From: a virus
Taxonomy: Duplodnaviria; Caudoviricetes
Strand: one strand, 5' to 3'
Length of the DNA stretch: 33,950 bases
IMG/VR virus record: IMGVR_UViG_3300030376_001422
Coordinates: 1-33,950 of that record
Positions 1-33,950 of this stretch are shown here, piece after piece. The notes beneath the pieces were generated by a model. It saw only the letters and a list, made by a program, of their open reading frames with translations. It searched no databases and had not been told where the DNA came from. A program made the position numbers and the translations under genes. Within the stretch, counting starts at the first letter, position 1. Each line of letters starts with the position of its first letter.

Positions 1-148
1 CTCTTTCATTAATACTATTGTCGTCTGTTTTTAATCTTTTTTGAATGTATTGTTTTTCTTGAGGGTCGTACCTAAATATAAAAGGATGTTCCCTATAATG
101 ATTTCTAAATATATTTTCTAACTCACTTCTGTTTTCAAGAATATATTG
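1..148. repeat. Terminal direct overlap (copy 1), marks circular/complete contig
   Basis: 1-148 is identical to 33803-33950 except G68 vs A33870. Confidence 0.97.
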
Positions 149-1720
149 TCTATCCCATATTCTAGGATAGAACCTTTCTCTTCTTCTAGCATATCTTCCT
201 GTCATTGTAGCCATAGAAGGGTCATCACTTGAAAATGCTGTTCTAGTTCTTTTTAAAGACTCAATATCTTTTTCTAATTTAATAATATATTCTTTTTCAA
301 ATCCATTTGCGATTCTATTATTGGTATCCTGATTTCTTTTAACTGACCTTAATTCAGTATCTAGTCTTGCTAATTGCCTATCAACTTGGTCAACGTTTCT
401 TATTATTAAATCTTGCTCCTCAAGCCTATTACCCCAAGGGTCAAAGAAGTCATCAAGTATTTTTATGCCTCTTCTGTCTATATCTGTAAGTTCATCAACA
501 ACATTATCAGCATCTTGACGCATCCTTTTTGTACTCAAGTCAGAAACAAATTCATCAAACTCTTTTCTAAAAAAGAATAAATCCATTTTAGTTTCTATAG
601 GTACGCCTTTTCCTGTTGCCTCTCCGTATAATTCTAATAACTTTTTATAAGAACCAACCCATTCTCCTTCGTATGTAGACGCTTCTATAAATACAGGTGT
701 TTCAGATTTCCCACCATATTTATTAATCCCTATCATTGTACCTAAATCACCTGCTATATCTAACATAGCTTTCTTTTGGCTTTGGATATAATCACCTTGT
801 AATGTTACTTTTACTGGAGTTGGCATAGCTTTATAAATCCAAGAATTAGTAAAGGCATTTTCCACTAAGTCATAAGGTTGCCATTTTTCAGGAAGTGTTT
901 TCTCAACCTCCCTCATGGCTCTTTCTATTCTTATTTGCTCTATAGCCTCATAAGCTGAAGGAGTATCATTACCTCTCATGTTTGATTCAATTCTAACTAA
1001 ATCTTCTTCTGAGGCTTTACCAAAAGTTCTCATAGGATTTTCGCTTTGCTTTAAAAGACCTATATGTGTTTGAGGTATGGTATCTGTTATTTGACCTGCA
1101 AACTCACGCAACTCCTGTTCAGTTCTTAACATTGCATTTGTTCGTATTGTAATAGGTACAGAAACTAAAGAACCTATTGCTCCACCAAGAACTCCTGCCG
1201 CACCTATATTTAAACCAACCTCTCCCCAAGTAGAAGTAGGGTCAAACGGATGGCGTAATGTTTCAGCTACAGCTTGTCCACCTGCAACACCAAGACCTGC
1301 TCTAAGAAAAGACTTACCTATTCCATAAGCAGGACCACCAAGAGGTAAGGCAATAAGATTAATTGGGTCAAACAATGCCGCACCAAATTGTGCAAAGAGA
1401 CTAGAATTATGAAGAATCTTTCTATTGTCCTCGTATCCGTCAATCTGACGTTTAAGTTCATTCATGTGAGATTTGCTTTTTGCATGAACCAAATCGTCTT
1501 GATACATTTCATAACCCTGTACGTCATGCAGAGGATTGTATGAATGGTCTATTTCTTTTGTAAATTGATTCCTAATTTTATTAAATGAAGGCGACCATTG
1601 GTATCTTAAACTAGCACCAACAGTCTCAAAGAATGTAGGGTCAGGCTGATAATTGCCGTCAGAGAATGGAGAAATAACTTGTGTCCAATCTGCATCATAA
1701 TTGTCGAATCTATATTCCAT
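1..1720 (-). CDS. Large internal virion (ejection) protein, N-terminal part; continues across the junction into 33802..32157 (about 1121 aa total), T7 gp16-like position
   Basis: ATG at 1720 overlaps the upstream TAA (TAATG); reads MEYRFDNYDADWTQ... with Gly/Ala-rich hydrophobic segments; 1720+1646 nt = 1122 codons, in frame with the 32157..33644 ORF (middle only spot-checked for stops). Confidence 0.8.
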   Translation of the reverse strand, partial: MEYRFDNYDADWTQVISPFSDGNYQPDPTFFETVGASLRYQWSPSFNKIRNQFTKEIDHSYNPLHDVQGYEMYQDDLVHAKSKSHMNELKRQIDGYEDNRKILHNSSLFAQFGAALFDPINLIALPLGGPAYGIGKSFLRAGLGVAGGQAVAETLRHPFDPTSTWGEVGLNIGAAGVLGGAIGSLVSVPITIRTNAMLRTEQELREFAGQITDTIPQTHIGLLKQSENPMRTFGKASEEDLVRIESNMRGNDTPSAYEAIEQIRIERAMREVEKTLPEKWQPYDLVENAFTNSWIYKAMPTPVKVTLQGDYIQSQKKAMLDIAGDLGTMIGINKYGGKSETPVFIEASTYEGEWVGSYKKLLELYGEATGKGVPIETKMDLFFFRKEFDEFVSDLSTKRMRQDADNVVDELTDIDRRGIKILDDFFDPWGNRLEEQDLIIRNVDQVDRQLARLDTELRSVKRNQDTNNRIANGFEKEYIIKLEKDIESLKRTRTAFSSDDPSMATMTGRYARRRERFYPRIWDRQYILENRSELENIFRNHYREHPFIFRYDPQEKQYIQKRLKTDDNSINER

Positions 1721-4626
1721 TAATTCTCTGGCTCATTTAATCTGTTTAGAAAATCTTTAATATGATATTGAAGATGTATTGGATTCCCATCAGGACCTTC
1801 AATAAAAATTGGCTCTAAAGTATTATTCTCGTCAATCCCATAAGCCATATATAGTATATTGCCTGTGTAACTTAAGTCTGTTCGATTCATTGAAGTGTCA
1901 CTTATTTCGTGAGCAACTAATATAGCTTTCTTAGGGCCACCTTTAACTCTGGATATTGCATCACGACTTAACAAACCTAAAGGATTAACAGTAGTATCTG
2001 TTAAAGGTATAGCTATATCAGGCAAATCTTCAATTTCATCACGACCTTTCTTTTCTGGAAAGAATGACCATTCGCCTTTTGTTGCAGAATAAATTCCTTC
2101 ATCTGCATCATATTCTGAGAATATATTAAAAGCCTGTCGTTGTTCGTCAGTAGTAAGAATTTTATTTAAAGACATATAACTTATTGAATCACCATCTCCG
2201 CTATAAGAATCCATATCAAGTAAAGATATAACTGGTACTGTTCCAGATGAATCTACAAAAAATTCTTCCTTTAAATCATTCAGCCAATTTATAACATTAT
2301 CTGGCCTGTTGCCTCCTACTGCCTGTCTACCTACTGCATAGTATTCTACAGAATTACCTACAATATGCCTAGCCGCAGGACTGCCTTGAAAATAATGGTC
2401 GACAACCGCTTCTAACAATGCAAATCCTGATTTATCGCCACCATTAAAATTAGAAACATCTTGAAACCAACCACCATATCCATCAAAACTTCCCTTAGGA
2501 TAATGTTGCTCTGCTAATTTTCTCGTTTCAGCACTATCTGCTTTGTTAATAAAAGTAATTATTTCAGGAAAAGTTCTTTTATCATCCCCATAAATTTTAG
2601 TTATACTATTAACAGCATGATACTTTCTCATGGTATCTTTCATATCTCCATCATCATTCCAAGAGTGGTATCTACCACCGCTTTGATTTTGTGAATATGT
2701 TCTATTTATAAACTGAATAGCATTATAAATTTTTTCAGGTGTAGATGACCGACCTCCTAAGAAAGATGCTTTAATAGAGTTTTTAACTGAAGAAGGCACA
2801 AAACCTTTTCGTACTGCGTCAACTACTCTATTATAATATTCACTTTCTCCATGAACTTCAGGATTATATTCTAAGAAGAAATCACCATTCTCATATCCTT
2901 TCTGTAAGAGAGGAGCTATTTTATCATTCTTTAAATCATTAGCACTTAACTCAAGGAAATGATTATTAAGAGCATCTAAATGTTTTTCTGACCAACCCTG
3001 ACCATGACCACCAGTATTAAAAGAAGCAAGTATTTGACCTGCATAATCTACTCCTGTACTAACACCTTGGTCTATATCAATACCTAAAGCACCAATTCTT
3101 TCAGAAATTTTATATCTAGCATCTTGAGATAATTCTTGAATATCTTTATTCTTTGCTAATTGCTGAACTGCCTTTGGCAAAGCCTTAAAATCTTTTGCTC
3201 TAAACTCAGGAACTTCACCATTATTATTTAGAACAAGTGCGGCAAGTTTAATACCATCACCACTAACATTTGATTTAGCCATTACTCTTGTAATGTTTGT
3301 AGCTAAACTATTGTGCAGTTCATTTCTAAAGTTATTAAATTTATCTTGAGTAAGCCTTAATGCGTTAGTAGTTCCTATTCTTGTATTATTAGCAACTTCC
3401 ATTTCGTTTATTAAATCTTTTATATCTCTAGCTGAACTTGCTATATCTTGAACAGATTGTGCTGACTCTAAATTAACTTCTATTTGTTCTGCAATTCCTG
3501 TAAAAGTTTCTATATCAGCATAAGCATTTCTAGTCTCTTCATCATTAGACTCTACTTCTTGTCTATTTTTTAAACTTCTTTCTTCAGCTTCAAGAGCATC
3601 CATAAGGCTGTCTGATTGATTTACAGACTTTAATAAAGCATCTCTTGAATTTGTTTTATTTGCAGTTTTAAGTATAGAAGCAAATGCCTCCTGTATATCA
3701 ACTTCATTTCCATCAACACTTATAGTTCCAGTAGGAAACATATCTGGTCTGTTTTGGAAAATAGCCTGTTGAACTTCATCTCTTGCAATGCTTACATTTC
3801 CATCAATAGAGCCTAATATTCTTTTTGCAATTTCCGCATTAGCAGATGCTAAGAACTGTTCAGACAATAAAGTTTCATTTAATATTCTTTCCTGACCTAC
3901 ACCTAAATCTTTAAATAATTTTCTATTATTACTGATAGTTTCTTCAATAAGTTCTGGGAGTTCAGTAGTTAAAAGGTTTCCTATATTTTCAGTAGAGAAA
4001 TCCAAACTAGCCTGTGAAACAAATCCCAATATAGAATCAGACATTTTACTAACAGTATCACTTAAAAGAACTTCTCTTTCTTTTTGTGCTAATCTATTTG
4101 CTTCATCTATAGCTACAGCTTTACCCTGTGCTATAATAGCAAAACCTATTTCACTTAATGCTCCTTGCTGTTCCCCATCAAAGTTTTGAAAAGCAGACTC
4201 AAGGTAAGATGTCATAGACTGTTCATAGCCTTGAGGATTGGCTCTATTAGCAATAGATAGTTCTTGAGATTTTCCTTTTAATTCTATCTCAAAAAGATTC
4301 ATTGCCCTTTTGTTAACATAGGGTTCAAATGTATCCTGATAAACTGTGCCTCTACGTTCTTTAGCACTACCTATAATATCTTTTAAAGTATTTCTGTATT
4401 TACCTGTAACTGGGTCCTGAACAACTAATTCTTTTGCTGTTAAAGATAGGGCATCTCTTTTAGCATCTCTTTGAGAATTTTCTGCCGCCGCTTTGTAAGC
4501 CGCATTAGAGAAGTTCATTGCTACATTTGCCATAGTTTGCTTTGAACTTGCAACGCTCATGTCTGCTCGGTTTACTCCGATAGTTCTTCTGCCTACCTGA
4601 CGTTTACCTTTTAAAAGCTCAACCAT
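1720..4626 (-). CDS. Internal virion protein (T7 gp15-like position), 968 aa
   Basis: Large helical protein between the small internal protein and the largest one; assigned by synteny. Confidence 0.65.
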   Translation of the reverse strand: MVELLKGKRQVGRRTIGVNRADMSVASSKQTMANVAMNFSNAAYKAAAENSQRDAKRDALSLTAKELVVQDPVTGKYRNTLKDIIGSAKERRGTVYQDTFEPYVNKRAMNLFEIELKGKSQELSIANRANPQGYEQSMTSYLESAFQNFDGEQQGALSEIGFAIIAQGKAVAIDEANRLAQKEREVLLSDTVSKMSDSILGFVSQASLDFSTENIGNLLTTELPELIEETISNNRKLFKDLGVGQERILNETLLSEQFLASANAEIAKRILGSIDGNVSIARDEVQQAIFQNRPDMFPTGTISVDGNEVDIQEAFASILKTANKTNSRDALLKSVNQSDSLMDALEAEERSLKNRQEVESNDEETRNAYADIETFTGIAEQIEVNLESAQSVQDIASSARDIKDLINEMEVANNTRIGTTNALRLTQDKFNNFRNELHNSLATNITRVMAKSNVSGDGIKLAALVLNNNGEVPEFRAKDFKALPKAVQQLAKNKDIQELSQDARYKISERIGALGIDIDQGVSTGVDYAGQILASFNTGGHGQGWSEKHLDALNNHFLELSANDLKNDKIAPLLQKGYENGDFFLEYNPEVHGESEYYNRVVDAVRKGFVPSSVKNSIKASFLGGRSSTPEKIYNAIQFINRTYSQNQSGGRYHSWNDDGDMKDTMRKYHAVNSITKIYGDDKRTFPEIITFINKADSAETRKLAEQHYPKGSFDGYGGWFQDVSNFNGGDKSGFALLEAVVDHYFQGSPAARHIVGNSVEYYAVGRQAVGGNRPDNVINWLNDLKEEFFVDSSGTVPVISLLDMDSYSGDGDSISYMSLNKILTTDEQRQAFNIFSEYDADEGIYSATKGEWSFFPEKKGRDEIEDLPDIAIPLTDTTVNPLGLLSRDAISRVKGGPKKAILVAHEISDTSMNRTDLSYTGNILYMAYGIDENNTLEPIFIEGPDGNPIHLQYHIKDFLNRLNEPEN

Positions 4627-5087
4627 TATCTTACCTTAGAAAAGTTTGTTAGTCCGTTAAAGACAGTAGACATAGCTTGCATATTTGAGGCTTGCCTAGC
4701 GGCAATACCTTTTCGTGTAGACTCTCTTGCTAAGTCTCCATATCTCTGACCTTGAACAAAGTATTGAAAATCTGAGATATTCATATCTTCTTCAGCCATT
4801 CTTTTTGTTTTTTCTTTTAATGCCTTTAAGGACCTATCACTCGCATCTCTTCCCAATATAGCTGAGATAGCTATGTTAGTATCAATTACACTTTGTAAAT
4901 CAGCTAACCTTCTTAAATGATTGTCTGCCGCTTCCAAAGTATTAGATTGCTGTGCCTGTTTATATTCCTTTGATTCCCTATCATACTGTGCTTGCTGTTC
5001 ACGACCTGCATCTATAGTCTGCTTGGCACTAAAAAGTGTACCTGCAAGACCAAGTATAGGATTAATACCTGCTAAAAAATTAAACAT
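4626..5087 (-). CDS. Small internal virion protein (T7 gp14-like position)
   Basis: Hydrophobic Gly/Ala N-terminus then Ala/Gln-rich coiled coil; follows tail tubular B. Confidence 0.65.
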   Translation of the reverse strand: MFNFLAGINPILGLAGTLFSAKQTIDAGREQQAQYDRESKEYKQAQQSNTLEAADNHLRRLADLQSVIDTNIAISAILGRDASDRSLKALKEKTKRMAEEDMNISDFQYFVQGQRYGDLARESTRKGIAARQASNMQAMSTVFNGLTNFSKVR

Positions 5088-7697
5088 CTAAAACGAAACC
5101 TCCGCTATTATGCTATTAACCTGCAATGGTAATGGTGCAGATTGGCTAATAGATACCTGTGGGTCTTTGCTATATCCCAATAATCTAAATTCCTTCTTAC
5201 CAGTAACCGCAGTTCTAGGTAAACTCAAGTCATCTGTTACCTGTCTAATAATTAAATCTTTAGAATTAACTGATACAGATAAAGTACTGTTCAAATCAAG
5301 GGTAACTTTAGTTATACTTCTCGGCTCTCCAGTTAAAGGACCATCACCAACCACAGCATCAATAGGATTAGTTTTTAAATTAACATCAAAAGACAAACCA
5401 ATTTCAGCAGAGATTAAAGAATTATCTACAGCAGATACATCAATATTGCCACCACTAACAGTAAACTTACCAAGATAATCTGTGCCAGAAATAACATCAA
5501 GAATAGCACCATTATCGAAATCAGAAGAAACACTAAACACTCCTGCACTTCCTGTAAATACAGTAGATAAGTCTGTATTCTTTTCGCTATTAAATTCACA
5601 AAGTACATACTTACTTGTACCTGCTCCTTTATCTACAGCAACAACAACATATACTCTAGTATCTATTGTGCATATTGAATGAAAAGAACCTTGCATTGTA
5701 AACTGTGACCAACCTGCTCTTTTTTCCATACGATTAGAATTAAATACAGACATTGTTCCATCTGCATCTACCACAAAGATATAGCTTTCTGCCCTATCTA
5801 TAGCACCAGTAAGAGTAGTCATCTGTATTGGTTGCTTAATTAAATGGGAAGAAAGCATAGAAATTGCCTGTGCAGTATAAGCATCTTCTGAATCAGTAAA
5901 TAGAAACTCTCTAATAATATCACCTGACGATTGAACATATATTGTAGCACCATCAAAAACCTGAGGTCTAACATGAGAAGCACCAAACGGAGTTTCTCTT
6001 TTTATCTGTGCATTTGCAGGTGTAGTAGGTCTTTCGGAAAAAGAAGGTATAGTCATCTCAGAAGTAGAGGTAAAGATTTGTAAATCTCTGTTTGATACCA
6101 TGTGCCTTATGCTGTTAATCTCACCAATACTCGCTGTTAAATCTAAGGCATCATTATCATCTGCATCACCAACATCAAAATTAAAATAAACTCCTGTCTT
6201 ACTCCCCCACATTCCATCTGGTTGAGAAGCAGTACCACCAAACCACAATCTATTTTGATGAAAGGCAACCGCCGCAGGATACCCTCTTAATGCAGAAAAG
6301 GATTGTTCACTCCATTCTATGTTTGCCGCATGAGTTTCTACTGTAGGAGTTCCACCTCCTGCTGAAGCAGAAGTTGCATTAGCCGCCGCATCAAAGGTAT
6401 ATTGATTTTCATTTACCACTTCACCTACTGTACGAGAACCATTTATATTAGTTCTAGCTATACCTCCTACTGCTGAAGCATTAGCAATAGTAATAGCATC
6501 ACTAGCACTAAACCCATGATTTGCCTGTGTAACCAGAATGGTCGCTACCCCTTCTGTAGTTCTAAAAGAATCTATCTCTAATCTTTTCTTTAGTGTTCCA
6601 TATATAGTTGCTGTTGCTGATGTCGCAGATTGGACGCTTGTAATTTTAATTTCAGCACTACTGTATCTAAGAGTAATATTTTTATGCAAAGAATCAGGAT
6701 ATTCAGAACCATTACTAGAACCTGTAACATCAAAATAATTAGCACTTGTTACTATTGTCTTACTGCTTCCAGAAGTAGCATTAGGATTTAATGTAACTCC
6801 TGTACTTTGGAATGAATGATAAGGTTGATGTATTAATGTTCCTGCTGAATTTCCATCAAAAGAAAAGTTATCTACTTGGAATGTACTTAAACTTGTACGA
6901 ACAAGCATCATAGGAGCAAATGTTTGATGACATAAAAACATTGTGTCACCTGCTTGTGCGTATGTAAGTTCATGGATATTTGTATTAGTTATAGGAAGTG
7001 CCGCACTATCTACATCTTGTGTTACTGTAGACACTAAAGATACTGCGTTTGTAGTAGGGTTAATATAAAAAACTCTTATCTTTAAGTTCTCAAGAGAAAC
7101 AATATATCTTTCATCATCTGAAAATACAAAAGGAACTAACCTATGTTGCTGTGTACTTGTAGTTCCGAAGTTTGTAACAGTTAATCTAGTAGTATCAGTA
7201 GATGTAACCGCAAGATTTTTACCATGATAAGGGTCATCTCTTGTAACTGTAACAACAGCCGCAGAAGGATTAGCTACTGTAAATCCACTTATAGCATTAA
7301 TAGCCGTATAAATATTATCAGCCGTTGTATTGTTATCTGTATTTGCTCTAACGTAATGTGTATTTCCTGATGAAGAACTTGGAGAAGAACCACCTGCCGT
7401 TTCAAACTCAAGGGTAATTAATGTGCCATCACCTTTATAAAACCTAATTCTTGAACCTACAATTATATTGGCATAATCGGAAACAGTAATAGTAAAAGAT
7501 GCTTCCTCAAATGTAGTATCAAATTCATAAATATGTTCTAATCCTGCTCGTTTAATAACACCACCTTCTGCTCGCAAGAATAAATTCTCTACCTTTTGTG
7601 CAGACTGTGCGTATACAGCCGAATCAGTTCTTGATATTAAAGAAGGACTTACTTCACCAAATTGAAAGTTACTAATAGGAATTTTCACTTTTCTCAT
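5088..7697 (-). CDS. Tail tubular protein B / nozzle (T7 gp12-like)
   Basis: N-terminal NFQFGEVSP, G-V-KRAG motif, GYPAAVAFHQNRLWFGG, beta-propeller-like composition. Confidence 0.9.
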   Translation of the reverse strand: MRKVKIPISNFQFGEVSPSLISRTDSAVYAQSAQKVENLFLRAEGGVIKRAGLEHIYEFDTTFEEASFTITVSDYANIIVGSRIRFYKGDGTLITLEFETAGGSSPSSSSGNTHYVRANTDNNTTADNIYTAINAISGFTVANPSAAVVTVTRDDPYHGKNLAVTSTDTTRLTVTNFGTTSTQQHRLVPFVFSDDERYIVSLENLKIRVFYINPTTNAVSLVSTVTQDVDSAALPITNTNIHELTYAQAGDTMFLCHQTFAPMMLVRTSLSTFQVDNFSFDGNSAGTLIHQPYHSFQSTGVTLNPNATSGSSKTIVTSANYFDVTGSSNGSEYPDSLHKNITLRYSSAEIKITSVQSATSATATIYGTLKKRLEIDSFRTTEGVATILVTQANHGFSASDAITIANASAVGGIARTNINGSRTVGEVVNENQYTFDAAANATSASAGGGTPTVETHAANIEWSEQSFSALRGYPAAVAFHQNRLWFGGTASQPDGMWGSKTGVYFNFDVGDADDNDALDLTASIGEINSIRHMVSNRDLQIFTSTSEMTIPSFSERPTTPANAQIKRETPFGASHVRPQVFDGATIYVQSSGDIIREFLFTDSEDAYTAQAISMLSSHLIKQPIQMTTLTGAIDRAESYIFVVDADGTMSVFNSNRMEKRAGWSQFTMQGSFHSICTIDTRVYVVVAVDKGAGTSKYVLCEFNSEKNTDLSTVFTGSAGVFSVSSDFDNGAILDVISGTDYLGKFTVSGGNIDVSAVDNSLISAEIGLSFDVNLKTNPIDAVVGDGPLTGEPRSITKVTLDLNSTLSVSVNSKDLIIRQVTDDLSLPRTAVTGKKEFRLLGYSKDPQVSISQSAPLPLQVNSIIAEVSF

Positions 7698-8287
7698 TAG
7701 CTTCGCCTTTCAGTAAGAAACCTCGTTTGAGTAAGTGTTCTAGTTGTTTGCTGTTGTGAGTCTACGCTTCTGGCTTTAAGCATTGCATTGTTTGCTAAGA
7801 CAGCCATTTGTTCTCCAAGACCTGCATCTCTAGCTACAGATACAGCAAAAACATTAGCTAAAGAATAGATAACAGCAATATTGAAATGAGGAGGAAAGTT
7901 TTGTTCTGATGCTCTGTATGTGTAGTCACATATTACAGTATCAGAATCAGCAGTATCCGCATAAGCCATATCTCCATATAGCTGATAAGCTATAACATTA
8001 TCATTTACAGTAAGTGCATGAACCATAAGGCTATCAGTTGGTAACTGATAAGCATTATCATACCTTCCTGTTGGTGCGTCTGTTAATAGATTAAGCTGTG
8101 TTTGGTTGGTAGCAAATCTCCACCTTGTATTAACAAGGGCAGACCTAACAATATCTTCGTACATATTAACAGCAACAAGAGCTTCAGTTGTTCCATCTGC
8201 AAAAGATGTAATTGGTTCTGCACCAATTAAAATAAGACCCCTTGAGCAGAGGTCTACGGCACTATCTGAATGTGTACTATCTACCAT
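7697..8287 (-). CDS. Tail tubular protein A / adaptor (T7 gp11-like)
   Basis: CSRGLILIGAEPITSF...WRFAT...YQLPTD motif, 196 aa, position after the capsid genes. Confidence 0.88.
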   Translation of the reverse strand: MVDSTHSDSAVDLCSRGLILIGAEPITSFADGTTEALVAVNMYEDIVRSALVNTRWRFATNQTQLNLLTDAPTGRYDNAYQLPTDSLMVHALTVNDNVIAYQLYGDMAYADTADSDTVICDYTYRASEQNFPPHFNIAVIYSLANVFAVSVARDAGLGEQMAVLANNAMLKARSVDSQQQTTRTLTQTRFLTERRS

Positions 8288-8294
8288 GTTGGTG

Positions 8295-8314
8295 TAGGGG
8301 GATTGCTCCCCCTA
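8295..8314 (-). terminator. 8-bp hairpin with GCAA tetraloop (minus strand) after the capsid genes; pause, processing or attenuation site
   Basis: TAGGGGGA-TTGC-TCCCCCTA; no U-tract, so not a canonical intrinsic terminator. Confidence 0.5.
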
Positions 8315-8318
8315 TTCC

Positions 8319-8582
8319 TTAGTCTGAGTCAGAAACTGTTAATGCTGTACCATCAGCAATGTCAACGACAGAGCCAGTATTAGACAGCACGACAGAGATG
8401 CCCATAGTTGGAGCGTCACTATCGTAAACGAAAATTACGTCACCAACATTCATCATTCCTGCGGCATCATTAAAATAACCTGACACACGAACAGCAGTTA
8501 AAGCGTCTGTTGAATCATAAAACCAAATGTTATGACCACCACCTCCTGCCATGCGAGTTAATCCAGCTGAACCATAAGCCAT
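8319..8582 (-). CDS. Putative capsid decoration/minor head protein
   Basis: 87 aa beta-rich protein directly after the MCP, strong RBS (AAGGAG). Confidence 0.55.
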   Translation of the reverse strand: MAYGSAGLTRMAGGGGHNIWFYDSTDALTAVRVSGYFNDAAGMMNVGDVIFVYDSDAPTMGISVVLSNTGSVVDIADGTALTVSDSD

Positions 8583-8596
8583 ATCAAATCTCCTTA

Positions 8597-9409
8597 TTAG
8601 TTATTATCAAGGACTTCATAGATACCATTTGCGTCTATAACGGCGGCACCCATTGACATCATTGATGTGGTTAAATGTGAGACTTTTTCTGCTACATAGT
8701 TTACTTCTGTAGATACATCTTTACCTACTCCTAAACCTACAGCAGACGTATGATAAGCCATGTTCTTACCTGCGGTCACAGCAGAAGTTGAGAATACTTT
8801 GAAACTCAAGAACTCTTTCATTGTGATACCACCTGCATACGGCAGGTTAGCAGGACCAACATAATCAGCACTTGCAAACTCATTGATAGCAAACAAATCT
8901 GCAAAACCTTTTGGGTGCATTGCAAGATAACGACCACCATCTTCTGGCATATCAGCAGTACCCACAGTCTCAAACAATGAAAGCAAGTCAGCTTTTTCAA
9001 GAGCAGAACTTGTGTCATGTATCTGAGTACCACTAGCACCTGCATCCATAGCAGTAATAAGTAGTTCGTCAGTCTTACGACCTAGAGCCGCCGCCGCAGA
9101 TTGTGCTACAGCTTGACGTTCATTAATGTTGGTTTTCAATTCGTCTAACTTATCAATGTATTCAGCCGCATAGTAGTCTGCCATAGTGGCTTCTACTGTG
9201 GTGTGTGCTAATTCCATTGGAGTTACGTTGCCATTTCTGGACTTTGTAGATGCAGAACCAGTTCCGATTTTCTGAAAGCGTACTACGCTACCAGAAACAT
9301 TGCTTACAGTTCGTACAGTATTTCTTAATTTAGAACCCATACGCTGATAAGCCATGTGTACTTCGGACTCGAACTGCTTAATAAAGGCTGTACTTATACT
9401 ATTCGCCAT
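8597..9409 (-). CDS. Major capsid protein (BPP-1 Bbp17/HTVC010P-like family)
   Basis: STAFIKQFESEVHMAYQRMGSKLRNTV...AAAALGRKTD motif; GAGGTG RBS. Confidence 0.9.
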   Translation of the reverse strand: MANSISTAFIKQFESEVHMAYQRMGSKLRNTVRTVSNVSGSVVRFQKIGTGSASTKSRNGNVTPMELAHTTVEATMADYYAAEYIDKLDELKTNINERQAVAQSAAAALGRKTDELLITAMDAGASGTQIHDTSSALEKADLLSLFETVGTADMPEDGGRYLAMHPKGFADLFAINEFASADYVGPANLPYAGGITMKEFLSFKVFSTSAVTAGKNMAYHTSAVGLGVGKDVSTEVNYVAEKVSHLTTSMMSMGAAVIDANGIYEVLDNN

Positions 9410-9496
9410 TATAACACCTCGTTAGTTAAAGTTAATGTTTCAACGTCTAACGATTATCCATTTTGTCACTTCAATTAGATTGTCCCTAAGGGTCTA

Positions 9497-10048
9497 TCAG
9501 TGCATTGTGGGTCTTGACTCGGTATTATAAAAACTATTTTCTTTCACATTGCAATGAAAAAATCGCAAAAACTCGTATTCATTGTGAAAATATGTGTAAT
9601 TATCTAGCTCAAACCCTAACCATTGTATCCAATCTATAGATTTTCTATGGAATTTAGGTATGTAATTCTCAACAATATCAAATGATTCAAGCATCATTCT
9701 CATTACTTTTCGACTATGTTTGTAAAAAGAATACTGAACCTTCTCTATATCTTTAGTTCCAAGAAGCCATATCTGACCTACATTTCTTTCTGTTATATGG
9801 GGAGTAATACCACACATTGCAATAGGAATATCATCTTTTAAGATAGTAAACCCATAAGCATCTTCATCATTAAAGGAAATCATTAATGCTTTAAGTGGCT
9901 CAACCCCACACATATAACATTCACGCATATCTTGAATACGCATATTCTCATAGATAGGCATAACATCTCTCATCTTAGAAGGGCGAAGAATTAAATCGCC
10001 CTCCTTTAAATTAAGAGTTTCTATTGTAGAGGATTTCAAACCCTTCAT
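9497..10048 (-). CDS. GNAT-fold acetyltransferase-like protein (T7 gp13/DUF2833-like)
   Basis: MR.QD.RE, PIAMCG, IWLLGT, N....H.KSIDWIQWLGF motifs. Confidence 0.75.
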   Translation of the reverse strand: MKGLKSSTIETLNLKEGDLILRPSKMRDVMPIYENMRIQDMRECYMCGVEPLKALMISFNDEDAYGFTILKDDIPIAMCGITPHITERNVGQIWLLGTKDIEKVQYSFYKHSRKVMRMMLESFDIVENYIPKFHRKSIDWIQWLGFELDNYTYFHNEYEFLRFFHCNVKENSFYNTESRPTMH

Positions 10049-10763
10049 CTACTTCTTTCACAAAGTTAGGGTCACGCTGACCTTGCTTCCAATACCTTTC
10101 ATCCTTCATCATTTGACGCAATGTATCTTCATCAAGAGTATGAGTAGGTTGTGAATCAATATTACCAGATTCTTGTAAGGCATCTATCATACGTTCAACT
10201 GCACTAACTCCTTGTGCTGTAGAACAAAGCTCTGCTATTTCACCAAACTCTTCTTCTGTAAAAAACTGTTCTGAAAACAATCGAACTGCTTCAAGTCTTT
10301 CTGGTGCATTATCTCCCAATGCTTCCATTTCAGCTTCAGAATCTATTTCCTCACCTCCGACTGCATTTTCAATAGCATCTCTATACATATTTATGCCTTC
10401 TTCAAATTCGTCTTGGGTGTAATTATTTGAATGAGAATGGTTTGCCCACCAGTTTAATAGTTCATTATCAGGTGCTAATGTTTCATCAATGCCGTCTGGC
10501 AATAAATAATCATCAGCACTTTCAGGAACACCTTCAGCAACAGATTCATTCATTTCTTCTAAAAACTTTTCACGAAATCCTTCTTCACCTTCGCTTAGTT
10601 TTCTTTCTAAGCTAGAATAAGATTTAGCAAAATCTTCAGCAGTTTTAAATTTTTCAGGCAACCATTCAGGTCTAATTTCAGATTGGTTATCTTCTGCTAC
10701 TACAAAGTCTCTCTCTTCTTCAGATGTTTCACGTGAAACATTATCTTCCATTTCTTCAGCCAT
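10011..10763 (-). CDS. Capsid scaffolding/assembly protein
   Basis: Very acidic; RPEWLPEKF...AKSYSSLERKL motif; C-terminal M.D.RYW. Confidence 0.85.
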   Translation of the reverse strand: MAEEMEDNVSRETSEEERDFVVAEDNQSEIRPEWLPEKFKTAEDFAKSYSSLERKLSEGEEGFREKFLEEMNESVAEGVPESADDYLLPDGIDETLAPDNELLNWWANHSHSNNYTQDEFEEGINMYRDAIENAVGGEEIDSEAEMEALGDNAPERLEAVRLFSEQFFTEEEFGEIAELCSTAQGVSAVERMIDALQESGNIDSQPTHTLDEDTLRQMMKDERYWKQGQRDPNFVKEVDEGFEILYNRNS

Positions 10764-11025
10764 TTTGTTTTATCCTACTTGCATGATTGATTCTTCTGTC
10801 GATTAAGCCAACAATATACCTTTGACCTTCTGCATGACGCAACACTTCGTCTGTTACAGCAGGGCCATGAACAGCTTCAATGGTAATGCTTTTAAGATAC
10901 TGTCTTACTTGTTGTCCACTTGGTGTAGAAAATAAAGCGGCAATATCCATGCTTATTCTTTCATCTTCTTCTGGTTTTCTAGGGTATCCATCTAAACCAA
11001 TATTAGTTTGGTTGTCCTTGCTCAA
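10756..11025 (-). CDS. Bbp19-like small protein
   Basis: FSTPSGQQVRQYL...AEGQRYIV motif between portal and scaffold. Confidence 0.7.
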   Translation of the reverse strand: MSKDNQTNIGLDGYPRKPEEDERISMDIAALFSTPSGQQVRQYLKSITIEAVHGPAVTDEVLRHAEGQRYIVGLIDRRINHASRIKQNG

Positions 11026-12613
11026 CTTGAGGCTCTCCTTGTGGTTGTGCCTGTGCTTGCATCTGCATTTGCATTTGCTGTTGTTGCTGTGCCAACTGCT
11101 GTGCCATAGCTACTAACTGCTTTCGTTCTTCCATATCCCTAATAAGAGTATCAGGAACACCAAACTTCTTAGCAAGGTGTGCGGCTGTCTCTTCAGAATT
11201 AATAAGTAAGTTTACCATCTCAGGCCCAAATCTACTTTGAATAAGCTCTAACCATCTAGCAATAGAAGTTATATCTTGATTAGATTGTGCCTGACTTAAT
11301 GGAGAAACGGAACGTACCTTAACTTGTCTACCATTAATTGTAGGTATATTTATTCTGCCTTGTTTCTTTAATATATAAACAACCCTCTGCAATACTGGCT
11401 GAACTAATTCTGCTTGCAATCTTCCAAACGCAGAACCAATACGTCTTGATAGGTCAGCCATTCTTTCAGCAACTTCCGTAGCTGAAGCAGGAGTTCTATC
11501 TGGATTACCAAGCATATCATTATACAATGCTTTCTTTATATTTAATCTCATATCTGAAAGTATAAGATTACCCACATCAAAAGAACCTGCGGCTTTAACT
11601 GGTTGCAATCCTGCTGACTGAGGTGCTTTAGGTATAACAGTGCCAGGAACTAAATTTATAGTATCAGGGTTTATAACCCCATCATCATCCATCTGGTATA
11701 TTCCAGATATAGCCATCTGTGCATTTTCAAGAATTAATTGAATTGTGAGGTTGGTAGTTTTAATCGCACTTAATGCGTTGATAAGAGGACCTCGCCCATA
11801 AACTTCACCTGCACATTTAGACCAACGGAAACATACAAAAGGATTTGAACCAGTACCATTAAGGTCATCCTTCTTAATTATTGTTTTGCTAGTACAATCT
11901 ATAGCAAGATAATAATAAGCATCTTGATTAGGCTTAGTATAGTTACGACAGACTACTTCAAGTATCTTTGTCTTTCCTTCTGGATTCTTTTCTATTGCCT
12001 CTGTTATTTCATTTGGCAATTTGGCTTTAGGATAAACAACTGGAATTTCAGAATATCTTATATTTCTCTCTCTATACACATGGTCAACACTATCATCTGG
12101 ACCTACATCTAATACAACATGAGGCAATGGTAACGCTGAGAACTTAACAGGGTGAATAGCATCTCCTTCTGAAACATGAAGAACACCAGTACCTACAGCT
12201 AAATCCATAAAACTTTCATGGACTTCTTGAGAGAAGTTAGAGTTTTGAAGAACTTCAAATACATAGTCTGTTACTTCATCTAACTCATTATTAATCCCAT
12301 CTCTTTGTTCGGGAGGTATTTCACTACCTGAAGTAAAGTCAGCCCATCTTGCAAAGTTAGGAACTAAACCAGACTGTAGCCTTGAAGCAAATTCTTGAAC
12401 ACCTACAACAGCAGTCTCATCAAATATCTTATCATCTCTTCTTTCGCCTACGCTTTGAGAATAAAAGGTTTCCCTCATAGGAAGTGCATACTCATAACAC
12501 TCTTGGAAAAGACCTTCCCATTTCTGCCTTATTGTCTTTGCCTTCTCGTATCTTTTCAAATACAAAGACGCAAGTTCAGTACCAGAACCTGCCTTTTTCA
12601 TTTCATAGTCCAT
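11003..12613 (-). CDS. Portal / head-tail connector protein
   Basis: 536 aa; RWSKCAGEVYGRGP, SATEVAER motifs; Gln-rich C-terminus. Confidence 0.95.
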   Translation of the reverse strand: MDYEMKKAGSGTELASLYLKRYEKAKTIRQKWEGLFQECYEYALPMRETFYSQSVGERRDDKIFDETAVVGVQEFASRLQSGLVPNFARWADFTSGSEIPPEQRDGINNELDEVTDYVFEVLQNSNFSQEVHESFMDLAVGTGVLHVSEGDAIHPVKFSALPLPHVVLDVGPDDSVDHVYRERNIRYSEIPVVYPKAKLPNEITEAIEKNPEGKTKILEVVCRNYTKPNQDAYYYLAIDCTSKTIIKKDDLNGTGSNPFVCFRWSKCAGEVYGRGPLINALSAIKTTNLTIQLILENAQMAISGIYQMDDDGVINPDTINLVPGTVIPKAPQSAGLQPVKAAGSFDVGNLILSDMRLNIKKALYNDMLGNPDRTPASATEVAERMADLSRRIGSAFGRLQAELVQPVLQRVVYILKKQGRINIPTINGRQVKVRSVSPLSQAQSNQDITSIARWLELIQSRFGPEMVNLLINSEETAAHLAKKFGVPDTLIRDMEERKQLVAMAQQLAQQQQQMQMQMQAQAQPQGEPQVEQGQPN

Positions 12614-12627
12614 GAGATTACCTTTTA

Positions 12628-12888
12628 TTAATTAAAGTAGGATAAGCCTTTGCTAAATCCCATACCACCACTTCCACTTGTAAGTAGAGAACCTCTACCT
12701 CTTCTTTTTCTTTTTATCTTTTTACCATCCACACCAGTGAAACTTGTAGTAACTGGAGCCTCCATATTTTCTTCTAAGGCTTCTTGTCGTCTTTCAATCT
12801 TTTCTTCTTCAGCTTCTTTTATAGCATCTGCCTGTGCTGTAGTTATTTCATCTTTAACAGGTGGTGGTCGTCTTGCTCCAAAACACAT
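12628..12888 (-). CDS. Small virion-associated protein upstream of the portal
   Basis: MCFG..PPP start and RGRGSLLT motif typical of this podovirus position; GGAGG RBS. Confidence 0.6.
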   Translation of the reverse strand: MCFGARRPPPVKDEITTAQADAIKEAEEEKIERRQEALEENMEAPVTTSFTGVDGKKIKRKRRGRGSLLTSGSGGMGFSKGLSYFN

Positions 12889-12897
12889 TTTGTCCTC

Positions 12898-14418
12898 CTA
12901 CATTCGTGACCAAATTGAACTTCTTATTTTCTGTATAGGCTTTCTTGCGAAAATATCAAAGCCTTTTCTTGCATGAAAAGCAGAAACTGGTTTCTGTCCA
13001 GACATAAGTTTTCGCCCTTCCCCTGCTCCTAGCATCAAATATTGTAGAGCATCATGCACATGAGAATACATATTCTTATCAGGCTTTGTGTCATATCGTT
13101 CACCACTTACCTGTAACTTCCTGTAGGCATAACCACCTTCAAAACCCTTAATTAACGTAGGACATCTTCTATCTACAAGAAAAGCAGAAAGACCTTCTGA
13201 CATTTTATTTAGTTGAGAAGATACGGACTCCAATCTTAAATCCACACTATTACTTGGAGCAGGTGACGCTCTTAATCCTGCACCCCTTAATATTTGGAAT
13301 GGTGTTGATTCATCAGTTTGCGCTCTAAAGTCACCAGCAGGGTCGCCATAAATAAAGACATCCAAGTTCCCAAATCGTGTAGCTATCTCTTGTCGTAATA
13401 ATTCAGCGAACCGAACTATACCCATATCAATAGCTACTATCTCTGTTTGTATTAACCATCTGCCTCTTACCTTCTGTCCAAATACAGCAGAAGGAGTAAG
13501 TCCAAAGTCAATACCAATATATAAAGGCACTCCAATAGCAATAGGTATTTCTTCTTTAGCTATATGGGTTTCTGAATAGAAGTCAGGATATACAGGCTTG
13601 CCTTCCTGTATTAATCCCAATCTGTTCATAACATACACATCTATCCAGTTCTTAGTCTTTCCTCTAATAAGATTCGTATAATAAGTTCCAAGAATATTAG
13701 ATTTATTCTCTGCTTTCTTATTCATTGTATAACTTTCGATTATACCATCCTCACCCTTCTTTTCTATCATTGCAGGAGGTTGTGTATAAAAGTTCCAGTT
13801 ATCAGGCTTTATCAACATGGTCGCCTGTTCTCTAGGAATGTGGTCTGGTATGGGAACATCACCTGCCATAATCGCCCACCAATGGTCCTCCTCAGGAGCG
13901 TTAGTATCACAGATAACACCAGACCAACTAGGTCCACCTTCTCGCATAGAAGGAAATCTTCCACATCTCATTGTCACAGCATCAATAATGCTCTTTGGAA
14001 TTTCTCTGGCTTCATTTACCCACACCCCTGTTAATTCAAGGGAGAGTAGTTTCTTCACATCTTCTGGCCTATCAAGAGCTAAGAAGATAACTTCAATATC
14101 TAAATCATTTCTTTTGATGTGGTGGGTGTAGGGAACTGACCAATGAAACCTACCCCACACATCTTCTGGAAACCAATCCAACCAAGTCTTAATTGTAGTA
14201 GTTCTAAGTTGTGGGTTTGTATTTCTGATGACTGCCCATCTACTTCGCTTCACACCATCATCATTAGGCTTTTGTTCTAAGGCTCTTCTAAATACTTCCA
14301 CACAACAGGCAACAGACTTGCCAGAACCAACAGGGCCACGAATACCACGAAAGAAACTACTGTCTTTCATAAAGTCTTTTAAGACTTGTCCATCTGGTTT
14401 GTATTTAAAAGTTGTCAT
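12898..14418 (-). CDS. terL: Terminase large subunit
   Basis: Walker A GPVGSGKS, Walker B WVNEARE, DTN motif, RNase H-like GIDFGLTP and HVHDALQY. Confidence 0.95.
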   Translation of the reverse strand: MTTFKYKPDGQVLKDFMKDSSFFRGIRGPVGSGKSVACCVEVFRRALEQKPNDDGVKRSRWAVIRNTNPQLRTTTIKTWLDWFPEDVWGRFHWSVPYTHHIKRNDLDIEVIFLALDRPEDVKKLLSLELTGVWVNEAREIPKSIIDAVTMRCGRFPSMREGGPSWSGVICDTNAPEEDHWWAIMAGDVPIPDHIPREQATMLIKPDNWNFYTQPPAMIEKKGEDGIIESYTMNKKAENKSNILGTYYTNLIRGKTKNWIDVYVMNRLGLIQEGKPVYPDFYSETHIAKEEIPIAIGVPLYIGIDFGLTPSAVFGQKVRGRWLIQTEIVAIDMGIVRFAELLRQEIATRFGNLDVFIYGDPAGDFRAQTDESTPFQILRGAGLRASPAPSNSVDLRLESVSSQLNKMSEGLSAFLVDRRCPTLIKGFEGGYAYRKLQVSGERYDTKPDKNMYSHVHDALQYLMLGAGEGRKLMSGQKPVSAFHARKGFDIFARKPIQKIRSSIWSRM

Positions 14419-14508
14419 ATATCACATATATCAGGGGTAGTTGATAGGGTTGATAAGGTTGATAGGTCCATACATCTAATAATGTTCCACATGTTCCACA
14501 TGTTCCAC
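14416..14508. repeat. Cluster of three different 9-bp tandem repeats
   Basis: CATATATCA x2 (14416-14433), GTTGATA(G/A)G x3 (14440-14466), ATGTTCCAC x3 (14482-14508). Confidence 0.9.
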
Positions 14509-14510
14509 AG

Positions 14511-14666
14511 TTACATGCCTCGTCTTTTGAACTCTTTCATTATAAAATTTTCAATTCTTATTAAATTTTTATCAGAAGGACTTCCCTCTAGTGCCTTTAA
14601 TATTTTATCATTGTAGCGACTAAGCATCTCATCACTCATGCCACGCAATACCATTGTATCTTTCAT
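14511..14666 (-). CDS. Hypothetical protein, 51 aa (MKDTMVLRGMSDEML...KRRGM)
   Basis: Manually translated; ATGA overlap with the upstream gene, GGAG RBS. Confidence 0.6.
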   Translation of the reverse strand: MKDTMVLRGMSDEMLSRYNDKILKALEGSPSDKNLIRIENFIMKEFKRRGM

Positions 14667-14857
14667 AGGTCTACCACTCCAAAATCTTTTCCAGTTTTCT
14701 TTAAGTGTTCCAATGTTTCTGGTGCTATAACAGCCATTAACTTGTCTGCTTCGTAGTCTGTGATGAAGTCCTTAGGGTAGTGTTTAAGGTGAACAGTCTT
14801 AATTACCACCCTAAGGATTCGCCTTTCCTCAGGAGAGAGTTTGTGGAGAAAGGACAT
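14663..14857 (-). CDS. Hypothetical protein, 64 aa
   Basis: Packs between the basic protein and the 51-aa ORF on the late strand. Confidence 0.7.
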   Translation of the reverse strand: MSFLHKLSPEERRILRVVIKTVHLKHYPKDFITDYEADKLMAVIAPETLEHLKKTGKDFGVVDL

Positions 14858-14867
14858 TTATTTTAAC

Positions 14868-16250
14868 CTAGTCATAAACCCAACCACCATGCCAAGCCTT
14901 TCGTCTCTTTTTTGGGTCGGGAGCTTCAAAATTAAACTTCTTGCCAAAGAGAGTAACAGTCTTTTTAGTTTGGCCAACGCCTAGTTTTTGTAGAGACTTA
15001 GGTAGTTTACTTTGTGCTTCTTTAGTTAAACCCCAACCTTTACCACCTACTAATTTATTCTGCTTACCTGCATCTGAATTAGAACTGCTTGCAGGTTTAC
15101 CTTTAGCATTTAAGTAGGACCTAAGTGTTTTATGTCCAGACTTTGTTAACTGGTCTTTAGTTACATTAGCATAGCTCTTACCTTTGTAATTAAATGTTGA
15201 AGGTTTGTTCTTTAAAGAATTGTAATGCTTAAAGGCTTCCTTAAAACTTCCGAATGAAGAACCTGAAGGACCTTTACCTCCTGAACTCTTATCTGCTTTA
15301 GTAGGTGTAGAAGTAGTAGTAGATTTATCCGCATCTCTAAGTCTTTTCCTAGCATCTGATAATTTTTTATCAGACAGCTTCTTCATAGAGCCTCTATCTG
15401 CATCTCGGAATCTACTTGAAGCTGATGGGGATTTAGGTTTGTTTGGATTGTCACCTGCACCACCTCTTCTTGTAGTAACTCTAGCACCAAGTTGAGAACT
15501 AGGAAGTTCTCCTCTAGTGCCTTTATCATCAGAAGGAACTCTACCTGCTAGTCTACCTTTACCAACAGGCTCTTGCTTTCTAACAGCTCCAGTTACATCA
15601 GTAAGTGTTTTAGGTCTTTTGTTTTCCCTAATCCTATCGCCAACCTCATTAATAGCAAGAACAGTTCCTATACCTGCGGCTGTTAATCCTATTCGTTTCA
15701 TTGCCTGAATTGTTGGGTCTACCTTACTTCTATTCACAGACCTACCAACATTCTGTTTAAGTTTAGGAGATTTTAACAACGTAGAACTCTTACCCTTTTT
15801 TACCTTAACCTTAGGGCCTTTCCCCTTTGAAACTACTGCCTTAGGGTCAATCTTAAATCTACTTAAAAGATTGTTTACTTGTTGGGAGCTAACATTCTTA
15901 CCTTGATTAATATTGGAAATAACTTCTCGTTGCTTTTGAGTAAGCTGTGAAGGAGGCTTGTCAAGGTTACTAGCTTTAGCTTTTCTTTGCTTTACTATAT
16001 CCTTAACTTTCTGACCTTGCCCTTTTCCTTTAGGTGCTACATCCTTAACTGCCTTCTTAGTTTTACCTATGTTTTTAACAACACTGGTAGTTAAGTTTTT
16101 TACTTTTGATTTGTTAGTCTTGCTAATGTTCTTAACAATACTTGCTCCTTTTCTAATAGCTTGTTTAGCTAAAAGTTGAGCCGCAGGTGAGCGTGCTACT
16201 TTGTAGACAAGCATACCTATTCTTATTGCTACTATTAATGGTGCCACCAT
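14868..16250 (-). CDS. Highly basic, Lys-rich low-complexity protein, 460 aa
   Basis: K/R/S/G-rich; AAGGAG RBS; SFKEAF...FNYKGKSY motif. Confidence 0.8.
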   Translation of the reverse strand: MVAPLIVAIRIGMLVYKVARSPAAQLLAKQAIRKGASIVKNISKTNKSKVKNLTTSVVKNIGKTKKAVKDVAPKGKGQGQKVKDIVKQRKAKASNLDKPPSQLTQKQREVISNINQGKNVSSQQVNNLLSRFKIDPKAVVSKGKGPKVKVKKGKSSTLLKSPKLKQNVGRSVNRSKVDPTIQAMKRIGLTAAGIGTVLAINEVGDRIRENKRPKTLTDVTGAVRKQEPVGKGRLAGRVPSDDKGTRGELPSSQLGARVTTRRGGAGDNPNKPKSPSASSRFRDADRGSMKKLSDKKLSDARKRLRDADKSTTTSTPTKADKSSGGKGPSGSSFGSFKEAFKHYNSLKNKPSTFNYKGKSYANVTKDQLTKSGHKTLRSYLNAKGKPASSSNSDAGKQNKLVGGKGWGLTKEAQSKLPKSLQKLGVGQTKKTVTLFGKKFNFEAPDPKKRRKAWHGGWVYD

Positions 16251-16299
16251 TTTATTTGCTCCTTGTTTGCTATGCTACCACTTAGTGACGCACAGCCGT

Positions 16300-16422
16300 T
16301 TACGATTTACTCGGTTTCTTCTTCTTAACTCTTTTTATTGTTACAGGAGGTGTAGAAGGTTTGTCAATGTTTCTCTTGAACAACGACTTTATCTTTCTAA
16401 ATAAATTAATGATATGTTGCAT
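16300..16422 (-). CDS. Small basic hypothetical protein, 40 aa
   Basis: Manually translated MQHIINLFRKIKSLFKRNIDKPSTPPVTIKRVKKKKPSKS; AGAGG upstream. Confidence 0.5.
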   Translation of the reverse strand: MQHIINLFRKIKSLFKRNIDKPSTPPVTIKRVKKKKPSKS

Positions 16423-16589
16423 TGAGCTTTTTTCCTCTAAAATTGTTAGTGATAGACCTTCACAGGGAATGGCGGTAACAGTTTTGACCCCCCATACTCC
16501 GTATGTGCGGTTGACTTAGTGAGCTTTTGCTCAGATTACAGCGGAGCTGTAAGTCAGGCAACAAGCTCAGGCTAAGTCGAAGGGGAAGG

Positions 16590-16964
16590 TTAGCTGAGGT
16601 CAATAGACACCTTGACATCAGCCGTATGAAGATGAACTTGCTTGTCAGGACTCTTCAAGCCAACCCTATCAAGGATGTCCTTGCTTGCCTCTAGCTGTAC
16701 GTATTCACTTCTTGCATCACCTGACAAGGAGACTATCTTTTGTACGGCTGACGTAGCATGCATGCTTAAAGAGTTAGCCACAGATTGCAGGAGGTAACTC
16801 TGTACATGTGGTTGCTTCAGAGCCTTACTGGCACTGACTCTACCGCTTTCACCTTCTGCATATCCTGCAATCTGAGAGGCTTCTTTAATCGTGCATGCCT
16901 TTGATACGAGCGTATCCACTAATGCCACCTGCTTTTCTGTCAAACTTCTGTTGTTCTGGTTCAT
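16590..16964 (-). CDS. terS: Terminase small subunit (probable start at 16964, 124 aa)
   Basis: LTEKQ...TIKEASQIAGY HTH, ASKAL..PHV, ASKDILDRVG motifs; GGAGG 7 nt before the ATG at 16964. Confidence 0.85.
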   Translation of the reverse strand: MNQNNRSLTEKQVALVDTLVSKACTIKEASQIAGYAEGESGRVSASKALKQPHVQSYLLQSVANSLSMHATSAVQKIVSLSGDARSEYVQLEASKDILDRVGLKSPDKQVHLHTADVKVSIDLS

Positions 16965-17442
16965 GCTAGCACCTCCAGAATGGACTTTACGCTCGGTCAA
17001 AGAGGCATGTCAAGGTGTTAATTCTACTATCGCCCATAAAGTTGAGTACGGAGACTGTGGAGGTGTCATCTTACCATGAACAACACCTGAATCTCTCGTG
17101 CAGATTCCCATTCCCGACACAGAGCATCAGGTCTGCTACTGTAGCCTTATCTGACCTGCGGTTCTGGAGAGATTCAGCCTCATGGTAGATGACGCTCCAC
17201 CTACCTCTAAACCCCACTCTTTTCCTGAAAGTAGCAAATCAGCTCCACCTCTGCCATGCTGTGGAAGAACAGCATGCAACTTTAGTGCGAAACCCATAAC
17301 AGATGACATCTACCAGTAGTTCGGAAGGTAATTCGACTGTAAGCCCAATGCTCACGAACGAAATTTGACTGCGAGTTCCTCATGTTTTGTGCAAGACTGG
17401 TCACGCTACCTTCCTTCCTTTGCAGTTGTTAAATTGCTCCTC

Positions 17443-17556
17443 ACCATAGCAGGAGCAAAACCATGTCAACAAGAATGACGGCTTCCACTCGCGAGCAAGA
17501 GCGAGCGGACCCTCCGCAATTCTTGTGGACTTGGTTTTCTTTTCTCCTGCTATTGG
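17443..17556. promoter_or_regulatory. Paired sigma70-like elements on the two arms of the hairpin
   Basis: Minus strand TTGACA(17469-64)-15 nt-TATGGT(17448-43); plus strand TGGACT(17526-31)-19 nt-TATTGG(17551-56); both -10 boxes preceded by TGC. Confidence 0.45.
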
Positions 17557-17592
17557 TGCTACACAATTTAACAGCAAAGAAAGGAGGGCATC

Positions 17593-17997
17593 ATGCCCAA
17601 TCTTACAAAAACACTCGAAACTCTTGCAAATTCCGTTCGTGACCCTTGGGGTCGAATCCGAACTGTAGAGTCAATCTGTTATGGATTTCACACTAAACTT
17701 GCGTTCTTCCAAGAACAGCATGACAGAGTTGAATCCGATTTACTTCAGGAAGAAGAGCGTTGCATAGAGGCAGGTGAAGCGTCAATGAGGCTTGAATCTC
17801 TCTTCACTCGCAGGGCAGAGAAGGCAGATACAGTAGCTGACCTGAAGGCTCTTCTAGAGTCGGCAATGGAAATCTACAAGAAAGAGTCAGGTGAGGATTA
17901 TGTCCATGGTAAGAAGAAACCACGCCCAGTCTCTACGAACTCAGACTTTAATGAGTACGCTAGTAGGTTTAACAGACAACCTCTTAGCCCGAAGTAA
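17593..17997 (+). CDS. First early gene, unknown helical protein, 134 aa
   Basis: Strong RBS AAGGAGG; intact frame while its antisense mirror is full of indels. Confidence 0.8.
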   Translation: MPNLTKTLETLANSVRDPWGRIRTVESICYGFHTKLAFFQEQHDRVESDLLQEEERCIEAGEASMRLESLFTRRAEKADTVADLKALLESAMEIYKKESGEDYVHGKKKPRPVSTNSDFNEYASRFNRQPLSPK

Positions 17998-18251
17998 AGT
18001 CAACCAATTCTGGAGGGTGCTAGTCACTCTCCAGAACATCTTTGTCTGCGAGTGGATACGCTCGTAGTCAAAGGTGTACGTCAGCCGTAGGCTGATGTCT
18101 GTGGTATCTATCGAATCACACCTTCCCCTAGCATGAGAGGAGTGAGGGGGGTTAAAATGGAACACCGCCTAAGAACAGGGGTGTTAGAGTATGGCGGTAA
18201 ATAGGCTAGAGTACATAGACCTGAACAACTAAATGATTGGAGTAAAATAAG

Positions 18252-18449
18252 ATGAATGAAGAATTGATTCCTAAATCAGAACTCAATGATTTTATAAATG
18301 AAAGACGAAAGATAATTGTAAAGCAGAAGTTAAGAAAACCAATGATTGATTTCTCAACAGACGGAAAGATATGGTGGCTGTTTGAAGGGGTGTTATATCT
18401 AGGAGTATTTACATTAGGAATTTGGTTAGGGTTTGTGCTGTTATCTTAA
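18252..18449 (+). CDS. Small membrane protein
   Basis: GGAG RBS; C-terminal hydrophobic helix. Confidence 0.65.
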   Translation: MNEELIPKSELNDFINERRKIIVKQKLRKPMIDFSTDGKIWWLFEGVLYLGVFTLGIWLGFVLLS

Positions 18450-18458
18450 CCAAATAAA

Positions 18459-18829
18459 GTAAGGAGATAATGAAAGTACCATACATATAAATCTACAACG
18501 TAGTTTGTATGGCCTCATTATCTTCTTACAACAGCACACGAATAAAGGTTCTTAAACTAAGGGGTTTAGGAACTATCAGGATTCCCTTGACGAAGGGGAT
18601 AAGGAGCAAGGAGATTTGTGGCGTTCTCAATACGTCTTAGACTTTCCCATTAGCTAAGATAGATATTGTACTAACTATCTCCTTGCAACTTCTTGTGTCC
18701 GAATAAATAAGTATTAAAACGGACACAGAGTGTAGGTAAATAAATAGGTATTAATTAACCTACGAATAAATCTATCAATCATAACGCAAAAGAATTGCAA
18801 GGCACGCTTCGCTTAAACACCTTGCAATT
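18459..18829 (+). other. Non-coding chain of consecutive hairpins (structured RNA, processing sites or origin)
   Basis: Stems 18459-73/18515-29, 18606-15/18677-86, 18694-701/18720-27, 18732-37/18758-63, 18793-802/18820-29. Confidence 0.7.
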
Positions 18830-18853
18830 ATTGTGCTTATATGATTTGATAGG

Positions 18854-18867
18854 TTGCATAAGTGCAA
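18854..18867. promoter_or_regulatory. Putative operator TTGCA-N4-TGCAA (copy 1)
   Basis: TTGCATAAGTGCAA, 30 nt upstream of the DUF932 start, just after TTGATA. Confidence 0.6.
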
Positions 18868-18896
18868 TAAATATATTCATTAAAAGGAGAGAGAAA

Positions 18897-19799
18897 ATGG
18901 ATGGAACTTTTAATTGGTCAGTCTACAATAAGAAACTACTTCAAGCTGAGAATGTTTGTGATAGTTCAGACTATAACTTTGGATATGAGTGGAAAGAATT
19001 ATCTGCTGATGGTGTACCTATACCAACTAGATTGGGCAGGGCATTAGTCAGAAAAGATAATGGCATGACACTTGGTATTCATAAATCTAAATATGTACCT
19101 GTTAAACATGAGTCTGTTGTAGATAGTGTACTTGAAACAGTAGAGAAGTTAGACTGTGGAAAAACATATACAACAATAGAAGTGTTTGAAGAAGGCAGGA
19201 AACTAAGAGGTCAGATATACTTTGATGATGTAACTATTGAACCTCAGATTGGTGATGTCATTGGATACACTATAGACTTTAGAAATTCTTATGATGGAAC
19301 ATGGAAGTTAGCAATGGCAGGGGAAGGAAAGAGAATCTTCTGTCTCAATACTATGACACACGGCATGAGGTTGAGTGAGAATATAATCAAGCATACTATA
19401 TCTGCTTCTGTTGCTGATACATCTGAGAAACTAAAGATGGCTATGGAAACATTTGTTAATAGTGAAGATACATATAAGAGAATGATTGAATCTAAACAAG
19501 ATGAGACAACAGCTAAAGAATTACTTGAGCGTTATTTGTGTAGGATGCCAACCAAATCAGGCAATCCTAAAACAAATGATGTTCAATTAGAAATTGTTTG
19601 TGGTCAGTTGCAAAAAGAAAGAGCAATGCTAGGCGGCAATCAATGGGCTACCTATAACACAGCTACACATTGGGCTACCCATACACCTAAGGGAGAGAAT
19701 GACAGGAAGCGAAACGAAACTGTTGTAGGTAGATTAAATGATGCGACTACTAGGCATCTAAAAGTTGAGCAGTTAAAGGATGCGTTAGCATACGCATAA
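18897..19799 (+). CDS. DUF932 (TIGR03299/UPF0380-like) protein, 300 aa
   Basis: LGIHKSKY.PV.H, NSYDGT, RIFCLNTM, KHT, NQWATYNTATHWATH motifs; AAGGAG RBS before the ATG at 18897. Confidence 0.85.
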   Translation: MDGTFNWSVYNKKLLQAENVCDSSDYNFGYEWKELSADGVPIPTRLGRALVRKDNGMTLGIHKSKYVPVKHESVVDSVLETVEKLDCGKTYTTIEVFEEGRKLRGQIYFDDVTIEPQIGDVIGYTIDFRNSYDGTWKLAMAGEGKRIFCLNTMTHGMRLSENIIKHTISASVADTSEKLKMAMETFVNSEDTYKRMIESKQDETTAKELLERYLCRMPTKSGNPKTNDVQLEIVCGQLQKERAMLGGNQWATYNTATHWATHTPKGENDRKRNETVVGRLNDATTRHLKVEQLKDALAYA

Positions 19800-19964
19800 G
19801 AGTTAAGGAGATAATGGAATCCCTTATAGTACATGTAAAGCTCCTCAGGAGTTTTGTATGGTTTCATTATCTTCTTATTAAGACGAGGGAAGCATGGAGT
19901 TTTGTGTCATGGCTTATCTGTGCTTCCCTCTACATGACACCAAGCCATGCAAAAGGAGAGAGCA

Positions 19965-20144
19965 ATGATATCTAGGGCTAATGAAATCAGAAAGCTACAG
20001 TTTATGGATAGGCTAGATAACTGGTTAGACAATCAGATAGGTGAACACAATCCTTTTATGAAAGAATGGAGCTATACATTTGAAGAGGATAACAACCAAC
20101 TTAAACTTAATTTACTTATAGATATAGAAGGAGAGATAGAATGA
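19965..20144 (+). CDS. Hypothetical protein
   Basis: AAGGAGAG RBS favours the start at 19965; ATGA coupling to the next gene. Confidence 0.65.
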   Translation: MISRANEIRKLQFMDRLDNWLDNQIGEHNPFMKEWSYTFEEDNNQLKLNLLIDIEGEIE

Positions 20145-20389
20145 GTGTAGAATTTACAAGAAAGTTTAGTCCAGAAGAACTTGGCAATAAGTTAGGCCAT
20201 TTGTTTAGCGACCCCCAATCTATTATGACTGCATCAGAAATACTTTATAAAGAAAACCCAATCGCACAAGCAGAGTTCTTTATTGAAGGTAGCAAAGCAT
20301 GGGAAGTATCTATGAGTATCCAAGCAGAGATTGCTAAAGGTATAGAAGATACTTTATTAAATGCAAAGGGGATGAAGTATGAAACCTAG
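20141..20389 (+). CDS. Hypothetical protein
   Basis: RBS and coupled overlap in the early operon. Confidence 0.65.
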   Translation: MSVEFTRKFSPEELGNKLGHLFSDPQSIMTASEILYKENPIAQAEFFIEGSKAWEVSMSIQAEIAKGIEDTLLNAKGMKYET

Positions 20390-20690
20390 TGGAGAATATA
20401 CACAAGAAAATTTTGTAAGGTATCATAGAGATAACCCTCATATATGGGAAGGCTTTATTAAGTATACTATGCAAGTAGCTTCCAAACGAGATTACTTCTC
20501 AGCCAAAGCTGTGTTTCATAGAATGAGATGGGATACAGCAATCGGAGAAGATGGAGCAGATTATAAACTAAATGACGGATGGATTAGTCATTATGCTCGT
20601 AAGTTTATGGATGAGTTCCCTCAGTATGAAGGGTTCTTCCAAACTCGGAGTCGTAAATATAGTTACTTTAATGAAGGAGAGGAATCATGA
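20379..20690 (+). CDS. Conserved phage hypothetical protein
   Basis: H.DNPHIW..F...RMRW...YKLND....HYAR.F....P...FF.TR pattern. Confidence 0.75.
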   Translation: MKPSGEYTQENFVRYHRDNPHIWEGFIKYTMQVASKRDYFSAKAVFHRMRWDTAIGEDGADYKLNDGWISHYARKFMDEFPQYEGFFQTRSRKYSYFNEGEES

Positions 20691-20875
20691 GTACAGAATC
20701 AAGAAGCATAAGAGAAATCTTAATGGCTATTGAAGAAATGTCAGAGAAATATAACCTGGCTTTTAATATATCTACAATACAGAACAAACAAGTTCATGTT
20801 AAGTTTGATATTAAAACAACACAACCTGCTTTCAATGATGACGATATTATTGATAGCCTAAGAGATGGGATTTAA
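20687..20875 (+). CDS. Hypothetical protein
   Basis: GGAGAGG RBS, ATGA overlap. Confidence 0.6.
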   Translation: MSTESRSIREILMAIEEMSEKYNLAFNISTIQNKQVHVKFDIKTTQPAFNDDDIIDSLRDGI

Positions 20876-21263
20876 TATGATGGTTGATATATATCCTAAA
20901 TATAAAATGGAATTATTAGACAAGCTAAGTCATAACTCAAAGATGGTTCTTGTATGTATAGCAGTTCTTCAGAATAAAATGAGGCAAGCTAATGTCCATA
21001 CTATTATGGAGTCTCTTAACATGGAGCATCCTATTGTTAATAGTTGTTTAACTATTCTTAAAAGAAGAGAGCTTATTACTGCGAAGAGATGCCCAACCTT
21101 CTTCAAAGATGTTATAGATTTAACAGAGCGTGGAAGAGATACTATCAAGGCATTGCATAATACACTTGCAAATGTGCAAGACGATAGTGTAGAAGAAGAG
21201 TATGCAAACATATCTGGACAGTCTAATAATCAATTCCAAAGCGAGAGGAGTGCCGTTACCTGA
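20865..21263 (+). CDS. Winged-helix (MarR-like) DNA-binding protein
   Basis: Helix pattern followed by LKRRELI...IDLTERGR wing motif. Confidence 0.6.
   Translation: MGFNMMVDIYPKYKMELLDKLSHNSKMVLVCIAVLQNKMRQANVHTIMESLNMEHPIVNSCLTILKRRELITAKRCPTFFKDVIDLTERGRDTIKALHNTLANVQDDSVEEEYANISGQSNNQFQSERSAVT
21166..21179. promoter_or_regulatory. Putative operator TTGCA-N4-TGCAA (copy 2)
   Basis: cTTGCAAATGTGCAAg, 22 nt upstream of the HTH gene start. Confidence 0.55.
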
Positions 21264-21435
21264 GGCATTTGAATTTGCAGGGATACCTTACTCTACCTAT
21301 TACAGAAGTTTAAGAGGAACAGAGTTAAGGTATTCTACTGCAATGAAAGTAGACAAAGCTATTAGACAATTAGCTAAAGGCAAAAGGAGAGAGACTAATG
21401 CCAAGCAAAAGCAAAATAAAAGGGAGCTATCATGA
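21202..21435 (+). CDS. Cro/XRE-like helix-turn-helix regulator
   Basis: LPEAFEFAGIPYSTYYRSLRG.ELRYSTAMKV. Confidence 0.75.
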   Translation: MQTYLDSLIINSKARGVPLPEAFEFAGIPYSTYYRSLRGTELRYSTAMKVDKAIRQLAKGKRRETNAKQKQNKRELS

Positions 21436-21808
21436 AAGATGGTTCCTCAAATGGCTAACTGAATTAGGTTTTTCTGTTAAGAAACAACCACTTAGTGGCT
21501 CACTAGGTGGTGAATATTCAGGTGACTTAGTTGTAGATATATTAGATGAGAAATTAATTACAGAGATAAAGTACAGAGACGCATCAAGTTTCCCCAATGC
21601 GTTCTCTGTGCTTGAAGGAAGAGACATAGCTTTCTTCAAAAGAAAAGTAGGCAAGCCTAAGACCTGCCTTATTATTGATGGGGATGTATTCGAAAGACTA
21701 TGGAAAAAGTTAGGCAATCATGTTGCCAATGATTTACTAGAGTCTCATAAACAATATCTTGAAAAACATTATAAAGGAGAGAGTAATGAAAAAGATACAA
21801 TGGAATAA
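21398..21808 (+). CDS. Hjc-like PD-(D/E)XK nuclease / Holliday junction resolvase
   Basis: KGSYHER...PLSG...GDL...EIK motif. Confidence 0.85.
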   Translation: MPSKSKIKGSYHERWFLKWLTELGFSVKKQPLSGSLGGEYSGDLVVDILDEKLITEIKYRDASSFPNAFSVLEGRDIAFFKRKVGKPKTCLIIDGDVFERLWKKLGNHVANDLLESHKQYLEKHYKGESNEKDTME

Positions 21809-22352
21809 TGTTACACCTATAAGAAAAGAAGGTGGCATAAGTGAACCAATGATAGATGCTATTGAACAACATCATATCGTAATTAAAATGACGGAAGAAT
21901 TTATTAGACCACCTTATGAGAACGATAGGCTTCTCAAAGAGGAGTTAGATTCTATACCTAAAGCAAAGTTCTTATCAACTAAGAACACAATCAAGTTTGA
22001 ATCAAATAATAAGGAGGCTGTAATTAAGGCATGGAGACTTGTTAAACAATTTCTTGTACCTCAACGTAAGGAAAGTCTTTTTGCACAGCTCACGGCCCTG
22101 CAATTCCTTTTAAAACGCCCTTATGGCGAGGATAATAAGTCAAGGCATAAGAGATTGGAGATATTAGCTGATAGTTTAAGCACATTTCCTGCTGATTGTG
22201 TAGCTTATGCCATTAAAATTATACCTACAAAACCAGAGATAGCACCCAACTATCCTTACCTTGTAGATTTCGTTAATCAATTTAGAAGTTCTTATAATTT
22301 TAGATGTGCTTTGCGTAATAAAATTGAGCAGGTTGCAAAATCAATAGATTGA
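21786..22352 (+). CDS. Hypothetical protein, possibly replication accessory (helicase loader/inhibitor-like C-terminus)
   Basis: GGAGAG RBS; C-terminal L..FPADCVAYA....P pattern; function is a guess. Confidence 0.55.
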   Translation: MKKIQWNNVTPIRKEGGISEPMIDAIEQHHIVIKMTEEFIRPPYENDRLLKEELDSIPKAKFLSTKNTIKFESNNKEAVIKAWRLVKQFLVPQRKESLFAQLTALQFLLKRPYGEDNKSRHKRLEILADSLSTFPADCVAYAIKIIPTKPEIAPNYPYLVDFVNQFRSSYNFRCALRNKIEQVAKSID

Positions 22353-22377
22353 CTTCGTTGCACTTATGCAATAGAAG
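22349..22377 (+). promoter_or_regulatory. Sigma70-like promoter with operator copy 3 in its spacer
   Basis: TTGACT-17 nt-TAGAAG; spacer holds TTGCACTTATGCAA (22358-22371), the exact reverse complement of copy 1. Confidence 0.65.
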
Positions 22378-22463
22378 TTTAAATAGTTAGGGTAGATTTA
22401 TATTTTACCATGCCTGTGTAAAACATTTGCTCGGTCTACCCTAACACAACAAAGGAGAGAGAG

Positions 22464-23282
22464 ATGGAACGTAAAGGTTTCTTAGGCGGCAGTGATGCCG
22501 TTAGAATTATGAATGGTGACTGGCACCAACTTTGGCTAGAGAAAACTGGCAGAGTAGAACCAGAAGATTTATCAGATAACTTTGCAGTACAGATGGGAGT
22601 TATGTCTGAGCCATTTAACTTACAATGGTTTTATAAAACATACACAATGTTATCTGCATTTGATTCACAGTTTTGTGAGTTTATATCTGGCTTCCTTCGT
22701 GGTCATGTTGATGGTCTTATACATACAGATGATAACAATTATGCAGGTATAGAGTGTAAGCATACCCATCAGTTCAACACAATGAACAAGCAACTTGTTA
22801 GATATATGCCACAACTTCAATTCTATTTATACTTAATGGGAGAAAGGTATACCCATAGTAGAGTAGATGGCATGTACTTCTCAAACATATTTGGAAACAA
22901 TAGATGGGAGTGTGTTCATGTAGCACCTGACTATGAATACCAGAAAGAAATAATAACAGAATGTTCTAAGTTCTGGCAATTTGTAACAGAAGATAAAGAA
23001 CCAGAAGATAGAGAAGGGCAGTTTGAACCTGAGAAAAAGATAGATGCTATAGCTATAGATAAGCTAGTGGCTAAAGATATGAATGGGAACAACTACTTTA
23101 GCGAACTCTCTGCTAAATATATAAAGCAAGAGAGTTCAGCTAAAGAGTTTGAGGCAACCAAGAAAGAGATTAAAACTCTTATTGGTGAGCAAGAGAGAGA
23201 GGTTTATAATGATAAGATAAGCCTCAAGAAAGATAAACGAGGAGCAATCCGAATCACAATTAAAGGAGAGAGTGATGAGTGA
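22464..23282 (+). CDS. YqaJ-like (lambda exo family) exonuclease
   Basis: RKGFLGGSD, LWLEKTGR, GHVDG, IECK, Y.PQLQFY motifs. Confidence 0.92.
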   Translation: MERKGFLGGSDAVRIMNGDWHQLWLEKTGRVEPEDLSDNFAVQMGVMSEPFNLQWFYKTYTMLSAFDSQFCEFISGFLRGHVDGLIHTDDNNYAGIECKHTHQFNTMNKQLVRYMPQLQFYLYLMGERYTHSRVDGMYFSNIFGNNRWECVHVAPDYEYQKEIITECSKFWQFVTEDKEPEDREGQFEPEKKIDAIAIDKLVAKDMNGNNYFSELSAKYIKQESSAKEFEATKKEIKTLIGEQEREVYNDKISLKKDKRGAIRITIKGESDE

Positions 23283-23799
23283 AGTTAAAAAGAAACAACC
23301 TAAAGATGTAGATTTAGAAAGGTCTTTAGAAATTAAAGAGAACATGACCTATTGGAATAGGATTTGTAAGTCTGACCCAAAGTCTCTTAAGCCAGTATCA
23401 TTTGGTGCAAGAAAGTTTACATCAATAGACCCACAATACCAGATAAAAAAGATGACAGAAACTTTTGGTCCAGTAGGTAAAGGTTGGGGATACGAAGTAG
23501 AGTATGATTATCCAACGGCAGGTACAACTGTTGTAGTTATAGCTAAAGTTACAATATGGTGGACTGCTACTATTTATGATTGGGCAAATAAGTTTAGCTA
23601 TGGACCAGTAGGAGGTTCAAGAACTCTTATGTCTGATGGTATGAAAAGACCAAACGAGGAAGCCGCCAAGATGGCAATGACAGATGCTTTAACTAAAGCA
23701 CTATCACATCTTGGTTGTGATGCTGATATCTTCTTAGGCAAGCAAGATGGAAGCAAGTATGTCGCTGACGACAAGAAAAATAATGACAACCCATTTTAA
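23272..23799 (+). CDS. Sak/Rad52-like single-strand annealing protein
   Basis: SID.QY.....TETFGP.G.GW and AKMAMTDALTKALSHLG..AD motifs; adjacent to the exonuclease. Confidence 0.8.
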   Translation: MMSEVKKKQPKDVDLERSLEIKENMTYWNRICKSDPKSLKPVSFGARKFTSIDPQYQIKKMTETFGPVGKGWGYEVEYDYPTAGTTVVVIAKVTIWWTATIYDWANKFSYGPVGGSRTLMSDGMKRPNEEAAKMAMTDALTKALSHLGCDADIFLGKQDGSKYVADDKKNNDNPF

Positions 23800-23808
23800 G
23801 GAGAAACA

Positions 23809-24222
23809 ATGTCAGATTATGATAACACAAATACTGCCGCTATATTTACTGTAGACCCTGATAAGACTAAACTTGTTGGTGTAGGTAAGTGGGATGATGA
23901 AGGCTTTAATAAAAGAATTATCCTAGTAAAAGAAACTTACCCTGATGGCAACGAGCATAGGGAACTCTATGCAAAGGTTGGCAGGTTATACGAGAACAAT
24001 GTTACTAGCGAAAACTCACCAAAGTATAGTGGTCCTATATCTACAGATAGAGGAGACAAGAGAATAGCTTGTTGGCAAAAAGAAACTGCTAGAGGTACAG
24101 TTCTTTCAATGAAGATAGAGGAGAAGAAGGAATATATAAGTCCTAAACAAGCCGCAGAAGAAACGGCTAAGTTTACTAATAGCAGGGTTGACGCAGATGA
24201 TGATGATGTCGTACCATTCTGA
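23809..24222 (+). CDS. Single-stranded DNA-binding-like protein
   Basis: SPKYSG...IACW...LSMKI and acidic C-terminal tail DDDDVVPF. Confidence 0.7.
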   Translation: MSDYDNTNTAAIFTVDPDKTKLVGVGKWDDEGFNKRIILVKETYPDGNEHRELYAKVGRLYENNVTSENSPKYSGPISTDRGDKRIACWQKETARGTVLSMKIEEKKEYISPKQAAEETAKFTNSRVDADDDDVVPF

Positions 24223-24241
24223 ATCTTTCTCCCTAAAGATA

Positions 24242-24276
24242 GGCAAGGTGGTATCTCTCCAACGCTCCACCTTGCC
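24242..24276 (+). terminator. Hairpin after the SSB-like gene
   Basis: GGCAAGGTGG/CCACCTTGCC 10-bp stem; no clear U-tract. Confidence 0.45.
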
Positions 24277-24284
24277 AACAAACC

Positions 24285-24497
24285 ATGACCTTTATCACAT
24301 ACATTGCTGTACTTATAACTTCTAGTCTACAGATTGTAGCACTAGAGTTTGAGGATAAAGACTTGTGTGTACAAATGGTGAAGCATTTAAACTATGGTCG
24401 TTTGGAAGGGAACTGTTATGAAAGATATAGGTATATCAAACTCCCTCCAGACAGACCAAAGTTCCTGAGGAAATTAGAAAAAAACGAGGAAATTTAA
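24285..24497 (+). CDS. Hypothetical protein with hydrophobic N-terminus
   Basis: ORF track; F...LC...C motif. Confidence 0.55.
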   Translation: MTFITYIAVLITSSLQIVALEFEDKDLCVQMVKHLNYGRLEGNCYERYRYIKLPPDRPKFLRKLEKNEEI

Positions 24498-24498
24498 T

Positions 24499-24855
24499 AT
24501 GGATGAAGATAAGTATTGGCAAACTAATACAGAAGAAAAGCAAAGCAATTATATAATATCTACTTTGGTGCATGCTTTATTTACAAACAAAAAGTTTAAA
24601 GAAAGATTTCAAAATGAATTTGAAGAATTGATAGCAGTGCATGAACATTACTCTTCACATATTAAATATTCAAAGTCTAACTTTCTTGATTTTAAAGAAG
24701 TTATAGATATAACAGGCTTGGCTCGTGGAACTATTTATTTACAAATGAAAGAAGGGATGTTTCCTAAACCAATAAAGATAGGCAAAAGAAGAATAGTCTG
24801 GACTCCTGAATCTATACAAGGATGGATAGATAACTTAGTAAAGAATAATGAGTAA
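24499..24855 (+). CDS. alpA: AlpA-family HTH regulator with N-terminal extension
   Basis: EVIDITGLARGTIY..MKEG.FPKPIKIG.R...W....I..WI. Confidence 0.9.
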   Translation: MDEDKYWQTNTEEKQSNYIISTLVHALFTNKKFKERFQNEFEELIAVHEHYSSHIKYSKSNFLDFKEVIDITGLARGTIYLQMKEGMFPKPIKIGKRRIVWTPESIQGWIDNLVKNNE

Positions 24856-25066
24856 AATATTTCAAGGGCAAGACCAGAAGGGCAAGGTAATAATCCAATG
24901 CCCTCATTGCAAAATGATGCACCATCTAGGCCACATACAATTTAAAAACATTAGATGTAAATGCGGAGAGCGTATTAACAACCCTGAGGTTGAGCGTCAT
25001 GTAGATATATTAAATGAGGAATGGGATAGGATGAAATCTAAATGGCAAAGAAACAAAAAAGAATAA
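24848..25066 (+). CDS. Small zinc-ribbon protein
   Basis: CPHC...CKCG. Confidence 0.65.
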   Translation: MSKIFQGQDQKGKVIIQCPHCKMMHHLGHIQFKNIRCKCGERINNPEVERHVDILNEEWDRMKSKWQRNKKE

Positions 25067-25242
25067 CAGATATAGCAGATAGAATGGACTCCGTTTATTC
25101 TGGTGTAGATAGAGCAATTAAATATGAGATAGATTCTTTGAACTCTGTGATTAAAAAATTATTGAAAGATAATTCTCAGAAAGAAAAGATGATACAGAAA
25201 CTTAAAAGGAAACTAAATGGAAAAGCAACAAGTTATAATTAA
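25042..25242 (+). CDS. Small coiled-coil hypothetical protein
   Basis: ORF track; operon packing. Confidence 0.6.
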   Translation: MAKKQKRITDIADRMDSVYSGVDRAIKYEIDSLNSVIKKLLKDNSQKEKMIQKLKRKLNGKATSYN

Positions 25243-25447
25243 TGAGTGGAAGTGTTCTCGGTGTGGAGAGTCAGCAGTAATAAAAACTAACAAGAAGTAT
25301 TACTGCTCTCCGTGTTCTCAACTGTTTCGCAAAAGAGAAGATAAAGCCATTGTTCAGGAGGAGCAGACTCAAAAGGTATCTCGTCTACACATTCTTCAAA
25401 GCCTAAACTTAACTGAAGAGGAGCTTCACTTGTTGAGTTCAAAGTGA
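25217..25447 (+). CDS. Small zinc-finger protein
   Basis: CSRC...YCSPC; AAGGA RBS. Confidence 0.6.
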   Translation: MEKQQVIINEWKCSRCGESAVIKTNKKYYCSPCSQLFRKREDKAIVQEEQTQKVSRLHILQSLNLTEEELHLLSSK

Positions 25448-25905
25448 GGTCCATCAAAAAAAGGTCTCTGTTTTAAATTACGCTTGTAGTCTATGTATGA
25501 TAGGTATGCTTCTTCCATACTCTTATCCCACTTAGCTAAGTCAGACACAGACCAAGCACCACCCCATCTAACACGAAAACCTTTTGTATCTATTTCTTTA
25601 CATGCTGATTGTATAGCATCAGCAACATCATCATATACATTTACTTCCCAACACACATCTCCATCTACATAAGCAACCAAGTCCACTGCCCAACTTGTCA
25701 TATCATCTTGAAGTAAGTGATAACTATTCATAGTCTGAGATTTACCAGACTCAACTAATTTCTTTTGAGTATCCAAAGTTCTTACCCCACATGAAACTCC
25801 AAAATCTACTTTAGTCTTAGTAATAGCTAGGTTTACTATATCTACAAGAACTGGGTTAACCCCTTCTAATCTTTCTATACTTCTACTTGATAATCTGAAT
25901 GTCAT
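25426..25905 (-). CDS. Endolysin, peptidase M15 (L-Ala-D-Glu peptidase-like)
   Basis: LS.RS..RLEGV, G.RT...Q, SYH, AVD, WGGAW, DGPHFEL. Confidence 0.92.
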   Translation of the reverse strand: MTFRLSSRSIERLEGVNPVLVDIVNLAITKTKVDFGVSCGVRTLDTQKKLVESGKSQTMNSYHLLQDDMTSWAVDLVAYVDGDVCWEVNVYDDVADAIQSACKEIDTKGFRVRWGGAWSVSDLAKWDKSMEEAYLSYIDYKRNLKQRPFFDGPHFELNK

Positions 25906-26267
25906 TTCTTTTTCCCTATTGGATTGAAAAATTTCTTAGCACTTCGTGTGGCGAATGATGCCGCAACAATACTGCCCAAACTTACCTGATACCAAGTCGG
26001 CATCCCAGAGAGAGCAAGGAAGCCGTCAGTTACTATCTGCCTACCCCACTCGCCACAGAAACATAATACCAAAGGTATAGAAAAAAGTACAGTCAACCAC
26101 TCATCTTTCCAAGAAGATTGACTAGCTCTCATTGCCGCCAAATCCCAATCAATTTCTCCTGTTGCTTCTTTCATCTTGATGGTAGCTTCTGCTTTTTGAA
26201 TAGCAGTCTTACCCTCAAGATAAGAAGAGGCTAGAGAACTAACTGATGTAAGTAGTGTACCTATCAT
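25902..26267 (-). CDS. Holin (GTA 3TM-holin-like)
   Basis: SWKDEW motif, hydrophobic helices, basic C-terminus, adjacent to the endolysin. Confidence 0.7.
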   Translation of the reverse strand: MIGTLLTSVSSLASSYLEGKTAIQKAEATIKMKEATGEIDWDLAAMRASQSSWKDEWLTVLFSIPLVLCFCGEWGRQIVTDGFLALSGMPTWYQVSLGSIVAASFATRSAKKFFNPIGKKK

Positions 26268-26338
26268 TTAGGTTTTTTTATTGGCTTCTTAGGTGGTCTA
26301 CCTTTCTTACTTCCGTAAGTTCCTTTCCCAGATGGCAT
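26264..26338 (-). CDS. 24-aa basic peptide MPSGKGTYGSKKGRPPKKPIKKPK
   Basis: AAGGAG RBS; ATGA coupling to the holin. Confidence 0.7.
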   Translation of the reverse strand: MPSGKGTYGSKKGRPPKKPIKKPK

Positions 26339-26364
26339 AGCAATCTCCTTTTTATTTTATAATA

Positions 26365-26475
26365 CTATTGTTTCTTTTTTCTTTCAACTCTTAAGCGAAT
26401 GTAATTAATTGTAGTATTAGCAGTTATCATTAACACAAGCCACAACTCCCAATAATGTATATAACCCCAAAGCAT
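26365..26475 (-). CDS. 36-aa membrane peptide
   Basis: MLWGYIHYWELWLVLMITANTTINYIRLRVERKKKQ; TAATG coupling. Confidence 0.5.
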   Translation of the reverse strand: MLWGYIHYWELWLVLMITANTTINYIRLRVERKKKQ

Positions 26476-26681
26476 TATTTCTTTTCACTCCCTAACCAAA
26501 GAGAGAAGCAAGCACTAAAGCAACCAAACACTACTGAACAAAAACCAGATTGCTCAATAGAAGGATTTTCTAAACTCATCATCCAGAGAGTAACTTGAAA
26601 ACACATGATAGTAATTGCTATCATCATTAAGCGAGGAAGTATTTTCCACCTCAAGAATCTTTCCATTGTAACTTCAGCCAT
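26475..26681 (-). CDS. Two-TM small membrane protein (holin-like)
   Basis: ILPRLMM...W.M.L..PS.EQSG; GGAGG RBS. Confidence 0.7.
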   Translation of the reverse strand: MAEVTMERFLRWKILPRLMMIAITIMCFQVTLWMMSLENPSIEQSGFCSVVFGCFSACFSLWLGSEKK

Positions 26682-27067
26682 TATTTAAAAGCCTCCTTCA
26701 TTGAGTTTAATAAGTCTTTAACTGTGATTCTTTTTTCTCTTGGTTCGTAGAGACATACGATTTGACGAGGGCAAGCGTCAATGCTCTCCATGATTTCGAT
26801 TCCCCCACTATTGTTTGCTCCTTCGTATAAGCACCAATATTGTCTTGTTGTTTTTCCTCTAAATGATTCATGTACTTTTTCAACTTTCTTTAGTCTACAT
26901 ATAGTATATCCACCATTATCTAATGTGGGTCTGTAGTAATGTTCATGTGCGTCTGTCAAGCAGGACGAGACCATAAGTAAAACCAATGAGGATAGCAATG
27001 CCGATACCAAAGGTACAGATGCCAATAGTCCAGAATATAATTTTTTCCCTACGCTCTTGTGCTTCAT
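26681..27067 (-). CDS. Cys-containing exported/lipoprotein-like protein (start uncertain)
   Basis: Hydrophobic stretch ending VSSC, then four further Cys; overlaps the upstream gene. Confidence 0.55.
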   Translation of the reverse strand: MKHKSVGKKLYSGLLASVPLVSALLSSLVLLMVSSCLTDAHEHYYRPTLDNGGYTICRLKKVEKVHESFRGKTTRQYWCLYEGANNSGGIEIMESIDACPRQIVCLYEPREKRITVKDLLNSMKEAFK

Positions 27068-27431
27068 AAACTTCCTTTTGTCTACGCTTACGGATTTGTC
27101 CTTCCATTTGAATTAACTCATCCCATGCTTTTGTTCCGTGTGTAAACATAATGAAAGTTTTAAGCTCATCTCTTTGTTGGTCAAGTTTTTTCTTAGCCGC
27201 AAATGCTTCGATAGCTTCCTGCTCAATGGACTGACCATTAAAAACTTTGGTAAACATAGAGGGATTCTTTGCTCTCTTCTCTATATTAGCTACATCAGAT
27301 ACAGCACCCATCCATTTAGATAAATCTTGAGTCATAGCCTCAAGTTCTCTACCTGCCATGAACGCTTTTTTAATACCCCCAAATGCGGCAGTCGCAGTTG
27401 AGATAGCCGCACTTATAGTAAGAGGGTCCAT
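26943..27431 (-). CDS. Hypothetical coiled-coil protein with C-terminal TM helix
   Basis: ORF track; MDP..I.AA start, C-terminal hydrophobic helix. Confidence 0.75.
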   Translation of the reverse strand: MDPLTISAAISTATAAFGGIKKAFMAGRELEAMTQDLSKWMGAVSDVANIEKRAKNPSMFTKVFNGQSIEQEAIEAFAAKKKLDQQRDELKTFIMFTHGTKAWDELIQMEGQIRKRRQKEVYEAQERREKIIFWTIGICTFGIGIAILIGFTYGLVLLDRRT

Positions 27432-27432
27432 C

Positions 27433-27603
27433 TTACATCCGTATAACTATACTTATTAATAAAAGGAGAGTAGCACCAGTAGAAGCAAGCATGATAGATT
27501 CAAGTCGCTTAACACGATTAAACAAATCCCTGAATTGAATACTGGTTTCAGTTTCAAGTTTAGCTGTGCGTGTATCAAGAGAGTTTAGAGTTGGCTTACT
27601 CAA
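27433..27603 (-). CDS. 56-aa coiled-coil plus TM protein (XhlA-like architecture), TTG start
   Basis: MSKPTLNSLDTRTAKLETETSIQFRDLFNRVKRLESIMLASTGATLLLLISIVIRM; GGAGG RBS; fills the gap exactly. Confidence 0.7.
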   Translation of the reverse strand: MSKPTLNSLDTRTAKLETETSIQFRDLFNRVKRLESIMLASTGATLLLLISIVIRM

Positions 27604-28560
27604 TTACTTAGCCTCCAGTGCTTTTACTTTAGTTTCAAGAGTTTCAATCCTAGTCATTGCTTCTTGGAGTGCCTTAACTGCTTTCATATAGAGTACAGAA
27701 TATTTTACGTTTTTAACTTTAGATTTAACTTCTTTAACATCACCAACTTTTTTACCATCTGGAATAGTATCCCCATCTTCATATAAAGTTCCAAAGTCTG
27801 ATGAAGAACGAATATCACCCTCAGAAGGGTCAGCTTCTTTAATTAACTTATCCATTCCTGATGCTTCAAGTTCTTGAGCTATTACACCTATCTGCTCCCA
27901 AGCCTTATCCTTGTACTGAACAACATCATCTTTCTTTTTATAGTTACGAATTTTTAATGCTTTAATATCATCCCACTGAGAGTTAGCATCTTTGATGTCT
28001 TGTTTAATTCTTTCATCAGAAGTTGAACCATACGAGTTATCGTGATTAACAAGGTCTCCGTCACTGTAAATAATACATCTTACTACTGCGTTATCACCAC
28101 AATATGCAAAATAGTTAGAGTTGTTATCAGGGGCAGTACCAGACATATGTAACCACAAAATACTGGGGTCTGACGAATGAGTGTTCTCATGTTTTTGTCC
28201 ATGTCCACTTAAATTTGAAAACTGTTGGTTTCTACCAGTGGGATAAAGTATACTACGAGCCGCAGAGTTAGTATAATCATAAACAACTAAATTTCCATTA
28301 GAAGAACCAACTGCATCACCTATTCTCCAGTGTGAACCTGCCGTAGATTGAATAGCTATGTTCGCTCCTGCACCGCCTTTTACATGGAGGGCTGAAGTCG
28401 GTGAATTTTCCCCAATACCAACCAGTCCATCAGAATGTACTCGCATCTTCTCCGACCCTGCAATATTTACTTTCACAACATCATTGGTTGAGAGGTCAAT
28501 GCCACTATCTTGGTCACCAGATTGATTTAGTAACTTGTCTGCTTTGATTTCACTAACCAT
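27604..28560 (-). CDS. Tail fibre with peptidase S74 intramolecular chaperone
   Basis: GLVGIG...P...LHV repeat, SDERIKQDI, GVIAQE, C-terminal coiled coil. Confidence 0.88.
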   Translation of the reverse strand: MVSEIKADKLLNQSGDQDSGIDLSTNDVVKVNIAGSEKMRVHSDGLVGIGENSPTSALHVKGGAGANIAIQSTAGSHWRIGDAVGSSNGNLVVYDYTNSAARSILYPTGRNQQFSNLSGHGQKHENTHSSDPSILWLHMSGTAPDNNSNYFAYCGDNAVVRCIIYSDGDLVNHDNSYGSTSDERIKQDIKDANSQWDDIKALKIRNYKKKDDVVQYKDKAWEQIGVIAQELEASGMDKLIKEADPSEGDIRSSSDFGTLYEDGDTIPDGKKVGDVKEVKSKVKNVKYSVLYMKAVKALQEAMTRIETLETKVKALEAK

Positions 28561-29390
28561 TACTTTGCCTCCAGTGCTGTTAGTCGTGCTTCAATAGAAC
28601 CAAAGATAAAACTAAAGAGTTCAGGATAACGTACACCCATGCGTGTTTGTTCTTTGCCATCATCATCTTTCCAAGTAGTGCTAATAAACAATCCATAGTT
28701 AGTCGCATCTAAACCTTCAGAAGCAAACGTAGTCTTAACTTGTTGTGCAACAATACCTGAATGTGTCCTAGCTTTATCAGCCTTTTCAGTTACCTTATCT
28801 TTCCACTTAAATGTCTTAAACAAGGCAGATAGTTTGGTCGCTACCGCTAATTCTTTTGTTGTGAAAGAGGCAATGTTTTGTTTTTCGTTTTCGTCAGATG
28901 TATTGATTGTGCTATTGGTTGCGTAAATGTCATCAAATCTATGACTAGACAAACCTAAATCAATAGCATTATCTCTTGAAGAAGGGCCAGATGGGTCCCA
29001 AGGTATAATTGCATCACTACCTCCTGCAAATAAAAGACCAGAATCATCATTTCCTATGTATAAATCACCGCCATTGTTAGTGCCTATAGACCCTGCAGTA
29101 ACGCTACCCCCATAAAAAACTAAAATATCACCATCATCAGTGTTTCGTCTTATATATAGTGGAACACCTCCTGCACGAGTAAGGTTTACTTCTCCATTTT
29201 GGGCTATCATAGTACCTACATCAGCAAAAGTATTAGCAGTCTTGCCCATTAATAGTCTGCCATCAGAATCCACCCTAGCCTTTTCTGCTCCTGCAATGTT
29301 CACCTTCACAACATCATTAGTACCCAAGTCCAACCCTGAGTCTGAATCTCCGCTTTTATTTACAACGGAATCTACTTTAATTGTTGACAT
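28560..29390 (-). CDS. Tail fibre with peptidase S74 intramolecular chaperone
   Basis: TSDENEKQNI, HSGIVAQ, GVRYPEL, C-terminal coiled coil. Confidence 0.88.
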   Translation of the reverse strand: MSTIKVDSVVNKSGDSDSGLDLGTNDVVKVNIAGAEKARVDSDGRLLMGKTANTFADVGTMIAQNGEVNLTRAGGVPLYIRRNTDDGDILVFYGGSVTAGSIGTNNGGDLYIGNDDSGLLFAGGSDAIIPWDPSGPSSRDNAIDLGLSSHRFDDIYATNSTINTSDENEKQNIASFTTKELAVATKLSALFKTFKWKDKVTEKADKARTHSGIVAQQVKTTFASEGLDATNYGLFISTTWKDDDGKEQTRMGVRYPELFSFIFGSIEARLTALEAK

Positions 29391-29399
29391 CTATTCCTC

Positions 29400-29618
29400 C
29401 TATGACGGCTTTGTTGGAAAGTCAGACTCGTCAATACGAGGACTATTAGATAAAAACTTAGGTGTAACTTTACTAGGTAAATCCCTTAAAGTTTGTCTGT
29501 ATGTTTTCCATTCAGCTTTTTTACTGTCTGAAAGAGGACTATCTGCCGCTTGTGTCCAATCCGACTCTGCTAATTTAGCGTTTCTTACTTTTTTAAAATG
29601 GCTTATTTCTGCTGTCAT
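29400..29618 (-). CDS. Tail fibre assembly chaperone
   Basis: RNAKLAESDWTQ..DSP...W..YRQ.LRDLP...P.KP. Confidence 0.9.
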   Translation of the reverse strand: MTAEISHFKKVRNAKLAESDWTQAADSPLSDSKKAEWKTYRQTLRDLPSKVTPKFLSNSPRIDESDFPTKPS

Positions 29619-29628
29619 ATCGATTTCC

Positions 29629-30135
29629 TCATCCTATTAAAAACCCTTCAAATCCAGTCCATTGTTCACTACCACCTGAATATACATTTCCAGTAGCATC
29701 AGTATCACACTGATATTTCATGTGAATAAGGTCATTTGCAGAACACTGAACAAGACCAGATACTACTGCTGTTTCATTGTCACCATCATTATCCATCAGT
29801 AGTGATTGTACACTACTACCATTTTTAGTTAGGTATAAGTAATTTTTATGCACACTCGTTGCCACATAAGCCCAACAATTAAAATAATAAATTCCTGCTA
29901 CTGGACAAGTAAATTTTCCCGTGGATGTATTAAAATTACCACCAATGTCAAATCGTTCACCACCCCACACCATATCTGCGGCTCCTCCATGAGCAGTATA
30001 ATCCCTCCAACCAGAAGATGAATCATAAGCTAAAAACGCAGGTCTAGCAGGAGTTAGTATTCTTCCTGTTGAGTCAATAGTTTGTGCAGTAGTATTATTT
30101 GTGTGAGAAATTGTTTCGACTTGTAACTTACTCAT
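29629..30135 (-). CDS. C1q-domain tail/receptor-binding protein
   Basis: RPAF...FDIGGNFNTSTGKFTCPVAGIYYF...FEGFLIG; probable start MSKLQV coupled to the upstream stop. Confidence 0.85.
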   Translation of the reverse strand: MSKLQVETISHTNNTTAQTIDSTGRILTPARPAFLAYDSSSGWRDYTAHGGAADMVWGGERFDIGGNFNTSTGKFTCPVAGIYYFNCWAYVATSVHKNYLYLTKNGSSVQSLLMDNDGDNETAVVSGLVQCSANDLIHMKYQCDTDATGNVYSGGSEQWTGFEGFLIG

Positions 30136-30314
30136 ACTATCACCCATGTTCCTGAGACAGTTACAGTAGCACTAGCTCCAATCGTAATTGGACCTGCATT
30201 GACTGCATTATTGGTTGCCTCTATTTCAACCGACTGTTGTATTGTATTTTCACTTTGTTGGATTACCGCTTCAAAAGAAGTCTGTTCTCCATTTTGACCT
30301 ATATATCCACTCAT
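30132..30314 (-). CDS. Small tail structural protein
   Basis: GYIG start; NA..AGPITI....TVTV.G.W.IV motif. Confidence 0.7.
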   Translation of the reverse strand: MSGYIGQNGEQTSFEAVIQQSENTIQQSVEIEATNNAVNAGPITIGASATVTVSGTWVIV

Positions 30315-30322
30315 ATTTTCAC

Positions 30323-30667
30323 CTATGCACTTATTGTATCGACAACGGATGTAACAACATCTACTGAATTTGCCGCACTTGCTATTGCGTAAAGCACATC
30401 ACCACTTTTCAAAACAATCTTGCTACCTTCTGCAATCAGTTCAAATGATGACCCTGCTGGCAAAGGTCCATTCTTCAGTAAATAATAATCTGTTGGTCCG
30501 CTACTATTCCTAATATAGACATCTATTGTTACTGGTGATGTGGTTATGTTTGCAAATCGACAACCAACTACTGCATCATAATTACCGCCAGTCCATAACA
30601 GACTATTGGCATCACTGTGAGATGTAGGCAAATCATCTTGCAATGAGTTCCGAAAATCTTGAGCCAT
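30323..30667 (-). CDS. Small virion structural (beta-sandwich) protein
   Basis: ANIT...VTIDV...P.GSS.E...KIVL.SGD motif; AGGAG RBS. Confidence 0.75.
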   Translation of the reverse strand: MAQDFRNSLQDDLPTSHSDANSLLWTGGNYDAVVGCRFANITTSPVTIDVYIRNSSGPTDYYLLKNGPLPAGSSFELIAEGSKIVLKSGDVLYAIASAANSVDVVTSVVDTISA

Positions 30668-30683
30668 TATTTTTTCTCCTTAA

Positions 30684-32144
30684 TTATAGGCAAATTGCCA
30701 TTGCTATTGCGAAACCTTGTGTTGCCGCTCCAATATCAGAGAGAACTTCAGAGGTGCTTCTACTCTCTAAACCATTTGCTGTAAACCTTGCATACTCGTC
30801 ATCAGCAACAGAAGAGCTATCAATCTTAACTACATTTGTATTTGATATACCAGTTGATAGTGTTGCTGTTGTTGTTATAGCTGTACCATTCAACGTCATA
30901 GCATCTGCTTCTAATGTACCATCCACATCTACATCACCAGATATATCTAAACTTGCAAACACTGATGTACCTGTACCTGTAACAGTACCACCTACACCTA
31001 AGTTTCCTGCAATAGTTACATTGGTTGTTCCTGTTGGTATTTCTATTACATCAGTATCAGCATCATTCTTAATAGTTACATCATTCGTTGAGCCTTGACC
31101 TGTAAGTATTAAACCTTCTGCACTTGTATATCCAATAGCCGCATTATCTCCTGCGGATGTATCCCCAGTAGCTTCAACAGTTGCACCAGTAATTGCTCCA
31201 CTTGCAGTTAATGAGGTAATATTTGGATTAGCACCTGAACCTGCTAATGCCGCCATGTCTGCAATCACGCTACTTGTGGCAAGGAGATTTAAGTCCTCCA
31301 CGATTGCAGATGTCGCAAGGGTGTTCAGGTCTTGAATTATATCAGTGGTCGCAAGCAAAGCCATATTCGCTACATTTGCCGTTGTGCCTAATATAGACAT
31401 ATCCTCTACACAAGACGCAGTACCTAGAATACCCATATCTGTTATTACACTAGAGACACCCAACAATCCCATAGCTGTAACATTTGCAGATGTGCCTAAT
31501 AATCCCATGTCCTCAATCACTGCCGAAGTCGCAAGCAATCCCATATCTTCTACTACTGCCGCAGTACCTAAAAGATTAATAGAAGTAGTAACGTCTGCTA
31601 AAGATTGTACTGCTGTAATAGTTGGACCTGCTTCTGCGGCTCCAGTAGAAGCATTAAAGCCTAAGACTGTTCCTTTTCTTGAAGCAAGTAACGGCAACTC
31701 CATTGATACTGCACTATCTGAATCCTGAAGTCTTACACCTCTTGAAGAAGTATCATTAATATCTGCTTGTATAGCTACAAGTCTATCAAGTTCTGTATTT
31801 AATGTTCCAATGTTAAAAGCACCAGAAGCAGGAAAGTCTGTTGTTCTGTCTAATGCAATAGACCTTGTTATAACTACAACTTGTGCGGCTGAAGAAGGAT
31901 TTACTGCATTGCCAGTAGTAAAATGTATATAACCTGTGCTACCTGAAACATGAGATGCACTATTACCTGAGTTAGCAGAAGTAGTGTAATGAGTAGTTAA
32001 TGTTTTCTTAACATCATTTACATACACATTTAAGTCTGCATCAGCAAAGAACTCAAAGTCTACTTCAAAAGCAGTTTGAGAGCTTGCTCCCTGATTAAGA
32101 GTATAACTCTTTCTTGGTGTATTGTCTGAAACATTTATTGTCAT
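30684..32144 (-). CDS. Tail fibre/adaptor protein with T7 gp17-like N-terminus and 12-aa repeats
   Basis: F.VDFEFF..ADL.VY, LNTELDRL, LPL..SR.G.VLGF; C-terminal IAMAI.L. Confidence 0.85.
   Translation of the reverse strand: MTINVSDNTPRKSYTLNQGASSQTAFEVDFEFFADADLNVYVNDVKKTLTTHYTTSANSGNSASHVSGSTGYIHFTTGNAVNPSSAAQVVVITRSIALDRTTDFPASGAFNIGTLNTELDRLVAIQADINDTSSRGVRLQDSDSAVSMELPLLASRKGTVLGFNASTGAAEAGPTITAVQSLADVTTSINLLGTAAVVEDMGLLATSAVIEDMGLLGTSANVTAMGLLGVSSVITDMGILGTASCVEDMSILGTTANVANMALLATTDIIQDLNTLATSAIVEDLNLLATSSVIADMAALAGSGANPNITSLTASGAITGATVEATGDTSAGDNAAIGYTSAEGLILTGQGSTNDVTIKNDADTDVIEIPTGTTNVTIAGNLGVGGTVTGTGTSVFASLDISGDVDVDGTLEADAMTLNGTAITTTATLSTGISNTNVVKIDSSSVADDEYARFTANGLESRSTSEVLSDIGAATQGFAIAMAICL
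31236..31559 (-). repeat. Nine degenerate 36-bp (12-aa) coding repeats
   Basis: AVVEDMGLLATS / AVIEDMGLLGTS / ANVTAMGLLGVS ... SVIADMAALAGS. Confidence 0.9.
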
Positions 32145-32156
32145 GTCTTGTACCCC

Positions 32157-33950
32157 TTAGTATCTATTACCACTTGCAATCGCTCTTGTCATGTCATTTG
32201 TTAATTCTTTTAAAAACCATAAACGCATGAGAGGAAGATTTCTAATAAATTCCTTTGCTCCTTCGCCTGTATCACCTGCAAGAAACTTACCTGCCGCTTT
32301 AGTTAAATCTGAAGTTATACCTGCTCCTGCACCCATTATACCTGTAGTAGTATCTAAGATAGGAGTATCAGTTTGAGGAGGAAACTTAGGATTAATAACA
32401 CCTCCACCTATATTTGGTCCACCTAATGCTATTGATGTTGCCATAGCTTTATAAAACATATCTGAATAAATTGCTCCCAATCCAGACATATCAAACGACC
32501 TAGCTATTTTATCTTCAATAGACATCTCATCTAAAATCCAAGGGTTGTTTCTATATTTTAATTGCATACCCATATAGGCTAATCCCATTGCACTAACCAT
32601 ACCTGTAAATCTATTTCTAACTTGGCCTTGTGTATAAAGAACTGTAACTTTATTTAAAGCCGCAAGAGAATATGAGTAAAATTGAAAAGGCATACCAAGT
32701 AATCCGTTTTCAATTCTAGCATATCCTTTATAAATACTATCTTCTCTTAAATAAGGAATATGCCGAGCAACATGCATAGGTACATAAAAAACTCCATCTA
32801 CCATAATAGGTTTATCAGCAGGAGTTCCCATTAAAACTTGATGTTTGATTGAAGAATTAAGGGCTGTCCTAAATTTAAACAAAGAATCTTTATCTGTCCA
32901 TGCTGTAGAGTTTAAAAAGTTTACACCATTCTCAGCTTCAATAGGTTGTTGAGTAAATTTAATAGCATCTTCTTTTGATATACCAAGTCTAGCTAAATAT
33001 TGTTTATCTTTTACAGACACATTACCTGAGGCTAATCTTTTTGATGCCGCAAGTATTGTATGAACATTAGCCATTGAGGACATACGTTTAAATATTCCTG
33101 TCATTGGTCCTAATAAGTTAGCAATGAAATAACCATTCATAACTCTTCCACGAACTTTTTGATAAGTTCCTCCTTGAAATGGGTTATTCATAGTTTCTTC
33201 AACAAGGCGAAGCATTACATCACCTTTAAGAATTTCTAACATTTCACCGCCTAATTGCCCTTCCATTGCATTTAAACGAACCTTGTGATTATCTAATACA
33301 TGGAACACTTGTTTAAATAATGGTTTTAATTCATTTTGCATCATCACAACTGCCGCATCTGGTAGCGTGGAAAACCCTGCCGAACCTAAATAGTTAAGAG
33401 TGGCTAGGTCTTTCATTACTTGTGCGGCTCTTTGATTAAAAGCCATAGGACTTCTGGTAACATGACCTACAACTCTGTCATAACTGTGCCTAAGATTCTT
33501 ACCATATTTTCTTAATTGCCTAACTGACTGACCTGCTTTTGCTCCTTCTATTTGCAACTTTAATAAAACATTATCAAAGTCTGTTTCTCCAAATTTTTTG
33601 GCAAAAGAATACTGAGAAGCAACTCTATTGGTATATCCCATCATTAATTTAACAGGGTCTTTTATAATAAAATCAGAAACAATATGGTTAGGAATATCAA
33701 CTAATCTATGTTTAAGGTGATTAGATTGACCATGACCAAAGGAAATGTTTTCTGTAGTTACAGGATTTTCATCTCCTAATATATTATCAATAGTTTCCTT
33801 AACTCTTTCATTAATACTATTGTCGTCTGTTTTTAATCTTTTTTGAATGTATTGTTTTTCTTGAGGGTCATACCTAAATATAAAAGGATGTTCCCTATAA
33901 TGATTTCTAAATATATTTTCTAACTCACTTCTGTTTTCAAGAATATATTG
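32157..33950 (-). CDS. Large internal virion protein, C-terminal part (continuation of 1..1720)
   Basis: Frame continuous through the terminal overlap; PFQFYSY and LP...LW motifs typical of C-termini of large ejection proteins. Confidence 0.8.
   Translation of the reverse strand, partial: QYILENRSELENIFRNHYREHPFIFRYDPQEKQYIQKRLKTDDNSINERVKETIDNILGDENPVTTENISFGHGQSNHLKHRLVDIPNHIVSDFIIKDPVKLMMGYTNRVASQYSFAKKFGETDFDNVLLKLQIEGAKAGQSVRQLRKYGKNLRHSYDRVVGHVTRSPMAFNQRAAQVMKDLATLNYLGSAGFSTLPDAAVVMMQNELKPLFKQVFHVLDNHKVRLNAMEGQLGGEMLEILKGDVMLRLVEETMNNPFQGGTYQKVRGRVMNGYFIANLLGPMTGIFKRMSSMANVHTILAASKRLASGNVSVKDKQYLARLGISKEDAIKFTQQPIEAENGVNFLNSTAWTDKDSLFKFRTALNSSIKHQVLMGTPADKPIMVDGVFYVPMHVARHIPYLREDSIYKGYARIENGLLGMPFQFYSYSLAALNKVTVLYTQGQVRNRFTGMVSAMGLAYMGMQLKYRNNPWILDEMSIEDKIARSFDMSGLGAIYSDMFYKAMATSIALGGPNIGGGVINPKFPPQTDTPILDTTTGIMGAGAGITSDLTKAAGKFLAGDTGEGAKEFIRNLPLMRLWFLKELTNDMTRAIASGNRY
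33803..33950. repeat. Terminal direct overlap (copy 2)
   Basis: 147/148 identical to 1-148. Confidence 0.97.

Follow-up and report, generated by a model that had tools for sequence, protein, structure and literature searches.

The DNA lying between the late and the early genes of this phage raises the question of why a whole early gene should be accompanied by an apparently non-coding antisense copy of itself, and whether the two together make up a folded single-stranded element. The DNA of tailed phages is regarded as double-stranded all the way from packaging until the first transcription, and no description of a single-stranded stage in such tailed phages was found in the literature. The window, that is, the whole stretch of 33,950 nucleotides that was analysed, is a 33.8-kb podovirus genome, circularly assembled with a 148-nt end overlap. 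Its virion genes are T7-like, with TerL at 12898-14418 and the terminase small subunit, TerS, at 16590-16964; the late genes are read on the minus strand from terS, and the early genes on the plus strand from a 134-aa gene, here termed X (17593-17997). RecE/YqaJ exonuclease, SSB-like, RusA-like, AlpA and DUF932 genes are also encoded, and no match to a DNA polymerase, primase or helicase was obtained among the 33 window proteins scanned. No HUH/Rep-type protein appeared in the PHROG and Pfam scans (33 and 13 proteins), many of the early ORFs being orphans. The rod formed by X and its mirror proved to be real, selected and family-wide, and belongs to no known family of such elements.

Geometry of the rod and its predicted fold

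In a local inverted alignment, the arms 16952-17481 and 17514-18038 gave 407 Watson-Crick matches in 490 aligned positions, being about 83% complementary, with indels; the score was 439, whereas none of the ten remaining 3-kb tiles, which lack the rod, exceeded 62. The preliminary description had read the 'intergenic' DNA as a colinear, bulged reverse complement of the X segment, and this alignment bears it out. The helices named there were also recovered, namely the apex stem 17484-17492/17501-17509, with eight of nine positions paired around the loop GAGCAAGA (17493-17500), 22 of 24 in 17281-17304/17674-17697, 17 of 19 in 17191-17209/17765-17783, and a colinear match with a one-base bulge in 16967-16981/18007-18022. 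When the minus strand of 17050-17950 was folded against shuffled controls, as proposed at the outset, the z value was -32 with DNA and -37 with RNA parameters, none of 20 shuffles being as low.

The arms of about 545 nt first described are real, but this extent was too small. In fact, the full predicted fold of the minus strand, which is terS-sense and the template strand of X, is branched and runs from 18169 to 16471, taking in X, the mirror and terS, with 76% of its bases paired in the minimum free energy structure (DNA -482 for the minus vs -436 for the plus strand; RNA -894 vs -788). Its main arm, 18046-17501/17492-16939, joins the template arm (17501-18046, minus strand), antisense of the X leader, RBS, CDS and terminator, to the mirror arm (16939-17492, minus strand), an indel-riddled near-copy of the X-sense sequence, which is recognized by alignment, fold and covariation. 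The X leader with its RBS (17510-17592, plus strand) is the best-conserved part near the apex, and the main duplex ends past X at a terminator-like hairpin with a T-rich tail (18008-18046, plus strand). Four further helices follow out to 18169/16471. There, 18051-18129 pairs with three separate pieces of terS, the part of the fold at 16590-16964 (minus strand, identified by protein scan), and three bulged hairpin domains are looped out; the predicted pairings are 16899-16920/18051-18073, 16743-16755/18077-18089 and 16581-16623/18090-18129, with branches at 16756-16898 and 16629-16739. A branch hairpin follows terS (16513-16578, minus strand), and a stem, 18131-18169 with 16471-16508, closes the fold.

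The helices are interrupted throughout, as had been noted, but the spacing of 6-16 bp then given is too long, since runs average 4 bp, and no perfect helix exceeds 10 bp in the main arm or 16 bp in the distal one. The accompanying suggestion that the breaks limit perfect duplex holds in part: the longest runs in ten long rods of the family are 10-17 bp, but fall below random (P<0.05) in only three of the ten. The elevated GC content was confirmed (46-48% at 16501-18000 vs 31-42% in the remaining 500-nt bins). Moreover, the mirror has no ORF of 60 aa or more, the longest minus-strand ORF wholly within it being of 57-58 aa; nevertheless, a sigma-70-like terS promoter, TTGACA-18-TAAAGT, supported by family comparison, lies within it at 17013-16984 on the minus strand, so that the mirror cannot be called inert.

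A fold-back artefact of assembly or library preparation would be in keeping with the frequent assembly breaks at this locus, where, of 80 contigs with terS, 24 stop within 1.2 kb on the upstream side of this gene and three within the same distance downstream. This excess of contig ends fits structure-related dropout, microdiversity or genome ends alike, and the fold may itself explain the breaks of these phages at the X-terS locus. The artefact reading is effectively refuted, given the incomplete complementarity with its indels, the covariation described below, and the presence of the rod in separate assemblies and a cultured isolate. The junctions, for which supporting reads had been called for, are spanned at the apex by a contig from an independent run (17413-17649; 12 substitutions, one gap), and both arms are colinear in eight separately assembled related contigs of four genotypes (one of them, L083, possibly from the same sample).

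Conservation across the family

The TerS patterns are matched by approximately 920 stored IMG/VR stretches, the only cultured close relative being Pelagibacter phage EXVC031P Hodr (OQ414635; TerS 51%, TerL 64%, exonuclease 36%). Hodr shares with the window the divergent X/terS layout, the rod (score 246, unique in the Hodr genome) and a candidate end motif past terS, but the 5' half of its X pairs partly with terS itself; its record annotates no repeat or structure at the rod locus. A BLASTN search of the rod against cultured phages gave no match. Two TerL relatives lack a rod: MEP301, with an inverted-alignment score of at most 46, and BcepC6B, in which only a 108-nt imperfect inverted repeat was seen at the start of the record (L094 1-103 with the last bases of L101, upstream of the terS region). 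Family contigs also occur within MAGs labelled as archaea, Gammaproteobacteria and Rhodobiaceae (L095-L099, with L097 a long rod), where they are probably misbinned.

Inverted-alignment scores of at least 90 were obtained in 43 of 82 loci with terS, a set that was not dereplicated and in which one of the 43 is a hairpin past terS, many others being cut short upstream. From a total of 149 loci, X was automatically chosen in 104, a few of these picks being likely wrong, and 58 remained after dereplication. When at least 40% of the positions from -100 to +30 around the X ATG were required to pair with the distal mirror, 44 of these 58 relatives qualified, Hodr included, against eight of 58 with a shuffled partner region. 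The relatives thus keep X with its mirror rather than X without it, a point that had been left to comparison. In the 44 loci, pairing reaches 75-85% from about -65 to +25 of the ATG and drops to about 40% (25-55%), often branched, upstream of -70, so that the conserved family core is the 5' end of X, about -65 to +25 around the ATG. In the whole-region folds (42 of the 58), pairing of the 5' third of X was seen in 23 loci, and that of the 3' third in three.

Long rods were found in 10 of 61 loci, on seven branches of the TerS tree, of which at least three are forced by well-supported branches. The mirroring of a whole gene, true of the window, is therefore a minority state and not a family rule. 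In eight of nine long rods the duplex starts 56-114 nt before the X ATG and reaches 34-56 nt beyond the stop codon, where the terminator lies; the partner end is less fixed, falling anywhere from -223 to +14 relative to terS. The exception is Hodr, in which the duplex stops inside X. In this set the window and L003 are near-copies, the contig of L113 ends at +35, and L014 was omitted as truncated. Since the duplex starts in the X leader and ends over the terminator, the long form spans the X transcription unit.

Two small sequence elements were also noted in the leader. The element YRTGNY recurs at about -63 to -57 before the X ATG in a subgroup (e.g. L013, L028, L066, L076 and L113), often with a mirror T opposite a template G (20 of 44 loci). 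A small internal loop at RTAAG, about -45 to -41 before the ATG, occurs in 12 of 44 loci, 16-18 nt past YRTGNY and just before a short leader hairpin; together, the two make a candidate initiation site.

Compensatory change and the selected strand

Compared with L086 (88% identical), 36 pairs of the rod changed on both sides and stayed Watson-Crick, two became G·T and five broke, against an expectation of 8.3 double changes and 3-8 in slid controls; among one-sided changes, 44 broke a pair, nine led to G·T and ten started from it. Against L084 (96%), four compensations were counted with 0.7 expected; L001 was left out of the covariation because of a misaligned end. With compensatory changes beyond chance, the mirror kept by relatives and the apex spanned, the earlier proposal of a selected, folded single-stranded element is upheld.

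Compensated changes tend to lie next to each other (11 adjacent vs 6.4, P=0.02), and template switching may supply such clusters. This bears on the reading in which the rod is a functionless inverted duplication, with arms that stay complementary through gene conversion or template switching between them, which would also be consistent with a mirror that diverges from L086 as fast as X (16.5% and 17.3%). Nevertheless, the same position and core are found in lineages whose X is only 7-19% identical to that of the window, the mismatch bias is confined to one strand, particular branch-loop types are enriched, the ends are set by the X terminator, and the distal arm is stitched from three separate terS segments, all of which make such a duplication quite improbable. 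In fact, selection is favoured despite the clustering because of the duplex boundaries and the strand bias. Within the locus, the X leader shows two differences in 96 positions to L086, against 17% in X. As a separate observation, the differences in X (17593-17997) are spread evenly over the codon positions (26/20/24), and the compensated changes number 18, 13 and 6 at positions 1, 2 and 3; this pattern suggests rapid protein evolution or structure-limited synonymous change.

Isolated mismatches were counted on the terS-sense strand of 28 hand-picked dereplicated loci. G·T was the commonest (147), followed by A·G (95), C·T (73), T·T (63) and G·G (40), with A·C and A·A at 23 each and C·C at 8. 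Taken per locus, G·T exceeded A·C in 20 of the 28, with eight ties and no reverse case; the bias was weaker when counted without alignment (G·T 20 vs A·C 12, with five-pair flanks). Furthermore, in 50 of 58 loci it is the terS-sense strand that has the more stable fold. Selection acts on the minus strand, that is, the terS-sense strand and template of X, and on this strand only. Simple deamination as a cause of the strand bias was considered and is not supported, bulged C not being depleted (64/236).

This asymmetry also bears on two readings that involve the other strand. In the first, X mRNA would fold back to hide its ribosome site, in the manner of type I toxin-antitoxin systems, as could be expected from a conserved core that covers the RBS and start codon of X; in the second, the repeat would extrude as a cruciform in supercoiled double-stranded DNA. 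However, the G·U-tolerant duplex of an mRNA-strand fold-back was not found, since the X-sense duplex would hold 147 C·A mismatches against 23 G·U, on what is the less stable strand in those 50 loci, and a cruciform would have both strands selected alike. Either reading is very unlikely.

As regards structure in terS, synonymous shuffling gave a z of -3.3, vs -1.7 for terL (16 loci, 8 shuffles), and family-wide covariation inside terS was dominated by noise. A hairpin lies at the terS L-E-A-S codons, about +257 to +294, in L005, L008, L013, L014, L022, L025, L048, L049 and L067, its third positions appearing to change in step.

DNA or RNA

The branch loops of the folded strand were surveyed over 33.9 kb of non-coding sequence, a few counts repeating between L132 and L160. 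CTTG was found 15 times (0.5 in shuffled sequence, three on the opposite strand), TTTA nine times (1.0) and cTTTg seven times (1.0). According to passages of PMC9975016, CTTG and TTTA are type II DNA tetraloops, and CTTG is the most stable minidumbbell sequence. GNRA loops were also enriched in our survey (17 vs 4.3), and UUCG was absent from the 594 loops of the folded strand. CUUG is also an RNA tetraloop when closed by G-C. Hairpins of the cUUCGg type had been considered as an RNA signal of the rod and were dropped, as they are X terminators on the other strand, where they make up 11 of 16 RNA terminators detected (55 loci). G·T pairs are sparse, at 32 of 670 pairs in one count and 41 of 671 in another, and at 3.7 per 100 Watson-Crick pairs across the 28 loci, vs 8.1 for other mismatches. 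The ratios of G·T to A·C and of G·G to C·C are compatible with RNA energetics as well, and a calibration of the mismatches on E. coli rRNA, MS2 and the levivirus NC_001890 had too little power to tell DNA from RNA. The folded strand is probably DNA rather than RNA; of the two molecules left open in the preliminary description, DNA is favoured, and the strand is settled as the minus.

The RNA alternative is a terS-sense rod serving as a self-masked antisense RNA to X, or as a 6S-RNA- or deltavirus-like template for X mRNA. It would account for the G·U-type asymmetry of one strand, the GNRA loops and the small conserved internal loop 41-45 nt before the ATG, and a 1.7-kb bulged rod with one antisense-coded ORF recalls deltaviruses and obelisks. 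The rods of deltaviruses, obelisks and ambiviruses are likewise of 1-1.7 kb, built of short helices with an ORF on the complementary strand, but the element described here is integral to a 33.8-kb DNA phage genome, including that of a cultured isolate, with no existence as circular RNA alone, and its loops lean towards DNA types. Moreover, no antisense signal was seen for a promoter that would make the rod as RNA (z 0.01, -0.07 and -0.36), nearly all of the mirror lies upstream of the start set by the terS promoter, and the absence of UUCG, the dominance of CTTG and TTTA and a G·U share of only 41 in 671 pairs also argue against RNA. Rfam gave nothing near the gathering score at 15800-19000 of the window, and no family or ribozyme at gathering level in 15 related loci, a result with which ribozymes of an undescribed type may be compatible. 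An RNA rod is therefore regarded as unlikely.

Gene X and transcription signals

The X proteins measure 128-280 aa and form a fast-evolving phage family, with 7-19% identity to the window X outside its own group. The window X is modelled as an orphan antiparallel coiled-coil hairpin of two helices (pLDDT 85), whose acidic tip could conceivably bind RNA polymerase. No Pfam family was found across 22 members, no PDB fold at E<=0.001 and no usable Atlas feature match; in BFVD the matches were uncharacterised phage proteins only, and a profile search returned 85 proteins at E<=0.001, none of them named.

The RBS of X is strong, and its stop codon is usually followed directly by a terminator. Sigma-70 signals were scored with an E. 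coli matrix, which does detect the terS promoter: the mean z upstream of terS was 2.1, with TTGAC present in 28 of 28 loci, and from the position of this signal the late transcript likely starts past the mirror. Upstream of X no sigma-70 signal was found (z -0.37), and neither stem arm showed -35/-10 boxes (mean z -0.2 and 0.0, 24 loci). In several relatives a separate sigma-70-like promoter was seen past the X terminator (at -836 relative to terS in L082, -1132 in L013, -955 in L022, -1061 in L069, -903 in L076 and -1244 in L025), which would drive the remaining early genes; over the family as a whole this signal is weak (z 0.44). Twin runs of G6-8, 3-8 nt apart, are also found about -55 to -5 before terS, at its predicted transcription start, in many relatives (e.g. 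L008, L022, L048, L055 and L076); they are absent in the window and could be a G-quadruplex or a protein site.

A candidate end motif

Past terS, at the 3' end of the folded strand, 81 of 83 loci carry a motif of about 70 bp with fixed spacing, which in the window lies at 16430-16495 (minus strand) and consists of a G-run, AAAA, CAAACATT and an A-tract. It is single-copy in the two whole genomes, the window and Hodr, and its core gave 67 IMG/VR matches, 61 with terS just upstream. The first gene past it in the window encodes a very basic 460-aa orphan (14868-16250, minus strand) with no PHROG or Pfam match, in whose place Hodr carries small ORFs. The HK97/SfV-type cos region is characterised by a G-run/TCAAA with spaced T- and A-tracts behind it, at the end of the genome; in the one SfV record searched (about 1,400 positions per strand), the best position of the motif profile spans the end junction, with a weak match (-9.3 vs 38 for the window's own motif). 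The motif, at the 3' terminus of the folded strand, may be where the genome is cut or ends. Passages of a survey of marine phages (PMC7111524) give fixed terminal repeats for most of those surveyed, and the rod family is not named in them.

The closing stem of the window (18131-18169, minus strand) is an inverted copy of the G-run/AAAA part of this motif. A single-stranded DNA fold could serve for complementary-strand priming, for protection or processing of a genome end, or for marking by terminase, with X as a passenger. The DNA-type loops and the strand evidence would suit this function equally; the fold is situated immediately 5' of the terminus-like motif, which occurs once and within which the fold closes in the window, and the lack of a DNA polymerase, primase or helicase match among the 33 proteins scanned points in the same direction. 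Fold-primed synthesis of the complementary strand is known from the single-strand origins of rolling-circle plasmids and the minus-strand origin of M13. With these the rod shares the form of a bulged one-strand structure 5' of a candidate nick or end site, transcription pointing away, but it is 4-10 times longer, contains protein genes, and comes without a Rep among the proteins scanned. However, the duplex boundaries track the X leader and terminator, not terS or the motif, and closure on the motif does not hold throughout the family, so that a priming or end-processing fold is considered unlikely.

A proposed self-complementing transcription unit

The reading that we tentatively prefer, at a confidence just short of probable, is that of a single-stranded DNA pseudo-duplex which lets X be transcribed, working like plasmid Frpo without -35/-10 boxes. 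In passages of PMC11541004 and PMC9849209, Frpo is a non-coding imperfect stem-loop which, by mimicking double-stranded DNA, allows early genes to be expressed from the incoming strand. The selection of the X template strand corresponds to the geometry of Frpo-driven leading genes, as given in passages of PMC9849209. As in Frpo and ssi, a stable single-strand stem-loop, backed by covariation, is predicted upstream of an early gene, and the folded strand is the template of the downstream gene. The rod differs in that its stem has no canonical -35/-10 boxes, for which reason it was not filed as an Frpo member, in that its duplex covers the RBS, the CDS and, in long forms, the terminator, and in that the window is a podovirus genome, not a conjugative leading region, of a tailed phage without known single-strand transfer. 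The hairpin promoters of the N4 virion RNA polymerase also tie podovirus early transcription to the structure of a single-stranded template, but they are of few base pairs and need the virion polymerase, which was not identified in the window, a simple pattern search for a polymerase motif in the large virion proteins having given none.

This pseudo-duplex reading starts from what sequence and comparison supply: the complementarity and its conservation, compensatory change, strand asymmetry, the boundaries, and a sigma-70 signal at terS and not at X. The X-terS segment would be single-stranded at some stage, in the virion, after post-entry resection, or during replication or packaging. The X template strand, likely as single-stranded DNA, would then fold back onto the non-coding mirror, which would stand in for the missing non-template strand, giving RNA polymerase a duplex in which to initiate and acting as the partner strand that displaces the RNA; the long forms would also supply a proper terminator. 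In this way, X would be read from an otherwise single-stranded segment adjoining a probable genome end, the motif being the end or nick site, and the frequent bulges would keep the repeat genetically stable while double-stranded. Several observations speak against the pseudo-duplex: the arms contain no -35/-10 boxes and pairing is weak upstream of -70, where a promoter would sit; most relatives mirror only the 5' third of X, and the Hodr duplex stops inside it; no HUH/Rep-type match among the 33 and 13 proteins scanned offers a source of single-stranded DNA; GNRA loops are enriched, and the compensations are clustered. The broader statement, that a marine podovirus family, including a cultured SAR11 phage, exposes a 1-1.7-kb single-stranded terminal segment as a self-complementing transcription unit with a structure-defined promoter, is put forward as a possibility of a more doubtful kind.

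Implications for the phage family

The preliminary description knew of no podovirus feature like this one, and searches of openly accessible main-text literature likewise returned no description of the element or of Hodr; a term search of two pelagiphage papers and one on uncultivated pelagiphages found no passage on hairpins or inverted repeats. A covarying one-strand fold that persists in lineages too diverged to align indicates that this strand is at some stage without its complement, and that selection acts on the shape it takes. If the fold drives X, single-strand promoters would extend from plasmid conjugation to tailed phages, and abundant ocean viruses would have an undescribed entry, end-processing or replication step. 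If the rod is RNA, a DNA phage would encode a viroid-like rod. Either reading is directly testable in Hodr on Pelagibacter HTCC1062.

What the first reader, a model, noticed from the sequence alone, without database searches (positions are those of the whole stretch)
17443..17595. Candidate fold-activated (Frpo/ssi-like) promoter: the minus strand could transcribe the gene from single-stranded DNA
Seen: near the apex the minus strand of the left arm reads TTGACA-15 nt-(TGC)TATGGT and the plus strand of the right arm reads TGGACT-19 nt-(TGC)TATTGG. Each is off the 17-nt optimum in duplex DNA, but the two are paired box-to-box in the hairpin. In the core rod I counted by hand about ten A-C/C-A mismatches on the plus strand (G-T wobbles on minus) versus about one G-T on plus. 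Established: Frpo/ssi elements in conjugative-plasmid leading regions are promoters formed by ssDNA folding. Inference: in the folded minus strand the TTGACA arm is non-template and the antisense of the 134-aa gene is template, so RNA polymerase would make the correct mRNA along a quasi-duplex covering the entire gene. This could couple expression to ssDNA exposure (ejection, end resection by the YqaJ exonuclease, rolling circle) or to cruciform extrusion.
Basis: partly seen in the sequence, partly recalled or inferred. Interest (0 to 1): 0.88.

Follow-up and report, generated by a model that had tools for sequence, protein, structure and literature searches.

The report
Phage gene with fold-back mirror promoter
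This marine phage and most of its relatives keep a co-evolving, non-coding mirror copy of their first early gene, so one DNA strand is predicted to fold back into a long duplex that likely lets the host RNA polymerase read the gene from single-stranded DNA, a trick known from conjugative plasmids that my searches did not find described for such phages.

Summary
The promoter boxes, their box-to-box pairing and the wobble bias are all real (26 G·T on minus vs 5 on plus). They lie near the apex of a 1,087-nt imperfect fold-back (16952-18038) between terS and the first early gene of a phage related to pelagiphage Hodr.

The rod is family-wide: 64 of 96 relatives have one, against 0 of 122 control regions. 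Pairing is maintained: 36 of 40 double changes are compensatory. Short rods cover the leader plus about 60 nt of the gene; all 10 long rods end at its terminator hairpin. In 22 of 52 lineages the -10 'TA' exists only as a bulge in the mirror arm, and terS has its own promoter.

Best reading (0.55): a fold-activated ssDNA promoter and template, Frpo-like in function but not an Frpo family member. Not shown: that the folding molecule is DNA, how the strand becomes single, and that the duplex is silent. This window lacks the TA bulge, and both box sets could work in duplex DNA. I did not find this in print.

The parts
16952..17492 (.). Mirror arm: non-coding, frameshifted reverse-complement copy of the leader, ORF and terminator of gene 1; predicted non-template strand when the minus strand folds
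17501..18038 (.). Gene-side arm of the rod; the minus strand here is the template of gene 1
17493..17500 (.). Apex loop (8 nt) of the predicted rod
   Evidence: fold
17464..17469 (-). TTGACA -35-like box on the mirror arm, invariant in 9 close copies
17443..17451 (-). TG-C-TATGGT extended -10-like box on the mirror arm, invariant in 9 close copies
17526..17556 (+). Sense-strand counterparts TGGACT-19-(TGC)TATTGG, a weaker match (1.8 vs 10.7 bits with a recalled E. coli matrix)
17559..17563 (+). 5x5 internal loop (opposite 17437-17441) just 3' of the -10; candidate pre-opened bubble, with predicted start at A17563 or A17565 (inferred)
17582..17587 (+). Shine-Dalgarno AGGAGG of gene 1
17593..17997 (+). 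Gene 1, 134 aa, predicted helical hairpin; member of an unnamed family found at this position in relatives
18008..18036 (+). Terminator-like hairpin (weak U tract here) at which the rod ends
16984..17013 (-). Separate candidate terS promoter TTGACA-18-TAAAGT; a TTGAC sits at this place in 129 of 130 loci
16590..16976 (-). terS (likely start ATG 16964, GGAGG at 16976-16972, paired in the base of the rod)
16471..16945 (-). Predicted outer, branched extension: terS segments pair with 18044-18169, making a 1.7-kb fold; present in L003/L005 and partly in L001, without clear compensation
16482..16493 (-). GGGGGGTCAAAA motif after terS (a G5 run lies within 220 nt of the terS stop in 81 of 117 loci); an inverted copy lies at 18146-18157 (+); candidate packaging or end signal (inferred)

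Best explanation
The window carries a co-evolving mirror copy of its first early gene, and the template (minus, terS) strand likely folds back on it when single-stranded, which would give the host sigma70 polymerase a promoter and a duplex template for that gene. Shown: the mirror, its family-wide position, its compensatory evolution, its strand bias and its boundaries. Inferred: the mirror is the non-template strand and supplies the -35/-10, often with the -11A already unpaired in a bulge. Inferred: transcription starts about 30-42 nt before the ATG, at a second small loop. Inferred: the long paired stretch lets the mRNA be displaced rather than stay as an RNA-DNA hybrid, through the ribosome-loading region (short rods) or to the terminator (long rods). 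Conversion to duplex would weaken or redirect this promoter. The strand most likely becomes single by 5'-3' resection of a genome end on the terS side, or by strand displacement during replication; neither is shown.
For: Rod in 64 of 96 loci with at least 1.3 kb upstream of terS, 0 of 122 downstream controls; also in cultured phage Hodr. Compensation: 36 WC + 2 G·T of 40 double changes against L003; 35 WC + 2 G·T of 47 for L244 vs L245. Template-strand bias: G·T 334:118, G·G 99:35. Apex 85-167 nt before the ATG in 50 lineages. All 10 long rods end 32-65 nt past the stop at a GC-rich hairpin, 7 with a clear U tract; L244/L245 do the same. A hairpin of at least 5 bp starts about 35-45 nt before the ATG on the sense strand in most of the 44 of 50 lineages that have one (control 24 of 50), so the mRNA likely starts there. 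TA-creating mirror bulge at ATG-56..-44 in 22 of 52 lineages, at most 8 in any other window; 23/51 vs 94/450 bulges, p 3e-4. L244/L245, looked at after the motif was noticed, carry CATAAT or TATGAT as a mirror-only bulge. Mirror outscores sense in 33 of 50 lineages vs 17 (p 0.008). terS has its own promoter, mostly 4-58 nt beyond the rod. C(GNA)G triloop hairpins: 13 on the terS strand vs 2.3 expected, 2 vs 1.1 on the other strand; RNA tetraloops not enriched. No conserved minus-strand promoter at the rod's 5' end (5.1 bits vs 9.5 for terS).
Against: No experiment. The mismatch spectrum does not separate DNA from RNA (logL -207.2 DNA, -203.8 RNA; isolated G·A 59 = C·T 56, which fits RNA better). 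In the wider intergenic census the triloop contrast shrinks to 17 vs 8 of 71 loci, and the early strand has 6 cUUCGg hairpins. This window has no TA bulge and no triloop at the apex, and its sense strand keeps TG-C-TATTGG. 30 of 52 lineages lack the bulge at that place, and the sense strand scores higher in 17 of 50. The -90..-62 window also favours the mirror (p 0.04). Windows were chosen after viewing alignments and lineages are related. Hodr, L017, L244 and L245 show no wobble bias. 32 of 96 loci have no rod by BLAST, though 4 of those (L034, L065, L077, L079) fold one. Leader-hairpin wobbles are uninformative (G·U 14 vs A·C 11). No sharp genome end is seen, and no relaxase or rolling-circle Rep was found among 44 ORFs scanned against Pfam.
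Confidence: 0.55

Rival explanations
1. The folding molecule is a minus-strand RNA (antisense to gene 1, then the mirror): a long hairpin that is processed into regulators, masks antisense, or gates terS translation through the anti-SD hairpin at 18008-18036.
For: G·U bias; isolated G·A = C·U and U·U > A·A fit RNA; the RNA energy model fits slightly better alone; the terS ribosome site lies in the rod base in this lineage.
Against: No conserved promoter at the rod's 5' end, which lies inside the ORF in short rods; GNRA/UNCG loops not enriched while DNA-type triloops are; terS has its own promoter at the rod's 3' end; boundaries match the plus-strand transcription unit.
Confidence: 0.18
2. The rod is an ssDNA structure mainly for replication or end protection: an ssi-like priming site where the transcript serves as primer, a self-priming 3' fold-back, or a nuclease shield. 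Gene-1 expression comes from an ordinary duplex promoter.
For: No primase or polymerase among the ORFs scanned; GC skew turns here; Frpo/ssp1 transcripts prime synthesis (10.64898/2026.01.09.698686, passages); mini-hairpins occur at ssDNA priming sites (PMC13037366, passages).
Against: M13ori priming needs only a small hairpin and no -10/-35 (PMC7430646, passages), so this does not explain coverage to the terminator or the mirror-only -10; the skew also follows gene direction. It is not exclusive of the best reading.
Confidence: 0.15
3. A functionless quasi-palindrome kept in step by templated repair or conversion, with the G·T bias from strand-specific deamination; the boxes are an ordinary leftward promoter.
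For: Templated correction can give paired changes, and C>T or A>G on an exposed minus strand gives G·T (established knowledge, recalled); 32 of 96 loci lack a BLAST-detectable rod.
Against: 150 of 190 unpaired positions stay unpaired in L003, and a 3-nt insertion was not copied while its neighbours were compensated; G·G over C·C is not a deamination product; position, boundaries and bulge are conserved across gene-1 proteins mostly under 20% identical; perfect runs in this window never exceed 10 bp vs 20.6 expected.
Confidence: 0.07

Closest known systems
Frpo / ssi / ssp single-stranded promoters of conjugative plasmid leading regions (PMC9849209, PMC11541004, 10.64898/2026.01.09.698686; passages read)
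   Same: Imperfect fold-back upstream of an early gene, -35/-10-like boxes in the stem, template strand is the folding strand.
   Different: No sequence match to plasmids; no relaxase found; tailed dsDNA phage with no known ssDNA entry; the mirror runs 60-500 nt into the coding sequence and co-evolves with it; activity untested.
Phage N4 early hairpin promoters and GNA mini-hairpins (PMC13037366 passages; PMC13434306 listing only)
   Same: A tailed dsDNA phage transcribing early genes from single-stranded templates; C(GNA)G hairpins near the apex in relatives.
   Different: N4 uses short hairpins and its own virion polymerase of about 3,500 residues; the largest ORF here is 968 aa, and this window has no triloop at the apex.
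M13 ori(-) hairpin primed by host RNA polymerase (PMC7430646 passages)
   Same: Host polymerase initiates on folded phage ssDNA.
   Different: M13ori needs no promoter boxes, makes an 18-nt primer, and belongs to an ssDNA phage.
Rod-like RNAs (Obelisks PMC10827157) and cabRNA from terS/terL (PMC10686824); listings and abstract starts only
   Same: About 1-kb rods containing an ORF; structured nucleic acid at terminase genes.
   Different: Here the rod is a fixed part of a DNA phage genome, often covers only the gene's 5' end, and has no Rfam or ribozyme match at gathering score.

Membership tests
Frpo/ssi single-stranded promoter | Imperfect stem-loop in the single strand that is the template of the downstream gene | tested here: met
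   (predicted fold, strand bias)
Frpo/ssi single-stranded promoter | -35 and -10 boxes reconstituted in the stem | tested here: inconclusive
   Clear in this window (10.7 bits) and better on the mirror in 33 of 50 lineages, but mean 4.4 bits and post-hoc windows
Frpo/ssi single-stranded promoter | Sequence similarity to plasmid Frpo/ssi | tested here: not met
   blastn of 17300-17700 against 72,556 plasmids, no match at E 0.01
Frpo/ssi single-stranded promoter | Location in an oriT/relaxase leading region delivered as ssDNA | tested here: not met
   Podovirus-type genome; no relaxase among 44 ORFs scanned against Pfam
Frpo/ssi single-stranded promoter | Active as ssDNA, inactivated in dsDNA | not testable with these tools
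   Needs in vitro transcription
N4-type hairpin promoter | Virion RNA polymerase of about 3,500 aa | tested here: not met
   Longest ORF 968 aa
N4-type hairpin promoter | Short stem with C(GNA)G loop at the promoter | tested here: inconclusive
   Enriched in relatives' rods, absent at this window's apex
Known structured RNA families (Rfam 15) | Covariance-model match at gathering score | tested here: not met
   0 matches in the window
HTVC010P-type pelagiphage trait | Comparable rod between terminase and first early gene in HTVC010P | tested here: not met
   Only an AT-rich, bias-free self-hit in HTVC010P and none in MEP301

The most novel reading that the evidence does not exclude
This abundant family of tailed dsDNA phages passes one genome end through an obligatory single-stranded stage on entry. 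The exposed strand folds into a self-contained mini-gene (split promoter, ORF, terminator), so the first phage protein is made only when, and because, the end has been unwound or resected: a DNA-state sensor built from a co-evolving mirror gene.
Probability: 0.27. Interest if true: 0.93.

Novelty: new variant of a known kind. Interest (0 to 1): 0.8.

Why it matters
Fold-activated sigma70 promoters are established for plasmids that enter as ssDNA; tailed dsDNA phages are not expected to need them. A large marine phage family (about 900-1,400 stored IMG/VR stretches match its terS patterns) pays to keep up to 600 nt complementary to a fast-evolving gene. That points to an unrecognised single-stranded or fold-back stage in infection. 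A cultured member with a rod (Hodr, on Pelagibacter HTCC1062) makes it testable. If the RNA rival is right, it is instead an undescribed gene-length dsRNA regulator, which is also notable.

Tried and rejected
Expression: no RNA holder listed, so nothing is known about transcripts. Contigs of 4 runs gave no strand-switch joints and no start or end sites; contigs cannot show them.

Genome end: contig breaks are commoner upstream of terS (59 of 139) than downstream (21 of 139) but scattered, with no shared break point. The idea that the fold ends at a G-tract terminus did not hold as a general rule.

DNA vs RNA by mismatch energies: inconclusive. Helix-length cap: strong in this window, Hodr and L082, not significant in most of 23 clusters. 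Outer 1.7-kb fold: no clear compensation.

Gene-1 function: no Pfam or PHROG family, 2 hits in 1.84 billion representatives, only generic helical-hairpin fold matches. A Gam-like anti-nuclease role (recalled idea) got no support. HTVC010P and MEP301 lack a comparable rod.

Rows dropped: L056 (weak, distant hit); L001/L003 and L084-L089 from the terS surveys (duplicates or differently oriented); L077 from alignment A3; Hodr and ORFs under 100 aa.

Literature searches with no description of this element: HTVC010P + inverted repeat (0 papers); Hodr/Baldr/Pelagibacter; rod-like/structured RNA/terS; single-stranded promoter + bacteriophage + terminase/fold-back (only N4). The library lacks most subscription papers, Masai & Arai 1997 was not read, and no supplements were opened.

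Full report
Context. The window is a circularly assembled 33.8-kb podovirus-type genome (148-nt end repeat) with terS, terL, portal and capsid on the minus strand and DUF932, a YqaJ exonuclease and AlpA on the plus strand. The closest cultured phage is Pelagibacter phage EXVC031P Hodr (terL 64%, capsid 54%, terS 51%); the window's own host is unknown. The finding lies where early and late genes diverge.

Observation. All four hexamers and both spacers are as stated and pair box to box. They sit near the apex of a 1,087-nt imperfect inverted repeat, 16952-18038 (E 1.7e-145), with 414 of 490 aligned positions Watson-Crick paired. The minus strand has 26 G·T against 5 on plus and folds better under both DNA and RNA parameters. 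The boxes alone would not stand out. Rfam has no match.

Family-wide feature. Using terS as anchor, 233 loci collapsed to 139. Of 96 with at least 1.3 kb upstream, 64 have a rod, against 0 of 122 downstream controls; four BLAST-negative loci still fold one. Hodr has a 694-nt rod, and two MAG contigs have rods of about 1.36 kb. HTVC010P and MEP301 have no comparable rod. The apex lies 85-167 nt before the ATG of the first early gene in 50 lineages. Those genes are very divergent, but 58 of 67 link into one family, a predicted helical hairpin with no named relative.

The pairing is maintained. Against L003 (71% protein identity), 40 pairs changed on both sides: 36 remain Watson-Crick and 2 become G·T, and 150 of 190 unpaired positions stay unpaired. 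L244 vs L245 gives 35 WC + 2 G·T of 47 double changes, with 46 one-sided breaks. Over 23 clusters the terS strand has G·T 334 vs A·C 118 and G·G 99 vs C·C 35; Hodr, L017, L244 and L245 are exceptions without bias. A decaying duplicate or deamination alone does not explain this. Short-patch templated repair cannot be excluded as the way changes arise.

Boundaries. Most short rods end about 55-85 nt inside gene 1. All 10 long rods among the 50 lineages end 32-65 nt past the stop at a GC-rich hairpin: 7 have a clear U tract, while this window, L035 and the truncated L215 are weak. L244/L245 mirror their terminator too. These long rods come from perhaps three gene-1 subtypes, so they are not ten independent events. 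On the other side the rod usually stops 4-58 nt before a separate, conserved terS promoter (TTGAC in 129 of 130 loci, with twin G tracts in 114). In this window that promoter is 17013-16984. So the mirror covers gene 1's transcription unit or its start, and the apex boxes are not needed for terS.

Promoter anatomy. With a recalled E. coli matrix the mirror outscores the sense strand at ATG-60..-34 in 33 of 50 lineages vs 17 (p 0.008). Two other windows show no excess and one (-90..-62) shows a weak one. In 22 of 52 lineages a bulge in the mirror at ATG-56..-44 creates a TA that the sense strand lacks (at most 8 in other windows, stable over three alignment settings). In 19-20 lineages a template-side bulge follows at -43..-31, just before a leader hairpin found in 44 of 50 (control 24 of 50). 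Sigma flips out non-template -11 and -7 bases (PMC7430646, passage), so a bulged TA would be pre-melted (inference). These windows were chosen after seeing alignments, and relatives share ancestry. L244/L245, examined later, carry CATAAT or TATGAT as mirror-only bulges at -33. This window belongs to another subtype: no TA bulge, but invariant mirror boxes and a 5x5 loop with variable sequence 3' of the -10. Its sense copy TG-C-TATTGG may work in duplex DNA, since only 30-43% of promoters in three alphaproteobacteria have -7T (PMC7703639, abstract start in the listing). The mirror box may also fire leftward.

DNA or RNA. Mismatch energetics do not decide, and isolated mismatches look slightly RNA-like. 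C(GNA)G triloop hairpins, much more stable as DNA than as RNA (PMC13037366, passages), number 13 on the terS strand of rods vs 2.3 expected and 2 on the other strand; GNRA/UNCG loops are not enriched. The wider census is weaker (17 vs 8 of 71 loci, with 6 cUUCGg on the early strand), and this window has none at its apex. No conserved promoter could launch a minus-strand RNA at the rod's 5' end. I put DNA at about 0.7.

Mechanism. Most likely the terS strand becomes single, folds, and host sigma70 polymerase initiates on it with the mirror as non-template strand. On bare ssDNA, polymerase makes a short primer (18 nt on M13ori; stalling on an extended hybrid is recalled knowledge), so a long partner strand would be needed to release translatable mRNA. 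That would explain why rods reach past the ribosome site or to the terminator. If a genome end lay on the terS side, 5'-3' resection would expose exactly this strand (geometry, inference). The end could not be mapped. Rivals: an RNA hairpin (0.18), a priming or end-protection structure (0.15), a neutral quasi-palindrome (0.07).

Comparison and verdict. It would work like Frpo/ssp (PMC9849209, PMC11541004, 10.64898/2026.01.09.698686; passages) but fails membership on sequence and context, and it differs in mirroring coding sequence. My searches found no description in tailed phages apart from N4's different system; passages of PMC8477408 and PMC10504331 on HTVC010P-type phages do not mention it. 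Three unchecked notes from this scan report similar gene-length mirrors in other phages; they are leads on generality, not support.

Noticed in passing
window 16471-18169: The predicted fold continues outward and encloses the whole terS ORF with side hairpins (1.7 kb). It is closed by two inverted GGGGGGTYAAAA motifs (16482-16493 on minus, 18146-18157 on plus).
   Followed up: partly
L004-L240, 20-130 nt upstream of terS: Conserved TTGTGCGTTGACA promoter followed by twin G tracts in 114 of 130 loci, and a G5 run after the terS stop in 81 of 117 loci; candidate packaging or terminal-repeat signals flanking terS. This window lacks the upstream tracts.
   Followed up: partly
L002 4372-5065; L244 1553-2924; L245 1568-2924: A second rod style dominated by small bulges with no G·T bias; both strands fold almost equally.
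   Followed up: partly
window 18008-18036 and 16960-16985: The gene-1 terminator hairpin holds an anti-SD that can pair with the terS ribosome site at the rod base, giving an alternative four-way structure.
   Followed up: no
L066, L072, L096 mirror arm near apex: The mirror's -10 overlaps TGTGGATAA, a DnaA-box sequence (label recalled), which the sense arm lacks.
   Followed up: no
window 14868-16250: 460-aa very basic, low-complexity ORF between terS and terL with no Pfam or PHROG match; Hodr has a cluster of small genes here.
   Followed up: no
window 16536-16552, 16496-16508 and 18082-18096: C(GNA)G triloop hairpins with 5-7 bp stems cluster at the outer edges of the fold (two on plus, one on minus).
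   Followed up: partly
L008, L009, L011, L033, L043, L062, L073 upstream of terS: Loci without a detectable rod tend to have longer first genes (180-276 aa); L050 has a 295-aa gene that looks ArdC-like (recalled resemblance, not tested).
   Followed up: no
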